Shown here: positions 1 through 64,000 of the stretch, piece by piece | How the letters are laid out: each line of letters starts with the position of its first letter | Numbering within the stretch: the first letter of the stretch is position 1 | From: Escherichia phage HMD-P3 | Length of the DNA stretch: 64,000 bases | Sequence record: PQ462667.1 | Direction: 5' to 3' (one strand) | The notes under the pieces: generated by a model | Seen by the model: the letters and a program-made list of their open reading frames with translations, nothing else | Told to the model about the DNA's origin: nothing | Database searches by the model: none | Translations under genes and position numbers: made by a program

Positions 1-1
1 C

Positions 2-223
2 GTCGTTTTTGATAGCTTTTACAGCTTTCGCCGCTTTTGGTTTTGCTGGTTTATTTGCTTCTAACCAATCACAAATCGCGGTCGAGTGTTTCGTTGTATC
101 GTAGACCGCTTTTGATATATCGTCGCAGACTTCCAGCTTAGTAGCGCGCAGACGTTTACCGTAGAAATTAAAATCAGCGGCCAGCTTCAGGATAACGGTT
201 TGTTTTTCTGCGGAAAAAATCAT
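2..223 (-). CDS. hypothetical protein, partial (ORF runs off the window start)
   Basis: Minus-strand ORF with ATG at 221-223 and no stop down to position 2; upstream GGAG-type leader (ccctttaatggagtttta) shared with the next three genes. Confidence 0.4.
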   Translation of the reverse strand, partial: MIFSAEKQTVILKLAADFNFYGKRLRATKLEVCDDISKAVYDTTKHSTAICDWLEANKPAKPKAAKAVKAIKND

Positions 224-319
224 GATAATAAAACTCCATTAAAGGGATTAAAAAACGTTTGTTATTGGCAATATTGCCAAATATAACGCCTCGAATAATA
301 GGCGTTATAATTTGCAACA

Positions 320-532
320 TTAATTTAAAGGCATCAGGCTAGAACTAACACCACAAACAACGGCGGCAATAAAACAAATCAGACCTAAACGCTTTGCCAG
401 CCTAGATTTACGTTTAAAATAATACGAATCTAAATCATTTTGAAAATATGCGAACAATAGCGAGGCCGCCATAATAAATAAGCCTAGAATCAATGATTCA
501 GTAGGATAAAAGATCATTTTTAAAAACTCCAA
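320..532 (-). CDS. small membrane protein (two hydrophobic segments)
   Basis: 70-aa ORF with hydrophobic stretches; same conserved GGAG leader upstream. Confidence 0.5.
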   Translation of the reverse strand: MEFLKMIFYPTESLILGLFIMAASLLFAYFQNDLDSYYFKRKSRLAKRLGLICFIAAVVCGVSSSLMPLN

Positions 533-575
533 TTAAAGGGAAATTATAGTGGGGAATAATCCCCACTAGTTAAAT

Positions 576-983
576 TTATTCACCTGCGGCCTGTTTTACC
601 TCATCGGCAACGCCTAACAACTGCGCCACGGCGTCCAGCGTTTCCAGCTTCGCGCTTTCAAGGCTTGCCAGATCATCGGCGTCCTTGATAATGCCGGAAT
701 CGATAGCGTGCTTTGCAATTACTCGTACATAGTGAGCTTTACGGATTGAGCTGCCGCCGCCTACTTTGCGTGGCTTGTCGCTTTTTTGATATGCTTTCGC
801 GCTGGTCAATTTCGAACGAACTGACACGGGAGAAGTCGCGCCAACTGCTTTCGCGATCTCTTTCAGGCCGTCGCTATTTGCGAATTCTAAACCGTTTTCG
901 TTGATTAACTGCTGATACATGGTAACAGCCTGCTGAGTGTTTTCTTCGTTCCAGGAAAATTTTGCGGTTTTTGCGTTGGTCAT
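576..983 (-). CDS. hypothetical protein
   Basis: 135-aa ORF; conserved leader ttaattggagtttatacc directly upstream of the ATG. Confidence 0.55.
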   Translation of the reverse strand: MTNAKTAKFSWNEENTQQAVTMYQQLINENGLEFANSDGLKEIAKAVGATSPVSVRSKLTSAKAYQKSDKPRKVGGGSSIRKAHYVRVIAKHAIDSGIIKDADDLASLESAKLETLDAVAQLLGVADEVKQAAGE

Positions 984-1084
984 GGTATAAACTCCAATTA
1001 ATTTAATTTAAGGGATTAAATGATTAACATAATGTTAATCGTTATATGCCCCGAACTACTGGGGCATATAAAGTTAACACTAAT

Positions 1085-1336
1085 TTATAATACAGCTTCC
1101 CATTTTTCGTTGCGTTGAACAACCTTTACAACGTCGCCAGACTTTACGCGAACGTTATAAATCGGCTTGCCGTTGTTACTGCGCTCATTTTCAGCGTATA
1201 CCGCGTCAATTGTATCGAACGGCATGAGCGCCGCGCCTTTAATACGTTCGGCTTTTCCGGTTAATTCGTCCGTTTTAGTAACGAAAGGAATAAAAACGGA
1301 TTGACCAATTTTAGGCGCGGTAATAACGTTTTTCAT
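1085..1336 (-). CDS. hypothetical protein
   Basis: 83-aa ORF; same leader motif upstream. Confidence 0.5.
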   Translation of the reverse strand: MKNVITAPKIGQSVFIPFVTKTDELTGKAERIKGAALMPFDTIDAVYAENERSNNGKPIYNVRVKSGDVVKVVQRNEKWEAVL

Positions 1337-1370
1337 GGTATAAACTCCAAGTTATTTGTGGATTGTTCCG

Positions 1371-1400
1371 CATTATCTGCTAGAAAATACTAGCAGATAA
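1371..1400. promoter_or_regulatory. perfect 12-bp inverted repeat with 6-nt spacer (operator-like palindrome)
   Basis: attatctgctag-aaaata-ctagcagataat, about 35 nt upstream of the 1085..1336 start; no T-run, so not a typical terminator. Confidence 0.4.
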
Positions 1401-2159
1401 TAAGAAAAAATCCGCTCGCCATTATAAAATCAATTTAAGGAACTCCACGCGGGCCGCTATATCCCAGTTAGGGGGCGGGGCACATTATGGTAAGTACCGA
1501 CCGTCAAATTGTATCAAGTTATCGCTCTTATCGAACTGGGCACATCTTAAAGCCTATCGGCTAGATTGTCAAATAGTTTTTTCGTTTTCTTTTAAGTTAG
1601 GATTTTCCCAACTGAATAACATTTCGCAAAATATTTTCCCATCTTTATGATGGTACGCTATTTCGCTTCCGTGGTTCGCGCAAAAACTGATCACCGCTTC
1701 AGCTTGTTCTACCGTGATATTGTTAGCCGTTTCTTTGATTTTCATATCGTCGATTCCTTATAATGAATAAGTTTACCGCCGATAGGCTTTAAGATATACC
1801 CAATTTTTTTAAAGAGCGCAGCGGTAAACTTCCCGCCGTGTAGTTCGTCATTGCCGCCCTACGAGATAAATAATAACAAACAACGAAAAAGGCGCAACCT
1901 TATATTTGTAAAGAAATGTAAAGACAAACACCACCGGACACCGTGCGGCGACCTGGGCGCGGCGCGTTAAAATTAAAAGAAACGGGCGCGCGAATACCAC
2001 AAAATAGGGCAGATAAGCAAGTAATTTTTTCATTTATATTTGCTTTGCCCTACTTGACAAAATCTAAAAAGCTCGTGGCAGCGATAAACGGCCTATCCCT
2101 TTATGATTGGATGGCCAAAAACTTTATTGCGTTCTAGGGCGTTTTAGGCGCATTCTAGC

Positions 2160-2640
2160 CTTGTTGATAACTTATCCCCAAAAGCAAAAATGAAATTTTC
2201 CTATTTATCCACTTGACTTTTATTTTCCAGTGGATAACTACTTATTTTATAAAATTAATTAATTGACTTTTATTTGTTAGTATGCATCGGAAAGATAGCA
2301 GACTAATAATTGCTGGGATGATAATCATGCTGGTGGATTGTAACGGCTTAAACTATTAGCAGACTATTAATCACGGAAAATCTCATTAGCCAACTAACTA
2401 TTTCATGATATATAATATACTTATAAATTAATGAGAAATAATAACTATAAGAAATCATCACCAATATAATAACTATAAGAAATCATCACCATTATAATAA
2501 TAACGATAAGAAACTATCGGCCTAAGTGAGAACCACTATCATTTAAGTTATCCACAACGTTATCCACAGCACAAAATAATTTGACACGATAGGCGGCGAT
2601 ATGAGGGCTTTTACACAGACTTATCCACAGGTTATCCTAC
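2160..2640. promoter_or_regulatory. cluster of DnaA-box-like 9-mers
   Basis: Three perfect TTATCCACA at about 2548, 2560 and 2621 plus 1-mismatch variants near 2163, 2173, 2205 and 2231; region is ORF-free. Confidence 0.55.
2438..2517. repeat. iteron-like tandem direct repeat (28-bp period, about 2.8 copies)
   Basis: ataataactataagaaatcatcacca at about 2438 and 2466, degenerate third copy about 2494-2517. Confidence 0.6.
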
Positions 2641-2922
2641 TGTATAAATATACAGGGTAAAAAGGCAGTGTTAACGACTGCAATCAATTTTAAGCGGCCT
2701 AAAACGCTTTCTAACGAGCTAAACGATGCGGGGTAATATTAAAGTAAAGCCGCGACACGGCGCCCTGGTGGCTTCGCCGTGTTTTGCTCGTTATTACACC
2801 GCTGCGCGGTTATCATAAAATTAGGCGTTAGGCAAGGAAAATAAAAAGGTAAATTAATCTTTGCCTATGCTAGAAAATTACCGTTATCATTCACTCACCA
2901 ATTAACGAGGGAGGCCGAACAA

Positions 2923-3900
2923 ATGAGGCTTTATAAACCTGATAATGCCACCGTTTTAAAAGGTGCGCTGCGTAACCTGCTGGATGGTAGCAGAACAACC
3001 AGCATTAAGCACTTTGTTAACAAGGCCGAAGATATTCACCAAAATTTTTTTGATGATTTCGACGCCTATGATATGAGTAGTTTTTTGCAACTATATAAGC
3101 AAGGGGCAACGCTTGTTTTATATAATCGGGATAATCACCTGCTCACTAGTCGGGGGCCGGATACTGATTTCATAATCGTAAAAGGCAACACAGTAAAAGC
3201 CTATGATACTGGGGCGGGCTTAGAAGTTTTCACAATAGTAAACTATGAGGCTAATGATAATGATCTTTATGACGTAGAAAATTTTCTTGATTCATTTTGG
3301 CGTTATTTATCAGTTGGCTGGAATCGGTCAATTGGTGACGGGTATCGTCTGGCGGCTGTAATGGCCTTTGATGATGATGGCAATTTTTTGCTACCGTCGG
3401 AAATATACCCCTACATATATGATGGAGATATAGAAAGCGCGGGCTTTTCTTTCTGGAAGGAGAAAGATCAGCCCATTGACAACACGGAAAAACATGCTGT
3501 AAATTCTAGCACTCAAACTACTGAAAACAAAGGAAAAAATGCCATGACCAAGATCTCTAATATCGTTGCCGCCAATAAGTCTGCCGTTGTAAACGCTGCA
3601 AAACTGGAAGCGGGTAAAATTGCACTAACTCAAATCACGAAAGTAGCGGCTAAAAAAGCACCGTTCATGATCAAAGGTTATATCGATACGCCGATTGGTC
3701 GTGTAGTGATCGCTAACCTGCTGAGTGTAGCGGTTGACCAGTACGCCCCGAGTAACCAGAAAGCGAAAGCGGTAGCGGGGGCGGCTATGGAAGCGGCAAT
3801 GTTAGAAATGGTGCAAAGTTTTAACATCGCTGAGATGATCGATGAAATGGTAAAAGGTATCGATATTTCTACTTTTACCGTTAACACCGAAAACGAGTAA
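2923..3900 (+). CDS. hypothetical protein (325 aa)
   Basis: Long ORF with strong SD (gagggagg) 7 nt upstream; followed by a hairpin and T-run. Confidence 0.7.
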   Translation: MRLYKPDNATVLKGALRNLLDGSRTTSIKHFVNKAEDIHQNFFDDFDAYDMSSFLQLYKQGATLVLYNRDNHLLTSRGPDTDFIIVKGNTVKAYDTGAGLEVFTIVNYEANDNDLYDVENFLDSFWRYLSVGWNRSIGDGYRLAAVMAFDDDGNFLLPSEIYPYIYDGDIESAGFSFWKEKDQPIDNTEKHAVNSSTQTTENKGKNAMTKISNIVAANKSAVVNAAKLEAGKIALTQITKVAAKKAPFMIKGYIDTPIGRVVIANLLSVAVDQYAPSNQKAKAVAGAAMEAAMLEMVQSFNIAEMIDEMVKGIDISTFTVNTENE

Positions 3901-3928
3901 TAACTAGCCTATTGTAAAGTTTTGTAAA

Positions 3929-3954
3929 GGTCGCCTTTTATGGTGGCCTTTTTT
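3929..3954 (+). terminator. rho-independent terminator candidate
   Basis: ggtcgcc-ttttat-ggtggcc stem (with G-U pairs) followed by tttttt; a TATAAT hexamer follows at about 3957. Confidence 0.5.
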
Positions 3955-4018
3955 GCTATAATGCCTTTACACCGTTTGAGGACGGTTGAAAATTTTCCCA
4001 AAAATTTGGAGGCTTAAA

Positions 4019-4249
4019 ATGGTTGCTTTTTCTTCTTCTGACGCTCTTTTCACTGGTAAAGGCTGGGTATCAAATCGCTGGATTATTCAAGAAATGGTGC
4101 AAGAATACGGCATCGCTAAAACTTATAATACCATTCAGGCGCTTTATGATAATGATCAAATCGATCAGCAAACGGCGGGCTTTTTACTGGATACCCTGAA
4201 GGCGGAACACTGTACCAAAAAACAAGCCGCTAAAATTGTTTTAATGTAA
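4019..4249 (+). CDS. hypothetical protein (start moved to the ATG behind GGAGG)
   Basis: In-frame ATG at 4019 preceded by ggaggcttaaa; the track start at 3986 is a TTG without an RBS. Confidence 0.55.
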   Translation: MVAFSSSDALFTGKGWVSNRWIIQEMVQEYGIAKTYNTIQALYDNDQIDQQTAGFLLDTLKAEHCTKKQAAKIVLM

Positions 4250-4297
4250 TTAATAACGGGGCGTTACTTTCGCCCCACTAACTAGGGAGTATTACAA

Positions 4298-4480
4298 ATG
4301 ATTATTTTTCGGGCTATTCTGGCGGGTATCTTGGGCGCTATTTTGACCCTTTTCGCCACCGCTTATGGTATTCAAGATTCTTATTGTGGTTTGGTAAACA
4401 CAAAACCTATGGTTATTATTGGCGCGGGCGTCGCTGTATTTTCTTATCTGCTGGGCTGCATGACTAGTAAAGGAGAATAA
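4298..4480 (+). CDS. small membrane protein
   Basis: 60 aa, two hydrophobic segments; RBS ctagggag. Confidence 0.55.
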   Translation: MIIFRAILAGILGAILTLFATAYGIQDSYCGLVNTKPMVIIGAGVAVFSYLLGCMTSKGE

Positions 4481-4482
4481 AA

Positions 4483-4695
4483 ATGATCCGCAACGTTTCT
4501 CTTGCACGTTCGAAAGGCTTTAAGCTGGTGGACGCTAACACGTTCGAGCGTCCAGATTGTAAAATCGAATATGTAGCACGTAATAAAAATGCCTTTCGTG
4601 TTACCGAGAAAAAATTTGATAAGCGCGGCAACGTGATCATTGAAACGGTTAGGCACTTTGCCACCTTTTACGCTGCGTTTCGTGGGGTACTATGA
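4483..4695 (+). CDS. hypothetical protein
   Basis: RBS aaaggagaa; tightly packed with neighbours. Confidence 0.55.
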   Translation: MIRNVSLARSKGFKLVDANTFERPDCKIEYVARNKNAFRVTEKKFDKRGNVIIETVRHFATFYAAFRGVL

Positions 4696-4823
4696 AAAGC
4701 GTTATTGTTGTTCTCCTTGCAATGGCTGGCGGTTTTATCGCCACCTTATTTAAGAATGATCCCATTTCGTTGGGTATCTTTATGCTTTTATCTGGATACC
4801 TGATCGGGAGGATATGCAAATGA
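4692..4823 (+). CDS. small membrane protein (43 aa, below the ORF-track cutoff)
   Basis: ATGA overlap with the upstream stop; hydrophobic product MKSVIVVLLAMAGGFIATLF; hand translation. Confidence 0.4.
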   Translation: MKSVIVVLLAMAGGFIATLFKNDPISLGIFMLLSGYLIGRICK

Positions 4824-5164
4824 TCATTTACGAGGGCAATCGTTTTGTTGCTAATTGCCGCCCGGCATTGTTAGCAAACTATTTGAACCAGCTTTCGCCA
4901 GCTTATAAGGGCGTTATTAATATTTACGAGGGAAAGGCGCATTATAAAATCAATGCGGTCGTTGCCCGTGAACTAGCGTTTCAATTTTTAACCTTTGCAT
5001 CTTGCGACGTTCAGGTTATGGGTGAGGCATTAATTGCAGAAAATGAGGATGATTTTATTAATATTTTTCGCAAGGTATGCACCGAGCGCCTGATAATGAA
5101 AGGCGCATATATTCAATCCACGGCTGATAGTATTGAAACAGCGTTTCGAAAGGTGGCGCAATGA
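4814..5164 (+). CDS. hypothetical protein
   Basis: 116-aa ORF; gggagg RBS. Confidence 0.55.
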   Translation: MQMIIYEGNRFVANCRPALLANYLNQLSPAYKGVINIYEGKAHYKINAVVARELAFQFLTFASCDVQVMGEALIAENEDDFINIFRKVCTERLIMKGAYIQSTADSIETAFRKVAQ

Positions 5165-5376
5165 ATGAAATTACTTGGAATATGTTGCTGAAGGTTAAAC
5201 GGGTAAAATTAACACAGGATTTATGGGGAGTAGGTAAAACAGGGGATGTATTCACTGTGTTTAAAGACGCTCATCATAGGTTTATAAGAAGGAATAACAA
5301 TACCGGTACAGCGTTTTATTTAATTGATTTAATCAAATTACACGGTGAGGATATTTTCAAACTAGAATATGAGTAA
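5161..5376 (+). CDS. hypothetical protein
   Basis: ATGA start/stop overlap with the upstream gene. Confidence 0.5.
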   Translation: MNEITWNMLLKVKRVKLTQDLWGVGKTGDVFTVFKDAHHRFIRRNNNTGTAFYLIDLIKLHGEDIFKLEYE

Positions 5377-5431
5377 CTATATAATTTTGGCGTATTGCAA
5401 TGAGATAGCCAACTAATAACGGGGCGTTATT

Positions 5432-5626
5432 ATGAGCAATAAAATTATTGTAACCAAAACCAGTACAATGGTTGATATTTTTTACGTGCCCGATACGCCG
5501 GAAAACCGACAAGCGGTTGAGCGTGGGGAATATGATAAAGTGATTTATGATCACGATGGTTATTATCAGTATTTAGTGGATTCCTACGGGGAGGAGGAAA
5601 AAATCACGCATCGACTACCAGACTAA
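5432..5626 (+). CDS. hypothetical protein
   Basis: 64-aa ORF preceded by the taataacggggcg element also seen at about 4250. Confidence 0.5.
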   Translation: MSNKIIVTKTSTMVDIFYVPDTPENRQAVERGEYDKVIYDHDGYYQYLVDSYGEEEKITHRLPD

Positions 5627-5665
5627 TAATCATGGGGCGCAACTATCTGGGAGTGCCCCCAATTT

Positions 5666-5690
5666 TCAAATGAGAATGATTCTCATTTGA
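5666..5690. repeat. perfect 25-bp palindrome tcaaatgagaatgattctcatttga
   Basis: Read directly; founding copy of the AAATGAGAAT repeat family. Confidence 0.8.
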
Positions 5691-5889
5691 CCGCGCCCGC
5701 TATGGTTAGCCTGCTAATGGTTAGGGTGTTACGTGTCGCCTTGTGTGATCGTTAGCGTGCTAACTAATTTTCAAGCCTCCTCCAATTTTGCCCTTGTTTT
5801 AGTATCCCCACCAAAATTAAACGCGTTAGAATGCGATCTAGGACGTTTTAGCGGTATATTAGAACTATTCACTGCGTAGGAATACTGTA

Positions 5890-5995
5890 TATTTATCCAG
5901 TAGGATAAGCTGTGGATAAGTCTGTTGATAACGCTTCAAAATGGCTAGAATTTTGTCAAGTCAAATCGTGCTGTTGATAAGTCTGGGGATAACTT
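5890..5995. promoter_or_regulatory. second DnaA-box cluster
   Basis: tgtggataa (perfect, reverse orientation) at about 5921, plus ttatccag, tgttgataa (twice) and ggggataac. Confidence 0.5.
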
Positions 5996-6017
5996 AAATA
6001 ACAGTGTTTCTCACTTC

Positions 6018-6180
6018 CGTTCTTAAATGCGAATCATTATCATTCGCATTCCACTTTTTAAATGAGAATCATTCCACTTTCTAAATGAGATTGATTCTCG
6101 TTTCACTTTCTAAATGCGAATTATTATCATTCTCATTCCGCTTTTTAAATGAGAATGATTCTTATTATCATTCGTATTTA
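6018..6180. repeat. about 6 direct or partly palindromic copies of the ctttttaaatgagaatcatt family
   Basis: Copies at about 6023, 6051, 6073, 6098, 6125 and 6143; ORF-free. Confidence 0.7.
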
Positions 6181-6206
6181 GCGCAGGGCAATTGCCCTGC
6201 GCTTTT
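6181..6206. terminator. GC-rich perfect hairpin (gcgcagggc-aatt-gccctgcgc) followed by TTTT
   Basis: 22-bp palindrome then a T-run; could terminate transcripts from either direction. Confidence 0.55.
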
Positions 6207-6943
6207 GTGCAAATCCGACATTGCTCCACGGGTGTTACGTGCGGGCATGTATGTGCAAATCCGACAATTTTTGGCAGTGTGCAAATCTGACCCGAAAAAT
6301 TTTTATAGTGTGCAAATCCGACAATGAATTTTCCTAAAAACTCCAGCAATCCGATGCTGCGCATCAATCCTGTGGAATTAACTAGAATATGTGCAAATCC
6401 GACATGGGTTTATTTGTGCGAATCCGACAAGATTTTTATGACTTCGATGAGAGGGTGTGTGATTGTGTGAGTTTAGGGAGAAGATGAGAGAGTGAGAGAA
6501 AATTAGGGGAACTACGGAAGGGGCGCATGTTTGGTGCAGGGCACCAGATTTGCGGGGATTTTGGGGAAGAGTTGAGAAGATTTGAGTTAATTTGAGATTA
6601 GTGGAGATAAAGTAAAATTTTATTAGCAAAATGGGGCAAAATAACTTGACAAGTGAAAATTTCTGTGGCTCTAAAAACTCAGGCAATCATGGGCCTTCGG
6701 CCCGAAATAATGCTGCTATTTTCAGGAGATTATGTGTTCCTAAAAACTTAGGTAATTGTGCAAATCCGACCATAAATTTCTAGAAACACAATGTGCAAAT
6801 CCGACAGTAATTTCTGGAAATGTGTTTTCAAAAAATGTCTCCTAGAAATAACCGCCCTCCCCATAACCGCCCTGTATAGGAAAACCGGCCTAGGATATTT
6901 ATAGTAGATGAAAAACTGCCCTAGAACATGTGCAAATCCGATT
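6206..6943 (+). repeat. nine same-orientation copies of the 15-mer TGTGCAAATCCGACA
   Basis: Copies at about 6206, 6252, 6278, 6309, 6390, 6415, 6757, 6792 and 6929 (four with one or two substitutions); irregular spacing. Confidence 0.8.
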
Positions 6944-7351
6944 TAAAGTTCAGTGTAAACCCTAGAGTTAGTGTTCAACTATTCCTAGAAACTTAGGAGT
7001 CTAGAAGAAAGTGTTGTGCCATCCTAGCAGATGAGCGGCAACAGGTGTATCATCTTAAACACAGATATTGCCTTTAAATATTTTTTAGTTATTTAAAAGT
7101 AAATATACCCCCATTTCATGAGAGTTAGCCCCTCTAGGCGCGTGCGATTTGATACATCCTCCTAAGTCTCGGTGTGGAAGAACAATTGACGAGAACCTGC
7201 GAGCAGAACCGTCATCAAGTGTTTTCCTACGAGGAATGATGTAAATCTACGGCCTAGAGGTAAAAACAAGTTGATGTTTTTAATCTATGAGATTATTATA
7301 ACACATTATTCTCACGAATGTCAAGCAGATTTCGTTATTTTTAAATTTTCG

Positions 7352-8189
7352 TCATGAGTTTGGAGTTGGGTAAACTTTTATACAACCTTGACTTAATAGA
7401 TACTCTTCTGCCTCTACAGCTTTAATGTTGAATATCTCTTTTGCTCCATCGAATTTATAATGGTTAGCAAATTTATTTTCGAAAAATTTATGTGCTTGAT
7501 GTTCTATTCTGTAAGCGAGTTCTTTCGATCCTTTTAATGATACGGCGACCACCGAGATCTACACCTGAGGAAACACTCTTTCCCTACACGACGCTCTTCC
7601 GATCTTGATGTTCTATTCTGTAAGCGAGTTCTTTCGATCCTTTCTTATATTGGTAGATACCAAATACTTCCATATCTTCGAAACCCGGCACACGCAATTT
7701 ATCATACTCTAGATTCTTAAACCTTTGATGTGGCTCTCTAGAGACTCCAATCTTTGTCTTTAATTTTTTCCTAGACTGATCTTTATTAGAGAAGATATAG
7801 AGATATGTGGGAAATTGAACATCTTCATCTACTTCTGGCTTCTCGACAGGTGTATTAAGGTTGCTTTCTCTAGCACACTGTAAACAGCCGTGCCCATCTA
7901 GGTGGGATCTAGCAGTTTGCATAAAGTATCCTTTATGCTTATAGCACCATATCTCTACTAACTGATTGGCTGTCTTATAATTAACTTTTTCATACCCATA
8001 TTCTTCTTTCTGGACTTTTAAAGCTTTCCTAATAAAGATAAGGTTTAAGGCCTCTTGTTGGAAGTCAGGGTGAAGTTGCCTAATCTTCGTTATATTAGTA
8101 GAGCCATTTGACTTCAAAAAGTTTTTAAGAGGAAACCTCCGGGCTTCCTCTCGTAGCTTTTTATTAATTTCAGTACGTAAATCATCCAT
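7352..8189 (-). CDS. HNH-like (Cys/His-rich) homing-endonuclease-family protein, reading frame broken by the adapter artefact
   Basis: Track ORFs 7352..7552 and 7584..8189 share the duplicated peptide KGSKELAYRIEHQ; paralog of 10216..10659; motif CYKHKGYF...TARSHLDGHGCLQC. Confidence 0.6.
7536..7605 (+). other. Illumina P5/TruSeq adapter with 8-nt index CTGAGGAA (sequencing artefact)
   Basis: Exact AATGATACGGCGACCACCGAGATCTACAC-CTGAGGAA-ACACTCTTTCCCTACACGACGCTCTTCCGATCT; flanked by a direct duplication of about 40 bp (7494-7535 and 7606-7645). Confidence 0.95.
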
Positions 8190-8907
8190 CTTTATTAACC
8201 TTCAGAATAACCCCTTTTGACGCCATGAAAAGGAATGTTGCTAGGTAAGATGACTCGGAATTTAGCGCAGAATAATCTACACTTCCCCTAGGTCTAGTTT
8301 CTTGTTTAGTGTCAAGAATTGTTGATATATCAAACTTAACAGACTTAGCAACTTTTCTAGCTTGTTCAGGATCACGTAAAACTTCAAAGTGAGCAGCATC
8401 TAGAATAGGGTTAGATGTTGTTGAGTCATCAACTATACTTAGATGAACCTGCGCAAGTGTAGATACGATTCCTAGCTTTAATTCAGATAGAGAAGAATAA
8501 GGTGGTTCTACTTTCTTTGTAAGCCTAGGGAGATGATCGTATTTACATTGCTTTTGAGGAATCATCAAAATGTTAGGATAACATTCTAGACATGACTTTG
8601 CATTTCCTTCTTTAAAATACGGTAGTTCTTTATCTGCAAAGACGTGGAATGAGTCTGCTGAAAATCCTTTAATAGTAGGATCAACAGTTTGAATCAGACG
8701 ACGTAAACTAATATAAGAAGGTGCTAGAGTAACTTCTCCTGCATCTTTATTATATTTAGGTTGTCCACTAGCATTAATATATGCAGGATAAAACTCTGCA
8801 CAAAATGCTACTGCATGTGCCTCTAACTCATTAAGCTGAGAAACACATTTCCCATTACAAGCTCTAGCTAACTTAATAATCTCTGCTAAATTCTTTTTAA
8901 TACTCAT
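8182..8907 (-). CDS. hypothetical protein (241 aa)
   Basis: Long AT-rich ORF, start/stop overlap with neighbours. Confidence 0.6.
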   Translation of the reverse strand: MSIKKNLAEIIKLARACNGKCVSQLNELEAHAVAFCAEFYPAYINASGQPKYNKDAGEVTLAPSYISLRRLIQTVDPTIKGFSADSFHVFADKELPYFKEGNAKSCLECYPNILMIPQKQCKYDHLPRLTKKVEPPYSSLSELKLGIVSTLAQVHLSIVDDSTTSNPILDAAHFEVLRDPEQARKVAKSVKFDISTILDTKQETRPRGSVDYSALNSESSYLATFLFMASKGVILKVNKDG

Positions 8908-9527
8908 TAACTACCTCTCTTGTCCTCATTAATAGCAGCTCCCAACGCCTCCATAATAGCATCCTCTAAACTTCCATGTTTACTAGGATTATTAAAATGA
9001 ATAGTACAAACAGAACTCCTAGAAACTCCAGCATCCGCAGGTGCTACGCTTCGCATATCAGATTCAAAAGCTTCTTGAGTATGTTTTAACTGCACAGAAG
9101 GGCCGTAATCTTCCGCAAATTTATATGACTGCGTACTACTTACCACACCCCCACAAGGAACATTGTGCATATCTGACATTAATCTTTTATCGGAGTTATT
9201 CAGCATTGAGATTGTCCCTGACTGCCACGGATCTCTAATAGTCACTGGAGTACTAGGGCGGTTCACCTCAGTCTTCACAAGTTTGTACCCTGCATCGATT
9301 AATGCGTTAATTAGATTATCAGCCGGGATGCGAGCCTTGCCAAAAATCTCACGAGCGTTGTTGAGCCTGCCTTCAAAACCTTTACATGCTCTAATATTAG
9401 TGTGTGCAAAGGTTAGCTTCATAGATTTGAATTGTACAGTAGCAGTTAAATCTTTAAAGCTATAATCCCATGTATTCAGTTCATGGTCTGGTACTACTTG
9501 AATAGGTTGTTGTACATTAAAAGTCAT
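8907..9527 (-). CDS. hypothetical protein (206 aa)
   Basis: Long ORF, translationally coupled to neighbours. Confidence 0.6.
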   Translation of the reverse strand: MTFNVQQPIQVVPDHELNTWDYSFKDLTATVQFKSMKLTFAHTNIRACKGFEGRLNNAREIFGKARIPADNLINALIDAGYKLVKTEVNRPSTPVTIRDPWQSGTISMLNNSDKRLMSDMHNVPCGGVVSSTQSYKFAEDYGPSVQLKHTQEAFESDMRSVAPADAGVSRSSVCTIHFNNPSKHGSLEDAIMEALGAAINEDKRGS

Positions 9528-9712
9528 TATTTATTCTCCAGTTTGTCTAACAGTTTATGGGCTGCGATGTTATATTGTTTAAGTTCACGATTAAGGATTT
9601 GGTTCTCACTCTTTAGCTCTAGATTCTTATTATTAAGAATACTGCAGATTAGTAGAAGTGCTAGTATTAGTAACAGAGAACCTACGAGCATTAAAAGAAA
9701 AAGAGTTTCCAT
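9527..9712 (-). CDS. small membrane protein with coiled-coil tail
   Basis: N-terminal hydrophobic helix LLMLVGSLLLILALLLI. Confidence 0.5.
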   Translation of the reverse strand: METLFLLMLVGSLLLILALLLICSILNNKNLELKSENQILNRELKQYNIAAHKLLDKLENK

Positions 9713-9957
9713 TATTTAACTCCCATGTAACGTTTGAGATACACAATGAAGTCTTCTGCTGTATGCGCTGTGCTACCTTGAGATACGAATAGCTTGAGAG
9801 CTTCACGTTGTAGTTTTAGACCCGCTACCTCACCACGTAATTTTACTAGATCTTCTGCTAGTTCTCTAGCTCTACGCATAATAGCAAAAGATACAAGTAC
9901 TACGATGAATAACATAACTACTAAAATAATTGCTATGATTTCCATATTAACATCCAA
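9712..9957 (-). CDS. small membrane protein
   Basis: Hydrophobic helix IIAIILVVMLFIVVLV. Confidence 0.5.
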   Translation of the reverse strand: MDVNMEIIAIILVVMLFIVVLVSFAIMRRARELAEDLVKLRGEVAGLKLQREALKLFVSQGSTAHTAEDFIVYLKRYMGVK

Positions 9958-10223
9958 CTTTTATCACACATTTGGGCATGCTCTATCAATTCATTCATTG
10001 ATATACTGGCATCATAAATACTCTCTAGTATATCCCTTCTGTCAAATTCGTCAACCAAATATTCTACGTTATTTATTACTACTTTATACAGATCTGGGAC
10101 TAGTGAGCATGTATTTGGTATTGGGCGACTGCTTAAGTCTATTTCATTATAGCCCCACGTTGTTTTAAATAGTTTGTTACTAAGTGCTGCTAATGGATTT
10201 GACCATATAATATAGCTACTCAC
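9933..10223 (-). CDS. hypothetical protein
   Basis: 96-aa ORF. Confidence 0.45.
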   Translation of the reverse strand: MSSYIIWSNPLAALSNKLFKTTWGYNEIDLSSRPIPNTCSLVPDLYKVVINNVEYLVDEFDRRDILESIYDASISMNELIEHAQMCDKSWMLIWKS

Positions 10224-10659
10224 TATTTATCTCCATTCTTAACTTTGAAAACTTATTATACCAAACTATATGATTATCGTCAATTACAAATTTATGATAA
10301 CATGCTGGCACGGTGTAGGTTCCATAATCCGTGACACGCTGCACAACCTTGTGTGCACACAGTCGACAACCATGCCCTTCTAAATGAGATCTAGCAGTTT
10401 GCCAGTAATAACCATCATGGTCCTGGCAATAGATCTCGACTTGCTGTTGCATTGTTTTATAATTTACACGCTCATACCCAAAGAAAGCTCCATGAGCTGC
10501 AATAGCTTTCTTGATAAATATAAGATTTAGTGCTTCTTGCTGAAAGTCGGGATGTAGCTGCTTAATCTTAGTTCTATTAATAGATCCATCTGATTTGATA
10601 AACCTATTTATTGGGAAGTTGTTAGCTTCCTCGATTAGTAATTCATTTACTTTTTCTCT
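10216..10659 (-). CDS. HNH-like homing-endonuclease-family protein (paralog of 7352..8189)
   Basis: Shared block NxxKIxQLHPDFQQEALNLIFI...QTARSHLxGHGC; start moved to the internal Met (MREKVNELL) to avoid overlap with 10664..10888. Confidence 0.6.
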   Translation of the reverse strand, partial: REKVNELLIEEANNFPINRFIKSDGSINRTKIKQLHPDFQQEALNLIFIKKAIAAHGAFFGYERVNYKTMQQQVEIYCQDHDGYYWQTARSHLEGHGCRLCAHKVVQRVTDYGTYTVPACYHKFVIDDNHIVWYNKFSKLRMEINSE

Positions 10660-10663
10660 CATA

Positions 10664-10888
10664 TTAGATATTCTCACACCTAAGATAGAAACATTCGTAA
10701 GCATCACCAGTAAACTCTTTATCTTGTAGTATACACTTAGCCTGGTCTTCTGGTACTCCAGCATCTAATAATTGTTGTTTACTTGGCTTTTCAGCGAATA
10801 CCTTTACAAAATATTCACCATCCTGATTGTATTCATTTATATCTCTAGTGAGGACATATACTTGCATTTGAAGTTCCTTGAAACACAA
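10664..10888 (-). CDS. hypothetical protein
   Basis: 74-aa ORF. Confidence 0.45.
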   Translation of the reverse strand: MCFKELQMQVYVLTRDINEYNQDGEYFVKVFAEKPSKQQLLDAGVPEDQAKCILQDKEFTGDAYECFYLRCENI

Positions 10889-10921
10889 AAGGCCAGAACA
10901 ATTAAGTCCTGGCCTCTAGAA

Positions 10922-11293
10922 TTAATGAAGTTGTTTACCACTTCTTAACATAGTGGCCGTTTCCATAAGATTTAACGTTGTATCACGCTTTTTGATTTGT
11001 TTGTCGAGTTCATCGGTACGTTTGCCAATGTAAGCGTTAATAGCCATATTCATAGCTGAGGCGAGATCTTCTTTGGTTATCTCTTCATCATCTAAAGCTA
11101 ATTTAGCCAAAGAATCGAAAGTACTAGAAAGTCCTATAAGGTCAGAAGCTTCCCCAGCCAAAATAGGGTTAACATTATCTATTGTTACTTCTAGCATGGA
11201 GTTAACAATATCTTCTCCGTCTACTAGACCAGATTCAATATTACTCTCCCATTCCTTCATCTGCTCCAGCAATGGATTTTTCTTTTCTGTCAT
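10922..11293 (-). CDS. hypothetical acidic protein
   Basis: Start moved to the Met preceded by aggaaacc. Confidence 0.5.
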   Translation of the reverse strand: MTEKKNPLLEQMKEWESNIESGLVDGEDIVNSMLEVTIDNVNPILAGEASDLIGLSSTFDSLAKLALDDEEITKEDLASAMNMAINAYIGKRTDELDKQIKKRDTTLNLMETATMLRSGKQLH

Positions 11294-11702
11294 GGTAGAG
11301 GTTTCCTGTGTCAGTTGGTAAGAAGGACGATTGAGCTTTAGGCGGATGTTGTTTAGCAATCCAGTTAAGAATCAGCACACGACTAGGAACAATATCAGTG
11401 TTGTACCAGAAATCATGAACCCATTGACGAGCATCCTCAAACTTACCAAATTTATACGCTTTCTTAAACAATTTAAATCCAAAACAATCCGGTGTAAAGT
11501 CTACTTCACGATACTGAATTACTTTAGAACCAGTTAGGTCTTGGATCGCTGCATTAATTTCTGTATGAGAGAATTTTGTTTCGTGAAACTTATTAAAGAA
11601 TCGGTAGTTGAAGCGTCCGTTCGTTTCGACAAATAACTGGATAAAGAGATCGTTAAATTGGTTATCAAACCAGTAATTCTGTAGTTGTTGTAGTGCTGTC
11701 AT
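11241..11702 (-). CDS. hypothetical protein
   Basis: 153-aa ORF. Confidence 0.55.
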   Translation of the reverse strand: MTALQQLQNYWFDNQFNDLFIQLFVETNGRFNYRFFNKFHETKFSHTEINAAIQDLTGSKVIQYREVDFTPDCFGFKLFKKAYKFGKFEDARQWVHDFWYNTDIVPSRVLILNWIAKQHPPKAQSSFLPTDTGNLYHDRKEKSIAGADEGMGE

Positions 11703-11899
11703 TTACGAACTCCGTTAATTGCCATAATGATGCCTTCATACATAAAAGGAAGTAGTTCAGAAGTGTAGAAGATATTTTCCGTTATTCCTAGATGTCGAAA
11801 AAGTATATTAAATAATGTTGTTAGAAATACAATCTGAGGCAGTAATACAAAATACTCAGTTACAATCTTTGGTGCCTGATAAACAAGACGTTTTATCAT
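11699..11899 (-). CDS. small membrane protein
   Basis: Hydrophobic segment. Confidence 0.45.
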   Translation of the reverse strand: MIKRLVYQAPKIVTEYFVLLPQIVFLTTLFNILFRHLGITENIFYTSELLPFMYEGIIMAINGVRK

Positions 11900-11998
11900 T
11901 GTTTTTAAGTCTCCTTATTACTTTGGCCTGCTCCACAATAATAAAAACTGCAAGCACTAATAGTGCTATTAGCCCCGCAGTAATTGGTACTAAATCAA

Positions 11999-12325
11999 TC
12001 ATGGGAGACGCCATACGTAATTAGCTGTCTGTAGGATCTTAGGTGTGTCATTATGATACATTACTACAGACTTTGGTGAATAGCTATCAGCTAGTTCTTT
12101 ACGAATCATTTCACACTCTTCACCAGTATCAATATTTTTAACTATCACTTTCATATTAAGCGGTGTTAATACAGAAAGTGGTTTCCAGGAGTCCTCAATC
12201 TCAATTCCTACCTTTTTCTCGATTAACATGAGAACTTCTAATGTATCATCTGGAATACTAATATTATTATTCACAAACTGTAATATCTCATGTAAGGTAT
12301 TTAATTCATTAAAATTAAGCTTCAT
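11999..12325 (-). CDS. hypothetical protein
   Basis: 108-aa ORF. Confidence 0.5.
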   Translation of the reverse strand: MKLNFNELNTLHEILQFVNNNISIPDDTLEVLMLIEKKVGIEIEDSWKPLSVLTPLNMKVIVKNIDTGEECEMIRKELADSYSPKSVVMYHNDTPKILQTANYVWRLP

Positions 12326-12560
12326 CTTTAAGAATATCCTCTACCATATCACAAGACTGTTGCAATTCATTCGCAATTCGTTTAATATCGGTTTTTGTTA
12401 CTTTACCAACTAACATCACCAGTAGCATAGAAAAGATAATAAGTGGAACTGGAATAACAAATAAAGCTACCTTAACAACATTCTTTGGCGTCCATGTGTG
12501 GTATTTAGTAACCAGTACACCAACCACAATTAGATAAAACGCTAGAATAAACATCATCAT
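12315..12560 (-). CDS. small membrane protein
   Basis: Two hydrophobic helices. Confidence 0.5.
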   Translation of the reverse strand: MMMFILAFYLIVVGVLVTKYHTWTPKNVVKVALFVIPVPLIIFSMLLVMLVGKVTKTDIKRIANELQQSCDMVEDILKDEA

Positions 12561-12838
12561 TTTTTAATCTCCGTAATTATCTGTGCACGCATTACTTTAT
12601 TAGGTAATTTTGTATTCCCAGCTATTGCTTCAATATTGTTTAGTTTTTCTTTTAGAATATCTGAGCGTCTTTGTGCTAGTTCAATATCTTGTTCTTGTTC
12701 TATTAAGCGGCAGTGAAGTCCACTATTAGTAGTAAGCATACTCTCTATATTTTTTCGTATGCTTACAATACCAATAATCCCACCTATAGCTACTAGTGTC
12801 ATAAGCACTAGCAATCCAATGAGAATTTCAGTTAACAT
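12557..12838 (-). CDS. small membrane/coiled-coil protein
   Basis: N-terminal transmembrane helix, then coiled coil. Confidence 0.5.
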   Translation of the reverse strand: MLTEILIGLLVLMTLVAIGGIIGIVSIRKNIESMLTTNSGLHCRLIEQEQDIELAQRRSDILKEKLNNIEAIAGNTKLPNKVMRAQIITEIKK

Positions 12839-13001
12839 TAAATACCTCTACATTTTTCGTTATCCGGGACTAATTTACACATTTCTACATTTAACTCGTG
12901 GAGAGATTTGTCTACCTCAGTTAATCGCATGTTAAGAGCAACCATATTATATATTAATACTCCTATAAGGAATGACAGTATTGAAATTGATACTCTTTCC
13001 A

Positions 13002-13271
13002 TTATTTCTTACCTTTCAGTTGCTTAACTTCACGCTCAAAAGATGCTGCACGACGTTCAGCAGTCGCCTGATGTTCTTTCGCAAAACGTGCTTCCTGTTT
13101 TGCAAGGTTGAACGCCATAGCATTCTTATTCAGGGAATCATACATCTTTTTCATTGCCGGAATAGACATCTTCATGAGCTGGCCTTCAAAACCCTGCATG
13201 TCGAGGAGAATTGCCAGAACGTTAGCCATTTCGATTTTTGTCATGTTTTCCATTAGAATTTCCTCTCTCAT
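13002..13271 (-). CDS. hypothetical protein
   Basis: 89-aa ORF directly downstream of a T5-type early promoter/leader. Confidence 0.55.
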   Translation of the reverse strand: MREEILMENMTKIEMANVLAILLDMQGFEGQLMKMSIPAMKKMYDSLNKNAMAFNLAKQEARFAKEHQATAERRAASFEREVKQLKGKK

Positions 13272-13285
13272 TAATTTATGAACTT

Positions 13286-13314
13286 ATTATACAGAATTTT
13301 AAGGCTTAAAGCAA
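13286..13314 (-). promoter_or_regulatory. T5-type early promoter (TTGCTT-N17-TATAAT) with conserved leader
   Basis: Minus-strand reading: ttgctttaagccttaaaattctgtataat, then aagttcataaattaatgagagagga-ATG. Confidence 0.6.
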
Positions 13315-13331
13315 CTGAATTTTTTAATTAC

Positions 13332-13763
13332 TTACCAATCGTTAACAACGCCGGAGAACTCAGAAGCAAAAACTTTTTCAAATTTCTCTGCAATTTCAGG
13401 ATGATCTTTGCAGATCAGCTCAATACAGGCTTCTGGAGTCATCCCTTCATCTTCAGGATCACCATAGTATTTATCCCAAAGATCATCAGGAATGATATGC
13501 TCCGCCAAATCTTGGAAAGAGATTAACTGATAACGTTCTGCCTCCTCAGCGATAAGAATTTCGCACAGATCTTTATCTATATCGCTACGATAATCCGCAA
13601 TTAATAGGGCATTGCAAGCATGACATTCCCAGACCATCAAACGTTCAGAGATAGGGTTAGACTTATCCTGAACGTAAGACTGGAACAAGGTTCGGAAAGT
13701 TGCCTTAACTTGTTCAAACTTATCTGCTGCTGCGAAAACTAGAGCTTTATCAACTTTGTTCAT
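13332..13763 (-). CDS. hypothetical acidic protein
   Basis: 143-aa ORF with promoter/leader module upstream. Confidence 0.55.
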   Translation of the reverse strand: MNKVDKALVFAAADKFEQVKATFRTLFQSYVQDKSNPISERLMVWECHACNALLIADYRSDIDKDLCEILIAEEAERYQLISFQDLAEHIIPDDLWDKYYGDPEDEGMTPEACIELICKDHPEIAEKFEKVFASEFSGVVNDW

Positions 13764-13930
13764 TTTGATTCCTTCTCATCAATTTATAAAGTAATTATAC
13801 AGAAACTTAAGCATTTTAGCAAATAAAACTTTTAATTAAAATGCCTAATCCCGTGCCAATAGCAATACAAATGATTATAAGTATTGCTATCGCTTGTATG
13901 ATTCGTTTAATAATAGCCTCAGCTATATAC

Positions 13931-14521
13931 TTAGACATTTATATCACCACGTAATACAGCAGCTACATCTTCCCCTATTTGTAATACTTCGCCGGTAGTA
14001 CAATTAACTACTCTATCATAGCTAGTAAACTTACCAGACACAATATCCTCTAGTGGAACTGGAGTTTTACTCATTTCAAATGAGACATTAATATAACGTG
14101 GGTCACGTAAAGAAATAGTATGTACATGTCCGTGAATATTTAGTTTACCACGAAGTTCATTGGGGTGCAAAGGGCAGTGAGATAACCAAAACTTTTTGCC
14201 ACCTCCAGTCTGTTTACCTAGAGCCTGAATATCATCATAAACTTCCACTAAGTCCCTAATACTCAGTCCTTGACGCTCCGCATCATGATTACCCATAATC
14301 AGTTGATTAGGAACATTGTGGATAACCGACTTTAATTTGGCCAAGCCTTCACGACCTACTGCAATATCTCCTAGCAAAATAAGTTTTGTTCGCTTACCAA
14401 TATTCTTGGACAAAGTATCTAAAATATACTCATCGTGTTCTTTCATGTTCTTAAACCACGGACGGAAACGTAACGCTCCAGGGTGATCTAGGTGCAAGTC
14501 TGACCAGAATTTAACTTTCAT
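13931..14521 (-). CDS. calcineurin-like metallophosphoesterase
   Basis: Motifs SDLHLDH, GDIAVG, GNHD, GHVH. Confidence 0.7.
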   Translation of the reverse strand: MKVKFWSDLHLDHPGALRFRPWFKNMKEHDEYILDTLSKNIGKRTKLILLGDIAVGREGLAKLKSVIHNVPNQLIMGNHDAERQGLSIRDLVEVYDDIQALGKQTGGGKKFWLSHCPLHPNELRGKLNIHGHVHTISLRDPRYINVSFEMSKTPVPLEDIVSGKFTSYDRVVNCTTGEVLQIGEDVAAVLRGDINV

Positions 14522-14837
14522 TACTCTTTTCCTTATTCTGTATTAAACTATCAGCCCAAGAGGTTAACACTTTGGTTTTAAACTCCTCTGGAGTCTCTCC
14601 TTCCTTAAGGTCTACCTCATTAAGGTAGGTAGTAAGCCTTGTTTCTATCTCTATTTCAGCAGGAGAATTAAAACAAAAATTGACTGCTATTCCAGAATAT
14701 ATTACTCCGGTATCTCCTTTGACGAAAGCATTAACTAATGCCCTCCAACGAAGGGCATCAATACGCATTGCTCGTAATTCTTCTTGTACTTCTTTCATTC
14801 TATCATTCATTAAAGAATCCTCTGTACACCGCAGCAA
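14511..14837 (-). CDS. hypothetical protein
   Basis: 108-aa ORF. Confidence 0.5.
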   Translation of the reverse strand: MLRCTEDSLMNDRMKEVQEELRAMRIDALRWRALVNAFVKGDTGVIYSGIAVNFCFNSPAEIEIETRLTTYLNEVDLKEGETPEEFKTKVLTSWADSLIQNKEKSNES

Positions 14838-15685
14838 TTATTTTTATCTGTGGTAAATGTGGTGATTTTGCCCGTTTCATCATTAACTTGCGCAACCGTC
14901 AACTGCCCGTTGAAAACACCGCCAGTATCAAGATAAACACGGTTTTTATAAAGAAGTGGGTAAGGAACCCCAGTGTGTCCGTGGAACACAAAATCTACCC
15001 CCTTAACTTCTGGCACTTCTACCATGTATTTTTCTTTAAATCCTGCATAACGCTGGAAATATGGGTGTTCCTCACCATTTTTGGACAAGTAGAAGCCTAT
15101 TTCTTGGATTACATCTCGATCCCATAAATATGGTTCAACATGGTATCCCGTATGGTCATGTGGGTCTTCCTTAGCTGCTTCTACTTGCGCAATAAGATTA
15201 TCCCATACTGGGGTTTCTACTTCATTACCGCATTCTTTGTACGTAAAAGGTACACCACCATGAACAACACCAAATTTCTTACCACGATGTCTAACAGTTA
15301 GGAATACTGGCATTTTTTCAGCCATATCTTCGGCAATATTTTTAATGGTGTCTGCATCTAGTTCATTCATAGCCCACATACCACCATTATACATCCAATT
15401 AGCCCAATCTCCCACAATCATAAATTGGTCATGATTACCCCGGACACTGATAAAGCGTGGATTATATAGGAATTTGGCTAAAACTTGTAAGTTTTGTGTA
15501 CCTCGGTCAATTAAGTCACCAACACATACTACGCAATCTTTTTTGCTATTATACCCCGCTAATTTCAGCGCATCTTCTAGCAAATCGTTGCATCCATGAA
15601 TATCACCAACGAAAAACAAGTTGGCCTCATCCGGCACTACTAGAGTTTTATGTACATTGAATTCTTTTTTCATAATTATTCCCAA
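14810..15685 (-). CDS. serine/threonine protein phosphatase (PPP family, lambda-phosphatase-like)
   Basis: Motifs GDIHG, GDLIDRG, GNHD. Confidence 0.8.
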   Translation of the reverse strand: MGIIMKKEFNVHKTLVVPDEANLFFVGDIHGCNDLLEDALKLAGYNSKKDCVVCVGDLIDRGTQNLQVLAKFLYNPRFISVRGNHDQFMIVGDWANWMYNGGMWAMNELDADTIKNIAEDMAEKMPVFLTVRHRGKKFGVVHGGVPFTYKECGNEVETPVWDNLIAQVEAAKEDPHDHTGYHVEPYLWDRDVIQEIGFYLSKNGEEHPYFQRYAGFKEKYMVEVPEVKGVDFVFHGHTGVPYPLLYKNRVYLDTGGVFNGQLTVAQVNDETGKITTFTTDKNNCCGVQRIL

Positions 15686-15921
15686 ATAACAGTTAAAATA
15701 GTTGTGCCATAATCATTAGATAGTTGGAGAGTATAACCCTCTTTATAGAGGGCTTTTATAGCTTCATAACTAATTTCATCACGATTAAACTGTACAAAAG
15801 AGCCTCCAATCTCCACAGAAGAAACTATTCTCTTTTTAACATACTTATATGGTTTCTTTCTGCTATTAATAAGTGCAGCTCTATTTATCCTGGCTAAACG
15901 TTTTGCTTGTTCCGCTAACAT
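15676..15921 (-). CDS. hypothetical protein
   Basis: 81-aa ORF. Confidence 0.45.
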   Translation of the reverse strand: MLAEQAKRLARINRAALINSRKKPYKYVKKRIVSSVEIGGSFVQFNRDEISYEAIKALYKEGYTLQLSNDYGTTILTVIWE

Positions 15922-16018
15922 TTAATCCTCCAATCAATTTATATAAGTATTATACCAAAATTTTTAGCAAAAAGCAAGTAAAATAAAAGCCTGATCAGCT
16001 AAGATCAGGCTTTGTTTA

Positions 16019-16309
16019 TTAGTCCTCTGGATTATCATCCAGGAAATTTTTAATAGCTTCGTGCATAGTTTCTTTACGAAGCTGACGTCCAATCAGAATA
16101 TGATTAGCTTCTACTCGACCATTAGGTAAGCGATCCGCCAGAACTACTACAGGAACTTGGCGCACACCAAATTTCTGCATTAATTCTGTATTATCAGTCT
16201 CTTTATGGATTTCCAAATTATAGTCACTGACTACTTTATCAAATACTGGCTCAAACATTTTGCAAGGATTGCAAGTGGAACCTTTCAATAGATATACTAA
16301 TTTACTCAT
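16019..16309 (-). CDS. thioredoxin/glutaredoxin-fold redoxin-like protein
   Basis: CxxC motif (CNPC) near the N-terminus, size about 10 kDa. Confidence 0.5.
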   Translation of the reverse strand: MSKLVYLLKGSTCNPCKMFEPVFDKVVSDYNLEIHKETDNTELMQKFGVRQVPVVVLADRLPNGRVEANHILIGRQLRKETMHEAIKNFLDDNPED

Positions 16310-16733
16310 AGTTATTAATGGCCTCTAAGAAGTTTCTCATAGTTTTTACGGTTGCGGTGCTTAGATCAAGATTTACACCCAAACACTCGGTTAATGCCTC
16401 CTGATAAGGAGCCTTCAATCTGCCTTCTGGGACTTCTACCTTTTTATACTCTTTATTTTTGACCTTTTTAATCATAGTCTCTAGTACAAGAAGCGGTAAT
16501 TTAGCACCTTCAATATCAGTACCCAAAAGTTCAGTTAAAATTTTATTAAGATCAAGACGAGTTAACTTTTTGCCCTTAGACATAGATGCACCTACCTTTG
16601 TATCAATAGATTTTTCCGCTTTCTTTTCGAGCTTTTTGTACTCAGGAGAGTCATGATCACGGAGTGCAATGTTTAGCTCGTAATGTGGTATACGAAAATG
16701 TTCCGCCATTTGAGTATAGAAACGATCAGACAT
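16302..16733 (-). CDS. hypothetical protein
   Basis: 143-aa ORF. Confidence 0.5.
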   Translation of the reverse strand: MSDRFYTQMAEHFRIPHYELNIALRDHDSPEYKKLEKKAEKSIDTKVGASMSKGKKLTRLDLNKILTELLGTDIEGAKLPLLVLETMIKKVKNKEYKKVEVPEGRLKAPYQEALTECLGVNLDLSTATVKTMRNFLEAINNYE

Positions 16734-16808
16734 AATATATACCTCTCTTAACTAATTTATGTATATATTATATAATAACTAGGGCTAAAAGTCAACTACT
16801 TTTTTATC

Positions 16809-17225
16809 TTAATCTACTACATGTATAAATCTTTTCCTAACTAGATACATAGTTATTGGGTAAATTGAGTACATAAGTATCGGGGAGAAAAGGGTGAAAT
16901 ACGCTGTAACTCCCCCAGCTAACATCAAAGGTATTAATGCTAGAGTAAGGGCCATAAGAATCATGCCGAATGAAACAGCCAAAGCTATGGATACTGGATT
17001 CTCTAGTTCCATCCATAGCCAACAGTACTTCGTATCTCCATGGCAATTGTATTTACAAACGCCGAATGAACCCATAATTATATACTCTAGTCCTTGAATA
17101 ATCTTTATTAATAAGTTATTTCTGGTAACTAGTGCAATGATAGTAAAGATTATCAGTGCAACGAATACTACTAGACTTATTTTCCAGATACCTAGCAGCA
17201 TCATAGTGAATAGTTCTGCAAACAT
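16809..17225 (-). CDS. integral membrane protein
   Basis: Four hydrophobic segments. Confidence 0.5.
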   Translation of the reverse strand: MFAELFTMMLLGIWKISLVVFVALIIFTIIALVTRNNLLIKIIQGLEYIIMGSFGVCKYNCHGDTKYCWLWMELENPVSIALAVSFGMILMALTLALIPLMLAGGVTAYFTLFSPILMYSIYPITMYLVRKRFIHVVD

Positions 17226-17304
17226 GGCTTTCTCCTATCTTTAGAAAATTATTAAAGCCCCCTTTTGCCTAAAAAGGCGGGAATATTCCCGCCTCAGTTA
17301 TTAA

Positions 17305-17718
17305 TTAAACTAGTTCTACATGACCGCCATCATAGGTACCACGTTTTATTTCGTCGTGATAGTCTCCCGAAGCATTCCAATCAGCACCAAAACGAAGTTT
17401 AATACCTAGTTCTTTACCTGCTTGTTCAAAAGCCTTTTTAACTGCCCAAAATGCTTCTAAGTCGTTCCAATCAATCTTGCCATTAATGTATGGAGCAAAA
17501 TCAAGAGCATCCCCAGTAATATGCTTGCTTTTACTAGGATCTTTTAAAAATGAAGTACCATTAGCAATATTCTGGGCACTTTGTGCTACTGTACGAATAC
17601 CTTGTACGATCGTAAAATCATATGGAGATAATTCTAAAGCTCTACGAGCTACTTTTTGTAACTCTGGCTTAACAGTAGCTAACTGTTTTTCGCTATTTTT
17701 ACCAAATTTAAAACTCAT
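17305..17718 (-). CDS. lys: endolysin, L-alanyl-D-glutamate peptidase (M15 zinc peptidase, T5 Lys-like)
   Basis: 137 aa; M15 H...D...H signature (HITGDALD...GGHVE); agrees with my recollection of the T5 endolysin. Confidence 0.85.
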   Translation of the reverse strand: MSFKFGKNSEKQLATVKPELQKVARRALELSPYDFTIVQGIRTVAQSAQNIANGTSFLKDPSKSKHITGDALDFAPYINGKIDWNDLEAFWAVKKAFEQAGKELGIKLRFGADWNASGDYHDEIKRGTYDGGHVELV

Positions 17719-18371
17719 ATTGATCTACCTAAAGATCTCTGTTGTGGGGAACAGAGCTTTGTTAAGTACTCGTTAAATTTCTCAGAATCGGCTGCATCTA
17801 CAGGATTATCTTTCCAAGCAATACCAATATATCCAGCATAGATATTGTTTAGATTGAAATACGGACAAGTGTATATGTAATTAAAAGTAACGTTCTTAAA
17901 CGCAGGTATATTTAACCCCATGTATTTATTTACTTTTACACTTAAGTCCGAGGCGTAGTTAAAGCCGTCTAAGTGTCGTCTATATAGCTCAGACGTTTTA
18001 TTTACTGCTTTATCGGCCAAGTCAGCCCTATCTAATTGCGCATTGCTTTCCCATGCAATAATGTTAGAATAATCATTAACGGCTTCGGGTTTATACTTGA
18101 CAACAAAAACAGCATCCGCACCCGTTTGGGAAAAAAGAACCATGCTCTTTTCTCTAGCTACGTTAGGAAAATTACTTATCCTTTGAGTTTGAACATCCTG
18201 TAGAACCGCAGACGTGGAGAAAGTCTTTAAGAATGACATCACCTCACTAGTATTACTAACAAATAAGAAAATAATGACAGCAACTAAGATAGTTAGCAGA
18301 CGTTTAAGAAGCGATGCTGGATCTTTCGCTTCTTGGAGCAGTACCGTTAATAATTGTAAGAACTTTTCCAA
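17715..18371 (-). CDS. putative holin
   Basis: Immediately upstream of and overlapping the endolysin; transmembrane helix ILVAVIIFLFV. Confidence 0.5.
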   Translation of the reverse strand: MEKFLQLLTVLLQEAKDPASLLKRLLTILVAVIIFLFVSNTSEVMSFLKTFSTSAVLQDVQTQRISNFPNVAREKSMVLFSQTGADAVFVVKYKPEAVNDYSNIIAWESNAQLDRADLADKAVNKTSELYRRHLDGFNYASDLSVKVNKYMGLNIPAFKNVTFNYIYTCPYFNLNNIYAGYIGIAWKDNPVDAADSEKFNEYLTKLCSPQQRSLGRSI

Positions 18372-18527
18372 TTGTAACCTCCTCTAACCAGTACCATTAT
18401 ACTAATTTTGGAGGAAAATTACAATGTGTTTTTAAAGATCACTTCTGGAGCATAAAATTTTGTCGTTGTCAAGAAGAATTTTAGATAAAAGAAAAGCCAG
18501 GGTCGTTAAACCCTGGCTTAAAACTAC

Positions 18528-19127
18528 TTACTCTTTGTTGTGCTCCTCGAATTGAGGTAACTGGGCTTTATTATATTGCTCAGATCGATATTTTGCCAAG
18601 ATTTCAATACGCTTATGGATTTCTTTGCTATCTAGATAGATATTTTTATTGTCTTTTACCATCTCGTCGATTTCGTCTATTGAGAAGAACGGATAGTAGA
18701 CATCTAGCATCATATCTTCTACGAACTTGTTGTAAGATTCATAGGCTTTCTTGATTTCTTGACCCTTCTCACAGAATCCGCCAGAGAACGTGTGTCCCAT
18801 TAGCGTAGCATGTGGATGTACTACCCACCCATGGCAGGATAGGAAAATTGTGCAGTAAGCAGAAGCACTAGGACCAACCAGATGCCCTATAACTGTTCCA
18901 CGGCAATTAGCAATTAAGTTAGATAACTGTGCAGCAGTATCAACATAACCACCCGGGCCATTAATCATCAGATTAATTTCGTCATCCTCATGTGCCTGCA
19001 TAAGTACCATTGATAAATCACGGTATTCATCCGGCGGGCCTAATTCTTCATCAAAGAAAAAGGTATACTCGTTAGATTGGCGAATGGAGTGAAACAGGTT
19101 AGTCTTTTCTTCTTTTTTATTAGTCAT
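18528..19127 (-). CDS. ClpP-like serine protease
   Basis: NGPGG motif and GPSAS serine-containing segment resembling ClpP. Confidence 0.5.
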   Translation of the reverse strand: MTNKKEEKTNLFHSIRQSNEYTFFFDEELGPPDEYRDLSMVLMQAHEDDEINLMINGPGGYVDTAAQLSNLIANCRGTVIGHLVGPSASAYCTIFLSCHGWVVHPHATLMGHTFSGGFCEKGQEIKKAYESYNKFVEDMMLDVYYPFFSIDEIDEMVKDNKNIYLDSKEIHKRIEILAKYRSEQYNKAQLPQFEEHNKE

Positions 19128-19139
19128 AGCGATCCTTGA

Positions 19140-19892
19140 TTATCCAACTAGTGGTTCTAGCTCTAAGTCACAGAAGTTATAAACTTCTAGTTTAAGATTA
19201 TTGATACCATCGAATTTATTAACTAATTCGTGAGTAATATATTTTGCAGGAATACCACTTTCAGATGGATGATCTGATTTAATAGTGAACTTCTGCTCAG
19301 CGGGTACTACATTTACTATCAAAGAATCCATATCTAAATGGTTTGTTTCTCTGAGTAACTCTCCTTCGTTGGGGAATCTAACATCTGTTATTACGGCGAC
19401 GTCTGGGTCGTCTTTAGCGATGGATTGCTCCAGAATTATGAGCCAAATGCGTTCATGCACCAGCTGCCTTCCTAGCTCTGTCCCTACGAGCTGTAACATT
19501 TTTCTCGGAGAAATAAATAAACTATAAAGTCCGTCTTCTTTATTCTCTGAGATAAGTTGTTGAGGATTAAGGTATTTTTCCTCAAAAATAGGCCAAACGT
19601 ACGAGAAGTCTTCAAACTTATCGATACCGTACTTAAACCACACATCTCTGGCTCGCTCCAATTGAGATTGTGTGACCGTAAACCATTGGTCAATCTCTTT
19701 TCCCCTGCGCTCTCCTAGAAACTCTGGAGTTACACCGAGGATTACGGATGCAAGTTCATAAACGGGCTTAGCAAAACTATAACGACGGGATAAACACGTT
19801 GGATACGTGTCATTACACCAATCGATAATTAATTTTGCAACGGTATCTTTTCCCGAACCAGCTTCACCATGTAAACCGACTAATACTGACAT
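19140..19892 (-). CDS. dnk: deoxynucleoside monophosphate kinase
   Basis: Walker A GEAGSGKDT at the N-terminus; 250 aa as for T5 dNMP kinase. Confidence 0.75.
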   Translation of the reverse strand: MSVLVGLHGEAGSGKDTVAKLIIDWCNDTYPTCLSRRYSFAKPVYELASVILGVTPEFLGERRGKEIDQWFTVTQSQLERARDVWFKYGIDKFEDFSYVWPIFEEKYLNPQQLISENKEDGLYSLFISPRKMLQLVGTELGRQLVHERIWLIILEQSIAKDDPDVAVITDVRFPNEGELLRETNHLDMDSLIVNVVPAEQKFTIKSDHPSESGIPAKYITHELVNKFDGINNLKLEVYNFCDLELEPLVG

Positions 19893-20245
19893 TAATCTTT
19901 CCTATTGTTAATTGGTGGATAATATACTAAACAACGTTTTTCTTGCAAATCCTGACGATAGAAGCAAACCATACCTGTCAGTCGTGAAATATATGAATAT
20001 TCTGCCTCACGGCATTTTGCCAACATATTCCAATCTTTATATGGTACAACAACTACTACGCCATCTTCTCCATTTGTAGCTAATTTCTTTTCAAACTTAA
20101 AGTCAAAGCTACAAGGTTGGAGTCCTTTAGGCCAATCTACATGAGCTGTTGGTAACTCATGTGAGGGTTCTGGCTTTATTTCTTGCGCACAGCCTGTGAT
20201 TGTGATTGCGGCTGCGAGCAGTATTCCACACTTCCAGAAAGACAT
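19892..20245 (-). CDS. putative o-spanin (outer-membrane lipoprotein, Rz1-like)
   Basis: Signal peptide with lipobox ITGC; 5' end overlaps the 3' end of the upstream gene by 70 nt. Confidence 0.5.
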   Translation of the reverse strand: MSFWKCGILLAAAITITGCAQEIKPEPSHELPTAHVDWPKGLQPCSFDFKFEKKLATNGEDGVVVVVPYKDWNMLAKCREAEYSYISRLTGMVCFYRQDLQEKRCLVYYPPINNRKD

Positions 20246-20619
20246 GCTAATCTCTCCTCAAATTCTTTACTCTGCTTTTTAGCATTTAATGTTACCAATC
20301 CAGGCTTTGCAGCTATAATGTCTTGACGACTAAGTGCTTTATCAAGCTGACTAATCTTTTTGTCTAGATCTGCTTGCGAAATATTATTCATTGTGAAATA
20401 CTGATTCATTCTAGTCTCACGAAGTTCGCTTTCAGCTTTCACTTTATTAAGTGAAGTCTCTAGAGAAGAAATCTTTTTAGTAGCTACCGCAAGATCTCCC
20501 GCCAAAGTCTCCACTTTATTTACTAAGTGATAAGCACCGAATCCGATGCCTATCGCTAGACCTGCTCCCAGGATATACCACTTACCTTTCCATAGAGAAC
20601 CGATAAAGTTTTTTATCAT
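20176..20619 (-). CDS. putative i-spanin (Rz-like)
   Basis: N-terminal transmembrane helix YILGAGLAIGIGFGAY, then coiled coil. Confidence 0.5.
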   Translation of the reverse strand: MIKNFIGSLWKGKWYILGAGLAIGIGFGAYHLVNKVETLAGDLAVATKKISSLETSLNKVKAESELRETRMNQYFTMNNISQADLDKKISQLDKALSRQDIIAAKPGLVTLNAKKQSKEFEERLACLSGSVEYCSQPQSQSQAVRKK

Positions 20620-21296
20620 CTTTTCATATTCCTGAATGACGTAACCGTATCAAATCCATGTGCTGCTAGACGGTCTTTATCTGATACAGTAATCATATCA
20701 GGCTCGCCCGTCCCTAACACGCCCCAGATATATTGCTCGATCATCTGGTGCAAACGGTATAAGTTACTTTCAATTTCCTGCCACGGAATACCTGATAGGT
20801 GTAGACGCGGATTAGTTATAATCTTGAAGTATTTATTGCTATCTTTATCATTTGGAACTAATGAATCTAGAACTGCTAGCGGTACTCTTAGCTCAGATAA
20901 GGCTTCTTTAGCTTTCGGGGTAACTTCTTCTTGCCACGATAAGATCGACTCTTTTGGCTTCCCTCTGTTTATGTCTAGCAAAGAAAACCCTGTTGACCAT
21001 CCCTTCTCATCTAAAATTTCTAACGCCTTGTCCAGGCTGAAGGTTTTTACTTGGGTATCCAGTACATCAATGTGGTATAACCAGTAAATCTCCCCAGCTA
21101 GGAAGAAAGGCAAAATTTTAAAGTAGCCAATCTTCCCCTCAATACGAGCAATCCTACGTTCTTGCATGATCATATAGTTGCCCTCATCTGGGGCTTTTAT
21201 TGTTAGCTCTTCAGTTTTACGTTCCCAAACACGATCTGCGTCAAATAAACTGTTCTGCAAATCATACACATCTACGAATTTAGAGATGATTCTCAT
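20616..21296 (-). CDS. hypothetical protein (226 aa)
   Basis: Long ORF. Confidence 0.55.
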   Translation of the reverse strand: MRIISKFVDVYDLQNSLFDADRVWERKTEELTIKAPDEGNYMIMQERRIARIEGKIGYFKILPFFLAGEIYWLYHIDVLDTQVKTFSLDKALEILDEKGWSTGFSLLDINRGKPKESILSWQEEVTPKAKEALSELRVPLAVLDSLVPNDKDSNKYFKIITNPRLHLSGIPWQEIESNLYRLHQMIEQYIWGVLGTGEPDMITVSDKDRLAAHGFDTVTSFRNMKR

Positions 21297-21450
21297 ATTT
21301 AATCCTCTTGCCTCAATCTATGAGTATATTATACAAAAGTTTGGGCATCTAAGCAACTAAAATTTTATTATAAAAATAGCCCAGTCGCAAAAGTGCAGGC
21401 TGGGCTTTGTCATTATTTGCTTTTGCTAGTAAGTTGATTTAGCATCAATC

Positions 21451-21831
21451 TTATGTAATATTAGTTTCTCTAGCTTTGTGTAGTACCCCTGCATTTCTCC
21501 ACAATTTGATGTCAGCAACTGTTTCTTTATAAGGAGCTATGGTAAAACCTAGTGGGCCAGCACCAAATAATCCTAAGAATCCTATTGCACGCATGTAGAA
21601 TAAACATTCTTCGCCTGTCATTTCTTCAACTGCTTTTCTTTGTTTTTCGTTTTCAAACCCGTGCTCCTTGTTGTCTATACGAAGGTGTTTAATGAACCAT
21701 TCAGCAGAATATTCATCTAAGTGTCTAAGTATAGCTATTGCATATCCAGCGCCAATTAAAAACCAAGCGGTAACAAGAATTAGTACTATAGTCATATAAT
21801 CTCCAGTTAAGGTCAGCGACCAACTCACCAC
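21451..21831 (-). CDS. membrane protein
   Basis: Hydrophobic segments. Confidence 0.5.
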   Translation of the reverse strand: MVSWSLTLTGDYMTIVLILVTAWFLIGAGYAIAILRHLDEYSAEWFIKHLRIDNKEHGFENEKQRKAVEEMTGEECLFYMRAIGFLGLFGAGPLGFTIAPYKETVADIKLWRNAGVLHKARETNIT

Positions 21832-21906
21832 TTACCGCACTAAGGGGGCACGACTCCCTTATCCGTAACAGTTGCAGGTGACGCAACTCGGTCCTACGCG
21901 AGTTCT

Positions 21907-22191
21907 TTAGGTATTCTGCATTTCAGCTTTAAATTTTTTCATATTACGAGTCTTTCTATAAAAGAAAAACACAGATGTTGGGCCTAGAAGAATATCCACA
22001 ATAAATATCATAGATCTAGCACATCTGAGTAATGTTTTATCATCAAGAGGAGGCAGATCTAACGGTCGAGTTTTATGTATAACGTATAATATTACATCTT
22101 TATTCTTAGAAACATACAGATCATCAACCAAGCTGTAAATAGCTACTATAGATCCAATGACGAACCAAAGAGCAAATGGAGAGATAATCAT
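21907..22191 (-). CDS. small membrane protein
   Basis: Hydrophobic N-terminus. Confidence 0.45.
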   Translation of the reverse strand: MIISPFALWFVIGSIVAIYSLVDDLYVSKNKDVILYVIHKTRPLDLPPLDDKTLLRCARSMIFIVDILLGPTSVFFFYRKTRNMKKFKAEMQNT

Positions 22192-22484
22192 TTCAGATCC
22201 TTTTCATTAATTAGAATATTAGTAAACAGTGGAGTAACTCCTAGACTCATAGTAGGTCCAAACGTATTCATGGCTACCCACAATTGCATAGTGATCATCC
22301 CATCTTTAATCTCTGGATCTTTATATTCTTCGATACGTTTTTTGGCAAAGGCAACTACATCTGGAGTACTACCGTTCTTTACAACATGATCATGCCAAAA
22401 CTGAGCGTTTTCACTCCGTAGGAATGTTAAAACATCCTTAGTTGCTGGAATCTGCACTGTGCTATTGATGTTTAGTCTTTTCAC
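22188..22484 (-). CDS. hypothetical protein
   Basis: 98-aa ORF. Confidence 0.45.
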   Translation of the reverse strand: MKRLNINSTVQIPATKDVLTFLRSENAQFWHDHVVKNGSTPDVVAFAKKRIEEYKDPEIKDGMITMQLWVAMNTFGPTMSLGVTPLFTNILINEKDLK

Positions 22485-22881
22485 GTTCTTCTCTCCGACG
22501 TTTGCGTTCTTTCATCATATGAGCTGCTACAACTTCATGGTAGTAGTCATTAATGTTACCTTCTGGTAAGAAATGCTTAATAGTCTCTAACTGACAAATA
22601 ACTCGATGAAGATGGTTATTTGGTAGACATAATTTTATACCTGCAACAAATCCAGAGAAGCCTGGAATACTGAACATGGGTTGGGCTTCTGCTCTACCTT
22701 CAGAGTTGATATTAAGCTCAATTGAGATACCCATTTTCATACTATAAAGCTGGCAATATTCTCCATTACCAGACCTTGACCAAACAGTGAAATCCTCATC
22801 AATTTGATCTTGAATTTCCGTAATTGCAAATTTAATTCTAGGGTCTAAATTATTCATCTTCACCTTCAAAGTCGCAATCAT
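22462..22881 (-). CDS. hypothetical protein
   Basis: 139-aa ORF. Confidence 0.5.
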   Translation of the reverse strand: MIATLKVKMNNLDPRIKFAITEIQDQIDEDFTVWSRSGNGEYCQLYSMKMGISIELNINSEGRAEAQPMFSIPGFSGFVAGIKLCLPNNHLHRVICQLETIKHFLPEGNINDYYHEVVAAHMMKERKRRREEREKTKHQ

Positions 22882-23155
22882 AACGACAAGTAAAAGAACT
22901 GGAGCTATTAGTACGTTGAGTGGTTATTTCACCACGTTTGCTAATAGTAACGGCTGGAGTAGAGAAGTTTTTATTAGTATAGATCTCTACTTTACCATTA
23001 CGTTCCTTAACATCACGAACTTTACCATACTCGGTAATAATGCCGTTCTGTTGGACTTTAACATTACCATTTTTCATAGAAACTTTGGTAGATGCCAGAG
23101 AACCGAAACTAACTGTGGAGATCATCAGTGCAATAATAAACTTATTCATCTTCAT
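22850..23155 (-). CDS. secreted/periplasmic protein (signal peptide)
   Basis: Start moved to MKMNKFIIALMISTVSFGSLAS. Confidence 0.5.
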   Translation of the reverse strand: MKMNKFIIALMISTVSFGSLASTKVSMKNGNVKVQQNGIITEYGKVRDVKERNGKVEIYTNKNFSTPAVTISKRGEITTQRTNSSSSFTCRYDCDFEGEDE

Positions 23156-23423
23156 CCTCCCCACTACAATCACGACATACATCATAATCGTTGAAAGAAC
23201 GTTCGTGAGCTTCACACCACCAAGAACAAGAATCGCAGAGAAACATTTCGGTTTTCTCTAGTGCTTGGCCTAAAAGATCATCAGCTTCCTCAGCAGTAAT
23301 CTTCAATCCGCACACATCTGCCACACGTTCTTTAATTAAACGACCTGCTTCGTGGTAAGACATACAGGTTCCCGCAACATCATGTTCAAGAACATGAACA
23401 GCACAGTCTAGACGAGTTTTCAT
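23142..23423 (-). CDS. Cys-rich zinc-finger-like protein
   Basis: CDSCSWWC...CRDCSGED; promoter/leader module upstream. Confidence 0.5.
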   Translation of the reverse strand: MKTRLDCAVHVLEHDVAGTCMSYHEAGRLIKERVADVCGLKITAEEADDLLGQALEKTEMFLCDSCSWWCEAHERSFNDYDVCRDCSGEDEDE

Positions 23424-23499
23424 TTCAAACCTCTCTCATCAATTTATAAACATATTATAGCAAGAAAAGAGAGGTTTAGCAAATGAATTATTTCAGAAT

Positions 23500-23847
23500 T
23501 TAGTCATAGCACCACCATAATCCACGCTTACGCATGTCATGATCGCGATTATAATCATAATTTTCTGGATCTTTCATCACGCGGTGGAGTTCTTGACGAT
23601 TCCCTTGACGAACCATTTTATTAGAATGCCACTTAACATTCTTACTAATAGAATTCCAGTTATAACCATCCTTTTTCTCATTACGAATGGTTGCTTCCTT
23701 CATTTCCTGTTCTACATCATCCCAGGATTTAGCATAAATAACACGAATCCAGTAGCCATTTTCTTTGAGGAAAGAATATTCTTGAGAGAAGTGTTCTTTA
23801 GACTTCCACCACTGATCACCAGATTGTCTACGATAAGTACGGCTCAT
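23500..23847 (-). CDS. hypothetical basic protein
   Basis: 115-aa ORF. Confidence 0.5.
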   Translation of the reverse strand: MSRTYRRQSGDQWWKSKEHFSQEYSFLKENGYWIRVIYAKSWDDVEQEMKEATIRNEKKDGYNWNSISKNVKWHSNKMVRQGNRQELHRVMKDPENYDYNRDHDMRKRGLWWCYD

Positions 23848-23968
23848 ATTACCTCCATTAAGTCTTTTAAATTAACCTAATGTGGGTGAATTTTATTATA
23901 CATAAACTATTTTCCTGTATACAGAAAAACCCCAGACTACTTATTCAATAGCTGGGGTTTGTTATTAA

Positions 23969-24283
23969 TTACAGATCGGGGCGTTCATCTTCGAAACAGC
24001 CTGAGCTAATTCCTTCTCCGAATCCTACAAAGCCATCAAATTCATCATTTGAGATGCCCATAATCATTGCTTCCATTTTCCTAATCTCCGAGATTTTCAT
24101 GCCTGCTTTACTATTCTTATAGTACTTGCGAGGGTTCCCACACATCCAACAAGAACAGATGCAAGGAGTAGTAGTGATAATACCTAACCGCTTAGGGCTT
24201 TCTTCATGTGGAAAGACTGTCCAGTACTTCTTGCGGTTGTTCTTCACACGTTGCCGGTGATGACGTCTTAATGCTCGATCCAC
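23969..24283 (-). CDS. Cys-rich protein
   Basis: CICSCWMCG cluster. Confidence 0.45.
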   Translation of the reverse strand: MDRALRRHHRQRVKNNRKKYWTVFPHEESPKRLGIITTTPCICSCWMCGNPRKYYKNSKAGMKISEIRKMEAMIMGISNDEFDGFVGFGEGISSGCFEDERPDL

Positions 24284-24364
24284 ACATTTCTCCTAAAACT
24301 TGGGAGATAAACGGAGTTTGCTCGACTACCTTGCGTAGCTGGGAGAAATCGTATCCAAACCCCA

Positions 24365-24733
24365 TTACATCGCCTGAGTAAATGTACGACTAATAACGTC
24401 GTTCTGTTGTTCACGAGTCAGTGCATTAAATCGAACAGCGTAGCCAGAGACACGGATGGTCAACTGAGGATATTTTTCAGGATGTTTCTGCGCATCCAAA
24501 AGCTGATCACGGCTTAACACATTGACATTTAGGTGCTGACCACCTTCGATTTGAGGGGCGACTTCCACTTTGACTTCACGGAAGGCTTCGGGATCGAATT
24601 GTGGTGTGATACCTTCTAGATCTTCAACTAGAACTTTCTGTTTAAGTTCACCATTGTCGGAGTATAGCTGAATAATCTGATTTTCATGAACAAGGTTAAT
24701 TACGCCAGATTTAAGATTTTGATATGCTTTCAT
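24365..24733 (-). CDS. grcA: autonomous glycyl-radical cofactor (GrcA/YfiD-like)
   Basis: C-terminal [29 protein letters not shown], near-identical to the E. coli YfiD glycyl-radical motif. Confidence 0.85.
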
Positions 24734-24756
24734 TAGATCTCCCCGATGTTAGAATT

Positions 24757-24832
24757 TGGTAGTTAGTAGTGGATTTGAACCACTGTAGTCGCTCCGTATG
24801 AAGGAGGTGCATAACCACTCTGCCAACTAACT
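24757..24832 (-). tRNA. tRNA, anticodon CAT (Met or Ile2)
   Basis: Hand fold: acceptor agttagt/actaact, T-loop ttcaaat, anticodon loop ttCATac, encoded CCA. Confidence 0.6.
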
Positions 24833-24928
24833 ATTATGTTTTATTAGGCTAAGTAAGTATTCTTTATACTCTCTAGTCCAATTAGCTTTTTTAAACTTTC
24901 CTGGACGCATAGTCTTAATTCCTAAATT

Positions 24929-25005
24929 TGGTACTCCGGGAGGGATTTAAACCCCCGATCTCTCGGTTATCAGCCGAGTGCTTTAGATCGCTAAGCTACC
25001 GAAGC
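24929..25005 (-). tRNA. tRNA-Ile (GAT)
   Basis: Anticodon arm ctcgg-ctGATaa-ccgag; T-arm and CCA present. Confidence 0.7.
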
Positions 25006-25006
25006 A

Positions 25007-25234
25007 TTAACATTTCACAGCAGAACGTTTGCCATTTCTAGGTGCACCTGGAAGTCGTGCACGTTCTGCCATTCTTCGCTTAATCTTTGAGATATTTTCT
25101 AGTGTTTGTTCTTCAGGCTTAATACCTGAAACACTACACCACTGATTACCATCCCATGCGGTAATGATCATAACACCATTACCCATAATCTTTTCTGTGA
25201 AAGTAATTCTCATTATAGCAACTCGTCTAAGCAA
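25007..25234 (-). CDS. hypothetical protein
   Basis: 75-aa ORF. Confidence 0.45.
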   Translation of the reverse strand: MLRRVAIMRITFTEKIMGNGVMIITAWDGNQWCSVSGIKPEEQTLENISKIKRRMAERARLPGAPRNGKRSAVKC

Positions 25235-25506
25235 GAGGTATATTTAAGTTTACCATCTTTATCTACTTTGATTTCGACTTCCGCTCGTGGTACTTGACGA
25301 ACTACACCATGAATCATCTTATAGCGAATGCCTTTAGCTGGTTCACGATCTTTTGGAAATACTTGCTTAACCGTTACTACTTTATACCCTTCACGCGGTG
25401 TTAACACTACTACTTGATCACCTTCTTTGATCTTCCAAGAGCTAGGAAATTCATAGGTATAGCGTTGACCACCAGTTTGGAACACAACAGAAAGATAACG
25501 TTTCAT
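25213..25506 (-). CDS. hypothetical protein
   Basis: 97-aa ORF with promoter/leader module upstream. Confidence 0.5.
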   Translation of the reverse strand: MKRYLSVVFQTGGQRYTYEFPSSWKIKEGDQVVVLTPREGYKVVTVKQVFPKDREPAKGIRYKMIHGVVRQVPRAEVEIKVDKDGKLKYTSCLDELL

Positions 25507-25573
25507 TTGGTTTCCCTCTCATTAATTTATATAAATATTATAACAATAAATAAGAGAGAAAGCAAATGAATTT

Positions 25574-25741
25574 TTAATAAAGTTTAGTCACTTCATAAAC
25601 TATACTACGAGATTCTTTATTACGTTGTATTAAATTAGCATATGCTTCTTCAGCTTCATTTTTAGTATTAAAGTCTATAACGTGAGAGGTATTAGCTCTG
25701 TTTGATTGGCTATACCAGATAACTACTAGGAGTTTAAACAT
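25574..25741 (-). CDS. hypothetical small protein
   Basis: Start moved to an internal Met to avoid overlap with the tRNA 3' end. Confidence 0.35.
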   Translation of the reverse strand: MFKLLVVIWYSQSNRANTSHVIDFNTKNEAEEAYANLIQRNKESRSIVYEVTKLY

Positions 25742-25755
25742 ACTAATCCTTAAAT

Positions 25756-25842
25756 TGGTGCTGGGCACAGGATTCGAACCTGCAACGGGATTACTCCTCC
25801 TGATTACAAATCAGGTGCATTCAACCATTCTGCCAACCCAGC
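25756..25842 (-). tRNA. tRNA with long variable arm, anticodon ambiguous (loop UUUGUAA)
   Basis: Acceptor gctgggt/gcccagc, T-arm gcagg-ttcgaat-cctgt, 15-nt variable arm; UGU by standard numbering, GUA if shifted. Confidence 0.6.
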
Positions 25843-26007
25843 AGAACCCGTTATTTCAACGGGATTTCTTTTTCAATAACAGAAGACTTATCAGTCATAA
25901 CTGTCATTGCCATTTGTTGTAGAAATTCAAAGGTGAAGGCTACACGTTCTTCACCAATCTCTACTTCTACACGTTTCTTTTGTTTATCGATCTTAACTTT
26001 TAGGTTA

Positions 26008-26229
26008 TCAGCCATCTTCTGGTTCTCGTTGCTGCACTACTTCTAGCCAGTCTGGTAGAAGAAACTTTGTACGAAATTCTTCGTAAGTTTCTTTGGGATA
26101 AAAGCTAAAACCTCCTTTCTCGTCATTCAGGATAACAGAGCCGTCAGTCTGTTCGTATGCTCGGTATGTTTCTCCAATAACAATAACTCGTTTATCGGTA
26201 CTTTTATTACGAAATTCAAAAACGTGCAT
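26008..26229 (-). CDS. hypothetical protein
   Basis: 73-aa ORF. Confidence 0.45.
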   Translation of the reverse strand: MHVFEFRNKSTDKRVIVIGETYRAYEQTDGSVILNDEKGGFSFYPKETYEEFRTKFLLPDWLEVVQQREPEDG

Positions 26230-26246
26230 AATGTTTCCTTAAAAAT

Positions 26247-26321
26247 TGGTGCGGGATACGAGAGTCGAACTCGTGTCTACTGGTTGGAAGCCAGTTATTC
26301 TAGCCACTGAACTAATCACGC
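26247..26321 (-). tRNA. tRNA-Gly (TCC)
   Basis: Anticodon arm actgg-ctTCCaa-ccagt; T-arm acgag-ttcgact-ctcgt; CCA. Confidence 0.65.
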
Positions 26322-26327
26322 GTAAAT

Positions 26328-26402
26328 TGGCAGGAAAGTAGGGATTCGAACCCTAACTAAGAGATTCAAAATCTCCAGTGCTAACCATTACACTACTTTC
26401 CA
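26328..26402 (-). tRNA. tRNA-Gln (TTG)
   Basis: Anticodon loop ttTTGaa; 3' end ...GCCA as in E. coli tRNA-Gln. Confidence 0.6.
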
Positions 26403-26408
26403 ATTGTT

Positions 26409-26484
26409 TGGCTGGGATGCCACGGATCGAACGTGGAACCTTCGATGTCAGAAATCGACGATCTGCCAATTGATCTACACCCCA
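26409..26484 (-). tRNA. tRNA-Gln (CTG)
   Basis: Acceptor tggggtg, anticodon arm tcgat-ttCTGac-atcga, T-arm ccacg-ttcgatc-cgtgg, 3' AGCCA. Confidence 0.65.
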
Positions 26485-26500
26485 ATAATTTCATCTCATT

Positions 26501-26695
26501 CTACGGAAAAATTGTTGTTGGCTCAGATTCTTCCAAACGTTTGCCTTCATGATCTACTCGAATAACTCCGCATCCTTCGCAAATCACAACAGCACCGTAG
26601 CCTTCTTTAACTTCTGCTTCTGTAATCAAACCAGAAAGATCACCAGTATCTTTACCCCACATATCAATGGAGCATTGTTTGCAGAAATCAGCCAT
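26501..26695 (-). CDS. zinc-ribbon protein
   Basis: CKQC...CEGC. Confidence 0.45.
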   Translation of the reverse strand: MADFCKQCSIDMWGKDTGDLSGLITEAEVKEGYGAVVICEGCGVIRVDHEGKRLEESEPTTIFP

Positions 26696-26720
26696 ATTTT
26701 ATTTCCTATTTAAGTTAATT

Positions 26721-26797
26721 TGGGGTGGCTAGTGGAATTCGAATCCACATAGGCCTGATTCACAATCAGGATCATTAACCAATTATGATATAGCCAC
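26721..26797 (-). tRNA. tRNA-His (GTG)
   Basis: Anticodon arm cctga-ttGTGaa-tcagg; discriminator C. Confidence 0.65.
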
Positions 26798-27165
26798 AAT
26801 TGAAAACTCGCAGGGTTAGCGAAACCTCCCTCAATTAGCATGTTCTAGAATACTAATCAAGTTATCTCCTATTGCACGCAGCTCAAGACGAGTACGAATT
26901 TTCAATTGTGGCGGCTCTCCGAAACTCTTCTACTCTAGCCTTAGCAGCTTACTCCCGAACGCATGTCGGGGAAGTCTTACTAAGAGCATCAAATAGCACC
27001 GTTACACTTTGAGCCATAGATATATCAAGAAGTAGAAGGACTTGAACCTTCACGAGATAGACCATTTATCTCAGCCGCTTTATGAGGTATGTTGTAGGGA
27101 GTGGATGTTCCCTATAAACCTTTTAGGCAGCCCCGTCTACCGATTCCGGCATACTTCAAGAACTT

Positions 27166-27348
27166 TTATAAACCAGCAGAAGCCTCATTTAAAGCATCAA
27201 CAATAGCCTGTTGTTGCGTCCATCCTCTACCAGTAGAATTAACATGTGGAAGATATACTTCCCAATAACCGTCCTCTAGTAAGGTTATTTGTGCACTAAA
27301 CTCTGTGCCATCAGTTAGTGTAACCTTCACAGTTTTTGTTAAAGACAT
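27166..27348 (-). CDS. hypothetical protein
   Basis: 60-aa ORF. Confidence 0.4.
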   Translation of the reverse strand: MSLTKTVKVTLTDGTEFSAQITLLEDGYWEVYLPHVNSTGRGWTQQQAIVDALNEASAGL

Positions 27349-27364
27349 ATATTATCCTATAAGT

Positions 27365-27454
27365 TGGCAGAAGATAATGGAGTCGAACCATCACCGTATC
27401 GCTACAGCGGGCTGGTTTTCAAGACCAGTTACGTACCACTACGTCCTATCTTCT
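27365..27454 (-). tRNA. tRNA-Ser (TGA)
   Basis: Long variable arm; anticodon arm ctggt-ctTGAaa-accag; discriminator G. Confidence 0.7.
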
Positions 27455-27467
27455 AGTATTTATTGTA

Positions 27468-27815
27468 CTAATAGTCACTCGTACTAGTGAAGTTTTCTAC
27501 TTTTCCACAAATTTTACAAGTCCTACGATGGTAGTAGGTAATTTTTACTTTAGACCAGCCATCGTGATCATTACCTAGGTTTTCTGTTACTCCCCAAGTA
27601 TGAGAACACTCATTTTCAATTTGCTTAGTAAGAGCGTTATAGCGAGTATAAAACTCCTCCTGAGCAATAGCAAATTCTTTCTGTAGTTTATCACGAGCAA
27701 TAATAGCACGTTCCAGATATGTTAAATCAGGCATTCCAGCTTTTTCAGCAGCATCTATAATCTTATCTTCATCTAAAGATGCTAAAAACTCTAGAGCTTT
27801 ATCTTTTGCTAGCAT
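27468..27815 (-). CDS. zinc-finger-containing protein
   Basis: CSHTWG...CKICGKV. Confidence 0.5.
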   Translation of the reverse strand: MLAKDKALEFLASLDEDKIIDAAEKAGMPDLTYLERAIIARDKLQKEFAIAQEEFYTRYNALTKQIENECSHTWGVTENLGNDHDGWSKVKITYYHRRTCKICGKVENFTSTSDY

Positions 27816-27834
27816 TATTATTACCTCAAATGTT

Positions 27835-27925
27835 TGGCGGAAGAGGAGAGATTTGAACTCTCAAGCCGTTTTACCAGTCAGCCACTTTCCAAGCGGTTTT
27901 CGTCGCCAATTCGATTTGCTCTTCC
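27835..27925 (-). tRNA. tRNA-Ser (GGA)
   Basis: Long variable arm; anticodon loop ttGGAaa; 3' GCCA. Confidence 0.6.
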
Positions 27926-28037
27926 AATAATAAGATGATGCCTCTATCACGCCAGGCAGTTACGCCTCGCTGGGATTCGAACCCATTAAAACAGCTCAAC
28001 CGAGATAGTAGGTTTAATTTACTCTGACCATCAAATT

Positions 28038-28120
28038 TGGTGCTTGCGGAGGGACTCGAACCCACACGAATTAACACGAACTCCTAAGGATCGCGCGTCT
28101 ACCAATTACGCCACGCAAGC
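28038..28120 (-). tRNA. tRNA-Leu (TAG)
   Basis: 5' gcttgcgtggcgtaattggtagac resembles E. coli tRNA-Leu; anticodon loop ctTAGga. Confidence 0.6.
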
Positions 28121-28606
28121 AATTATTTCTTCAAGTGGAGCATGAACCCACTCATTATTTCTAGATGAAAAAGAACTTAGGATTTCTTTTTCTTTGAGTT
28201 CATAATTATCTACTAGTTTATAATACTCTAATACATAGTCCCGAAAAGGGGAGTATGTTTGATAGGTATTTAATCTAGTCTCAGCATCTTTGGCTGCTCC
28301 TACTTTAAACCAGCCTGGAAAAGCTGGATTAGATATTATATAAATATATCCCAGCTTATTATTTATATTATTGATATAACAGTAAAGCTGTACTACTCTT
28401 AGGGATCTTTGATAGCTATGCTCTAGTCTCTTTTGGTATGTATTTGACTTCTTATCCTTACTAGGATTGGCCTTTCTAACTATATACCCATTATACCATA
28501 GAGCTATTTGCATGTAATTACTAGCGGTTACGTCTAGTTTGTTATTGTGGAGGAATATTTCTAACTCATTTAAGTTATCTTTTCTCCCATTTTTAGCTAT
28601 CTTCAT
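28106..28606 (-). CDS. T5orf172/GIY-YIG-like domain protein (homing-endonuclease-like)
   Basis: GYIYIISNPAFPGWFKVGAA...YQTYSPFRDY; paralog of 31392..31937. Confidence 0.65.
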   Translation of the reverse strand: MKIAKNGRKDNLNELEIFLHNNKLDVTASNYMQIALWYNGYIVRKANPSKDKKSNTYQKRLEHSYQRSLRVVQLYCYINNINNKLGYIYIISNPAFPGWFKVGAAKDAETRLNTYQTYSPFRDYVLEYYKLVDNYELKEKEILSSFSSRNNEWVHAPLEEIIACVA

Positions 28607-28624
28607 ACTACATACCCTTTAATT

Positions 28625-28700
28625 TGGTGGACAGTAGGAGAGTCGAACTCCTCACTCCTGAGTGCAAGTCAGGTATTTTCCCCAGATAAACTAACCGCCC
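28625..28700 (-). tRNA. tRNA-Ala (TGC)
   Basis: G3-U70 pair in the acceptor stem; anticodon arm cctga-ctTGCac-tcagg. Confidence 0.7.
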
Positions 28701-28985
28701 AAACTCTTTAGTTTACTAAGGCTATTAGCTCGGCGTAACTACAGCACCTTCGCTTCAAGCGGAAGGAACCGCGTCATCTCGCAAACCCGATACACTATTC
28801 AGTTGCCGCTGAATCTAGTGGACTAATCTAGAACTTCTCCCGAATCATAGGGATCGTGCTTTTTGGCAGCCAGTCCTAGGTCGAGCTAATACCTTAGTGA
28901 ACTATGATGAGGATTTCTCCTCATCAATTTATATAAATATTATAACAAGAAATTAAGCATCAAGCAACTGCATTTTTCTTGAAAT

Positions 28986-29064
28986 TGGTGGGTCGCCTGG
29001 GACTCGAACCCAGAACCTTCCGATTAAAAGTCGGATGCTACTAAACCTATTGAGCTAGCAACCC
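28986..29064 (-). tRNA. tRNA-Lys (TTT)
   Basis: Anticodon arm tccga-ctTTTaa-tcgga; T-arm ctggg-ttcgagt-cccag. Confidence 0.7.
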
Positions 29065-29073
29065 AAAATAACT

Positions 29074-29151
29074 TGGTAGCGGGTTCCAGTACTGCCCTGG
29101 ACTTACTTAGCTTATGAGACTAAGAAGAACTCTATGCCTCCCACCCGCAAT
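29074..29151 (-). tRNA. tRNA-like element, anticodon CAT, with non-canonical T-loop (GGCAGUA) and unpaired 1:72
   Basis: Anticodon arm ttagt-ctCATaa-gctaa, D-stem gagg/cttc, T-stem tccag/ctgga, CCA encoded. Confidence 0.35.
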
Positions 29152-29155
29152 TGTT

Positions 29156-29231
29156 TGGTCAGTGCGGCAGGACTCGAACCTGCGACCCGAAGCATCCAAG
29201 GCTCCCACGCTACCAACTGCGCTACGCACTG
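29156..29231 (-). tRNA. tRNA-Pro (TGG)
   Basis: 76 nt; anticodon loop ctTGGat; T-arm gcagg-ttcgagt-cctgc. Confidence 0.7.
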
Positions 29232-29240
29232 TTAATTCTT

Positions 29241-29438
29241 TTATTGTGGAGGAATATTAATAATTCGTCCATCTACACAATAAACGGTACTAGGAATCGT
29301 ACTATATATGTAGAAATTCTTTATATTACTCTCTCCGCCACAGAAATTTTTAGCAAATTCATACTCTTTATTAATGGTTGAGTCAAATTTAAAACAACCA
29401 GTAAGTAGGAATACAGATAGTAATAAAACTTTCTTCAT
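29241..29438 (-). CDS. small lipoprotein
   Basis: MKKVLLLSVFLLTGC (signal peptide with lipobox). Confidence 0.5.
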   Translation of the reverse strand: MKKVLLLSVFLLTGCFKFDSTINKEYEFAKNFCGGESNIKNFYIYSTIPSTVYCVDGRIINIPPQ

Positions 29439-29891
29439 TTAGCTTTCCTTCTCTTCACTTTATAAGATATATTATACAGAGAATTAAGCAGAATAGCAAA
29501 TGAATTTTTAATAAATTTACTTATTGTGTAGGCCACCTGGAGGCTACCAACCCCACGGCTGACAAAGAAGTTTGCGAGACCTCTCTTAAATGCCAGAATA
29601 GACCCGCCGATCTATCGGAACCTACATAATAAGTAAACTTTATAGTGTCATTCTAGACAGGACTCGAACCTGTTATCACTTGTGCGGACTTACGAGAACC
29701 ATTCTTTCACTCGAATCGAACGAGCTTCTGCCCTCGCCAAGCTGGTTTCCCCATCAACCACGCTAGAATGTTTGATTATTTTCAGTGCAAGAGTCCGAGT
29801 CTTGGACACGACCGCTTCGCAAGTACATAGGCAGCTTATCATGAGTCAGCACTTCCGAATTGCTAGCCCCGTGTTCTGCACTGAAATTTTG

Positions 29892-30239
29892 TTAATTTAA
29901 CAGTAAAGTACGATCTACTTCACCATTAATTGTTCGGCATTCTTCTGGGATCTCTGGTGTAGCCTTATATTCCCACCACTCAGAACCGTCATATTCACCA
30001 CGTTCTAACCAAGTTCCGTCAGTAAACCATACATTACCATAAAGCAATTGCCCACCATAACCAGAATCATATTTAAAGTCTAGATTATTTAGAAAATCTT
30101 CAATATCTTTTTCTGTATAACCTACGGGCAATACCCAAACTTCTTTGTCCCCATAATAACCGAATTCTATCTTAATACACTTAACTTCAGAATTAGTATT
30201 CTTTAGGGCAAGTAACAACTCTTCTTTAGCATTAATCAT
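29892..30239 (-). CDS. hypothetical protein
   Basis: 115-aa ORF. Confidence 0.5.
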   Translation of the reverse strand: MINAKEELLLALKNTNSEVKCIKIEFGYYGDKEVWVLPVGYTEKDIEDFLNNLDFKYDSGYGGQLLYGNVWFTDGTWLERGEYDGSEWWEYKATPEIPEECRTINGEVDRTLLLN

Positions 30240-30265
30240 AGCATATTTCTCGTGCTAGTTTAATT

Positions 30266-30342
30266 TGGCGCGACCGATGGGATTTGAACCCACATTCCCT
30301 CCCGTGACAGGGGAGTACCATTACCAAGCCAGCCCCGGTCGC
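30266..30342 (-). tRNA. tRNA-Asp (GTC)
   Basis: Anticodon loop ctGTCac; discriminator G. Confidence 0.7.
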
Positions 30343-30351
30343 ATAATTCAT

Positions 30352-30537
30352 TTACTCAGCTTTGAGTTTTTCAATAGCTGCATTAAGTTCCTTAAGAAAC
30401 TCTTTCCGTACATTAAGCTCTCGAATACTCATTAAAAGATCAGCCTTTCGAGCTTCAATATCTTTTTGTCGGCACTTAATGTTATTAGCTGTGTTATCAC
30501 GATGAACTTCTAACTGTGCAATTACATTCTTGGACAT
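30352..30537 (-). CDS. small coiled-coil protein
   Basis: 61-aa ORF. Confidence 0.4.
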   Translation of the reverse strand: MSKNVIAQLEVHRDNTANNIKCRQKDIEARKADLLMSIRELNVRKEFLKELNAAIEKLKAE

Positions 30538-30639
30538 GCTTGTTTCCTCAGTTATTAATGAAAATGGTATCTGTGGCTGAATTCGATGTCAGCAATGATA
30601 GCTGGTTGGCTACCGGCTTACTTAACTCTACACAGAATT

Positions 30640-30722
30640 TGGCGGGCCGTGTAGGATTCGAACCTACGTTGTCTTTCGACACGGATTAACAATCCGCCAC
30701 CAAACCGCTTGGCTAACGACCC
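30640..30722 (-). tRNA. tRNA, anticodon GTT (Asn?) with unusually long variable region
   Basis: Anticodon arm gcgga-ttGTTaa-tccgt; T-arm gtagg-ttcgaat-cctac; 83 nt. Confidence 0.5.
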
Positions 30723-30730
30723 TAAAAATT

Positions 30731-30806
30731 TGGACGACCGCATGAGATTTGAACTCACATAAAAAGGATTTGCAATCCTTCGCCTAAGCCATTCAGCCAA
30801 CGGTCG
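30731..30806 (-). tRNA. tRNA-Cys (GCA)
   Basis: Anticodon arm aagga-ttGCAaa-tcctt; discriminator U as in tRNA-Cys. Confidence 0.7.
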
Positions 30807-30875
30807 ATTTATCTTGTTCTGCCATGTTGCTTCTCCAGTTCAATTTATGTAATTATTATACAGAACTTTTGTAAA

Positions 30876-31163
30876 CTAAGCAACTACATTTTTTAAGAAT
30901 TTGATGCCTTTCTTTTTCTTCTTATATTTCCACGTTAAGGGATTCTGTCGATTATGAACGCTTGAGATCTTCGTCTCATCAAAGTTCTTCAATATCATGT
31001 AATCACAAGATAGTTGTTCTAGTGGAATGTGATCACCGTCAAAAGCATATACATAAGGCTGTTGACTAGCACGATAATGATAGACTTTGTTAATTCTACG
31101 TTTCAGCGACTTATCCGCGCAGTAAATAAAGAAATTTTCAGGATGCATCAGCAGCTCCTTCAA
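30876..31163 (-). CDS. hypothetical protein
   Basis: 95-aa ORF. Confidence 0.45.
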   Translation of the reverse strand: MKELLMHPENFFIYCADKSLKRRINKVYHYRASQQPYVYAFDGDHIPLEQLSCDYMILKNFDETKISSVHNRQNPLTWKYKKKKKGIKFLKNVVA

Positions 31164-31165
31164 AT

Positions 31166-31240
31166 TGGTGCACCCTGTTCGTATCGAACGAACCTCTCAA
31201 GCTCTTCAGGCAAGCGCTAATCCATCTCAGCTAAAGGTGC
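31166..31240 (-). tRNA. tRNA, probable Phe (GAA)
   Basis: Acceptor, D-stem and T-arm (gttcg-ttcgata-cgaac) are good; anticodon stem has two mismatches in my reading. Confidence 0.5.
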
Positions 31241-31246
31241 AAATTT

Positions 31247-31322
31247 TGGCAAACCTACTAGGACTCGAACCTAGACCGTACGGTTTTGGAGACCGACATG
31301 CTGTCCAGTAACACTCTAGGAA
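31247..31322 (-). tRNA. tRNA, probable Trp (CCA)
   Basis: Anticodon loop ctCCAaa and T-arm ctagg-ttcgagt-cctag are good; acceptor pairing poor in my reading. Confidence 0.4.
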
Positions 31323-31331
31323 TGCAGAAAT

Positions 31332-31406
31332 TGGTACACCCACGGAGAATTGAACTCCGATTCTCAGATTGAAATCCTGATGTCCTAACCATTAGACGAT
31401 AGGTGC
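31332..31406 (-). tRNA. tRNA-Glu (TTC)
   Basis: D-arm tcgtctaatggttaggaca resembles E. coli tRNA-Glu; anticodon loop atTTCaa. Confidence 0.6.
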
Positions 31407-31937
31407 ATTAACTATTTCTTTATTAACTTTCTGTACTAAATGTTCCAAGCCAGAAAGTTTATTAATTTGTTCAAATATTTTATTTAGTTTTCTCTGAGGC
31501 AACTTAACCCATTCATGGTCCCTATCTTGATAGAGGCTATGGACAAACTTTTCGCCTTCCTTTCTATCAAACCAGAAAGACCAGTGTAGCATTGTATAGT
31601 CCCTAAAAGGGCTATATGTTTGATAGTTTGCTAAGCGTTTCTTTGGGTTAGCTGACATACCAATCTTAAAATAATTGGGCCAGGCCTTATTTGCTATAAA
31701 ATATATGAAGCCTTCTTTTATGGGAAGTTTATTTTCTTGCTTAAATTTAATTAAGGATAAGCACAATAGTTTAACATTATATCTAAGATCTCCTAAGGAG
31801 ACTTTCTTAGCCTTTGTATTACTTAACTCTAAGTAAACTTTCGAGCATTCAACTATTAAATCTGGAGTTATATCAAACTCCTTAGTTTTTGTTATTATCT
31901 GTCTTTTTTGAAGCTCATTTATTAACTTATTGTGCAT
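31392..31937 (-). CDS. T5orf172/GIY-YIG-like domain protein (homing-endonuclease-like)
   Basis: GFIYFIANKAWPNYFKIGMS...YQTYSPFRDY; paralog of 28106..28606. Confidence 0.65.
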   Translation of the reverse strand: MHNKLINELQKRQIITKTKEFDITPDLIVECSKVYLELSNTKAKKVSLGDLRYNVKLLCLSLIKFKQENKLPIKEGFIYFIANKAWPNYFKIGMSANPKKRLANYQTYSPFRDYTMLHWSFWFDRKEGEKFVHSLYQDRDHEWVKLPQRKLNKIFEQINKLSGLEHLVQKVNKEIVNAPIV

Positions 31938-31955
31938 ATTACTTCCTTAGTAATT

Positions 31956-32036
31956 TGGTGGGGGATGGAGGACTCGAACCTCCGCGTGATATACCCGGTC
32001 TACAGCCAGGCGCCGTCGCCACTGAGCCAATCCCCC
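31956..32036 (-). tRNA. tRNA-Tyr (GTA)
   Basis: Acceptor gggggat; anticodon arm cctgg-ctGTAga-ccggg; long variable arm. Confidence 0.65.
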
Positions 32037-32225
32037 ATATTTGAATGAAAAGTAAGTCGGTTAAACTCAAGGTGGAATATTTCAGGATTTCCTGACTTTA
32101 CCCCTAAAGGCAACTCGCCTAATTACTTCTCATTCAGATATGTTTCCAAATTAGATAAATATTATATCAAGTTTTATAGTATTGGGCAAGTCAAATTTTA
32201 AAGAACTTGCCCAATGCTGTATTAG

Positions 32226-32501
32226 TTAGTCGAACTTAGGAGTGACAGTTAAGGAGAACGGAAGTTCAAAAACTTCTTCGCCCTCATCACTAACAGTGAT
32301 TACACGACCTTTAAGTTCAGACATTGAAATATCAATATCAGCTTTTGCATCTGGAGCCATGCCAGCTTCAACACATTTAGCTTTAATTTCCGGCAGAAGT
32401 TCTACATCGTAGAAATAAAGCCATTCAATCTCACCTTCCCAGCCTTCCCAGGATTTACAGATTGCACTTTCAATACCAGCTGCTATAACACGATTTTGCA
32501 T
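32226..32501 (-). CDS. hypothetical protein
   Basis: 91-aa ORF with promoter/leader module upstream. Confidence 0.5.
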   Translation of the reverse strand: MQNRVIAAGIESAICKSWEGWEGEIEWLYFYDVELLPEIKAKCVEAGMAPDAKADIDISMSELKGRVITVSDEGEEVFELPFSLTVTPKFD

Positions 32502-32591
32502 TCGTTAACTCCTTCATCAATTTATACAACTATTATACCAGAAATTTAAAGCAAAAGGCAAGTACATTTTTAAAAATTCTGTTTGGAGGAG

Positions 32592-32798
32592 CTAAACTCC
32601 AGATTCTTCAGCCAAGTCTAGACTAATAAGAGATATAGCCATAATTGCCGCTCCATGTTCTTTTTCTCCAGTCTCTTTAGCTAGAGTTATAATGTCAAGA
32701 AATTGCTTATGAAAATCTGCAACCTCTTGAGTTATACCTGCCTCAGCAATCATGCCTTTAAGCATGAAACGTTGTGCTGTAATTTCAGGATTAGCCAT
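32592..32798 (-). CDS. hypothetical protein
   Basis: 68-aa ORF. Confidence 0.4.
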   Translation of the reverse strand: MANPEITAQRFMLKGMIAEAGITQEVADFHKQFLDIITLAKETGEKEHGAAIMAISLISLDLAEESGV

Positions 32799-32973
32799 GT
32801 TGTTTCTCCAGTTTCATCTTTAATAATCTACAAATAAAATCAATGTCTTCATCCGTGCCTAGATCTCTGTCTTCAAGAGTTGCCTTGAAGTTTTTAGTCA
32901 ATTCCATGAGGATAACTTCCCTAGAACGACGTGTTGGCGGAGGTGGATGTCTATACATCTTATTTCCTTAATT

Positions 32974-33050
32974 TGGTAGGGGTGGTGGGATTCGAACCCA
33001 CAAAACCTGAATTTTAAGTCCAGTACCTATGCCAATTCGATTACACCCCC
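32974..33050 (-). tRNA. tRNA, anticodon TAA (Leu-UAA-like) with short variable arm
   Basis: Anticodon arm ctgga-ctTAAaa-ttcag; T-arm gtggg-ttcgaat-cccac; 77 nt. Confidence 0.5.
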
Positions 33051-33151
33051 ATGTAATCAGTTTATTAGTTGATACATATTATAGCCTAGTGAAAATCCTA
33101 CTACTAGTCCTACAAACCAACCAATATAATAATCTTTTAGTTTCACAGGTA

Positions 33152-33337
33152 TTATCCTCGTTCAATATCTAGGGAAATACCGCAGTTAGGATTAATACCT
33201 GTACCCTTGCAATTTGGGCAAACCCAGATATTGCAAAAAGTATCTCCTGCTTCTGCATCAGAACTTTCACCAATTCCCCTACACTCAGGGCAGGCACATT
33301 CTTCTAGCTCTTGCTTGAGTTCTTGAAACTTAGACAT
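33152..33337 (-). CDS. zinc-ribbon protein
   Basis: CPECRG...CPNCKG. Confidence 0.45.
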   Translation of the reverse strand: MSKFQELKQELEECACPECRGIGESSDAEAGDTFCNIWVCPNCKGTGINPNCGISLDIERG

Positions 33338-33346
33338 AAAGTCTCC

Positions 33347-33535
33347 TTAGTCAATTACTTTTGAGGCTTCAAGGTAGTCGATATAGTGTACGTTTTCTAC
33401 CGTAATCATATAATCAGCCACTTTATCCATAGCTTGGGCTTCAGAGGTAGCTCTGGCTAACCTATATCCTTTTTTATATTCATCCGGGTATTCTCTATCT
33501 TGAATAAACACAACATAAACTATATATAGATCCAT
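33347..33535 (-). CDS. hypothetical protein
   Basis: 62-aa ORF. Confidence 0.4.
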   Translation of the reverse strand: MDLYIVYVVFIQDREYPDEYKKGYRLARATSEAQAMDKVADYMITVENVHYIDYLEASKVID

Positions 33536-33553
33536 TTGTGACCTCTATTTAAT

Positions 33554-33631
33554 TGGTGGCTCCCCGAGGATTCGAACCTACGTACCTTCCGGTTATGAGC
33601 CGGGTGCTCATACCATATGAGCTTGAGAACC
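33554..33631 (-). tRNA. tRNA, anticodon CAT (Met or Ile2)
   Basis: Acceptor ggttctc/gggagcc (G-U pairs), D-stem gctc/gagc, anticodon loop ctCATaa. Confidence 0.55.
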
Positions 33632-33637
33632 AAAATC

Positions 33638-33726
33638 TGGCGGAAGAAGTGGGAATCGAACCCACAAGGCTATATTTCAAACCGACAGATTAGCAATCTG
33701 CTGCAATACCGTTATGCTATTCTTCC
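33638..33726 (-). tRNA. tRNA-Ser (GCT)
   Basis: Long variable arm; anticodon arm gcaga-ttGCTaa-tctgt; T-arm gtggg-ttcgatt-cccac. Confidence 0.65.
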
Positions 33727-33747
33727 GAATTTATAAGATATATTATA

Positions 33748-34317
33748 TTAGAAATTTAGCTTCATAGCAAGAAAATTTTTCAAGTTTTCGGTAGACATCT
33801 CATCCACATCTACAGGAGAAACAAATCCATTTAATTGTCTAGCAAACTTTTCACCAGCAGGATCGTTGTCCCCAACAGCTACTAATTTGAAAGGTAATAA
33901 TTTCAGTTGCTTTAATAACGCTTTTCCTGGAGAAGAACCCAGCATTGCCAGGGCTGGATAACCAGCATTATGTAATGCAACTGCCTTAAATACAGATTCA
34001 GCAATCAATACTACTTTTTCATCTCCATTGAGAGTTTCTAGTCCCCATACACACTGTGTAGTGGAGTAGGTAAAATATTTAGCCTCAAAGGGGCACTTAC
34101 CATGCCCTTTTGGAGCAGAAGGATTATACGTCTGATAGCCCCGCAACATCCCAGAGAAGTCATACAATGGGACTGTTAGCCACCCTTCCGGGCTTAACCA
34201 GCAATGATATTTATCTGTATCAAATCCTCTAGATAAGAGGTGCTGTGTTAGCTCATCAACATTCATATTTGGTTCCTCTCTCAAATTTATAGATATATTA
34301 TACAGAGAATTTAGCAT
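33748..34317 (-). CDS. Toprim-domain-like protein (189 aa)
   Basis: VVLIAESVFKA ... LVAVGDNDPAGEKFA matches the Toprim E...DxD layout; call by motif only. Confidence 0.45.
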   Translation of the reverse strand: MLNSLYNISINLREEPNMNVDELTQHLLSRGFDTDKYHCWLSPEGWLTVPLYDFSGMLRGYQTYNPSAPKGHGKCPFEAKYFTYSTTQCVWGLETLNGDEKVVLIAESVFKAVALHNAGYPALAMLGSSPGKALLKQLKLLPFKLVAVGDNDPAGEKFARQLNGFVSPVDVDEMSTENLKNFLAMKLNF

Positions 34318-34441
34318 TCAAGCAATCAAATTTTTTAACTTTTTAGAGGAAAATCATAGGGCACTTAAGGGTAGCAGATAAGTGGTGAGGACCAAAATTT
34401 GTGACTCCACTAAAAATCCGGGGGCAATTTTTAAAGACCCC

Positions 34442-34470
34442 TTGACATTTTTGTTGGGGTAGTGTAAAGT
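34442..34470 (+). promoter_or_regulatory. sigma70-like promoter (TTGACA-N17-TAAAGT) for the plus-strand island
   Basis: Read directly upstream of 34533; differs from the TTGCTT/TATAAT early module. Confidence 0.45.
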
Positions 34471-34532
34471 ATATGTTATGGATGAGTGATCAAAGAGACA
34501 CACATTTTCTATATACTAGGAGGTGTCAAAAA

Positions 34533-35525
34533 ATGACAGAAGAAGTAGCTAAGAGTCCTGAGACCGTCGCTAGCGTTGCAGCAGAACTGCACCGTCACGA
34601 GGAATCAGATAAGAAAAAGTGGGAGAAGGTCAGAGCCTACGAAGAAAAACATCGTGAACACGATGAAGATGATGAAGAAGATGACGATGATGAACATTGT
34701 CATAAATATGGAAAACATAAAATGCAAGAACCAGTAAACGTATTCACTAGTGGCTTCCCTGGCCTAATGGGCGGTTACCCAGCAAACGCAGGTGCTTTTG
34801 GTGGTGAAGGTATGGGTCTATTCGGAGCTATCCTAATCGGTGCTCTATTAACAGGCGGATTCGGTGGTTTCGGTGGATTCGGTGGACGTGGTGTAGTTGG
34901 TGATGGTAGCGCAGTTGATGCAGTGCTTCAGAATCAAGATACCGCTAGTATTCTAGCAGCTATTAACACTACTCGTACAGAAGCTAATCAGGGTACTGGA
35001 GCTGTTTTAAGCGCAGTTAATAATGGTTTTAGCCAGACATCCCAAAACCAGAGCCGTGATACTCAGTCTGTACTAACTACGATCTATGGTACGGGTGCTA
35101 ATCTGTCTAATCAAATCTGCCAGGAAACTCGCAACGTTATTCAGGGTCAGTTCGATCTTTCTCGCCAGATTGATCAATCTTTCGCAGCTAACCAGATAGC
35201 TCGTGCACAAGATAAGTTTGATTCTGCACAGATCGCTTTCCAGCAGACTTTACAAACTAATAACCAGTTTGCAGCTGTTCAGGCTCAGATGTGTGCTAAC
35301 CAGAACTCTCTGGAACGTCAGATCGCTGAATGTTGCTGTGAACTTCAGACTGCGATCGCTGGTGTAACTACTGCACGTATCCAGGACGAGTTAGACGCAT
35401 GTCGCCTACGTGAAGCAATCGCTGCGGGTAGTGGTGCTAACGGTCAGGTAATTAATCAAATCGCTTTAAGTCTTGGTGCTATCACTCAGACTCTGGCTGG
35501 TCTGCAGGCTAAACTGCCGGCTTAA
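34533..35525 (+). CDS. acidic N-terminus / glycine-zipper hydrophobic segment / Q,N,S,T-rich protein
   Basis: Start moved to the ATG behind taggaggtg; DEDDEEDDDDEH tract, GMGLFGAILIGALLTGGFGGFGGFGG, long polar low-complexity tail, CCCE; E. coli-like codon usage. Confidence 0.65.
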   Translation: MTEEVAKSPETVASVAAELHRHEESDKKKWEKVRAYEEKHREHDEDDEEDDDDEHCHKYGKHKMQEPVNVFTSGFPGLMGGYPANAGAFGGEGMGLFGAILIGALLTGGFGGFGGFGGRGVVGDGSAVDAVLQNQDTASILAAINTTRTEANQGTGAVLSAVNNGFSQTSQNQSRDTQSVLTTIYGTGANLSNQICQETRNVIQGQFDLSRQIDQSFAANQIARAQDKFDSAQIAFQQTLQTNNQFAAVQAQMCANQNSLERQIAECCCELQTAIAGVTTARIQDELDACRLREAIAAGSGANGQVINQIALSLGAITQTLAGLQAKLPA

Positions 35526-35546
35526 TATTAAGGGGAGGAGCCCATT

Positions 35547-35963
35547 ATGAGTAAATATGGTTTTGTAAATAACGGACTTAATCAAAGTATGGGCTCCCAG
35601 CAGCCCATTCCAGGTCTGGATAACCCCTACTTACAACAGTTGCAACAGCGTTTAGCAGAAGCGCAACAGATGCAGCAACAACTCCAGCAAAATCCTAGAA
35701 GTGTGAGTCCTATACAAATGATGCAGCAAATGAGCGGGCAGTCGCAAATGCCTCAACAAATGCAGCAACAGATGCCGCAGCAGCAAGTTCAGCAACAAAC
35801 CCAACAACCGCAGGTTTCTGCGGAAGGACAGGCAGTACTAGCCCTTTTCGAAGACTTCGCAAAGACAGAGGATGGGAAGCAGCTTGTATCACTTATGGGT
35901 AAGTTTAATAGCTTCTGCCAAAGCCAAATTGCAAAAGCTCAAAATAGCGGTGATAACTCCTAA
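35547..35963 (+). CDS. glutamine-rich protein
   Basis: Q-rich runs (QQLQQRLAEAQQMQQQLQQ, MPQQMQQQMPQQQVQQQTQQPQ); RBS aaggggagga. Confidence 0.6.
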   Translation: MSKYGFVNNGLNQSMGSQQPIPGLDNPYLQQLQQRLAEAQQMQQQLQQNPRSVSPIQMMQQMSGQSQMPQQMQQQMPQQQVQQQTQQPQVSAEGQAVLALFEDFAKTEDGKQLVSLMGKFNSFCQSQIAKAQNSGDNS

Positions 35964-35972
35964 GGAGGAATT

Positions 35973-36167
35973 ATGTGTTGCAGAAAATCTGTTTCGTGCT
36001 GCCCAATGCCTGTAGCACGTTGTTGCTCTCCAGCAATGTTTACGCAAATACCGGCGTTCAATCCGTTTGCCTTTAAGCCTACTCTTATCCTGCCCCCTAG
36101 AGTAGATTTTCAGTCAAGATTGGCCTCCCGTATGGGTGGTTGCTGTACACCGAGAGTGTGGTTCTAA
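35973..36167 (+). CDS. Cys-rich small protein
   Basis: MCCRKSVSCCPMPVARCC...GGCC; RBS aaggagga. Confidence 0.5.
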   Translation: MCCRKSVSCCPMPVARCCSPAMFTQIPAFNPFAFKPTLILPPRVDFQSRLASRMGGCCTPRVWF

Positions 36168-36180
36168 ACCAAAAAACAAA

Positions 36181-36213
36181 AGCCCCTGCCGAAAGGTAAG
36201 GGGCTTTTTCTTT
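36181..36213 (+). terminator. rho-independent terminator
   Basis: gcccct-gccgaaaggta-aggggc followed by ttttt. Confidence 0.65.
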
Positions 36214-36217
36214 TGCC

Positions 36218-36259
36218 TTAAATACAGAAAAGCCCGCGCTCTCAGAGGAAACGCGGGCT
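36218..36259 (-). terminator. rho-independent terminator (convergent)
   Basis: agcccgcg-ctctcagaggaaa-cgcgggct with a T-run on the minus strand (plus aaatacagaaa). Confidence 0.6.
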
Positions 36260-36283
36260 TGGTTAGAAGATTACGTGTAACTA

Positions 36284-37231
36284 TTACTTGTTACGCATAT
36301 CCATGATCATTTGACCATCGTAGCCAGTACCTACCACAGTCTGAGGCACACCACCTTGATACTTCTGAGCACGAATCATTTCAACTTCCAGTTGCTTCCA
36401 GCGAATCATCTCAGGAGTAATGGTACGTTGCAATGCGGCGTTAGCTTCAGCTTCTTTTTTAGCTGCGTACAGTTTAGCATCTGCGTCACGTTCATTAGCA
36501 ATAGCTTGGTTGTTGCGAGCTTCACGATCTGCTTCTGCTTGTTTAACTTTTTGCTGTGCTTCCTGTTCAACGCGGGCAAGTTCAGCTTTCGCAGCGTTAA
36601 CTTGCTCTTCACGAACTTTGGTATTCTGTACCTGTTCCATGATTACCGGTGGCAAAGTAATATCCTGAAGAAACACCTGCTTAACTGTGTAACCATATGG
36701 GCGTGCATACTCTTCAACTTCCTGTTGAATTGCAGTTTGCAATTGAGCCTGAATTTTAGCATCAAACAAATCTTGTGCTTTAGGTACAGACTTACCAAAC
36801 TCACGAATAGTAGACAGTAATTTTTCAGTTACATATTTGTCTAATGCTTGATCCTGGGTACCTGCATTAATACGGTTAATCGGTGCCTTAGAACCATCAA
36901 ACTGCAACATAACAGTCAGGTCAACAGTGGATTTAAACTTATCCTGACTAGGAACCTGAAGTTTATCTAATTTTAGAGCAATATCTTTAGTACTAAAAGT
37001 ATCGAAAGAAGCAAAAGGATTTACAATATGAAAGCCGGGTAATACTGGGCTAGGGTCAACTTTACCCAGGAAAGTCTGGGTTTTAACAGTACCGTCTTGG
37101 ACAACAGTATAAGAGTTAAGAGCCAGAACTAAACCTACCAAACCAACTGCAGCACCAATACCCCAACGTTTGATATTACGCATTAATTTTTGCTCATAAG
37201 TCAGTTCTTTAGTGTTTTTAGTAGCAAACAT
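36284..37231 (-). CDS. SPFH/band-7 (prohibitin/HflC-like) membrane protein
   Basis: N-terminal transmembrane helix WGIGAAVGLVGLVLAL, central domain, C-terminal Ala/Glu/Gln-rich coiled coil. Confidence 0.55.
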   Translation of the reverse strand: MFATKNTKELTYEQKLMRNIKRWGIGAAVGLVGLVLALNSYTVVQDGTVKTQTFLGKVDPSPVLPGFHIVNPFASFDTFSTKDIALKLDKLQVPSQDKFKSTVDLTVMLQFDGSKAPINRINAGTQDQALDKYVTEKLLSTIREFGKSVPKAQDLFDAKIQAQLQTAIQQEVEEYARPYGYTVKQVFLQDITLPPVIMEQVQNTKVREEQVNAAKAELARVEQEAQQKVKQAEADREARNNQAIANERDADAKLYAAKKEAEANAALQRTITPEMIRWKQLEVEMIRAQKYQGGVPQTVVGTGYDGQMIMDMRNK

Positions 37232-37265
37232 ATATTTCCTTTGTTTTAGTTACAGTTAATAAAAT

Positions 37266-37340
37266 TGGCCGAGGTGACAGGATTCGAACCTGCATAAAGG
37301 AATTTAGAAGACTCCTGCCTCTCCCTTAGACTACACCTCG
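37266..37340 (-). tRNA. tRNA-Arg (TCT)
   Basis: Perfect acceptor cgaggtg/cacctcg; anticodon arm ggagt-ctTCTaa-attcc. Confidence 0.6.
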
Positions 37341-37844
37341 TTTAAGTATTTTTAAGAACTCTCGTAAAAACTCTTAAAAATACAGACGATACCGGGAGAG
37401 TCATAAGTCTCACTCATTAAGTATTTCAAGACAAAATACGGTAACGTCTACTATTTTCCAGTTTAAGTCAGGGTGACTTAGTGGTTATGTCCTGCGGTAT
37501 ATTGAGGACTCGGTTAGGCTCGGGGTCATGACTTCCCGCCTTTTGCTGCTACTCAACAGGAGTTATCGCGAATTACCTGTGCTATTGTGCACCATTAGTG
37601 ACATCTCTCATGCCAGCATTTCCCACTTTGTGGATAGCTTGAAAAACTACTCCGATATGGAGAAAGAACTTCACTATCCTAGAATACCTTCTAAAGTTCT
37701 TCTTTAGCCTGGACATAGTTAAATCGTAATAAAACTATTCAGCAGACTGGTTGGTTAGTCTGGAACCAACTACCGCGTGGTTTAGGCAGTGCGCAACTAA
37801 CCTCGGAAGCTTTTACTTTAAAAGCATCAGTTATCCAGTTCTTA

Positions 37845-37920
37845 CCGACCATAGGATTCGAACCTACATCTTCCACCAGTTACGGCTTGATAATACCAAT
37901 TATACTAGGACGGCAGTGTT
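37845..37920 (-). tRNA. tRNA-like element, no encoded CCA, anticodon not resolved
   Basis: T-arm gtagg-ttcgaat-cctat and 6/7-bp acceptor found; anticodon arm not convincingly foldable by hand. Confidence 0.3.
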
Positions 37921-38174
37921 ACTACATAAGTGATTTCCACACCCCACTATTTATAAATTAGAGAAGAGTTTAGGGGAGAGGTTTCAGACGCCTCATTTTA
38001 CACGTTCTAGCCACTAACCGGGATTGCCGCCCCCTGTGTACTAGTTTTACAACTAACCCACCGACTCTATTCAATGCGCTTCGGTTGGGATTATGCATTC
38101 AGCGTAATCGGCTCGCTGTTCCCTAATTTATGAATATATTATACAGAATTTAAAGGCATTTAGCAAATAAATTT

Positions 38175-38618
38175 TTAATTAAATTCGCCAGCAATCTGAG
38201 CAGCAGTACCACCATCATAACGCCCAGGAAATTCTTCCTTAATCGCTTTCATCAGCATACCTTTTGTAATTCCAGGGTTTAGCTTAACTAATTCTGCAAA
38301 GTATTTACGAATCTCAGTATCAGATAACTGAGGAGGCAGATACTCCTGCAACCACTTATTTAGAATGTATTCATACTGAGCAGACTGCAAGCTATAGCTA
38401 TCAAGATCTTGACCATGAAGTTTAGCTTTCATCTGGTTAATGCTTTTTAGTTGAGCTTTGAGATAAGACACAAATTGTTCAGAAGTGATGAAATCTTTAT
38501 CAATACGCTGAAGATCCCCGATTATGGTCTGATAACTTTTAGCGACTTCTTTATCAGAACCATTAAACTTAGAATCCTGCAAAGCTCTACGCAAAACATC
38601 TAAAATATTCTCTTCCAT
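38175..38618 (-). CDS. hypothetical protein
   Basis: 147-aa ORF. Confidence 0.55.
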   Translation of the reverse strand: MEENILDVLRRALQDSKFNGSDKEVAKSYQTIIGDLQRIDKDFITSEQFVSYLKAQLKSINQMKAKLHGQDLDSYSLQSAQYEYILNKWLQEYLPPQLSDTEIRKYFAELVKLNPGITKGMLMKAIKEEFPGRYDGGTAAQIAGEFN

Positions 38619-38788
38619 TATTTCATTCCTAGCGCTTGGTTAAAAGATTGTTCTGTCATAACTGCTGAGACTTTGGCGAAATCAAACTTTTTAGGGTTCG
38701 TAGTGATTTCAGCAACGTTAGAAGTTTTAACAGTTTTCGTAGTACGAATACCGCGAGTGTTAACACCAATAATTACAACTGATTTCAT
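38618..38788 (-). CDS. small protein (56 aa, below the ORF-track cutoff)
   Basis: Hand translation MKSVVIIGVNTRGIRTTK...; TAATG overlap with the downstream gene; promoter/leader module upstream. Confidence 0.4.
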   Translation of the reverse strand: MKSVVIIGVNTRGIRTTKTVKTSNVAEITTNPKKFDFAKVSAVMTEQSFNQALGMK

Positions 38789-38856
38789 ACTTCGCTTCCT
38801 CTCATTAATTTATGGAAGTATTATACGGAAATTTAAGTAGTTAAGCAAGTAAATTT

Positions 38857-39324
38857 TTAAGTTTTAGTGACAACAGGTTTATAGAATGTATGTCCCTTAA
38901 TTTTAGTTGTTTTCTTAAATTTCTTTGTCCAGTAAGGTTTATCTTTACCACTATGGAAGTATAGTGCTCCATGTGTAGGATCTTGTGGTAAATCAACGTA
39001 GTATATCACTCTAGCTAAATTCTTAGCGGTTTGCCAAGCCTCATCAGTTTTATCAACTTTTGGTCTCTTAGATACCCAAGAGAACTGGTTAGACTGATAT
39101 ACTACTTTACAGTAGGAATCTGGGAATTTACCGGAGTTTACACGGTTTTTAGTAACATGTGCAATCGCCGTCATTCCCTTTATGCCCTCACCACGACTTT
39201 CGAAATAGATATTTTTAGCAATGCAATCTATTTCTTTTGCATCGTGCGATGCCTGACTACTAAAGCTGAAGGTAAGGGCAGCTACTAAAAGCAAAGCTGC
39301 CTTCATTCTTTTTACTCCTGCCAA
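38857..39324 (-). CDS. secreted cell-wall hydrolase (SleB/CwlJ Hydrolase_2-like)
   Basis: Signal peptide; NIYFESRGEGIKGMTAIAHVTKNRV ... QFSW. Confidence 0.65.
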   Translation of the reverse strand: MAGVKRMKAALLLVAALTFSFSSQASHDAKEIDCIAKNIYFESRGEGIKGMTAIAHVTKNRVNSGKFPDSYCKVVYQSNQFSWVSKRPKVDKTDEAWQTAKNLARVIYYVDLPQDPTHGALYFHSGKDKPYWTKKFKKTTKIKGHTFYKPVVTKT

Positions 39325-39629
39325 TCATATTCAACACGATTGGGATTTTCTTTATACCCTAAGTCAAGCAAATCATTACGCATATTTTGCTTAGCTACTG
39401 GGTTCGAGGTTACTAGTACCACTTTCTTTGGTCTCTGCCCAAATTCTAATAGTAAACGAAGAATTTGATAACCTTCCATACCATCTACAGCCAAGTCATT
39501 ATCCATATAAACGAAATGGCCTGTGGTATCAGTTTTATTCAGAAACTCTACAGCGGCTTCTGGGGTTCGAATGATAATGTCCATTCCGTGAAGATTACGC
39601 ACATCATCAATCAAAATATGAAAAGTCAT
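39312..39629 (-). CDS. hypothetical protein
   Basis: 105-aa ORF with promoter/leader module upstream. Confidence 0.5.
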   Translation of the reverse strand: MTFHILIDDVRNLHGMDIIIRTPEAAVEFLNKTDTTGHFVYMDNDLAVDGMEGYQILRLLLEFGQRPKKVVLVTSNPVAKQNMRNDLLDLGYKENPNRVEYDWQE

Positions 39630-40071
39630 AATAGCCTCGTTTCATCAATTTAAAAATATATTATACATATAATTTAGTAGATTAGCAAATACATTTTTAA
39701 ATTGTGAAACTAGTAAACCGATAAACAGCCTAGAGGCGCCACAGGCCATACCTTATGAGCCATGTACCTTTGATCTAGGGTTTTAATCATCAACGAATAC
39801 TTTGCATCTTTTAGCTTTAGAAGTTTAGAAGTTTGAGTTCTTTAAACTTTTCAGCTTTCATACTTAAATGTTGATCTTTGAAGTTGTGTCGGTAATATCA
39901 ACGACGCTTTGTTTTTACGTGTCAGCTTAAAAGGCTGGTGTAATAAACATAATCTCCAATAGATTATACTTTATAGTATGGTCAGCGGTCCTATTTAACC
40001 TCGTATTTCAACCGCTGCTGCGAGGTAAGATGCTTGGGCTTTCGTCTACCGATTTACTAGCTTTTAAATTA

Positions 40072-40710
40072 TTACTCTACTTCAATGAAGGTAGAGGCGT
40101 TAGACTCGGACAGAACAAAGTCAACATTTGTTGCAAAGTCCTGATATTCCTCGTCATGCTGCTTAATCAGCTTTTCCAGTTCCAGCGGATCAATCAAGAA
40201 TGGAGTATTCTTGAGTTCCAGCAGGTTGAGCTGCATTTTAACTTCATCTTCGGAAGTTTTCTTATCGCGAGTAGCCATGCTATCCTGCAAACGCTCATAT
40301 TTAGCATCAAACTGTGCTTTCTGCGTATTAAACTTAACCGTAGCGGCATGGAACTGCTTACGCATGTTAGCAAGCAGTTGAGCTTTAAGTTCCATAGAAC
40401 GCTTAGCTTCAATTGCTTCCGCAACAGTCATCTTACGAGAGCCAATCTCAACGATTGTTTCTGCATTGCTCTTAATCAGAGCAGATTTGATACTATCACG
40501 CTTAGACATCATATCCAGCAGAGACTGGAAATCAGTCTTAATACGAGTAGACAGATCGGCTACTTCGATTGCAGCGCCAACTACAACCTGGTTTTTATCC
40601 TTACCTTCACCAACAGCGATCAGAAGCTGCTGTTCAGTAGCTTTACGGATTTTAGCTTCCAGAGATTTGATAGTTGCCAGAGCACGAGTTTTAGAAATAC
40701 GAGTAGTCAT
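40072..40710 (-). CDS. hypothetical coiled-coil protein
   Basis: 212-aa ORF. Confidence 0.55.
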   Translation of the reverse strand: MTTRISKTRALATIKSLEAKIRKATEQQLLIAVGEGKDKNQVVVGAAIEVADLSTRIKTDFQSLLDMMSKRDSIKSALIKSNAETIVEIGSRKMTVAEAIEAKRSMELKAQLLANMRKQFHAATVKFNTQKAQFDAKYERLQDSMATRDKKTSEDEVKMQLNLLELKNTPFLIDPLELEKLIKQHDEEYQDFATNVDFVLSESNASTFIEVE

Positions 40711-40763
40711 TATTTGCTTCCTTATATGAAGTTTGAGATTTGAATTTGTTTGAATTTGGTCTA

Positions 40764-40946
40764 TTACAGACCAATTGCCAGCAGAGTGCGCAGAACAGTA
40801 TCGTTACTGTTATCAATTTTAGGATTAGCACGATTTAGTAGATTAAAGATTTTCTGGATACCTGATTGACGTTCAGCCATACGACGGATACCCAGATTAC
40901 GAGTAGCTTTCTTACCATTTTTACGAACATTTTTAGATACTGGCAT
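40764..40946 (-). CDS. small basic protein
   Basis: 60-aa ORF with promoter/leader module upstream. Confidence 0.45.
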   Translation of the reverse strand: MPVSKNVRKNGKKATRNLGIRRMAERQSGIQKIFNLLNRANPKIDNSNDTVLRTLLAIGL

Positions 40947-41016
40947 ATTTGTTTTCCTTTTATTGTTTTCTCAAATTTATGAATATATTATACAGAATTT
41001 TGGAGCCGGAAGCAAA

Positions 41017-41718
41017 TCAAATTTTCATTTTTTCGATCATAGCTGCAACACAATAGCTCTCAACTAAGGCATCAAATGCAGGATCATGCTTAACCGGATA
41101 AATCCCATAACGAATAGTGTCCATCTTCTCCATTTTAGCTATTGCCCAGCTAATACCTTCGGTCTCTAGAGCTTTATAACTGTATCCAGCTTGCATCCAG
41201 AGATTACGAAGAGATCGAACATTGCCCAAATTCCAGAATTTCCACGGAACTACTTCTTCATTGGTTCCAGCATGGAACGTGTTTGCAGAGTAGATAGTCA
41301 TATCAAACTCTGGGCCATTGCCATAATACAAAGCATTTTCGCCTAGAGCCAACTCCATAATATTTTTAGCCATAGAGAAGGCAGCATAGTTTGAGCCAAG
41401 TTTATTAGTGCAATGATGTTTACCATTTTGGAAGGCAATCAGTTTTGGATTACGCTCGTTCATAGCTTCCATAATGTGGATAGCAGACGGGCTATTTTTA
41501 GCTTGATCCATCCAGAATGCTAGAGTAGATGCTGTAACTTTGGCACCAGAATTAAGTTGATCTTGCACATCCAAAGTAACAAATACTAGATCAGGGTCTT
41601 TATCAATCCCATGCATAGCTACAAAAGCGAAAGAAGGCATTGCGATATGAGTAGTACCACAATCTCCTGGAGTTCCTAGAGATTCAATATCTAGCATACC
41701 AAATGGTTTTACTTTCAT
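41017..41718 (-). CDS. putative DEDD-family 3'-5' exonuclease
   Basis: N-terminal MLDIESLG (Exo I D-x-E). Confidence 0.45.
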   Translation of the reverse strand: MKVKPFGMLDIESLGTPGDCGTTHIAMPSFAFVAMHGIDKDPDLVFVTLDVQDQLNSGAKVTASTLAFWMDQAKNSPSAIHIMEAMNERNPKLIAFQNGKHHCTNKLGSNYAAFSMAKNIMELALGENALYYGNGPEFDMTIYSANTFHAGTNEEVVPWKFWNLGNVRSLRNLWMQAGYSYKALETEGISWAIAKMEKMDTIRYGIYPVKHDPAFDALVESYCVAAMIEKMKI

Positions 41719-41746
41719 AAGTTATCCTTTATTGTGTAGAAAACTA

Positions 41747-41968
41747 TTAAAGAGCTGTCTCTTTAATAGACTCCCACTTCTTGGGGTCTTTAAAACCAGG
41801 GAGCATATCCTCACTGACATCCCAGTTCTCCTCCATATAGAGGTCATCTAAGTCTAACTCACCCACTGCTAAATCCATTACCTCATGACTAGAAAGTCGT
41901 GTATAATCCCTAGCGGACTTATGAGTGCTAGCACGGTTAAAATCATTCTTTGCTACAAAATTACGCAT
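41747..41968 (-). CDS. hypothetical acidic protein
   Basis: 73-aa ORF. Confidence 0.45.
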   Translation of the reverse strand: MRNFVAKNDFNRASTHKSARDYTRLSSHEVMDLAVGELDLDDLYMEENWDVSEDMLPGFKDPKKWESIKETAL

Positions 41969-42009
41969 AGTTTCTCCGATTAAGAGGGGCTTTCGCCCCT
42001 ATTTATCTA

Positions 42010-42525
42010 TTACTTCGCTTTACGCTTGCGAGCTGGTTTAGCAGATTTACGAGCAGAATCACCCGTGAACTTAATGCCTACACCGTAACACAGAGCACGA
42101 ACATTATCTTTACTATACTCTACACCAAAGATATTTGGCTTAACAGAACCAAACTGTCCACGAGTATCACGCAATACATCTGCTGTTGGTTTACGCTTCT
42201 GGTTAACTGCCTTCTCATAGTCTTTCATAGACATACCATTACGAGAGAACAATTCAGCCCCAGCGTTGAAGCTCAGGGAAACTGGGACAGATTTGTGGCC
42301 GTAATTTTCTACATACATAACCATTTTGTAGGATTTACGGGTGGCATTTTTAGCTTTAGGCTTCTGACGAATCGGAGCCGGATTATTCAGTGCTTGCGCA
42401 GCCTGAGCATCGGTAGGATGCTTACGCAGGTGACGTTCCAGACGAGCTTTGCGATTAGCCTCAGTCTTCGGGAAAGTTTTAACTGCCGGAGCTGCTTGAG
42501 TTTTTGCGTTTTTCTGCTTAGCCAT
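42010..42525 (-). CDS. basic, Lys/Arg-rich putative nucleic-acid-binding protein
   Basis: Basic N- and C-termini. Confidence 0.5.
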   Translation of the reverse strand: MAKQKNAKTQAAPAVKTFPKTEANRKARLERHLRKHPTDAQAAQALNNPAPIRQKPKAKNATRKSYKMVMYVENYGHKSVPVSLSFNAGAELFSRNGMSMKDYEKAVNQKRKPTADVLRDTRGQFGSVKPNIFGVEYSKDNVRALCYGVGIKFTGDSARKSAKPARKRKAK

Positions 42526-42608
42526 TATTTGTTTTCCTTTTTGTTTATCAATTTATGAAGTATATTATACGAGAATTTGAAGCGTTTAGCAAATGAATTT
42601 TTTAAAAA

Positions 42609-42887
42609 TTATCTACCAACCATCTTAGCTTGTTCGGCATCTGAGACATATTGATACGCCCCTTTATTATACGCTGGAGCAGTACACATTTTCTTACGCT
42701 CAATCTCTTCTTGAGCTTTTCTTTCGCGTTCAGCTAACTCTTCGTCCAGATAAACTAAACGTTGCTCTGGAGGAGGTGGAAGACGTGTTTCTGGCTCACC
42801 AATATTAGCCTTTCTTATTTGACGAGGTGATTGTGCACGTTTTCTCAATGGCTTAAATCCTAATGAATTTGAGTTATAAATCCGCAT
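42609..42887 (-). CDS. hypothetical protein
   Basis: 92-aa ORF. Confidence 0.45.
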   Translation of the reverse strand: MRIYNSNSLGFKPLRKRAQSPRQIRKANIGEPETRLPPPPEQRLVYLDEELAERERKAQEEIERKKMCTAPAYNKGAYQYVSDAEQAKMVGR

Positions 42888-42963
42888 AAAGCCCTCCTCA
42901 CTTTCAATATGAATATTATACTAAATTAGAGGGCTTTAAGCAAGTGAATTTTTAATTTATTTA

Positions 42964-43440
42964 TTACATCTCAGCCATTTCAGCTTCAGTAATAACTGTA
43001 TTACACAATGCATCTACAGCTTCATTACCACTAATACCAGAATGTCCTTTGACCTTAATAAAGGTAGGGTTAGTGTTATGAAAGTTGATATACTGCTGTG
43101 TTAATTTAAATGCTTCCTGCCAAAGTTCTAGATTAAGAGGAACTTCACCATCTGCTTTCTTCCATCCTTTCCTTTGCCAAGAAAACATCCAACTTTCCAT
43201 GCCATTTTTGCAATAAGCAGAGTCAGTATAGATAGCAATTGGTCTATTATCTTTTTTAACAGACCAACGTAGAGCTTCTACAATAGCTGTGAGTTCCATC
43301 TCATTATTTGTAGTTTTAGGATTATAACCAGATTTAGAACCTAAACGATCGTCGTTATCATCATAGACAATAAAACCCCAAGCACCTGGACCTGGATTAG
43401 ACTTACAAGCACCATCTGTGTAAATGTGGAAAACGCTCAC
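42964..43440 (-). CDS. rnh: ribonuclease H
   Basis: IYTDGAC...TNNEMEL...YTDS...GHSG RNase HI motifs. Confidence 0.85.
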   Translation of the reverse strand: MSVFHIYTDGACKSNPGPGAWGFIVYDDNDDRLGSKSGYNPKTTNNEMELTAIVEALRWSVKKDNRPIAIYTDSAYCKNGMESWMFSWQRKGWKKADGEVPLNLELWQEAFKLTQQYINFHNTNPTFIKVKGHSGISGNEAVDALCNTVITEAEMAEM

Positions 43441-43985
43441 TTATTAAGTTCCTCTACTGGTGGGTAATAGTTGGTATAGAAATCTTCTATAACTGCTTCG
43501 CTACCATGAAGTGTTTTTCTTAGTTCATTAGCCTTTATGACCGCACTTTCTAGATCTAAGTAGTCAAAAACACCCCCGTAAATATTTTTACCATTATTAT
43601 CAATTACCTGTACTTGCCATTTCTGTAGTTGTTTGTTCCAGTGTACACCTAGATATCCAGATTTACTCGATGCGGTACAATTTCTATTATTAGACTGGCT
43701 TGTAGCTTCTCTTAGATTTATCCACCTATTATCTGACCTAATTCTATTTTTGTGGTCTATTAAATCAGGTATTGATCCTGTCATGTATAGAAAGGCTAAC
43801 CTATGTGCTAAATAATCTATTTTATCTATCTTAATAGTTATATAGCCATCTTTTCTTAGGTATCCAGCGGGCGAACCTGCTTTTCCTCCCCTACCACGAC
43901 TCACCTTATTAGTAAATATACCAGTATCTGGATCATAGATTAGTATTTCTTTTAATCTTTCTTGGCTAGGTAGCTTTTTACTCAT
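43437..43985 (-). CDS. HNH homing endonuclease
   Basis: YLAHRLAF...DHKNRIRSDNRWINLR...QSNNRN. Confidence 0.65.
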   Translation of the reverse strand: MSKKLPSQERLKEILIYDPDTGIFTNKVSRGRGGKAGSPAGYLRKDGYITIKIDKIDYLAHRLAFLYMTGSIPDLIDHKNRIRSDNRWINLREATSQSNNRNCTASSKSGYLGVHWNKQLQKWQVQVIDNNGKNIYGGVFDYLDLESAVIKANELRKTLHGSEAVIEDFYTNYYPPVEELNK

Positions 43986-44361
43986 CTAACCATCCTATGT
44001 CTATACTAAGTAGTGCTTTTATTCCTGTAATACCTGTACCATAAGTATTATATCGAATAGCACTTCTGCTCTTTACTTCAAGTATATTTTCATGCTCTGT
44101 ATTTTCTAGAATTTCTGTAGATATACCTAAATATCCTAATTGATCTTCCTCGTCCCAACCCATATCTTCTAGAAGATTTAGACGTAACTCTACCTTCTCA
44201 TCTCCATTTCCTACAGAGTAGTGGTCTTCTAAAGTCCTGAATTTAGAAGTGATAGAATCTAGTATTAATAATACCTGTTCCTTAGTAATAGTTTCTTTAT
44301 CACCCTGTAAGTAATTGGAGTAATTCAGAAGGGCTTGTTCTAATTCAATTTCTTTACTCAT
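43978..44361 (-). CDS. hypothetical acidic protein
   Basis: 127-aa ORF. Confidence 0.5.
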   Translation of the reverse strand: MSKEIELEQALLNYSNYLQGDKETITKEQVLLILDSITSKFRTLEDHYSVGNGDEKVELRLNLLEDMGWDEEDQLGYLGISTEILENTEHENILEVKSRSAIRYNTYGTGITGIKALLSIDIGWLDE

Positions 44362-44374
44362 TTTATTATCCTTT

Positions 44375-44434
44375 TGTACTTATTGAGTATATTATATTTG
44401 AAATTGTACTCAATAAGCGAGTACAATTTCAAAT
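44375..44434. promoter_or_regulatory. nested inverted repeats overlapping a promoter -10 region
   Basis: 16-bp perfect IR atttgaaattgtactc / gagtacaatttcaaat (about 44395-44434) plus 11-bp IR cttattgagta / tactcaataag (about 44379-44417); terminator-like hairpin agccccgaagggct at about 44441. Confidence 0.5.
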
Positions 44435-44460
44435 ATAATAGCCCCGAAGGGCTACTTAAG

Positions 44461-45300
44461 TTAAGAGGACATCTTAGCTTTAAGAGCTGGATGTGGATCA
44501 TATCCTTCCAGCTTGAAAGACCAGGCCGCAGTATTATTCTCTAATAAATCATAAAGATCTACAAATTCTGGCATTACTAGAGCTGGCAAAGGACGTGGTT
44601 TACGTTTCAATTGCTCCTCTACTTGCCCTATATGATCACTATAAATATGTGTATCTCCACCACTAAAGATGAGATAACGAGGTTTTAATCCAGTCAGTTT
44701 TGCTAGGATATGTGTTAGTAAAGCATAACTAGCAATATTGAAAGGTAGACCTAGAAAACAGTCTACAGAACGTTGTGTCCATTTAAGATCTAAGTATCCA
44801 TCATTACTTACGTAACATTGGAAACCATAGTGACACGGTGGTAATGCCATCTTATCCAGTTCAGCTACGTTCCATGCAGATACTAGGTGTCTACGACCAT
44901 GTGGATTATTCTTGAGACCCTCAATGAGTTCTAGGATCTGATCTCGTCCACCAAAGTTGCGCCATTGTTTACCATATACTGGCCCCAGATTACCTCTGTC
45001 ATAACCCATGCTTATGGCTTGGTCTTCATAATTTGGAGTCCAGATAGTCCACTGTCCTTCGTCACGCCCAAATGTGAATACTCGTAGATCATGGAGATTT
45101 GTAGATCCAGATAAAAACCATAGGAGTTCTCCAACTACCGATTTCCAAGCTAGACGTTTAGTGGTTACAGCTGGAAATCCTTCACGTAGATCGAACTTAG
45201 CATAGGAATCGAAAATCGAAACTGTGCCTGTCCCCGTACGATCGTTACGTGGTTCACCTAGTAAAATTACATCTGTTAGAATTTTTAAATATTGTTGCAT
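44461..45300 (-). CDS. thyA: thymidylate synthase
   Basis: PCH active-site cysteine; DCFLGLPFNIASYALL. Confidence 0.9.
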   Translation of the reverse strand: MQQYLKILTDVILLGEPRNDRTGTGTVSIFDSYAKFDLREGFPAVTTKRLAWKSVVGELLWFLSGSTNLHDLRVFTFGRDEGQWTIWTPNYEDQAISMGYDRGNLGPVYGKQWRNFGGRDQILELIEGLKNNPHGRRHLVSAWNVAELDKMALPPCHYGFQCYVSNDGYLDLKWTQRSVDCFLGLPFNIASYALLTHILAKLTGLKPRYLIFSGGDTHIYSDHIGQVEEQLKRKPRPLPALVMPEFVDLYDLLENNTAAWSFKLEGYDPHPALKAKMSS

Positions 45301-45833
45301 TAATAAGTAACCAATTCCTGTACAAATCGCAGGCTGTTATCACTGTTTGCGCCAGTTGCGTAAACTAAACGAGTAGATTCATAGTTGTAATCTAGAATCG
45401 TATTATCCAGATGTACATCTGCCTCTAGTTTTTGATTACTAAAGATTGTGGATACGAAAGCACTTTCAATATGACCATGAATATACATTTCGTACAGTAA
45501 TGTTGCGCCACCTAAAACCACTGTCTGTTGATCTTTTAAGAATGTAGGTAATGTATCCCCAATCTTAGAAATTGGAGTGTAAATACCATGTTTAATATCA
45601 TCAGGCAGAGGACGATCCGCACGAATAAAGAGGTCAGATTCTCCAATCATACGTTGCCGAACAACTTCTGGAAGTGCTAAATAAGTACCCGCACCAATGA
45701 TGATGTTATCTGGGTTCAACACGTCCAGTTGAGAGTAGAAAGCATCTAGTTCTTCTTTGAAGGAACCCCATGGAAGTTTACCTCGGAGGCCGAACTCCCC
45801 ATTCGGCCCAACTGCATATAATGCCGTTATCAT
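45300..45833 (-). CDS. frd: dihydrofolate reductase
   Basis: AVGPNGEFGLRGKLPW N-terminal motif; ATGA overlap with thyA. Confidence 0.75.
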   Translation of the reverse strand: MITALYAVGPNGEFGLRGKLPWGSFKEELDAFYSQLDVLNPDNIIIGAGTYLALPEVVRQRMIGESDLFIRADRPLPDDIKHGIYTPISKIGDTLPTFLKDQQTVVLGGATLLYEMYIHGHIESAFVSTIFSNQKLEADVHLDNTILDYNYESTRLVYATGANSDNSLRFVQELVTY

Positions 45834-46975
45834 AAGAAATCTCCAAATTCATTGCCCAGATCTTTCAGAGTATCAGTAGAGGTCTCAGTTACCTGACCTA
45901 CACGGTATGCTGCACCAATCTGGATTTCTTGTGGAGCAGGCTGTAGAGAAGTAGTATCCAACCAGTTCATGATCCACGGAATAGGGTTTTTGGTAATTAC
46001 TGGTAAGTGACTAGGCCATTCTACACCAATGTGCATAAATGCGTTACGTCCCACAAAGTACAAATACTCTTCTAGAAGTTCTGCGTTCAAACCAATCAGG
46101 CTACGACCTTTGAAAATGAAATGACCCCATTCAATTTCAGTTTTCAGAGTTTTCAGGAGCTGTGCTGGTGCTTTAGCCACTGCTTCATCTACCAGATCTT
46201 TGTCAAATTGCTGAAACATAATCTGGATGATTGCTTTGGACATCTGAGTATGCAGAGCTTCATCTTTAGCGATTAATTGCAGATTTTTAGCAATACCTTG
46301 CAGAATATCGTTCTCTGCTAATGCAAAGGTACATGCAAAGGATGCGTAAAACTGCATTGCTTCCAGACCATAGATCGCAAAGTAAGCGTCTAATAGTTTA
46401 GCCTGAGTTTCACGTTTAACTTCAGGGAACTCAGTTTCTGGGTATGTATTGTCGCCACGATGATCGCGTACTGCGATGAAATACTGACCTAACTGGTACA
46501 GTTCATCGAATAGTTCAACAGAATCAGCGATGCGTGCGAATGCTTCTTGGTTTTTGGTTACAGAATCAATAAATTCTGCTGGATCAGTTAACACATTACG
46601 AATAATATTGCTATAAGCACGACTATGCAGATCTTCAAAATAGCTCCACTGCTTGAGCATACCTTCCAATTCTGGACGACTTACAAGCGGCATAATAGCT
46701 GCTTCAGGAGCACGACTGATAAAGGAGTCGGTTTGGGTTTGCCATGCTAAGTTCAGGAGTGTAATTTCCTGAATTTCACGCGGAAGGTTAGGCCATTGTT
46801 TCTTATCTGCTTCCAGACTGATTTCAGTTTCAGTCCAAAATTGAGAGCGTTGCAGTAGTGCCAGACGTTCTAGTTCTGGATGTGCTACACGTACGTAATC
46901 TGCGATACCGAGAGAATCTCCCAGGAAAAGGTCAGCGTTAGTATGATCCCAATTCAGGTTTAGTAAAGTAGTCAT
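45830..46975 (-). CDS. nrdB: ribonucleotide reductase class Ia small subunit
   Basis: Di-iron ligand pattern (...EALH...), 381 aa. Confidence 0.85.
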   Translation of the reverse strand: MTTLLNLNWDHTNADLFLGDSLGIADYVRVAHPELERLALLQRSQFWTETEISLEADKKQWPNLPREIQEITLLNLAWQTQTDSFISRAPEAAIMPLVSRPELEGMLKQWSYFEDLHSRAYSNIIRNVLTDPAEFIDSVTKNQEAFARIADSVELFDELYQLGQYFIAVRDHRGDNTYPETEFPEVKRETQAKLLDAYFAIYGLEAMQFYASFACTFALAENDILQGIAKNLQLIAKDEALHTQMSKAIIQIMFQQFDKDLVDEAVAKAPAQLLKTLKTEIEWGHFIFKGRSLIGLNAELLEEYLYFVGRNAFMHIGVEWPSHLPVITKNPIPWIMNWLDTTSLQPAPQEIQIGAAYRVGQVTETSTDTLKDLGNEFGDFL

Positions 46976-47006
46976 TGATTTTCCTCTTTCTCACTATTTC
47001 AGGAAT

Positions 47007-47035
47007 ATTATAGCAAATCTGGTAGAGATTAGCAA
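47007..47035 (-). promoter_or_regulatory. T5-type promoter (TTGCTA-N17-TATAAT) for nrdB
   Basis: Minus-strand reading: ttgctaatctctaccagatttgctataat. Confidence 0.55.
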
Positions 47036-47045
47036 GTAAAATTTC

Positions 47046-47075
47046 AAAGAAAAAGGAGACCCGAAGATCTCCTTG
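47046..47075. terminator. hairpin with flanking A- and T-runs between nrdA and nrdB
   Basis: aaaaaggagacccgaagatctccttgttttt. Confidence 0.5.
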
Positions 47076-47081
47076 TTTTTA

Positions 47082-49412
47082 TTAAATAGTACAACCACCG
47101 GATGCACAACCGGCTGCTTCTTCTCCAGCACCTCCACCATTTGCGGTATTGAAGTTAGCATAATACCAAGTTTTCCACCCATACTTAACAGCAGTCATGA
47201 AATCACGAACTACTACTGGGCCAGGAATGATTTCATTCTCAAACTTGGTGTAGTCATAGTACATATTCGTACTGATAGACTGACTGAAGAATTTCTGCAT
47301 AGTTGCTACCCATTTGATCCACTCGATACGATCTACATCATAAGCCAGTTTATAGCTCATTAACGTTTCCCAATCGGTTGCGCCTGGAGCAATTGCAATT
47401 ACTTTATTTACTGCACTACCTTTAATAGATACAATCTTACGGGGTGGTTCGATAGAGTTAGTAACACCTAACAGAACAGAAGAACTTTCCCCTGGCATCT
47501 GAGCAGTCAGAACAGAGTTACGCATACCATATTTCAGAATATCTGCACGCAGAGACTCCCAATCCATTTCTAGACCTACGGATACCAGTTCATCAACAGT
47601 TTTCTTGTACGTGTCGATTACCAGAATTCCTTTAGATGGTTTAGTACGATCAAACCACTCACATGCACCCTGTTCTTTAGCTAGGCGTACAGAGGCTTTA
47701 TGCAGGAAGTAAGACAGTTTTTCAGCTTCACGGTGAATCCAGTTACGGGCTTCAATACCTTCATAAGCCAGACCTTCTGCCGCCATTGCACCTGCTGCGT
47801 TCATCAGGCCAATACCAACATTACGACGTTTCTTAGCCGTATATTCCATAGTTGGGAACGGATAATCCTGAATTTCAATAATTGTATCAACGAATTTCAG
47901 GAGGATGTAGCAAGTTTTTTCCCACTCAGCCAAAGATTCCATGCGCCCAAGTACAACACCACCTAAGTTACACAGAGATACTTCACCAATATCCTCCGGC
48001 TTCATTTGATCAAGCTGCTCTTTTGTCTTGTACAGCTCTGTAATGTGATGGAACGGGCGTGTAGGCTGAGTAATTTCAACACAAAGGTTTGTCATACGGA
48101 TCGGATCAAGGAAGTTACCGTGACGATTAGATTCCCCGATGTGATGAGCATACATACGTCCTGTTTCCATTCGGATACGTAGCCAAGTATCTAGGATTTC
48201 TTTTGCAGAGACTTTAGGAGCTGCTGGAACTGTTTTTCCTTCGTGGTCGATCTTTGTAAGAGATGCCACACGTTTCTCCGCTGCCACGTAGATTTCTTCA
48301 AATTTAGCCTCGTCATCACTATAAAACGCTTCATGAACTTCTGGAGCATAGAAGTATGACATTAGCGTAATATCTTCGTTTTTCAGATAACGTTTTAACA
48401 AAAGATTGTTGAAGCTCAGAGAGTAATCCATCTTATCGATTTTATTCTCATCTGTAGCACGTTGTTGCTTAACCTGCATCAATTGAATGATTTCAGGGTC
48501 GAAGTATGGATAAGACACTGTAGCAGAACCACCACGAGTTTGCTGAGTATTGGCCTTTACTGAGCGGTCAATGTGTCGATAATATGGCAGTTTTCCGGAA
48601 TGCGGGAATGCCCCATTTCGCACCGGATCAGCAATTGATCGGCTTTCAAGATGATACCCGATTCCCGCTCTGGCTGCGACCATTTTGAAGACGATGTGCT
48701 CGGCGGTGTCGATTGAATCCAACGTGTCAGTGGAATCCACGAGGCAGCAACTAGCAAATCCACGGTCACTAGAGCGCAGACCAACCAGTGGCGGCGTAGG
48801 AACGTTAATTTTGTGGAGCGACATTGCGTTGTAGAGGTCGATTGCATCTAGAATTGTCCAGTTAGGTTGAGATAGCATCGCCATTGCCATACCCATGTAG
48901 GCAAACTGCGGAGTTTCATAAATTTCACCAGTGGCTATGTTACGGCGGGAATACTTATCAAAGAACTGCTTCAGCCCACCACTAGTAAAAAGACGGTCAC
49001 GATCATGGTCGATAACCTGATTCAGAGCTTCAAATTGCTCATCGGTAATCCATGCACTCATGTCTTCCCATGCACCTACGCTAACCATATGGTCATGGAA
49101 GAAACGCAGAGAAGGCGGTTCGAAGGAATCATAAAGGCGTTTACGCATTTGCGCAAGACGTAATTCCTTTGCTGGCACATCATATGCTGGATTATCTTTG
49201 ATAAGACTTTCAGCAGCTTTAATTAATGCATCCATCAGAGTGTCGGAATCTACAACCCCTTTAGGCAGAGTTTTTTGAGCAGCCATAGTAATGGCTGACC
49301 AACTTACATCAACTGTTTTGCAACCATACTCTGCCCAACCATTGATTTTTTCAGGAGCAAAGTCTTCTACAGTACCGTCACGTTTAATTACTTTTTCAAT
49401 GCGATGGCTCAT
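47082..49412 (-). CDS. nrdA: ribonucleotide reductase class Ia large subunit
   Basis: Start moved to MSHRIEKVIKRDG (ATP-cone, RBS aaaggaaag); active-site region NLCVEI...; 776 aa. Confidence 0.9.
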   Translation of the reverse strand: MSHRIEKVIKRDGTVEDFAPEKINGWAEYGCKTVDVSWSAITMAAQKTLPKGVVDSDTLMDALIKAAESLIKDNPAYDVPAKELRLAQMRKRLYDSFEPPSLRFFHDHMVSVGAWEDMSAWITDEQFEALNQVIDHDRDRLFTSGGLKQFFDKYSRRNIATGEIYETPQFAYMGMAMAMLSQPNWTILDAIDLYNAMSLHKINVPTPPLVGLRSSDRGFASCCLVDSTDTLDSIDTAEHIVFKMVAARAGIGYHLESRSIADPVRNGAFPHSGKLPYYRHIDRSVKANTQQTRGGSATVSYPYFDPEIIQLMQVKQQRATDENKIDKMDYSLSFNNLLLKRYLKNEDITLMSYFYAPEVHEAFYSDDEAKFEEIYVAAEKRVASLTKIDHEGKTVPAAPKVSAKEILDTWLRIRMETGRMYAHHIGESNRHGNFLDPIRMTNLCVEITQPTRPFHHITELYKTKEQLDQMKPEDIGEVSLCNLGGVVLGRMESLAEWEKTCYILLKFVDTIIEIQDYPFPTMEYTAKKRRNVGIGLMNAAGAMAAEGLAYEGIEARNWIHREAEKLSYFLHKASVRLAKEQGACEWFDRTKPSKGILVIDTYKKTVDELVSVGLEMDWESLRADILKYGMRNSVLTAQMPGESSSVLLGVTNSIEPPRKIVSIKGSAVNKVIAIAPGATDWETLMSYKLAYDVDRIEWIKWVATMQKFFSQSISTNMYYDYTKFENEIIPGPVVVRDFMTAVKYGWKTWYYANFNTANGGGAGEEAAGCASGGCTI

Positions 49413-49562
49413 TTGGCTTTCCTTTTTATAGTTATCAGGATTTAAGGAATATTCTACTTTATTATCGGTCATTAGGCAAATAAAATTTTCTGATAGAAAA
49501 GGCCCGAGTATTTTCATACCCAGGCCCTATATATTACCAGTCTAGCTTTTTAGCTTATTCAA

Positions 49563-49847
49563 TTACTTTAGCTCTCTAGCTACTTCTTTTAATAGAATAT
49601 CTATGGAGGTGCTCAGCTCGTTATAATTGAATGGTTTATTTGGATTTGAGGTTACAATTTTCCACGCTAGGGTTGTCTTAGGACTTTCTTCCCCTTCCTT
49701 ACGTGTAATCATATTAGCAGCACTCAGTGAAGTACGATGTATTTTAGTTTTACGGCTCAGATGAACGACGTTTCCCATATTACACCTTCCCCATGTCTTT
49801 AAAAATATCATAGAATGCTTTAGACTCAACAGAACGAACGTTATCAA
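49563..49847 (-). CDS. hypothetical protein
   Basis: 94-aa ORF. Confidence 0.45.
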   Translation of the reverse strand: MITFVLLSLKHSMIFLKTWGRCNMGNVVHLSRKTKIHRTSLSAANMITRKEGEESPKTTLAWKIVTSNPNKPFNYNELSTSIDILLKEVARELK

Positions 49848-50541
49848 TCAATTCGATCATTGAGAATGGGGCATTTTCGTATTTCTCATAGACTTCCATA
49901 AGGAGCGCTAGACCTGAGTCACCTTTAATGTCTTTCTGAGCTATATCTCCGCAGATAATTAAACGGCAGTCTTGCCCTACACGAGTTAGGAGACAAATCA
50001 TTGCCTCAACGGAAATATTCTGAGCTTCATCGACAATTACATAGGAGTTGTTGAAAGTTCTGCCACGAGCATGTTCGATAGCCAAAAATTTAATTTTCTG
50101 ACGTTCGACATATCCTTTATATGCATGATCGCCGATGGCCCATTTCATACCATCAGCTATTGGCTCCAACCAAGGCTCTAGCTTTTCCGCTAGATCACCA
50201 GGAAGCATACCAAGAGACTTACCTAGAGGTTCATTAGGACGTACGAGGATCACTTGCTCAATATCTGAGTGAATGTCTACGAGTTCCTGAGCTGCAAGAA
50301 CGGACGGAATAAAGGTTTTACCAGTACCTGGCTCACCTATACCTACAGTCACTGTGTTGTTCTTGATCATATTGATATATGATTTTTGCTCGCGGTTTTT
50401 ACCTACTAGGGATTTAGCAACTGGGTTAGCGTAATCAGTAGAAAAATCAGCCTGAATTACGTTATTCTCATATTTGTTGCCACGCTTTCTTGAACCATTG
50501 CGGTTCTCTCTTTTTTGACGTGCTTTTCCCATAAATAACAC
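49780..50541 (-). CDS. phoH: PhoH-like ATPase
   Basis: Walker A GEPGTGKTF; PhoH-like size and layout. Confidence 0.8.
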   Translation of the reverse strand: MLFMGKARQKRENRNGSRKRGNKYENNVIQADFSTDYANPVAKSLVGKNREQKSYINMIKNNTVTVGIGEPGTGKTFIPSVLAAQELVDIHSDIEQVILVRPNEPLGKSLGMLPGDLAEKLEPWLEPIADGMKWAIGDHAYKGYVERQKIKFLAIEHARGRTFNNSYVIVDEAQNISVEAMICLLTRVGQDCRLIICGDIAQKDIKGDSGLALLMEVYEKYENAPFSMIELIDNVRSVESKAFYDIFKDMGKV

Positions 50542-50605
50542 TCCTATAGTGTACTTCGCTAACAGAGGATCAACAAAAAGATCTTGTTTATCAACTTACA
50601 AATAT

Positions 50606-50634
50606 ATTATACCAATATATACAGTAAAAAGCAA
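50606..50634 (-). promoter_or_regulatory. T5-type promoter (TTGCTT-N17-TATAAT) for phoH
   Basis: Minus-strand reading: ttgctttttactgtatatattggtataat. Confidence 0.55.
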
Positions 50635-50826
50635 CTACAATTTTAAATAAGCCTATGATATTGCATTTAAATAAAAAATTTGCTTGCTTTTAACGTGAGA
50701 TGTGTGATACTAGATAATCATTTTATATCGCGTGCACGAGTGCGTGATTATACAATTTTTAATAGAGATTGGCAAATAAAATTTTTTGACTCAGATCATG
50801 TTACAGAACTTTATAGTAAAATATTG

Positions 50827-50855
50827 TTGACATCCGCCCTCGAATGAGTTATAAT
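50827..50855 (+). promoter_or_regulatory. consensus sigma70 promoter (TTGACA-N17-TATAAT) for nrdD
   Basis: ttgacatccgccctcgaatgagttataat, 30 nt upstream of the ATG. Confidence 0.7.
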
Positions 50856-50884
50856 AGTAGTCTTAGTTAGAGAAGGAGAGTATA

Positions 50885-52759
50885 ATGAATCGCAATGAAG
50901 AACTAAAGTATAAAGAAATGCAGGCGTTAATTAGAAACTGCAAAGAGATTATCGAAGGGTCAGCAGATGAAGAGCTGCTGTTTAATAATGCTAATAAACC
51001 CTCAGAACGTTTCCCTACACAAAGGGATATGCTTGCAGGTGAATTGAGTAAGTATCTGATTCTAGAAGAAATGCCAATTCAGATTCGAAATGCTCATATG
51101 ATTGGGGATATTCATTTCCATGATGCTGATTATGCTGCATTAGGCATGACTAACTGTTGTCTGGTAGCTCTGGAAGATATGCTGAAGAATGGTATGAAGG
51201 TTGGTAATGCTGAAATTAGCACTCCAAACTCTATCACTACTGCGGCGGCTATTACTGCTCAGATTATCACTCAGGTTAGCTCTCATCAGTATGGTGGTAC
51301 TTCTGTAGATCGCCTTGATGAAGTATTAGCCCCTTATGTTCGTAAATCCTATGACAAAAATCATGCGTTTGCAAAACGTTGGACTAAGGATGAAGCCAAA
51401 GCATCAGTAATGGCTACGGAGATGACTGAAAAGGAAGTCTATGATGCCTGTCAGGGTCTAGAGTATGAAATCAATACGATGTTCAACTCTAACGGTCAGA
51501 GTCCATTTATTACCTTTGGTTTTGGTCTAGGAACTTCTTGGGAAGCACGTCTAGTACAGAAAGCAATACTGAAAGTACGCATGGATGGTTTAGGTATCAA
51601 TAAACGTACAGCTATCTTCCCGAAACTGGTATTTGTACTTCGTGATGGAGTAAATATGAAACCAGGAGATGTTAATTATGACATCAAGAAGTTAGCTATG
51701 AAATGTACTGCTGAACGTATGTATCCAGACTATATCAGCTATGATAAGGTTGTGGAAGTTACTGGGGACTACAAAGTTTCTATGGGTTGTCGTTCATTCC
51801 TAGCTGCTACAGAAGATGGTGAAACTGCCGGTCGTAATAACTTAGGTGTTGTTTCTGTAAACTTGCCTAGAATTGCTATCGAAGCTGAAGGAAATATTGA
51901 CCTATTCTTTGATTTGCTTGAGCTACGTGTAGATACAGCGTTAAAAGCGTTGGAGTGGAGAGTTGATCGCTTAAAATACATTCAAGCTAAAGCTGCACCC
52001 ATCCTGTATATGTCAGGAGCCTTTGGACTGCGCTTGGAGCCTGATGAATATGTATTCGATCATTTCTATAACCGTGCTTCTGTATCTCTAGGGTATATTG
52101 GTTGCCATGAAATGCTACAGTTTATGTTTGGCAAAGATGTAGACACAATGTCCGAGACCTGCATCAAGTTTGTTCAGCGTGTATTGCAGTACATGCGGGA
52201 TAGAGTCGATCAGAAGAAGGAAGAAACTAAATTAGGTTATAGCCTGTATGCTACACCATCAGAATCCCTATGTGACCGTTTTTGTCGTCTAGACCGTGAA
52301 TATTTCCCAGAGCATGAAGATATTCTGTCCAAAGGATACTACACTAACTCGCACCACCTTGATGTAGAACGTAAAGTTGCTCCCAATGTGAAATTTGATT
52401 ATGAATCTAACTTTACTCCGATTGCTTCTGGTGGGTGCATTTCCTATGTAGAACTACCGGATATGAAACGATTCCCAGATGCACTGGAATGGGTTATTAA
52501 TTATGCTGCTAGTAAGGTTCATTACTTCGGTATTAATACCCCAGTGGATTCTTGTGGTAAATGTGGATTCTTAGGTGAAACAATAGCATCCGAAGATGGA
52601 TTTAAGTGCCCTATCTGTGGTAATCATGACCCCGAAACTCTTGAAGTAACTCGTCGAGTTTGTGGGTATCTTGGAAATCCGGGTGCTCGTCCATTTAACC
52701 CCGGCAAACAGCACGAGGTGATGGGCAGAGTGAAGCATCAGGATATTCGAGCTAAGTAA
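50885..52759 (+). CDS. nrdD: anaerobic ribonucleoside-triphosphate reductase (class III)
   Basis: C-terminal glycyl-radical motif RVCGYLG and Zn ribbon CGKCGF...CPICG. Confidence 0.9.
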   Translation: MNRNEELKYKEMQALIRNCKEIIEGSADEELLFNNANKPSERFPTQRDMLAGELSKYLILEEMPIQIRNAHMIGDIHFHDADYAALGMTNCCLVALEDMLKNGMKVGNAEISTPNSITTAAAITAQIITQVSSHQYGGTSVDRLDEVLAPYVRKSYDKNHAFAKRWTKDEAKASVMATEMTEKEVYDACQGLEYEINTMFNSNGQSPFITFGFGLGTSWEARLVQKAILKVRMDGLGINKRTAIFPKLVFVLRDGVNMKPGDVNYDIKKLAMKCTAERMYPDYISYDKVVEVTGDYKVSMGCRSFLAATEDGETAGRNNLGVVSVNLPRIAIEAEGNIDLFFDLLELRVDTALKALEWRVDRLKYIQAKAAPILYMSGAFGLRLEPDEYVFDHFYNRASVSLGYIGCHEMLQFMFGKDVDTMSETCIKFVQRVLQYMRDRVDQKKEETKLGYSLYATPSESLCDRFCRLDREYFPEHEDILSKGYYTNSHHLDVERKVAPNVKFDYESNFTPIASGGCISYVELPDMKRFPDALEWVINYAASKVHYFGINTPVDSCGKCGFLGETIASEDGFKCPICGNHDPETLEVTRRVCGYLGNPGARPFNPGKQHEVMGRVKHQDIRAK

Positions 52760-52801
52760 GCTAATCAGCCGGGTTGCTAGTCGACCTGGCTTTTATTTTA
52801 T

Positions 52802-52830
52802 TTGCTTTCAGCCAAAAATTTATATATAAT
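52802..52830 (+). promoter_or_regulatory. T5-type promoter (TTGCTT-N17-TATAAT) with conserved leader
   Basis: tttgctttcagccaaaaatttatatataat, then agatttataaatttgagaggag-ATG. Confidence 0.6.
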
Positions 52831-52858
52831 AGATTTATAAATTTGAGAGGAGAAAGAT

Positions 52859-53239
52859 ATGGAATTAAAGCCCTATATAGTTGAATCTACATGTGGTAGT
52901 TTCCATCTGGGTGTGGATAATATTGCTGAGGCTGTCTTTGCTGCTACAGGTGATTACTCGCATATAGAGGGTGTTGCATACCCTACCATTATTGGCGATT
53001 GGGTGGGAACAAATCTAGATGTATCGCCTTATAACCCATATTGCTTGTTTGATGAAGACAGAGATGAAGTAAAATGTAATCTTGAATTTGTGTATAATAG
53101 AGTGTTAAAAGTGTACCAACGTAGCCCCAATGGGTACGAAGATATTACTTGGAGTATTAAACAGTATCTTAAAGATATATACTCTAGTTTTTCTGACGAA
53201 GACCTAGAAACAGTTGCAGTGGAGTTTAATAATGACTAA
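52859..53239 (+). CDS. hypothetical acidic protein
   Basis: 126-aa ORF behind the promoter/leader module. Confidence 0.55.
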   Translation: MELKPYIVESTCGSFHLGVDNIAEAVFAATGDYSHIEGVAYPTIIGDWVGTNLDVSPYNPYCLFDEDRDEVKCNLEFVYNRVLKVYQRSPNGYEDITWSIKQYLKDIYSSFSDEDLETVAVEFNND

Positions 53240-53438
53240 GAATGTGAAACACCTTAAATATCGCTTAATTTACAACGGACGTATGGAAACAGAAGATCTG
53301 GCCCAGTTAGCTATTAATTCTAATGAGGTTACAGTACGCGCGCTGGCAATTGAAAAGTTGCGTGCCTCTTATGAAAATCGTGTTATGGAACTAGAGGAGA
53401 AACTTTATGGCATTCTCGAAGCCGATGCTACCAGATAA
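53214..53438 (+). CDS. hypothetical protein
   Basis: 74-aa ORF. Confidence 0.45.
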   Translation: MQWSLIMTKNVKHLKYRLIYNGRMETEDLAQLAINSNEVTVRALAIEKLRASYENRVMELEEKLYGILEADATR

Positions 53439-53628
53439 GGGTTTAAACGCCGCTTTGGAAAACGCATTAATGCAGCGCTGGGAAACTGGCTATAAGGATG
53501 GTGTTGAATCCTGCGCTACTATGCTAGAAGTTATTGCTAATACCTTAATGGAGAAAGGCAATAAAGAATTAGCTGAGCTATTAGACAGTATTGGGCAAAA
53601 CTTCAGAGAACAGGTGAAAAATGCGTAG
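53407..53628 (+). CDS. hypothetical protein
   Basis: 73-aa ORF. Confidence 0.45.
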   Translation: MAFSKPMLPDKGLNAALENALMQRWETGYKDGVESCATMLEVIANTLMEKGNKELAELLDSIGQNFREQVKNA

Positions 53629-54436
53629 ATTAATTATTATTAGTGGTGCAGGTTTGAGTGTTGAAAGTGGTGTACGAGCTTTTCGTACTGATACTGCTAG
53701 CGGTAAAGCATTGTGGGATGATTATGATCTAGAAGAAGTATGTAATATTCATGCCTTTCGCGGTAATTTTTATCATAAAACCCATATGTTTTACAACAAG
53801 CGTCGTGAAGAACTAAAAACTGTTGAACCCAATCTTGCGCATTTGCGTATTGGTGAATGGTATAAACAATATCCAGGTCAAATAGTAAACTTGACTACCA
53901 ATGTTGATGACCTTATTGAGCGTGCTGGCGTTCCACATAGTGACATTCTGCACATTCACGGATATTTAAAAGAGGTTGTTGTAGCTGATAACTACAATAG
54001 TAGCAATAAACGGATTATTGATGTAGGATACAATTCTATTGATCCAGATGATTATAAATGGGTTAAACCTAATGTAATCTTCTTTGGAGAGCATGCTCCA
54101 GCATATGCGGAGATGTACAATGTTTTTGATGGTATTACCAGTCAAGATATGATCATTGTGGTTGGTTGCTCCAACCAAGTAATTAACTTCTACTGGGAAT
54201 TATTTCCTGTTCTTAATTTGACTGCTGCTAAGCTAATGGTTGTTAACTACTATGATAGTGCCCTAGCGGTGGAACCGGGCTATCAAGGTATGACTCGTAG
54301 TGAGATGTATCAACTGGAAGAACGTGGTATCCCTTACTGGAGTAAAGGTGCGGTAGATGCTTTCAGTGATCCTGATTTTATTGCTCGTGTAGAAGCTCAT
54401 TTAGGGGGTAGACCTTATGTATCAGGAACTAAGTAA
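53621..54436 (+). CDS. Sir2-family NAD-dependent deacylase-like protein
   Basis: IISGAGLSVESGVRAFR (sirtuin Rossmann motif), NVDDL, IFFGE. Confidence 0.7.
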   Translation: MRRLIIISGAGLSVESGVRAFRTDTASGKALWDDYDLEEVCNIHAFRGNFYHKTHMFYNKRREELKTVEPNLAHLRIGEWYKQYPGQIVNLTTNVDDLIERAGVPHSDILHIHGYLKEVVVADNYNSSNKRIIDVGYNSIDPDDYKWVKPNVIFFGEHAPAYAEMYNVFDGITSQDMIIVVGCSNQVINFYWELFPVLNLTAAKLMVVNYYDSALAVEPGYQGMTRSEMYQLEERGIPYWSKGAVDAFSDPDFIARVEAHLGGRPYVSGTK

Positions 54437-54929
54437 TACTCCAATTATTTTTCTAGACATTGATGGGGTGCTCAATTCGAGCATCTCCCACCATCATGCA
54501 CCTGATAATGAAAAGATTTTCTTTGGAAGTGACTGGGTTTTCAAACCGCTTCTCAAGGCTTTTCAGGACTTTATTCGTCCTTCTCCAATAATGATTGTTG
54601 GAGTATCATCTTGGTTCTCTGTCAGAAATGAGATGGAGAACGTTCAGATTATGACCGGATTAGGTCTTATCGATCGCTTTCTTGGTACAACGGATTTTAC
54701 TGGTGGTGGATTATCTAGGGGTAATTCTGTTCTTCGTTTCGTCGAAAAGCATAAGCTCAAACATTGGTGTGTACTTGATGATGCGGGTGCTATGATGTAT
54801 CAGTATCCAACGGTTATAGTCAACGGTAGAACTGGGATAAATCTTCAAGATTTAAAAGCTGTTAGCTATATGCTAGAATTTAGCCCAGATCTTGAAATGT
54901 GTAAATCCTTACAACAATTTAAGGTGTAA
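54417..54929 (+). CDS. HAD-superfamily phosphatase-like protein
   Basis: N-terminal IIFLDIDGVLN (HAD motif I). Confidence 0.5.
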   Translation: MYQELSNTPIIFLDIDGVLNSSISHHHAPDNEKIFFGSDWVFKPLLKAFQDFIRPSPIMIVGVSSWFSVRNEMENVQIMTGLGLIDRFLGTTDFTGGGLSRGNSVLRFVEKHKLKHWCVLDDAGAMMYQYPTVIVNGRTGINLQDLKAVSYMLEFSPDLEMCKSLQQFKV

Positions 54930-54931
54930 AT

Positions 54932-55360
54932 ATGTTCAATAATGTATTCTCTAAAGAAGCTAACCCAATTTTGGTTAACTTTTGGCGTACTCTCCCGGCT
55001 AGCCTGTATAATGAGGCTATTAACTCCTTGAAAATATGGTGTGAGAATAACGAAATCTCTTTTGCTTTTAAAGATGATGTTGATGAGGCCCCTTGTATTG
55101 GTTTAAGTGTGCAGGTAGAGGAGGGTCTTGAAGAGATTGTCGGCTGGAAAGAGTTAGATGAAATGGGCTTAGTTTTTGCGTTAAACTATAAGCTGTTTAT
55201 GCCTGCTAAGCATCGCCTCGTTGTTAACTATAAAACTAGTGAATCTCCTGGTTTTCAGGTTAATGAACGTTATGGTTGGTCTTACTCACCGGAAGAAGTA
55301 AATGAGGGGATTCAGAAACTTCGACGTTTCGGGTATATAATCCCAGGTTTAACTGCTTAA
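54932..55360 (+). CDS. hypothetical protein, paralog A
   Basis: Shares PCIG...W.EL...GL..ALN and C-terminal G(Y/I)..PGL(T/S) with 55370..55759. Confidence 0.55.
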   Translation: MFNNVFSKEANPILVNFWRTLPASLYNEAINSLKIWCENNEISFAFKDDVDEAPCIGLSVQVEEGLEEIVGWKELDEMGLVFALNYKLFMPAKHRLVVNYKTSESPGFQVNERYGWSYSPEEVNEGIQKLRRFGYIIPGLTA

Positions 55361-55369
55361 GGAGGCAGA

Positions 55370-55759
55370 ATGGAACAAGTATATTGGCGTCAGATTGACC
55401 CTAGTTTGGTGAAACGTGCGGAGAAGCTGCTACAACGTTGGTTGGGGGTAAGACAAGCCTCCTTTACTTTTCCGGAACAGCAAATAGATGACCCCTGCAT
55501 TGGTGTTTTCCTGTCTGGATATGCCGGGGAATGGGAATTGGATTGGAATGAATTGTCTGCTATGGGCTTGATTGTTGCCCTAAACTTCTCTATATTCCAT
55601 CCACGTGGTTTGGCCATATGTCGTGTGCCGGATGATGGTTGTTCGCCCCATCTTTTACAGGTGGAAGATGATATTTGGGAGTACACTCCAGATATTCTCA
55701 AAGAAGCTAAAGAACAATTAAACCGTGTTGGGATCTATGTTCCGGGGTTAAGTGACTAA
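55370..55759 (+). CDS. hypothetical protein, paralog B
   Basis: Tandem paralog of 54932..55360. Confidence 0.55.
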   Translation: MEQVYWRQIDPSLVKRAEKLLQRWLGVRQASFTFPEQQIDDPCIGVFLSGYAGEWELDWNELSAMGLIVALNFSIFHPRGLAICRVPDDGCSPHLLQVEDDIWEYTPDILKEAKEQLNRVGIYVPGLSD

Positions 55760-55785
55760 TGATTTTTATTAGCTGAACTCTGATT

Positions 55786-55812
55786 ACCGAGTCATTTTGG
55801 CTCGGTTTTCTC
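55786..55812 (+). terminator. rho-independent terminator
   Basis: ccgag-tcattttgg-ctcgg followed by ttttc. Confidence 0.6.
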
Positions 55813-55853
55813 TATGCTCAAGGACACTGATAGCACCTTTGGGAAAATTTTAC

Positions 55854-55882
55854 TTGCAGGATGCCCAAAATCTTGATATAAT
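55854..55882 (+). promoter_or_regulatory. T5-type promoter (TTGCAG-N17-TATAAT) heading a 650-nt leader
   Basis: ttgcaggatgcccaaaatcttgatataat. Confidence 0.5.
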
Positions 55883-56515
55883 ATTTATATTGAATTGAGA
55901 GACATTAGTAAAAATTGATTTTGCTAATTTTTCTTGTTTACAATCCGCGATACGGAACAGTTAGGCTGCCCCATTAAGGGTTGTTTTAACTGTTACGTGT
56001 TAGTTTTTAAACAAATAATTAATAGAATACTTAGCGATCTACATCCCGTAGGAACCCTGGTAAGGCCTCGAAGCAACCTAGTGTGAGGTGGTTGTGAAGT
56101 GAGACGGGAAGAGTGAAAAACTCTGAGAAGTGATGACGTAAGGTATACTGCATCTAGTATGAGCTAGTATATGAAGCATTAGGTGAGCAAATCTGGCTTA
56201 GCGGCCATCCTCAAGGATTTGTGCGGTATAGTGAAGCGGCAGTGTAGCGTGAAAGGGGAAGTTGCCACCCCCCTTCAGTATTTGCGATTAATTGTTGAGA
56301 AATTGACAGTAACAGTTGTTCTATTCTTTCTGAATAGTCCTAAAGAAAACTTATTTCATTTCCAACACAGGAGTATTGTTGTGTTCTCAATCCTACAAGG
56401 TCATGCAGGATTTCATCGCGATTTAGCCACAGGCAATTGGCGGGAAGTTAAAGCAGAAAACTATCTTTTTGCTAAAAGATTTTCCTCAAAGCATCCTGAA
56501 GGTAAACCAGCTTCA

Positions 56516-59170
56516 ATGCCCTTCAAGTTTGATGTAATTGATGAAGTTGATCCTCAAACCCTAGTAGAAATGCTCCCTCTTATGAGACGTTTAACGTCTG
56601 ACCCTCATATCGTTGCGGTACGAGGTCGATGTCTTGCACCTAAAAATAATGTGCGACGTAAGAAGGGCAACTTTAATGTATCTAACCCAAGTCATATAAT
56701 TGCAATGGACGTGGATGGTATTGTAGATACAGGTGGTTGTAACAAGTTTGATCTTGTTGGCATGGCTCGACATATTATTAGAATGTTAAATAGTATTAGT
56801 GAGGATATGTTTCCTCTTGATGCAGGGTTTATCGCTCATGCATCGTCTTCGGCTGGGCTAAAACCAGGTATCCGAATGCACTTAATACTAGAATCTAATG
56901 TTAAAGTAACTCAGGGTCAAATCAAATTCTTATTTACATCTATCAACGAAAGTAGTAGACAAAAGTATGGCTTTGATATTGCCGACTTAGCTTATTACTC
57001 TTCCGTACAGCTCCATTATTTTGCAGATCCGTTATTTACTGATGGTATAGTAGATCCGTTTAAAGCGGAGGGTGCTTCACGTCTGGTATTTGTTAAGGGT
57101 TCTAAGGTAAACTTACCCAATAATCTGGTTGATTATGAAACAACTAGAGGTGAGTTTAAAGAGGAGTTTTACTCTTTACTCGACCAAATTAAGGGTAAAA
57201 AAGCTGCCTCTGATAAAGTAGAGGAAACTATCAGCGAACTAGAAGAAGCTGAGGATGGAGTGTACCTACGTATCATACCTAAACTCTATCACAGAGCTTT
57301 AGAGGATGGTGTTGATTTTGCGTGGCTAGAAAAAGAAATCCGTCCAGCCTTATCAGAATATATTGCAACTAAAGATAATAGTCGTAATATTCAAGATTAC
57401 TTTAATAACGGTCGTAAACAGGCTCTGAAAGCGTTTGTTAATAATTCTAAACGCGATATACCTGATGTTTTAAAAGGTATTCCACTTAAAAAGCTAGAAA
57501 CTAATTCTTTAGAAACTGATAACTTCTTGAAATTAAATACTGTACCACCAGAAGGTTATATGACTTTTGTAAAAGCAAGTCTAGGTACAGGTAAAACTAC
57601 GGCGGTTGTGCGTTGGTTAGATTCAGGAGTTATTAAGGGTAATTTCTTAGCAATTACCAATACTCGAGCACTGGTATCTTCAAATGCTAAGAAATTTAGT
57701 GCAGGACAATATGATAAGTCTGTAGATATGCTTAATTTTAAGCGTGGCGCTATTGACCGTATGTCCACAACTATTCACTCTTTGCATAAGTTCAAGAGTT
57801 TTATTGGTCAAATCGATGCAATCTTTATCGATGAATGTGATGCTGTAATGAATGACCTATTATTCGCCCCGGTTGTTAAACAACGTCGTGAATGTATTCA
57901 GGTTCTTCGGGATATTCTTGCAACTGCAAAAATCATTATATTATCTGATGGGGATATTAGTGCTGAAACAATTGAAGCATATGGTTCTTTGATTGAGTTT
58001 GATAAACCGGTTGCATTTTATAATCACCACCGTAAGATGCTGTCAAAAGCTCATGCTTATGAATTCCCTGATGAATCCAGTATTTGGGTTGCACTTCAGA
58101 CTTCTCTAGAGATGGGTGAGAAGTCTATCCTAGTATCTGACTGTGGTCCAGATGAACTGAATGAGAAGGGTATGGCATTGCGTCGTAATACGGGTGCGTT
58201 AGTTAAGGAAATCCACTCAAACTCTACGTCTGATGTAGATATTCGACGTATTCTGGATTACACAACTAATGAGCTAATTGACCAACAAATTGATTGCTTA
58301 TTATGTAGTCCATCCGTAACGAGTGGTGTTGACTTTAACTATTTTGATAACGTATTCGTTATCACTAGAACCTCAAACCAAGCGCCAAACATGCGTTTTC
58401 AAGCAATCAGGCGCGACCGTGGCGCTCAGAACATTTATTATTTTATTGATAAATCTACGAGTGGATTCTCCGCAGGTTCTGAACAATATAACATTGATGA
58501 AGGTTGGCTGGAGTTAGCACAGCAATTATACGCACGTCGTAGGGAGCTGGAATCTAGGAACTATACTAGTACTTTACGTTATTACTTGCTTGATCAGGGT
58601 GCAACTATTGATATTTTCAGTGAAAGCTGGGGAACTATCGAAGGTGCAGGAAAAGAGTATACGGAAGAGCGAATCAAAGCTATTTTGTATTCAACTCCTG
58701 ATTATTGTGCTCCACGCCATGCAGATGCGTATGAGGCTAAACTACTTCTTGTTCGCTATTATCATCTTGAGTCTATTAAAGATGTAACAGTTGAGCACGT
58801 TGAACAATATATCAAGGATAAACCGAATGATCGAGCTGCATTCTTCCATAAGATGCACGAGATGTTCTGGGAAGATATTAAGAAGTGTTCAAATGTCACT
58901 ATCAAACCATTCATAGAAGCTCTGAAAGGTAAGAAGAAAGATTTCTTCCTTAAAACAGGTCAGAGTGCTAACCCAAAATATGCAAGAATGTATCTTGGTA
59001 TGATGGGTATTGGTAAGGATATGAACACTGAAAATATTGTAGACTGGTACAGAACCTATTGTAAAATCGAGTGTATGCCAATCCCGTATAAGTTTATGAC
59101 TGATGAGGAGAAACATATGCATGATGAAGCAATGGCAGAGCTAGGTGCTAGAAATGACAGTGAAGAATAA
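56516..59170 (+). CDS. large P-loop NTPase / helicase-like protein (putative replication initiator)
   Basis: Walker A ASLGTGKTT and Walker B IFIDECD; start moved to MPFKF because the first 111 codons of the track ORF lie in a C-poor leader; the true start is uncertain. Confidence 0.65.
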   Translation: MPFKFDVIDEVDPQTLVEMLPLMRRLTSDPHIVAVRGRCLAPKNNVRRKKGNFNVSNPSHIIAMDVDGIVDTGGCNKFDLVGMARHIIRMLNSISEDMFPLDAGFIAHASSSAGLKPGIRMHLILESNVKVTQGQIKFLFTSINESSRQKYGFDIADLAYYSSVQLHYFADPLFTDGIVDPFKAEGASRLVFVKGSKVNLPNNLVDYETTRGEFKEEFYSLLDQIKGKKAASDKVEETISELEEAEDGVYLRIIPKLYHRALEDGVDFAWLEKEIRPALSEYIATKDNSRNIQDYFNNGRKQALKAFVNNSKRDIPDVLKGIPLKKLETNSLETDNFLKLNTVPPEGYMTFVKASLGTGKTTAVVRWLDSGVIKGNFLAITNTRALVSSNAKKFSAGQYDKSVDMLNFKRGAIDRMSTTIHSLHKFKSFIGQIDAIFIDECDAVMNDLLFAPVVKQRRECIQVLRDILATAKIIILSDGDISAETIEAYGSLIEFDKPVAFYNHHRKMLSKAHAYEFPDESSIWVALQTSLEMGEKSILVSDCGPDELNEKGMALRRNTGALVKEIHSNSTSDVDIRRILDYTTNELIDQQIDCLLCSPSVTSGVDFNYFDNVFVITRTSNQAPNMRFQAIRRDRGAQNIYYFIDKSTSGFSAGSEQYNIDEGWLELAQQLYARRRELESRNYTSTLRYYLLDQGATIDIFSESWGTIEGAGKEYTEERIKAILYSTPDYCAPRHADAYEAKLLLVRYYHLESIKDVTVEHVEQYIKDKPNDRAAFFHKMHEMFWEDIKKCSNVTIKPFIEALKGKKKDFFLKTGQSANPKYARMYLGMMGIGKDMNTENIVDWYRTYCKIECMPIPYKFMTDEEKHMHDEAMAELGARNDSEE

Positions 59171-59387
59171 AAAATGGGAAACAAGGAAGTTCCCAGTAAA
59201 AGAACGTAAAGTTCCTGTTTACGACACTTCGGAAAAGCTATGTAGGGTGGTACCGCATAGATTAGTTGGCATCCCTAACATATCCGAGTGGTTACTTAAA
59301 CAACGGAAAACAAACGTGTCTCTTCGCATCGGCTTTGAGTTAGATAAAGTCTATGCTGAACTTGCTTCTTTGCTCAAGGAATCGTAA
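59145..59387 (+). CDS. hypothetical protein
   Basis: 80-aa ORF. Confidence 0.4.
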   Translation: MLEMTVKNKKWETRKFPVKERKVPVYDTSEKLCRVVPHRLVGIPNISEWLLKQRKTNVSLRIGFELDKVYAELASLLKES

Positions 59388-59395
59388 AAATTTAT

Positions 59396-59424
59396 TTGCT
59401 TTCAGGAAAATTTTTCTGTATAAT
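59396..59424 (+). promoter_or_regulatory. T5-type promoter (TTGCTT-N17-TATAAT) with conserved leader
   Basis: ttgctttcaggaaaatttttctgtataat, then agatttataaatttgagagaggag. Confidence 0.6.
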
Positions 59425-59455
59425 AGATTTATAAATTTGAGAGAGGAGTTTAAAT

Positions 59456-60160
59456 ATGGCTGGTTCTCGTAGAAAGAAACACATTCATGAAATCCCGGAT
59501 GAAGTCTTTAAAAAGGTTATAGAGCATCTGGAGAACGGTGGTACTAAGAAAGCAGCATGTGAAATGCTCGGCGTATCGTCCAATCCAACTATGGAAAGGA
59601 TGATTGAAGAATGGCAAGACCGCCAGATCCAAGTTGCCGAAATGAAGAAAAAGAAACGTGGCACACTTATTGAAGGCATCGAGTTAGCTAACGTTATTGA
59701 GCAGTATTTATCTGGTGATTCTTTTGAAGAAATTGCCGATCGTAATTATCGCTCTGTAGCAATGGTTAAATCTGTTCTGGAACGATACGGTGCTCTACTT
59801 CGTTTGAATGATATTGTAGATCCATTGAATCCTCCGATTATTCCTGATGATGCTGTAGCAGAAGAATTTGCAGTTGGTGAACTTGTTTGGGTTCCTGGAT
59901 ACCAGTGTATCGGTGAAATCAAAAAAGCAATGGATAATCCTGTTGGTTGCTACCGTGTATGGCTTCTATCAGAAGGCAAACAACAGAACGTCCATTATAT
60001 GAATTACGAGCTGGCTTCTGTTAAACATCTGGAAAAGTTAGGGGTAGACGTAAAATCTCTGGGGTATAAATGGACTCGTGAAGAAATTATTACGTTGATT
60101 AACGAAGCTGTTAAGGCTGCCCTGAAACTTGATAAAGAAAAAGGAAAACGCCGTGAGTAA
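59456..60160 (+). CDS. putative DNA-binding protein (helix-turn-helix-like N-terminus)
   Basis: GGTKKAACEMLGVSSNPTMERMI resembles an HTH. Confidence 0.5.
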   Translation: MAGSRRKKHIHEIPDEVFKKVIEHLENGGTKKAACEMLGVSSNPTMERMIEEWQDRQIQVAEMKKKKRGTLIEGIELANVIEQYLSGDSFEEIADRNYRSVAMVKSVLERYGALLRLNDIVDPLNPPIIPDDAVAEEFAVGELVWVPGYQCIGEIKKAMDNPVGCYRVWLLSEGKQQNVHYMNYELASVKHLEKLGVDVKSLGYKWTREEIITLINEAVKAALKLDKEKGKRRE

Positions 60161-60383
60161 ACTAACAGATTTGCTTAAAGATGGAGATGTAAAATATCTC
60201 CAGCGTGATAGTTGGGAAAATAATAAATACTTTACAGTGGTTTTAGAATTTAACGTAGGGCAGGGTACAGTGACCGAACATGTGTGGGAGAACGGTATGG
60301 AATCCCCACTTATCCGTCAAGTAAACCTTACCCTAGACGAGGCTCTGGCCGACGATTGGGAGATCATTGAGCTAGATGTGTAG
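60129..60383 (+). CDS. hypothetical protein
   Basis: 84-aa ORF. Confidence 0.45.
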   Translation: MIKKKENAVSKLTDLLKDGDVKYLQRDSWENNKYFTVVLEFNVGQGTVTEHVWENGMESPLIRQVNLTLDEALADDWEIIELDV

Positions 60384-60489
60384 CAATTACAGAAAAATTT
60401 CAGTTGCTTAATCCTATAATTCTTGATATAATATTCTCATAGTTTGAAAGAACTATTCTGTTTAATTCTTAATTAAGGAAATATAAAAT

Positions 60490-60900
60490 ATGACTACTCC
60501 AACTCAGTGGACTGATGAACTGTTCGAAAAAATGTCTTCCGAATACGTTGCTCGTATGGAGCAATTCCCAGAGGATGAACGTCCGGGTGTTAGCATGGAA
60601 ATTGTTAGCGAAATTGCCCAGGAAAATGGTGTAACTCCGAACGGTTTTCGTATGAAGCTGACTAAAGCAGGTTTGTATATCAAGAAAGCTGCTGGCTCTG
60701 CTTCTAAATCTAGCGCATCTACTGGAGAAAAAGCTTCTGGTGGTTCTCGTACTTCCAAAGCCCAGGCGCATGCAGATCTTCGTTCAGCGTTCTCTGATGC
60801 TGGCCTAGCACCAGATTTTCTGGATGATGCAATTATCGACAAACTGACCGGTAAAGCGGCTGCTCATCTGGCAGAAGCAATCCGAGCTATCACTAAGTAA
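60490..60900 (+). CDS. hypothetical protein
   Basis: 136-aa ORF; promoter ttgctt...tataat at about 60404-60432; E. coli-like codon usage. Confidence 0.55.
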   Translation: MTTPTQWTDELFEKMSSEYVARMEQFPEDERPGVSMEIVSEIAQENGVTPNGFRMKLTKAGLYIKKAAGSASKSSASTGEKASGGSRTSKAQAHADLRSAFSDAGLAPDFLDDAIIDKLTGKAAAHLAEAIRAITK

Positions 60901-60936
60901 TTTTTAGATAAATCCACCAACAAAAGGAACACAGTT

Positions 60937-61233
60937 ATGACCAAAGCTGAAATTATCGCACAATGTGAAAAATTTGGTGAGTTTTATCTTCATTACGAGA
61001 AACTTCGTCAGAAAGGAACCACGTACCTTCAGGGTACGATGGAATTTGATCCAGCCCAAGATAAATATCTGGCTGAGCGTATTAAACGTGAACGTATTCG
61101 TAAAGCGAAAGATGATGAAATCCTTGTCTTCTCTCGTACTAATGATAGCTTCCGTTTTATTCCTGTCGAGAAAGTCCGTCGTGTGACTAGCCTCCAATCA
61201 GAGTTAGATCGTGCTTCTCCAGTAGGCCGATAA
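60937..61233 (+). CDS. hypothetical protein
   Basis: 98-aa ORF; RBS aaaaggaaca. Confidence 0.5.
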   Translation: MTKAEIIAQCEKFGEFYLHYEKLRQKGTTYLQGTMEFDPAQDKYLAERIKRERIRKAKDDEILVFSRTNDSFRFIPVEKVRRVTSLQSELDRASPVGR

Positions 61234-61243
61234 GAAACCAATT

Positions 61244-61266
61244 AGCCCCTATATGGGGCTTTTTGT
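61244..61266 (+). terminator. rho-independent terminator
   Basis: agcccc-tatat-ggggct followed by ttttt. Confidence 0.65.
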
Positions 61267-61283
61267 GTATTTGGGATATGTAA

Positions 61284-61592
61284 ATGAGCGAACAGGTAAA
61301 TCAAAACTATGAAGGACACGTTGATGACCAGTCCATCATACTTTGGGAGAAGGAGGGAGAACAAGTAAGATTAACAGTATCTGAATTTCGTGGGAATCTA
61401 TACATGGGTATTCGTTACTGGCTTCTTGATATTAATGATGAATGGTTTCCAACGAAATCTGGCTTCTCTTTTCCTTACACCCTAGAAACAACATCACAGC
61501 TTTTCTATGCGTTTACACAGATTCTTAGCGAATCTGAGGTTTTACATGAAGTACAGAAACGAGCTGAAGAACTCAAAGCCAAGAATGCCTAG
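61284..61592 (+). CDS. hypothetical protein
   Basis: 102-aa ORF; terminator hairpin gccaagaa-tgcctag-ttcttggc-ttttt overlaps the stop. Confidence 0.5.
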   Translation: MSEQVNQNYEGHVDDQSIILWEKEGEQVRLTVSEFRGNLYMGIRYWLLDINDEWFPTKSGFSFPYTLETTSQLFYAFTQILSESEVLHEVQKRAEELKAKNA

Positions 61593-61619
61593 TTCTTGGC
61601 TTTTTCTTTATAAATGTAT

Positions 61620-61648
61620 TTGCTTTCAACTCAGTTTTGTTATATAAT
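61620..61648 (+). promoter_or_regulatory. T5-type promoter (TTGCTT-N17-TATAAT) with conserved leader
   Basis: ttgctttcaactcagttttgttatataat, then atttatataaattgatgagaggatc. Confidence 0.6.
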
Positions 61649-61659
61649 ATTTATATAAA

Positions 61660-61866
61660 TTGATGAGAGGATCAATTATGAACATAACACTTCCAAAAAT
61701 TCAAGCAAAGTTAAACCTAGTATCAACTGCTAGAAATAACTATCTAGATAACTTTGGTGGAATCAACGATAAAGCGTACAAAGATGCGTGGTTGAAAGAA
61801 GCGCAAGAGTTAGCCGATCTCACTACTCAGTATAGTAAAGAACTACAGGTAGAAATGAATGACTAA
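61660..61866 (+). CDS. hypothetical protein
   Basis: 68-aa ORF behind the promoter/leader module. Confidence 0.5.
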   Translation: MMRGSIMNITLPKIQAKLNLVSTARNNYLDNFGGINDKAYKDAWLKEAQELADLTTQYSKELQVEMND

Positions 61867-62830
61867 TGTAAAAGACTTTATTAAACGTTGTCAAGAAGCA
61901 TATTACCAGGGAATGTCTTTAATCTCTGACGAAGAATATGATCGTCTGATTAAAAGATTTCCGTTAGAAGAAGAGATCGGGCCTAAGGGTGATATTCCAC
62001 ATCTGTATCGTATGTATTCTTTACAGAAAGTTTATTATAATCGTGGAGATAAACCTCCGTTTAACCCATTAGGTCAGGTAGAAACTGATAAGTTAGATGG
62101 TTGTGCGATTTCTCTGTTATATATTAATGGCGAATTTGTTCAAGCACTAACTCGTGGTAATGGTATTCTAGGGAACGATGTCACAAGCAACGTAAGATTG
62201 CTGAACATTCCTAAAAAGATTTCCCAAAAAGTACCTACTCAAATCACTGGTGAAGTTCTAATTACAAAAGAAGTAGAAAATAAACGTAACTTTGCCTCTG
62301 GTGCTATTAACCTCAAAGATAGTGATGATTTCGTACAGCGTATCGGAGAAGGTGGTTTAATCTTCGTTGCATACGGTATCCAGTGTTCTGGTGAATCTGT
62401 AGGTATTACAGAAACGTATTTAAAAGATATGCTTTGGCTAGAGAATGAGAACTTCTTAACAGTTGTTAATGTGCGTTCCTTCTTTAAGTGGATTCCAACG
62501 GATGGTAAAGTTGTTCGTATTAATGACAACAACAAATTCTTCCGAGAAGGCTGGACTAATAAATTTCCTCGTGGAGCATTCGCTATTAAAGAGGATGAAG
62601 AAGGTGAGATTACTACTCTTACTAAAGTTGAATGGCAGGTAGGGGCTTCTGGTAAAGTAACTCCAGTTGGTTATTTCGAACCGGTAATTATTGATGATGC
62701 TACAATTGTTAAGGCGACTCTTAATAACGTTGATTATATTAACTCTCTCGATCTAGAGATCGGTTGCCAGATTCGAGTAATTCGTGCTGGTGGTGTAATC
62801 CCGTGCATAGTAGAGCGAGTATACGATTAA
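61859..62830 (+). CDS. ligA: NAD-dependent DNA ligase, adenylation-domain subunit
   Basis: KxDG adenylation motif in ETDKLDGCAISLLY. Confidence 0.8.
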   Translation: MTNVKDFIKRCQEAYYQGMSLISDEEYDRLIKRFPLEEEIGPKGDIPHLYRMYSLQKVYYNRGDKPPFNPLGQVETDKLDGCAISLLYINGEFVQALTRGNGILGNDVTSNVRLLNIPKKISQKVPTQITGEVLITKEVENKRNFASGAINLKDSDDFVQRIGEGGLIFVAYGIQCSGESVGITETYLKDMLWLENENFLTVVNVRSFFKWIPTDGKVVRINDNNKFFREGWTNKFPRGAFAIKEDEEGEITTLTKVEWQVGASGKVTPVGYFEPVIIDDATIVKATLNNVDYINSLDLEIGCQIRVIRAGGVIPCIVERVYD

Positions 62831-62973
62831 TACATAACCCTTTGCTACCCATCTACCATATCGGAATTATAAAGTGGTTATTGACATTTTCGCCGCTTAG
62901 GTATATACTATTATCATTCAGTTGAGGGATAGAAAGTTATGGCGAGGGTAAGCAAAGTTAGTTAAAATTGTAG

Positions 62974-63002
62974 TTGCTAAATGCTTAAATACTTGCTATA
63001 AT
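62974..63002 (+). promoter_or_regulatory. T5-type promoter (TTGCTA-N17-TATAAT) for ligB
   Basis: ttgctaaatgcttaaatacttgctataat, then atttatataaattgataaggaag; a second TTGACA-N17-TATACT lies at about 62880-62908. Confidence 0.55.
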
Positions 63003-63029
63003 ATTTATATAAATTGATAAGGAAGAAAT

Positions 63030-63812
63030 TTGATGAAAATCGAAATTCCAATACAATGTCCCTCTTGTGGTTCTAAGCTAGATCTTGTCAACGGACAATT
63101 ATTCTGTCGGAATAAGTCCAACTGTCCAGCGCAATCAAGTAAGTTAATTGAGAACTTCTGTACAAAAATGAAGTTAAAGGGCTTTGGCCCAAAAACTATT
63201 GAGAAGCTGGAGCTGACGAAGATTTCAGAACTATTCTACCTAACCGAAGAAGATTTGGTTAGAGCCGTGGGTAGCAAGGTTGCCGCTAAATTAATTAGCG
63301 AATTAAATACTAAAGTTCGCGGAGACATTGACTTTGGTTCAGTTCTCGGTTCTTTAGGAATCCCTCTAATTGGAGAGGTTGCAGCAAAGAAATTATCCCA
63401 AAATTGCACTAGCTTCCACGATGTGAAGGCTGACGGCAAGGCTGGAGAAAACTATAAAACCTGGCTAAATTCCCCACAAGGCAAGGATGTTATTGAATTA
63501 CCGTGGAAATTCTCAACTGGTATCAGAGGTGCAAAAGCTAATATTATCATTACAGATGAATTAGTTGCCCAGCCAAACGGAATCGCGGTATGTATTACCG
63601 GATCTTTGCAAGATTTTGCAAATCGAACGGATGCAACAAACTATTTAGAAAGTCTAGGATATACGGTTAAGAAATCCGTTACCAAAGACGTCAAATACCT
63701 AATCTGTGAGGATGAATCAAAACGTTCTTCCTCATCTTATAAGAAAGCCGAAACGAATGGGATAGAAATCCTGTCGATTAAAGAACTATTGGAGAAAAAT
63801 AATAATGTCTAA
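63030..63812 (+). CDS. ligB: NAD-dependent DNA ligase, C-terminal subunit (Zn finger / HhH / BRCT-like)
   Basis: CPSCGSKL...C...C zinc finger at the N-terminus; separate ORF from ligA. Confidence 0.75.
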   Translation: MMKIEIPIQCPSCGSKLDLVNGQLFCRNKSNCPAQSSKLIENFCTKMKLKGFGPKTIEKLELTKISELFYLTEEDLVRAVGSKVAAKLISELNTKVRGDIDFGSVLGSLGIPLIGEVAAKKLSQNCTSFHDVKADGKAGENYKTWLNSPQGKDVIELPWKFSTGIRGAKANIIITDELVAQPNGIAVCITGSLQDFANRTDATNYLESLGYTVKKSVTKDVKYLICEDESKRSSSSYKKAETNGIEILSIKELLEKNNNV

Positions 63813-64000
63813 ACTGAACTGGAACGTAGAAGGTGTAACCGAGTCTCTGAAAGCAAAAGCCACTGCTCTGGGTGTTGCTGTAATCTCTCAAGAACAAGTA
63901 GCTGCTATCGCTGCTGAACTGGCTGCTGAAACTGGCAAAGACGTTACAGCTCGCTCTGTCGGCTCTAAACTGCGTAAAGAAGGTTTTGAAGTACAGAAAG
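63806..64000 (+). CDS. hypothetical protein, partial (runs off the window end)
   Basis: ATG overlapping the ligB stop (aataATGtctaa); open to the window end; E. coli-like codon usage. Confidence 0.5.

What the first reader, a model, noticed from the sequence alone, without database searches (positions are those of the whole stretch)
55854..56515. 650-nt C-poor leader upstream of the large Walker A/B NTPase: candidate ncRNA or origin
A T5-type promoter at about 55854 is followed by about 650 nt with no credible ORF. The track ORF 56183..59170 begins with 111 low-complexity codons translated from this region (few C, many GAAG/GTGA repeats). The first plausible start of the NTPase (GTGKTT, IFIDECD) is near 56516, with only a weak RBS. 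The leader may be a structured regulatory RNA or a cis-acting replication site for the adjacent initiator/helicase-like protein.
Basis: partly seen in the sequence, partly recalled or inferred. Interest (0 to 1): 0.55.

Follow-up and report, generated by a model that had tools for sequence, protein, structure and literature searches.

The report
Structured RNA leader before T5 helicase
The gene-free stretch in front of the replication helicase gene of this T5-like phage is a roughly 490-base RNA leader whose multi-helix fold is conserved across the phage family and matches no catalogued RNA family, so it is probably an undescribed regulatory or replication-linked RNA.

Summary
The window comes from a T5-like phage (Demerecviridae). 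The finding covers the gap between a T5p105 homologue (stop 55759) and the gene for T5 helicase D2, annotated as "replication origin binding protein".

The promoter is real: -35 at 55854-55859 and -10 at 55877-55882, the homologue of T5 putative early promoter P32. The absence of coding sequence downstream of it is also real.

D2 starts at GTG 56381, 7 nt after a strong AGGAG. It starts neither at 56183 nor near 56516. The leader is therefore about 492 nt (55889-56380).

This leader folds into a conserved multi-helix RNA:
- a 5'-terminal hairpin;
- a 30-41-bp closing helix, P3, whose arms lie about 265 nt apart;
- a nested long-range helix, P4;
- an invariant GGCU[UAGC]GGCC hairpin;
- several further hairpins.

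These helices persist through near-complete sequence turnover in ten lineages, with many compensatory changes. About 19% of P3 pairs are G·U, so the folded strand is the + strand, most simply as RNA.

No Rfam family matches, and I found no paper describing the element. Conserved iterons, an SD-sequestering platform and a GC-skew switch were each tested and not found.

Function is inferred only. A cis-acting role in D2 expression is most likely. An excised stand-alone RNA and an origin or primer RNA remain open.

The parts
55786..55811 (+). Intrinsic terminator of the upstream operon: hairpin ACCGAGUCA/UGGCUCGGU followed by UUUUCU.
   Evidence: The terminator scan finds it. T5 records annotate it as a rho-independent terminator. 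The hairpin is kept in Klebsiella and Pectobacterium phages with different stem sequences.
55854..55882 (+). Sigma-70 T5-type early promoter. The -35 TTGCAG is at 55854-55859, the spacer is 17 nt and the -10 TATAAT is at 55877-55882. The inferred transcription start is about 55889.
   Evidence: Read from the sequence. T5 records annotate a promoter here, one as 'T5P32'. CTTGC-N17-TATAAT is present at this place in 31 of the 34 sequences checked. The transcription start itself is inferred, not mapped.
55897..55935 (+). P1, a 5'-terminal hairpin: GAGAGACAUUAGUAAAA / UUUUGCUAAUUUUUCUU. It has 16 bp and a 1x1 internal loop.
   Evidence: Every one of the nine lineages tested has a 16-21-bp hairpin starting 7-9 nt after the inferred start, built from different sequences. 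Energies give z of -2.5 to -5.6 against shuffles.
55940..55984 (+). P2 stem-loop carrying the conserved motif GAACAGUUAGGCUGC. Its tip hairpin is CAGU[UAG]GCUG.
   Evidence: The motif is conserved in Markadamsvirinae, Klebsiella and Pectobacterium phages. In L062 the tip reads CGGU[UAG]GCCG, a compensatory A·U to G·C change. The block 55883-55997 is 97-100% identical between phages whose flanking genes are 75-94% identical.
55987..56020 (+). P3 5' arm, half of the long closing helix.
   Evidence: See the P3 3' arm entry.
56286..56318 (+). P3 3' arm. It pairs with 55987-56020. With the P3b extension the helix has 30-41 bp and encloses about 265 nt.
   Evidence: - The exact seed AACTGTTAC/GTAACAGTT appears as inverted repeat I12.
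- RNAduplex at the same anchor-relative position gives -27 to -39 kcal/mol in 12 lineage variants, with z from -2.1 to -8.6.
- The same arms folded as the opposite strand give only -8 to -26 kcal/mol.
- Of 366 pairs in ten lineages, 68 are G·U.
- A sequence-only alignment of the arms gives 23 consensus pairs. Eight show compensatory changes and almost none break.
56025..56031 (+). P3b 5' arm, GAAUACU. It pairs with 56277-56283 (AGUAUUU) and extends P3 inward.
   Evidence: MFE folds place equivalent 5-10-bp helices at the same offsets in L048, L049, L062 and L043.
56034..56044 (+). P4 5' arm: GCG-AU-CUACAU, with a 2-nt bulge.
   Evidence: See the P4 3' arm entry.
56242..56250 (+). P4 3' arm, GUGUAG-CGU. 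This long-range helix is nested inside P3, with arms about 200 nt apart.
   Evidence: - The alignment is anchored only on the invariant CU and AG dinucleotides, in 10 lineages.
- 91% of cells pair, against 67% in shuffles and 17-50% when the partner is slid.
- Seven of 9 pairs show compensatory changes.
- The covariation score is 0.70 against 0.22, with 0 of 500 shuffles as high.
- Two double compensatory changes occur even within type A.
56074..56094 (+). P5 hairpin, CAACC ... GGUUG.
   Evidence: Equivalent hairpins are CUAUC/GAUAG in L062, CAAUC/GAUUG in L048 and CGGC/GCCG in L049. It was not tested formally.
56110..56132 (+). Hairpin AGAGU-GAAAA-ACUCU followed by the conserved single-stranded motif GAGAAGUG.
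   Evidence: A hairpin plus (G/A)AGAAGUG is present in type A, L062, both Pectobacterium lineages and Klebsiella phages, with different stems. Within type A the pair changes from A·U to G·C on both sides.
56187..56222 (+). Island stem-loop. The outer helix is GCAAAUCU/GGAUUUGU. The inner hairpin is GGCU[UAGC]GGCC (56195-56206). An asymmetric internal loop lies on the 3' side.
   Evidence: - CUUAGCGG is invariant in every enterobacterial-host lineage examined, including Proteus and Providencia phages.
- The closing U·G pair is invariant, 18 of 18. The inner stem shows GC to AU and GC to CG changes.
- The outer helix pairs in 89% of cells, with 7 of 8 pairs compensatory.
- Model R1, built without type B, finds type B at the homologous place with E of 0.002-0.013.
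56251..56276 (+). Hairpin GAAAGGGG-[AAGUUGCCAC]-CCCCCUUC. Together with P3b and P4 it forms a three-way junction.
   Evidence: A hairpin sits at the same offset in nine lineage variants with different stems: GUGG/CCAC, GGAGGA/UCUUCC and AUAUGA/UCAUAU. Within type A, G56256 and C56272 change together to U and A (register re-read by me).
56321..56337 (+). P6, a small hairpin CUAUUC-UUUCU-GAAUAG just 3' of P3.
   Evidence: MFE folds show it. Klebsiella phages have CUAUC/GAUAG and L048 has CUUUCC/GGAAAG. No U-tract follows, so it is not a terminator.
56183..56380 (+). Spurious 5' extension of the mechanical ORF 56183..59170. It is non-coding and is part of the leader.
   Evidence: Relatives have an in-frame stop 3-129 nt upstream of the start, including a type-A relative about 96% identical across the leader (20 substitutions in 492 nt).
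56369..56383 (+). Shine-Dalgarno AGGAG (56369-56373) and the true start codon GTG (56381-56383) of D2.
56381..59170 (+). D2 helicase gene, annotated 'replication origin binding protein' (929 aa). Residues 394-533 form a UL9-like SF2 helicase core.
   Evidence: Pfam PF02399, E 3e-7. PDB herpesvirus origin-binding proteins match at E 2e-5. PHROG 3712 matches over the full length. T5 D2 was characterised as a bipolar helicase (PMC3632103).

Best explanation
**What it is**
The stretch 55889-56380 is the transcribed 5' leader of the D2 helicase mRNA. Host RNA polymerase reads it from the conserved early promoter at 55854-55882. It works as RNA on the + strand.

**The fold**
- P1 is a hairpin at the 5' end.
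- P2 is a stem-loop that is almost invariant in sequence.
- P3 is a helix of about 35 bp (30-41 bp across lineages). It closes a domain of about 265 nt.
- Inside that domain are the nested long-range helix P4, the invariant GGCU[UAGC]GGCC stem-loop and at least three more hairpins.

Shown: the promoter, the absence of coding sequence, the true start codon, the helices and their covariation, the strand, the absence of any Rfam match, and restriction to T5-like phages, once per genome and always upstream of D2.

**How it most likely works (inferred)**
The domain probably acts in cis on D2 expression, setting the stability, processing or translatability of the message.
- P1 is the kind of 5' stem-loop that protects an mRNA end.
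- The low-C, high-G, tightly folded leader would resist Rho-dependent termination across 490 untranslated bases.
- P3 is long enough to be an RNase III substrate.
- The conserved loops are candidate binding sites for a phage or host protein, possibly D2 itself.
For: **Promoter and transcription**
- The promoter is conserved and annotated.
- No terminator lies between the promoter and D2.
- The P1 hairpin keeps a fixed position after the inferred start in all nine lineages tested.

**Helices**
- P3: z of -2.1 to -8.6 in 12 lineage variants, with the + strand far more stable than the - strand. 68 of 366 pairs are G·U. Eight of 23 pairs are compensatory on a sequence-only alignment.
- P4: 91% paired against 67%, 7 of 9 pairs compensatory, 0 of 500 shuffles as high.
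- Island stem-loop plus the GAAAGGGG...CCCCCUUC hairpin (56251-56276): 85% paired against 65%, 14 of 18 pairs compensatory.
- A covariance model built from type-A-like lineages finds type B at the homologous site.
- Within type A, 8 of 20 substitutions form 4 compensatory doubles. By my arithmetic about 0.07 doubly hit pairs are expected by chance.

**Conservation and distribution**
- The P1-P2 block is 97-100% identical where neighbouring genes are 75-94% identical.
- Leader length is 493-625 nt in the 31 of 34 sequences where the promoter pattern was found.
- The two-motif pattern occurs once in each of 31 T5-like contigs.
- In 596 Gb of bacterial genomes it occurs only at chance level: 4 matches against about 8 expected by my arithmetic, and none is confirmed by the model.
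Against: - No expression platform was found. Pairing between the SD region and upstream sequence is no better than shuffled sequence in 8 of 9 lineages. Predicted SD accessibility varies from 0.01 to 0.98 between lineages.
- In Proteus phage Stubb a perfect consensus promoter lies 36 nt before the D2 ATG, about 240 nt after the RNA domain. There D2 could be expressed without the leader, which argues against an obligatory cis role.
- The size and complexity exceed what simple translational control needs.
- No transcript, processing or binding data were available.
- Whole-leader MFE z-scores are modest (-2.5) and no better than those of the reverse strand (-3.4).
Confidence: 0.5

Rival explanations
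1. The leader is the precursor of a stand-alone RNA. P3 would be a processing stalk, like the stems that flank 16S and 23S rRNA or the RNase III sites in T7 early mRNA. Cleavage would release the domain of roughly 300 nt as a stable RNA that acts in trans or as part of a ribonucleoprotein. It would also leave a trimmed D2 mRNA.
For: - P3 has 30-41 bp in all ten lineages, much longer than needed just to close a domain.
- The domain has multiple junctions and loops of invariant sequence.
- In Stubb the domain has its own 12/12 promoter and D2 has a second one.
- Aeromonas and Vibrio relatives keep gene-free gaps of 630-1590 nt before the gene.
Against: - No terminator or defined 3' end follows the domain.
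- It always lies on the D2 strand, directly upstream.
- The conserved loops have no complementary targets elsewhere in the 64-kb window.
- RNase III cleavage was not tested.
Confidence: 0.2
2. The element takes part in replication initiation through its RNA. The strongly transcribed, folded leader would act as a pre-primer or R-loop former, as ColE1 RNA II or the T4 oriF and oriG transcripts do. Alternatively it would recruit the D2 helicase encoded immediately downstream, which would mark an origin.
For: - It lies next to the gene for a UL9-like origin-binding helicase throughout the family.
- It has a strong conserved promoter.
- At about 500 nt it is similar in size to RNA II (from general knowledge).
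- T5 replicates from multiple internal origins that have not been mapped to sequence (PMC3632103).
Against: - No conserved iterons or tandem repeats were found.
- No antisense promoter of the RNA I type was detected.
- The cumulative GC-skew minimum is at about 48-50 kb, not here.
- Selection acts on intramolecular pairing, not on RNA-DNA hybrid potential.
Confidence: 0.15
3. The structure forms in single-stranded + strand DNA. It would be a strand-specific signal such as a primosome-assembly site or a single-strand origin, exposed when the region is unwound.
For: Strand-specific helices containing G·T are also typical of ssDNA signals. The site is next to a helicase gene.
Against: - The folded region spans about 430 nt, far larger than known ssi or sso elements (from general knowledge).
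- 19% G·U pairs would be weak G·T pairs in DNA.
- The first hairpin keeps a fixed distance from a conserved promoter, even where an HNH insertion replaced that promoter.
Confidence: 0.05
4. There is no discrete function: the region is a non-coding spacer, a decayed gene, or the real N-terminus of D2 starting at 56183.
For: A mechanical ORF runs through 56183-56380. Some GenBank records annotate longer D2 proteins or small ORFs here.
Against: - The in-frame extension and the small ORFs are not conserved.
- Covariation and an ultra-conserved 5' block show selection on the nucleotide sequence.
Confidence: 0.02

Closest known systems
RNase III processing stems: those flanking 16S and 23S rRNA, the T7 early mRNA sites and the lambda N leader
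   Same: A long, imperfect helix of 30-41 bp is formed by distant segments of one transcript. It lies upstream of a gene in a strongly transcribed phage early unit, and it encloses a folded RNA as the rRNA stalks do.
   Different: Cleavage was not shown and no sequence relationship exists. The T7 and lambda sites are local hairpins, not stems that enclose about 265 nt of conserved structure.
Large structured RNAs of unknown function linked to phages: GOLLD and ROOL
   Same: It is several hundred nucleotides long, has many covarying helices, is phage-borne, and its biochemical role is unknown.
   Different: Their Rfam models give no match. This element is a 5' leader fixed to one particular gene, D2. 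It is confined to one phage family and is not next to tRNA genes.
ColE1 RNA II pre-primer
   Same: It is a folded transcript of about 500 nt from a constitutive-type promoter, in a replication context.
   Different: No antisense RNA I promoter is present. No origin has been mapped downstream, a protein gene follows immediately, and there is no sequence similarity.
Autoregulated phage replication-gene leaders: the T4 gene 32 and gene 43 translational operators
   Same: It lies in the 5' untranslated region of a replication gene, with structures of conserved sequence that could bind the encoded DNA-binding protein.
   Different: Those operators span tens of nucleotides and overlap the ribosome-binding site. 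Here the conserved structure is about 430 nt long and ends about 45 nt before the SD. No conserved SD occlusion was found.
Herpesvirus oriS and oriL with the UL9 origin-binding protein
   Same: The neighbouring protein shares the UL9 helicase core. Long inverted repeats lie in a promoter-containing intergenic region beside replication genes.
   Different: Herpesvirus origins are DNA palindromes with UL9 boxes. Here the arms tolerate G·U pairs and so evolve as RNA, and no repeated box is conserved. A UL9-box-like 8-mer occurs only in the T5-type variant, not in this window (the box sequence is from memory).

Membership tests
Any Rfam 15 family, including GOLLD, ROOL, OLE, HEARO, riboswitches, introns and ribozymes | A match to the family covariance model at or near the gathering score | tested here: not met
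   A permissive E-value scan of window 54500-58000 gave only a chance C/D-box match (17 bits against 36 required, E 0.8). A scan of ten related loci gave nothing in any leader.
Cis-regulatory structured mRNA leader | Lies between the promoter and the start codon on the sense strand, with no intervening terminator | tested here: met
   The promoter is at 55854-55882 and the start at 56381. The only terminator-like sites are upstream of the promoter.
Cis-regulatory structured mRNA leader | Conserved secondary structure supported by covariation | tested here: met
Cis-regulatory structured mRNA leader | An expression platform: alternative pairing that hides the SD or start codon, or forms a terminator | tested here: not met
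   SD-to-upstream duplex energies give p of 0.19-0.95 against shuffles in 8 of 9 lineages. There is no terminator.
Cis-regulatory structured mRNA leader | A measurable effect on expression of the downstream gene | not testable with these tools
   This needs reporter fusions or phage mutants.
Initiator-linked DNA replication origin | Conserved iterons or initiator-binding repeats | tested here: not met
   No repeat family beyond short two-copy matches was found. There are no tandem repeats in the leader. The GTGA and GAAG enrichment is specific to this lineage.
Initiator-linked DNA replication origin | Strand-symmetric DNA-level conservation, or a skew switch at the site | tested here: not met
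   The - strand helices are much weaker. The cumulative GC-skew minimum is at about 48-50 kb.
Initiator-linked DNA replication origin | Initiation of DNA synthesis mapped to the site | not testable with these tools
   This needs marker-frequency analysis or 2D gels.
RNase III processing stalk | A double-stranded RNA helix of about two turns or more | tested here: met
   P3 has 30-41 predicted pairs in ten lineages.
RNase III processing stalk | RNase III-dependent cleavage in vivo or in vitro | not testable with these tools
   This needs RNA end mapping in wild-type and rnc hosts.
ColE1-type primer RNA | An antisense regulator (RNA I) promoter on the opposite strand within the pre-primer | tested here: not met
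   All promoter-like sites in 55300-56800 are on the + strand.

The most novel reading that the evidence does not exclude
The leader is a previously unrecognised class of large structured RNA, with a core of about 430 nt. It would work together with the UL9-like D2 helicase in starting T5 DNA replication, for example as an origin-specifying or helicase-loading RNA, or as a processed ribonucleoprotein component. An analogous element would sit upstream of the same gene throughout the Demerecviridae, including the Vibrio and Aeromonas phages that keep long gene-free gaps there.
Probability: 0.15. Interest if true: 0.85.

Novelty: new variant of a known kind. Interest (0 to 1): 0.6.

Why it matters
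T5 is a classical model phage, and neither its replication origins nor the control of its replication genes have been defined at sequence level. A large, conserved RNA fold sitting directly in front of the origin-binding-type helicase gene gives a concrete, mutable element with which to test how D2 expression or replication initiation is controlled.

For RNA biology it adds a candidate to the short list of bacterial or phage RNAs above 400 nt with many covarying helices. It lies in an experimentally tractable system, and hundreds of natural sequence variants are available: 535 phage records match the leader region.

On the practical side, many deposited T5-like genomes start this gene at the wrong codon or annotate spurious ORFs inside the leader.

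Tried and rejected
1. **Rfam.** Permissive scans of the window region and of ten related loci found no family.
2. **D2 starting at 56183 or 56516.** Rejected on annotation, alignment of start codons and the PHROG profile.
3. **Small ORFs in the leader.** They are not conserved.
4. **Iterons or tandem repeats as origin marks.** None are conserved. The GTGA and GAAG enrichment is specific to this lineage.
5. **Anti-SD platform.** GAAUAGUCCU against AGGAGUAUU looked promising, but pairing is no better than shuffled sequence in 8 of 9 lineages.
6. **Second promoter-like site at 55915-55944.** It lies inside P1 and P2 and is not conserved outside Markadamsvirinae. I regard it as incidental.
7. **Trans targets.** The conserved loops have no complementary sites elsewhere in the window.
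8. **Model R1 on distant relatives.** It found nothing in the Vibrio and Aeromonas loci, in the Stubb locus L050 (despite its CUUAGCGG motif) or elsewhere in the window. Priunavirus matches are weak, at E 0.3-0.7.
9. **Two-motif pattern in bacterial genomes.** Four matches, against about 8 expected by chance, and none is confirmed by R1.
10. **GC skew.** The switch is at about 48-50 kb, not at the leader.
11. **Whole-leader MFE z-scores.** They do not tell the strands apart. The helix-level G·U analysis was used instead.
12. **Plain MAFFT of whole leaders across subfamilies.** It misregisters the helices, so anchored sub-alignments were used.
13. **Literature.** Seven searches found no description of this leader. 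The 1976 origin-mapping paper is not held.
14. **Not attempted.** I did not predict the fold of the D2 N-terminal 390 residues. Some records call it a primase, and Pfam finds nothing there.
Full report
**Identity of the window and the locus.** The 901 bases around the finding match 523 phage records at 80-99% identity. Nearly all are T5-like phages of Salmonella, Escherichia and Klebsiella. The window also carries 22 tRNA genes on the minus strand, as T5 does.

The finding lies between a homologue of T5p105/T5.107 (stop at 55759) and the gene annotated 'replication origin binding protein'. This is the T5 helicase characterised as D2 by Wong et al. (PMC3632103), although the DT57C record labels the gene D1. 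The protein has a herpesvirus UL9-like helicase core. Pfam PF02399 matches residues 394-533 at E 3e-7. Solved UL9-type proteins match at E 2e-5.

**Checking the observation.** The promoter is real.
- The -35 TTGCAG is at 55854-55859, the spacer is 17 nt and the -10 TATAAT is at 55877-55882. The generic scanner missed it because the -35 matches only 3 of 6 consensus positions.
- The three T5 records annotate a promoter exactly there, one as 'putative early promoter T5P32'.
- CTTGC-N17-TATAAT is present at the homologous place in 31 of the 34 sequences checked. The other three carry an HNH-gene insertion with its own promoter.
- An intrinsic terminator for the upstream genes precedes it at 55786-55811.

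T5, DT57C, Lindwurm and Eps7 annotate the start at the equivalent of GTG 56381. AGGAG lies 7 nt upstream. In every lineage an ATG, GTG or TTG followed by F-S/T-I-L-x-G-H aligns there. The full-length PHROG profile begins at that residue.

The extension back to 56183 is not conserved. Relatives have an in-frame stop 3-129 nt upstream. One of them is a type-A relative with only 20 substitutions across the leader. The leader is therefore about 492 nt (55889-56380).

It is mildly C-poor at 15.9%, the 9th percentile of the window, and its centre is G-rich at 31.6%. GAAG and GTGA are enriched there, but only in this lineage. No small ORF is conserved.

**The conservation pattern.** An alignment of T5, Eps7, oselot, DT57C, Lindwurm and others shows three zones.
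- A 5' block (55883-55997) is 97-100% identical between phages whose flanking genes are 75-94% identical.
- A central block of about 310 nt exists in two forms. Type A includes this window, DT57C and SP76. Type B includes T5 and Eps7. The two have the same length but align at only about 58%.
- A 3' block is again well conserved.

The two central types are distributed mosaically across the genera Tequintavirus and Epseptimavirus. An island, GGCTTAGCGGCC (56195-56206), is shared by both.

More distant phages of Klebsiella (Sugarlandvirus), Pectobacterium (DU_PP_V, My1), Providencia and Proteus, and one metagenomic lineage, have D2 proteins only 58-75% identical. They keep the promoter or an equivalent one. 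They also keep a leader of 493-625 nt, a few short motifs and constant spacing between those motifs.

**Secondary structure.** Independent folds of eight lineages give the same helices at the same positions relative to the invariant CUUAGCGG.

*P1* is a hairpin of 16-21 bp that starts 7-9 nt after the inferred transcription start. It usually has a 1x1 internal loop. It is present in all nine lineages tested, with z from -2.5 to -5.6.

*P3* pairs 55987-56020 with 56286-56318 and continues inward as P3b.
- At the same offsets, RNAduplex gives -27 to -39 kcal/mol in 12 lineage variants, with z from -2.1 to -8.6.
- The arms share little sequence between lineages.
- The same arms read as the opposite strand give only -8 to -26 kcal/mol.
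- 68 of 366 pairs are G·U. These would be A·C mismatches on the other strand.
- On a sequence-only alignment of the arms from 12 Markadamsvirinae variants, RNAalifold finds 23 pairs. Eight show compensatory changes and almost none break.

*P4* is a nested long-range helix: GCG-AU-CUACAU (56034-56044) pairs with GUGUAG-CGU (56242-56250). I aligned ten lineages using only the invariant CU and AG dinucleotides as anchors.
- 91% of cells pair, against 67% in shuffles and 17-50% when the partner is slid.
- Seven of 9 pairs carry compensatory changes.
- The covariation score is 0.70 against 0.22, and no shuffle out of 500 reaches it.

*The island stem-loop* (56187-56222) has an invariant U·G-closed tetraloop hairpin. 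The hairpin shows GC to AU and GC to CG changes. Its outer helix differs in sequence in nine lineages.

*A covariance model* of the island plus the next hairpin was built only from type-A-like lineages.
- It finds type B at the homologous place with E of 0.002-0.013, and Priunavirus weakly at E 0.3-0.7.
- It finds nothing elsewhere in the window or in the Vibrio and Aeromonas loci.
- On the resulting alignment 85% of cells pair, against 65% in shuffles, and 14 of 18 pairs have compensatory changes. That alignment is fitted to the model, so it leans towards the structure.

*Microevolution* gives the same answer. The window and a close type-A relative differ by 20 substitutions over 492 nt. Eight of these form four compensatory doubles: two in P4, one in the hairpin before GAGAAGUG, and one in the hairpin at 56251-56276 once its C-run register is read correctly. 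By my arithmetic, about 0.07 doubly hit pairs are expected by chance among the 45 pairs modelled.

**What this establishes.** The leader is a large, multi-helix structure selected on the + strand. Three facts point to RNA as the functional form. A conserved promoter lies immediately upstream. The promoter-to-P1 distance is fixed, and is kept even where an HNH endonuclease gene with its own promoter replaced the original one. Many pairs are G·U. A + strand ssDNA structure cannot be excluded formally, but it fits these facts poorly.

**Is it known?** No Rfam 15 family matches the window region or ten related loci. The T5 records annotate only a terminator and a promoter in the gap. Seven full-text searches found nothing about this leader.

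The pair of motifs GAACAGTNNGGCTGC ... CTTAGCGG occurs once in each of 31 T5-like contigs in IMG/VR, always at this locus. In 596 Gb of bacterial genomes it occurs four times, against about eight expected by chance. The model confirms none of them.

**Function: tested ideas.**
- DNA origin. No iterons or tandem repeats are conserved. All promoter-like sites are on the + strand, so there is no RNA I-type antisense unit. The cumulative GC-skew minimum is at about 48-50 kb, where gene orientation flips, not at the leader.
- Translational switch. No conserved SD-sequestering partner exists.
- Trans target. Nothing in the window is complementary to the conserved loops.
- Obligatory cis role. In Proteus phage Stubb the domain has its own 12/12 promoter. 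A second 12/12 promoter lies 36 nt before the D2 ATG, about 240 nt after P3, with no terminator between them.
- Family-wide feature. Vibrio and Aeromonas relatives keep gene-free gaps of 630-1590 nt before the gene. In the two Vibrio genera compared, the first 108 nt or so of the leader is 98% identical and the rest has diverged. Aeromonas phage TS3 has a predicted 25-bp long-range helix. This is suggestive only, because homology was not detected.

**Best reading.** I commit to a conserved structured RNA acting at the RNA level, most likely in cis on D2 expression through stability, processing or translatability.
- The 5' hairpin, the low-C and high-G folded leader, and the P3 helix of about 35 bp (30-41 bp across lineages) fit known principles of 5'-end protection, Rho avoidance and RNase III processing. 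These links are inferences from general knowledge, not tests.
- The main rivals are an excised stand-alone RNA with P3 as its processing stalk, and an RNA-mediated role in replication initiation with D2.
- My confidence that the structure is real and RNA-level is about 0.9. My confidence in the cis-regulatory role is about 0.4-0.5.

**Verdict.** The promoter, the non-coding leader and the spurious ORF extension are right. The start codon, the leader length and the 'C-poor' description need correcting. The 'origin' half has no direct support. The element is of real interest to phage and RNA biologists, but its function is open.

Noticed in passing
L007 (S132) 1343-1795 and L009 (SP76) 1343-1795; also L016, L025, L033: An HNH homing-endonuclease gene is inserted between the T5p105 homologue and the leader. 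It replaces the original terminator and promoter with its own promoter. The distance from the -10 element to hairpin P1 is kept to within 2 nt.
   Followed up: partly
Window 55927/55928; L001 (DT57C) about 3730-3826; also SP3, L021, L035, L042: Some relatives carry an insertion of about 97 nt between the 3' arm of P1 and P2, flanked by a TTTTTCTT duplication. The RNA evidently tolerates an extra element there.
   Followed up: no
L006 (oselot) 1359-1389: Three tandem copies of ATTTTGCTA lie within the P1 3' arm. The record annotates them as a repeat_region.
   Followed up: no
Window 54932-55360 and 55370-55759: The two genes just upstream are tandem paralogues. Both match phrog_2502 of unknown function, at E of about 1e-61. 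Several GenBank records label the homologue 'tail tube protein', which looks like an annotation error.
   Followed up: partly
Window about 48000-50000: The cumulative GC-skew minimum coincides with the switch from minus-strand to plus-strand genes. If skew reflects replication at all here, this is a better candidate for a divergence point than the D2 leader.
   Followed up: no
L050 (Proteus phage Stubb) 705-733 and 1435-1464: Two perfect 12/12 sigma-70 consensus promoters are present. One drives the structured RNA domain. The other lies 36 nt before the D2 ATG, about 240 nt downstream of the domain.
   Followed up: partly
L051 (pVp-1) 1105-1212 and L052 (Chester) 1013-1120; L054 (Aeromonas TS3) 814-854 / 1439-1463: Vibrio phages of two genera share a promoter and a leader start of about 108 nt that is 98% identical, before a diverged region of about 500 nt. 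The Aeromonas phage has a 1.6-kb gene-free gap with a predicted 25-bp long-range helix. These may be analogous RNAs.
   Followed up: partly
L002 (PS3-1), L003 (I14) and L006 (oselot): Deposited annotations start the helicase gene too far upstream, or call ORFs of 33-50 aa inside the leader. Some label the protein 'DNA primase C' or 'DEAD-like helicase'.
   Followed up: partly
L032 (T5) and L036: 79 nt upstream of the CUUAGCGG motif, near locus position 1235; absent from the window: The type-B leader contains GUGCGAAC. This is the complement of the core of the herpesvirus UL9 recognition box CGTTCGCAC, a sequence I recalled from memory. It is not found in type A or in other lineages, so it is probably coincidence.
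   Followed up: partly
Window 56100-56164: There is a weak Rfam match to the archaeal C/D-box sRNA sR17 (17.4 bits against a gathering score of 36, E 0.8). It reflects the local GUGAUGA and CUGA words and is a chance match.
   Followed up: yes

What the first reader, a model, noticed from the sequence alone, without database searches (positions are those of the whole stretch)
61859..63812. Split NAD-dependent DNA ligase with an intervening promoter-bearing spacer
The adenylation domain (KxDG at ETDKLDGC) and the Zn-finger/HhH/BRCT-like C-terminal part are separate ORFs 200 bp apart. The spacer carries two promoter-like elements (TTGACA-N17-TATACT and TTGCTA-N17-TATAAT with the conserved leader), so the halves are independently expressed and must assemble in trans. 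This matches what I recall for T5 ligase subunits and confirms the lineage.
Basis: partly seen in the sequence, partly recalled or inferred. Interest (0 to 1): 0.35.

Follow-up and report, generated by a model that had tools for sequence, protein, structure and literature searches.

The report
T5-type two-gene NAD-dependent DNA ligase
This is the known two-subunit NAD-dependent DNA ligase of T5-like phages, with the already annotated T5 early promoters P-K28b and P-K28a between its two genes, so the finding is real but ordinary.

Summary
ORF 61859-62830 (323 aa) carries domain Ia, the adenylation domain and the OB fold. ORF 63033-63812 (259 aa) carries the Cys4 zinc finger, HhH and BRCT. A 202-bp non-coding spacer with stops in all three frames separates them.

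The window is a T5-like phage. GenBank records name the two genes NAD-dependent DNA ligase subunits A and B. The spacer is 100% identical to T5, where its two promoters are annotated P-K28b and P-K28a.

A homologous pair from Providencia phage PR1 is in the PDB (9HU3, 9I5I) as a "heterodimeric DNA ligase" on nicked DNA. Assembly in trans is therefore already shown for a close relative.

Comparative work added three points:
- All 54 non-redundant related loci are split at the same OB/Zn boundary, with gaps of 51 to 3474 bp.
- Unsplit compact versions (555-578 aa) sit at the same position (ligase-D5-DnaB-primase) in distant T5-like contigs, so the split looks like an in-place gene fission.
- A near-consensus sigma-70 promoter precedes ligB in 50 of 54 loci, but almost never precedes D5 or dnaB. 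The gap is therefore the start of a ligB-D5-helicase transcription unit.

No intron, intein or frameshift is involved. Verdict: already known, low interest.

The parts
61575..61603 (+). Terminator-like hairpin with a T-run after the PC4-like gene. It closes the upstream transcription unit before the ligA promoter.
   Evidence: 12-pair stem followed by TTCTTTAT
61620..61664 (+). T5 early-type promoter (TTGCTT-N17-TATAAT) with the conserved leader ATTTATATAAATTGAT. It drives the small ORF and ligA.
   Evidence: The same element is annotated 'putative promoter' directly upstream of ligA in T5.
61679..61866 (+). Small ORF of 62 aa from the ATG (68 aa from TTG at 61660), of unknown function. It overlaps the ligA start (ATGAATGA). 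It is absent from T5 and present in SSP1.
   Evidence: (phrog_8267, 5.3e-39)
61859..62830 (+). Ligase subunit A, 323 aa: domain Ia, nucleotidyltransferase (KxDG lysine K78) and OB fold.
   Evidence: The AlphaFold model (pLDDT 85) matches 9HU3 chain A with TM 0.89.
62831..63032 (+). Non-coding spacer of 202 bp. It is 100% identical to T5 and SSP1 and more conserved than the flanking coding DNA.
62881..62909 (+). Promoter TTGACA-N17-TATACT, equal to T5 promoter P-K 28b.
62939..62965 (+). Eight-codon mini-ORF (MARVSKVS) behind an SD-like GAGGGA, downstream of P-K28b. Its significance is unknown.
   Evidence: read from the sequence. It is not conserved outside Markadamsvirinae.
62974..63025 (+). 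Promoter TTGCTA-N17-TATAAT (T5 promoter P-K 28a), followed by the conserved leader and the SD AAGGAAG of ligB.
63033..63812 (+). Ligase subunit B, 259 aa: Cys4 zinc finger (C9, C12, C25, C31), HhH domain and BRCT.
63805..64000 (+). Start of the D5-like DNA-binding/transcription factor gene. It overlaps the ligB stop, has no promoter of its own and runs off the window.
   Evidence: (phrog_323)

Best explanation
[quoted passage not shown] Subunit B (zinc finger, HhH, BRCT) supplies the DNA-encircling half found in single-chain LigA. The two are translated from separate start codons and associate non-covalently on nicked DNA to form a LigA-like clamp. That clamp seals nicks and Okazaki fragments during phage replication.

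The 202-bp spacer is a regulatory region. It holds the tandem early promoters P-K28b and P-K28a, which are read by host sigma-70 RNA polymerase. These start a transcription unit made of ligB, D5, the replicative helicase and probably further downstream genes. ligA belongs to the preceding unit, and its transcript probably reads through into ligB.

Shown here:
- the domain content of each half;
- the conserved catalytic and zinc-binding residues;
- identity of the spacer to the annotated T5 promoters;
- homology to a solved heterodimer-DNA complex;
- the split throughout the phage family;
- a promoter before ligB but not before D5 or dnaB.

Inferred:
- actual transcription start sites in this phage;
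- read-through from the ligA unit;
- subunit stoichiometry;
- a requirement for both subunits in nick sealing.
For: - Domains: Pfam and NCBIfam split the LigA profile cleanly between the two ORFs. TIGR00575 positions 63-378 fall in A and 388-651 in B.
- Residues: mapping onto E. coli LigA gives K78=K115, D80=D117, G81=G118, R99=R136, E132=E173, D215=D285 and K244=K314. The Ia residues are Y15, D24, Y27 and D28. The four zinc cysteines are invariant.
- Solved homologue: PDB 9HU3 and 9I5I, 'PR1 phage heterodimeric DNA ligase in complex with 21-mer nicked DNA', match A at 1.9e-104 and B at 6.5e-80. The model of A superposes with TM 0.87-0.89.
- Annotation: ligA, ligB, P-K28b and P-K28a are annotated in T5, and the spacer is 100% identical.
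- Selection on the spacer: it is 100% identical to T5, against 94.9% and 95.9% for the coding DNA (third positions 86% and 92%). Against phiR201 it is 93.6% identical, against 80% and 88.5%.
- Breadth of the split: all 120 best homologues of A are 310-337 aa apart from one 240-aa entry labelled partial. All 54 non-redundant loci are split.
- Promoter placement: a match of at least 10 of 12 lies upstream of ligB in 50/54 loci, of D5 in 1/51, of DnaB in 0/44, and in coding control windows in 10/646.
Against: - No experiment on this phage or on T5 itself was found in the held literature. Heterodimer formation is known only from the PDB titles for a homologue about 55-60% identical.
- The HhH Pfam matches lie below the gathering cut-off.
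- K290 of E. coli LigA is replaced by an invariant arginine (R220), and OB residues R333/T334 are replaced by A/S. Catalytic details may therefore differ.
- Promoter activity rests on a GenBank annotation and on consensus matches, not on transcript mapping in this genome.
Confidence: 0.93

Rival explanations
1. Sequencing or assembly frameshift, or a decaying pseudogene: the ligase is really one gene, or is dead.
For: The two ORFs are in different frames.
Against: - The spacer is 202 bp with 5-6 stops in every frame, so no single indel can fuse the ORFs.
- The same arrangement covers at least 80% of the query in 429 independent phage records, and all 54 non-redundant loci are split.
- Both halves are under purifying selection. 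Against T5, ligA is 94.9% identical in DNA and 98.8% in protein.
- The two chains were expressed and crystallised as separate proteins for PR1.
Confidence: 0.01
2. The spacer is a remnant or an active form of an intervening element (group I/II intron, split intein or translational bypass) that restores a single-chain ligase.
For: Phage genes are often interrupted by introns, inteins and homing endonucleases.
Against: - No Rfam intron match at E<=1, and no significant RNA structure in the spacer (z = -1.0).
- Aligned to unsplit relatives, A ends and B begins inside the short variable OB-Zn linker, with no extra residues that could be intein halves.
- ligB has its own SD and ATG.
- Gaps in relatives range from 51 to 3474 bp and may contain whole genes.
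- The solved homologue has two chains.
Confidence: 0.01
3. The two products work largely apart. A acts as a minimal ligase on its own. B (Zn-HhH-BRCT), made from strong promoters at the head of the replication operon, mainly serves another role, such as a nick sensor or a BRCT scaffold for replisome proteins.
For: - ligB has two dedicated promoters and heads the D5-helicase unit, so B may be made in excess over A.
- In some Vibrio phages the genes are more than 1 kb apart, and in some metagenomic loci more than 3 kb apart.
- Minimal ligases without DNA-clamp domains exist. This last point is from my own knowledge of the literature on Lig E and Chlorella virus ligase.
Against: - A and B co-occur, adjacent and in the same order, in 81 of the 88 loci retrieved with either subunit; the other seven showed only A within the DNA held.
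- The PR1 pair is described as a heterodimer on nicked DNA.
- In E. coli LigA the Zn and HhH domains are needed for nick joining. This rests on established knowledge from the Shuman laboratory and was not tested here.
Confidence: 0.05

Closest known systems
Bacteriophage T5 NAD-dependent DNA ligase subunits A and B (ligA T5p114/AAU05253, ligB T5p115/AAU05254) with promoters P-K28b and P-K28a
   Same: - Same gene order and the same split point.
- 98.8% (A) and 96.1% (B) protein identity.
- The spacer is 100% identical, including both annotated promoters.
   Different: The window has an extra 62-aa ORF between the upstream promoter and ligA, which T5 lacks.
Providencia phage PR1 heterodimeric DNA ligase (PDB 9HU3, 9I5I; released 2026)
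   Same: - Two chains with the same domain split.
- E 1.9e-104 for A and 6.5e-80 for B.
- TM 0.87-0.89 between the model of A and the solved chain.
- Bound to nicked DNA.
- A 192-bp gap that also holds two promoter-like sites (L024).
   Different: - tblastn gives 54% protein identity for each subunit.
- The spacer sequence differs.
Bacterial single-chain LigA (E. coli LigA, PDB 2OWO)
   Same: Same domain order (Ia, NTase, OB, Zn, HhH, BRCT) and the same catalytic motifs. LigA profile positions 63-651 are covered by A plus B.
   Different: - One 671-aa polypeptide against two proteins totalling 582 aa.
- Compact NTase domain.
- About 25-28% identity.
- K290 is replaced by R, and R333/T334 by A/S.
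Unsplit compact phage ligases of 555-578 aa in distant T5-like metagenomic contigs (P0149, P0171, P0224, P0226 and others)
   Same: - 35-43% identity to A and 30-38% to B.
- Same genomic position: (PC4)-ligase-D5-DnaB-primase-(PolA).
   Different: - One ORF, in which a linker of up to about 13 residues joins the OB fold to the zinc finger.
- No promoter-like site at the junction (scores of 7-9 out of 12).

Membership tests
NAD+-dependent DNA ligase (LigA family) | Motif I KxDG with the adenylated lysine | tested here: met
   K78-L-D80-G81 is invariant in 15 relatives and aligns to E. coli K115/D117/G118.
NAD+-dependent DNA ligase (LigA family) | Domain Ia with NMN-binding residues (E. coli Y22, H23, D32, Y35, D36) | tested here: met
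   Y15, Y16 (Tyr in place of His), D24 (D or N in relatives), Y27 and D28. Y15, Y27 and D28 are invariant. Domain Ia is short, about 45 residues.
NAD+-dependent DNA ligase (LigA family) | Nucleotidyltransferase motifs III, IV and V, and the OB fold | tested here: met
   E132, D215-G216 and K244 are conserved. PF01653 scores 7.8e-24 and PF03120 scores 3.8e-22. The position of E. coli K290 is an invariant Arg.
NAD+-dependent DNA ligase (LigA family) | Cys4 zinc finger, HhH domain and BRCT domain | tested here: met
   C9, C12, C25 and C31 are invariant. The GFG and IG hairpin motifs are conserved. BRCT PF00533 scores 33.3 bits against a cut-off of 21.3. The HhH Pfam matches are below cut-off, but the LigA profile is aligned across positions 388-651.
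NAD+-dependent DNA ligase (LigA family) | All domains on one polypeptide; score above the NCBIfam LigA equivalog cut-off | tested here: not met
   There are two ORFs. TIGR00575 scores 176 bits (A) and 104 bits (B) against a cut-off of 444. This is the feature that defines the variant.
NAD+-dependent DNA ligase (LigA family) | NAD+-dependent nick-sealing activity | not testable with these tools
   This needs a biochemical assay. No such assay for T5 or this phage was found in the held literature.
T5-type heterodimeric ligase (Demerecviridae subunits A and B) | Two same-strand genes, A upstream of B, split at the OB/Zn boundary, each homologous to one chain of 9HU3 | tested here: met
T5-type heterodimeric ligase (Demerecviridae subunits A and B) | Physical A-B complex on nicked DNA | not testable with these tools
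   Known only for the PR1 homologue, from the PDB entry titles.
T5 early promoters P-K28b and P-K28a | Sequence identity to the promoters annotated in T5 | tested here: met
   The spacer is 100% identical to AY692264 58281-58482, which carries both promoter features.
T5 early promoters P-K28b and P-K28a | Transcription initiation by sigma-70 RNA polymerase in vitro or in vivo | not testable with these tools
   This rests on the GenBank annotation and on Gentz & Bujard 1985, as cited in PMC7472727. That paper itself could not be read.
Intron- or intein-interrupted gene | Intron RNA structure, or intein residues at the break | tested here: not met
   No Rfam hit. Fold z = -1.0. No extra residues at the junction when compared with unsplit relatives.

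The most novel reading that the evidence does not exclude
The ligase gene of the T5 lineage was split at a domain linker by, or for the sake of, a promoter. In this reading the break is the conserved start of the replisome transcription unit (ligB-D5-helicase-primase). The DNA-binding half would then be made with the replisome genes, possibly at a different level or time from the catalytic half.

In support, every split relative examined carries a near-consensus sigma-70 promoter in the gap, even where the gap is only 51-58 bp. Unsplit syntenic orthologues carry none at the junction.

The gap then also became a landing site for small accessory genes.
Probability: 0.3. Interest if true: 0.4.

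Novelty: already known. Interest (0 to 1): 0.15.

Why it matters
For this scan the value is mainly negative. The feature is a textbook property of T5-like genomes and identifies the lineage.

The comparative results are modestly useful for two reasons:
- They give a clean natural example of gene fission at a domain linker, with unsplit orthologues still present at the same position.
- They tie the break to a conserved transcription-unit boundary.

This could help people working on the PR1 and T5 heterodimeric ligases, and on why T5 genomes keep site-specific nicks. It suggests subunit stoichiometry and timing as variables to measure.

Tried and rejected
- **Rfam** on 61400-64000 at E<=1 gave only a chance U4atac hit on the minus strand and no intron.
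- **RNA folding** of the spacer gave z = -1.0, so there is no evidence of a structured RNA.
- **Terminator scan** found none between ligA and ligB.
- **Repeat search** showed only the shared promoter leader.
- **Literature**: ten full-text searches found no paper on the biochemistry or structure of a T5-type split ligase. One search failed on a term that was too short. Gentz & Bujard 1985 (PMC214212) is not held.
- **ORFs inside the Vibrio phage gaps** had no Pfam hits. PHROGs named one as DprA-like and the rest as unknown. None is a homing endonuclease, so mobile-endonuclease-driven splitting found no support.
- **Mini-ORF** behind P-K28b is not conserved outside close relatives, so I did not treat it as a gene.
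- **Complex prediction** for A plus B was not attempted. The structure tool takes single chains and restricts its input.

Full report
**1. Observation**

The region contains two same-strand ORFs. ORF 61859-62830 is 323 aa. ORF 63033-63812 is 259 aa from the ATG, with an in-frame TTG at 63030.

- The first ORF has the NAD-ligase adenylation domain and OB fold (Pfam 7.8e-24 and 3.8e-22). It contains ETDKLDGC with the KxDG lysine at K78.
- The second ORF has a BRCT domain above the Pfam cut-off, HhH matches below the cut-off, and four cysteines that are invariant across relatives: C9, C12, C25 and C31.
- Against the NCBIfam LigA model TIGR00575 (652 positions), A covers 63-378 and B covers 388-651. 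Together they tile one LigA, with a nine-position gap at the OB/Zn boundary.

The 202-bp spacer (62831-63032) has five or six stop codons in every frame, and the two ORFs are in different frames. No single indel can join them.

TTGACA-N17-TATACT lies at 62881-62909 (11 of 12). TTGCTA-N17-TATAAT lies at 62974-63002 (10 of 12, with TG before the -10).

The 'conserved leader' is real. The 22-mer TATAATATTTATATAAATTGAT occurs nine times in the window within three mismatches, against none in 100 shuffles. In each of eight copies an SD and an ATG follow.

**2. What it is**

The window is a T5-like phage (Demerecviridae, Markadamsvirinae). The 2.3-kb region is 98% identical to Salmonella phage HMD-7 and Shigella phage SSP1, and 429 phage records cover at least 80% of it. 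These records name the genes NAD-dependent DNA ligase subunits A and B. A T5 paper lists ligA AAU05253 and ligB AAU05254 (PMC3632103).

In T5 record AY692264 the spacer carries two annotated features, 'promoter P-K 28b' and 'promoter P-K 28a', between ligA and ligB. The window's spacer is 100% identical to that T5 spacer.

The spacer is more conserved than the genes around it:

| Compared with | Spacer | ligA | ligB |
|---|---|---|---|
| T5 | 100% | 94.9% (third positions 86%) | 95.9% (third positions 92%) |
| Yersinia phage phiR201 | 93.6% | 80% | 88.5% |

The whole spacer therefore appears to be under selection, as expected for a regulatory region.

PMC7472727 states that T5 early promoters share an ATATT discriminator. 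It cites Gentz & Bujard 1985 for the promoters mapped in vitro. I could not read that primary paper.

**3. Assembly in trans**

Both proteins have a solved homologue in one PDB entry. 9HU3 chain A matches at E 1.9e-104 and chain B at E 6.5e-80, and 9I5I holds the same pair.

The chain B sequence is 100% identical to Providencia phages PR1 and PSTCR5, which are T5-like. The entries are titled 'PR1 phage heterodimeric DNA ligase in complex with 21-mer nicked DNA' and were released in January and February 2026.

An AlphaFold model of the window's subunit A (pLDDT 85) superposes on 9HU3 chain A with TM 0.89. It superposes on E. coli LigA with TM 0.69 over the shared domains.

Catalytic residues map onto E. 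coli LigA as follows:
- K78=K115, D80=D117, G81=G118, R99=R136, E132=E173, D215=D285, K244=K314.
- The domain Ia residues are Y15, D24, Y27 and D28.
- Two differences are an invariant Arg at the position of K290, and Ala/Ser at R333/T334.

The importance of those E. coli residues is established knowledge from mutational work on LigA. It was not tested here.

**4. Not an intron, intein or bypass**

- Rfam finds nothing relevant.
- The spacer RNA folds no better than shuffles.
- Aligned to unsplit relatives, A ends and B begins inside the short variable linker between the OB fold (…IIPxI…) and the zinc finger (…CPxC…). There are no extra residues on either side.

**5. How widespread, and where it came from**

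- All 120 best homologues of subunit A, down to 46% identity, are 310-337 aa, apart from one 240-aa entry labelled partial.
- In GenBank the split is present in Tequintavirus, Epseptimavirus, Sugarlandvirus, Hongcheonvirus and Vibrio Demerecviridae.
- In 80 IMG/VR loci plus the GenBank loci, every locus where both halves were found is split. After removing near-duplicates there are 54 split loci, with gaps from 51 to 3474 bp.
- Long gaps hold extra genes. Examples are a DprA-like gene in Vibrio phage pVp-1 and an unannotated 60-codon ORF in Escherichia phage TrudiRoth.

An exhaustive HMMER search with subunit B found mostly stand-alone proteins of about 250 aa. It also found ten compact unsplit ligases of 555-578 aa, 35-43% identical to A and 30-38% identical to B.

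Four of these were traced to contigs. Two (P0224, P0226) sit in the T5 replication module: (PC4)-ligase-D5-like-DnaB-primase-(PolA). P0149 lies next to a gene with a Phage_T5_A2 domain. The contig of P0171 has no recognisable neighbours. The downstream D5-like proteins of P0224 and P0226 are 37% and 44% identical to the D5 protein of phage SSP1 (E 2e-50 and 2e-57).

A rough neighbour-joining tree places most unsplit forms basal to the split clade. One of them, P0226, nests inside it. The tree has no support values and is only indicative. The simplest reading is an in-place fission of a compact phage ligase gene in an ancestor of the T5 family.

**6. The promoter in the gap**

I scored the best sigma-70 match in the 110 nt upstream of several genes in the 54 non-redundant split loci:

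| Region scored | At least 10 of 12 | At least 11 of 12 |
|---|---|---|
| Upstream of ligB | 50/54 | 37/54 (23 perfect) |
| Upstream of ligA | 31/53 | 30/53 |
| Upstream of D5 | 1/51 | 0/51 |
| Upstream of DnaB | 0/44 | 0/44 |
| Coding control windows | 10/646 | 0/646 |

The -10 hexamer is usually 23-31 nt from the ligB start codon. The junction windows of the unsplit genes score only 7-9.

The order A-B-D5-DnaB holds in 42 of the 54 loci; most of the others lack a scorable D5 or DnaB match. Even the 51-58-bp gaps are essentially a promoter plus a leader and an SD.

The break in the ligase therefore coincides, across the family, with the start of a ligB-D5-helicase transcription unit. In the window, a terminator-like hairpin (61575-61603) precedes the ligA promoter, but none lies between ligA and ligB. 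ligB probably receives read-through transcription in addition to P-K28b and P-K28a.

Whether the promoter caused the fission, or merely occupies the gap, cannot be decided from sequence.

**7. Verdict**

Both the observation and the interpretation are right, and both were already known. The genes and promoters are annotated in T5, and a homologous heterodimer has been solved on nicked DNA.

The added comparative points are the family-wide split, the syntenic unsplit orthologues, and the promoter that is conserved in the gap. They are new only in a modest, descriptive sense.

Noticed in passing
window 61649-61660 and 63003-63014; seven further leader copies (1-3 mismatches, except an exact one at 28923) on the minus strand between 15933 and 39665: The conserved leader just downstream of the -10 of the T5 early-type promoters contains a perfect 12-nt palindrome, ATTTATATAAAT. 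The full architecture AAAA-ATGYAK-TTGCTW-N17-TATAAT-ATTTATATAAATTGAT-SD-ATG recurs nine times in the window. A palindrome at +1 could be an operator for a dimeric phage regulator of early transcription. This was not tested.
   Followed up: partly
window 61660/61679-61866: A 62-68-aa ORF of unknown function (phrog_8267) lies between the early promoter and ligA and overlaps the ligA start. T5 lacks it, and there the same promoter abuts ligA directly. SSP1 has it. It is an accessory gene inserted into the ligA leader.
   Followed up: partly
window 62939-62965; L024 (Providencia phage PR1), gap between subunits: An 8-codon ORF (MARVSKVS) with an SD-like GAGGGA follows P-K28b. PR1 has a 9-codon ORF (MADKPDGNE) at the equivalent place. 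Sugarlandvirus and Hongcheonvirus have none. It could be the remnant of a lost gene, or chance.
   Followed up: partly
L008 (Escherichia phage TrudiRoth), about 2815-2997: The ligA-ligB gap is 358 bp instead of 202 bp. It holds an unannotated 60-codon ORF (MLEALEKLFWNG…) just after ligA, while the promoter part of the spacer is kept.
   Followed up: no
L004 1817-2344 (Vibrio phage pVp-1); L003 783-1346 (Pectobacterium phage DU_PP_V): A DprA-like gene (phrog_768) lies between the two ligase genes in pVp-1. A gene annotated DprA-like lies just upstream of ligA in DU_PP_V. The ligase gap acts as a site where small genes come and go.
   Followed up: partly
L091 8001-9674 (P0226, 557 aa): One unsplit compact ligase nests inside the split clade in a rough NJ tree, while the other nine are basal. 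This could be a secondary re-fusion or a tree artefact.
   Followed up: no
PDB 9HU3 title: The PR1 ligase was crystallised on DNA 'containing phage nick sequence'. This points to work on how the phage ligase treats the site-specific nicks of T5-like genomes. I did not look for nick consensus sites in the window.
   Followed up: no
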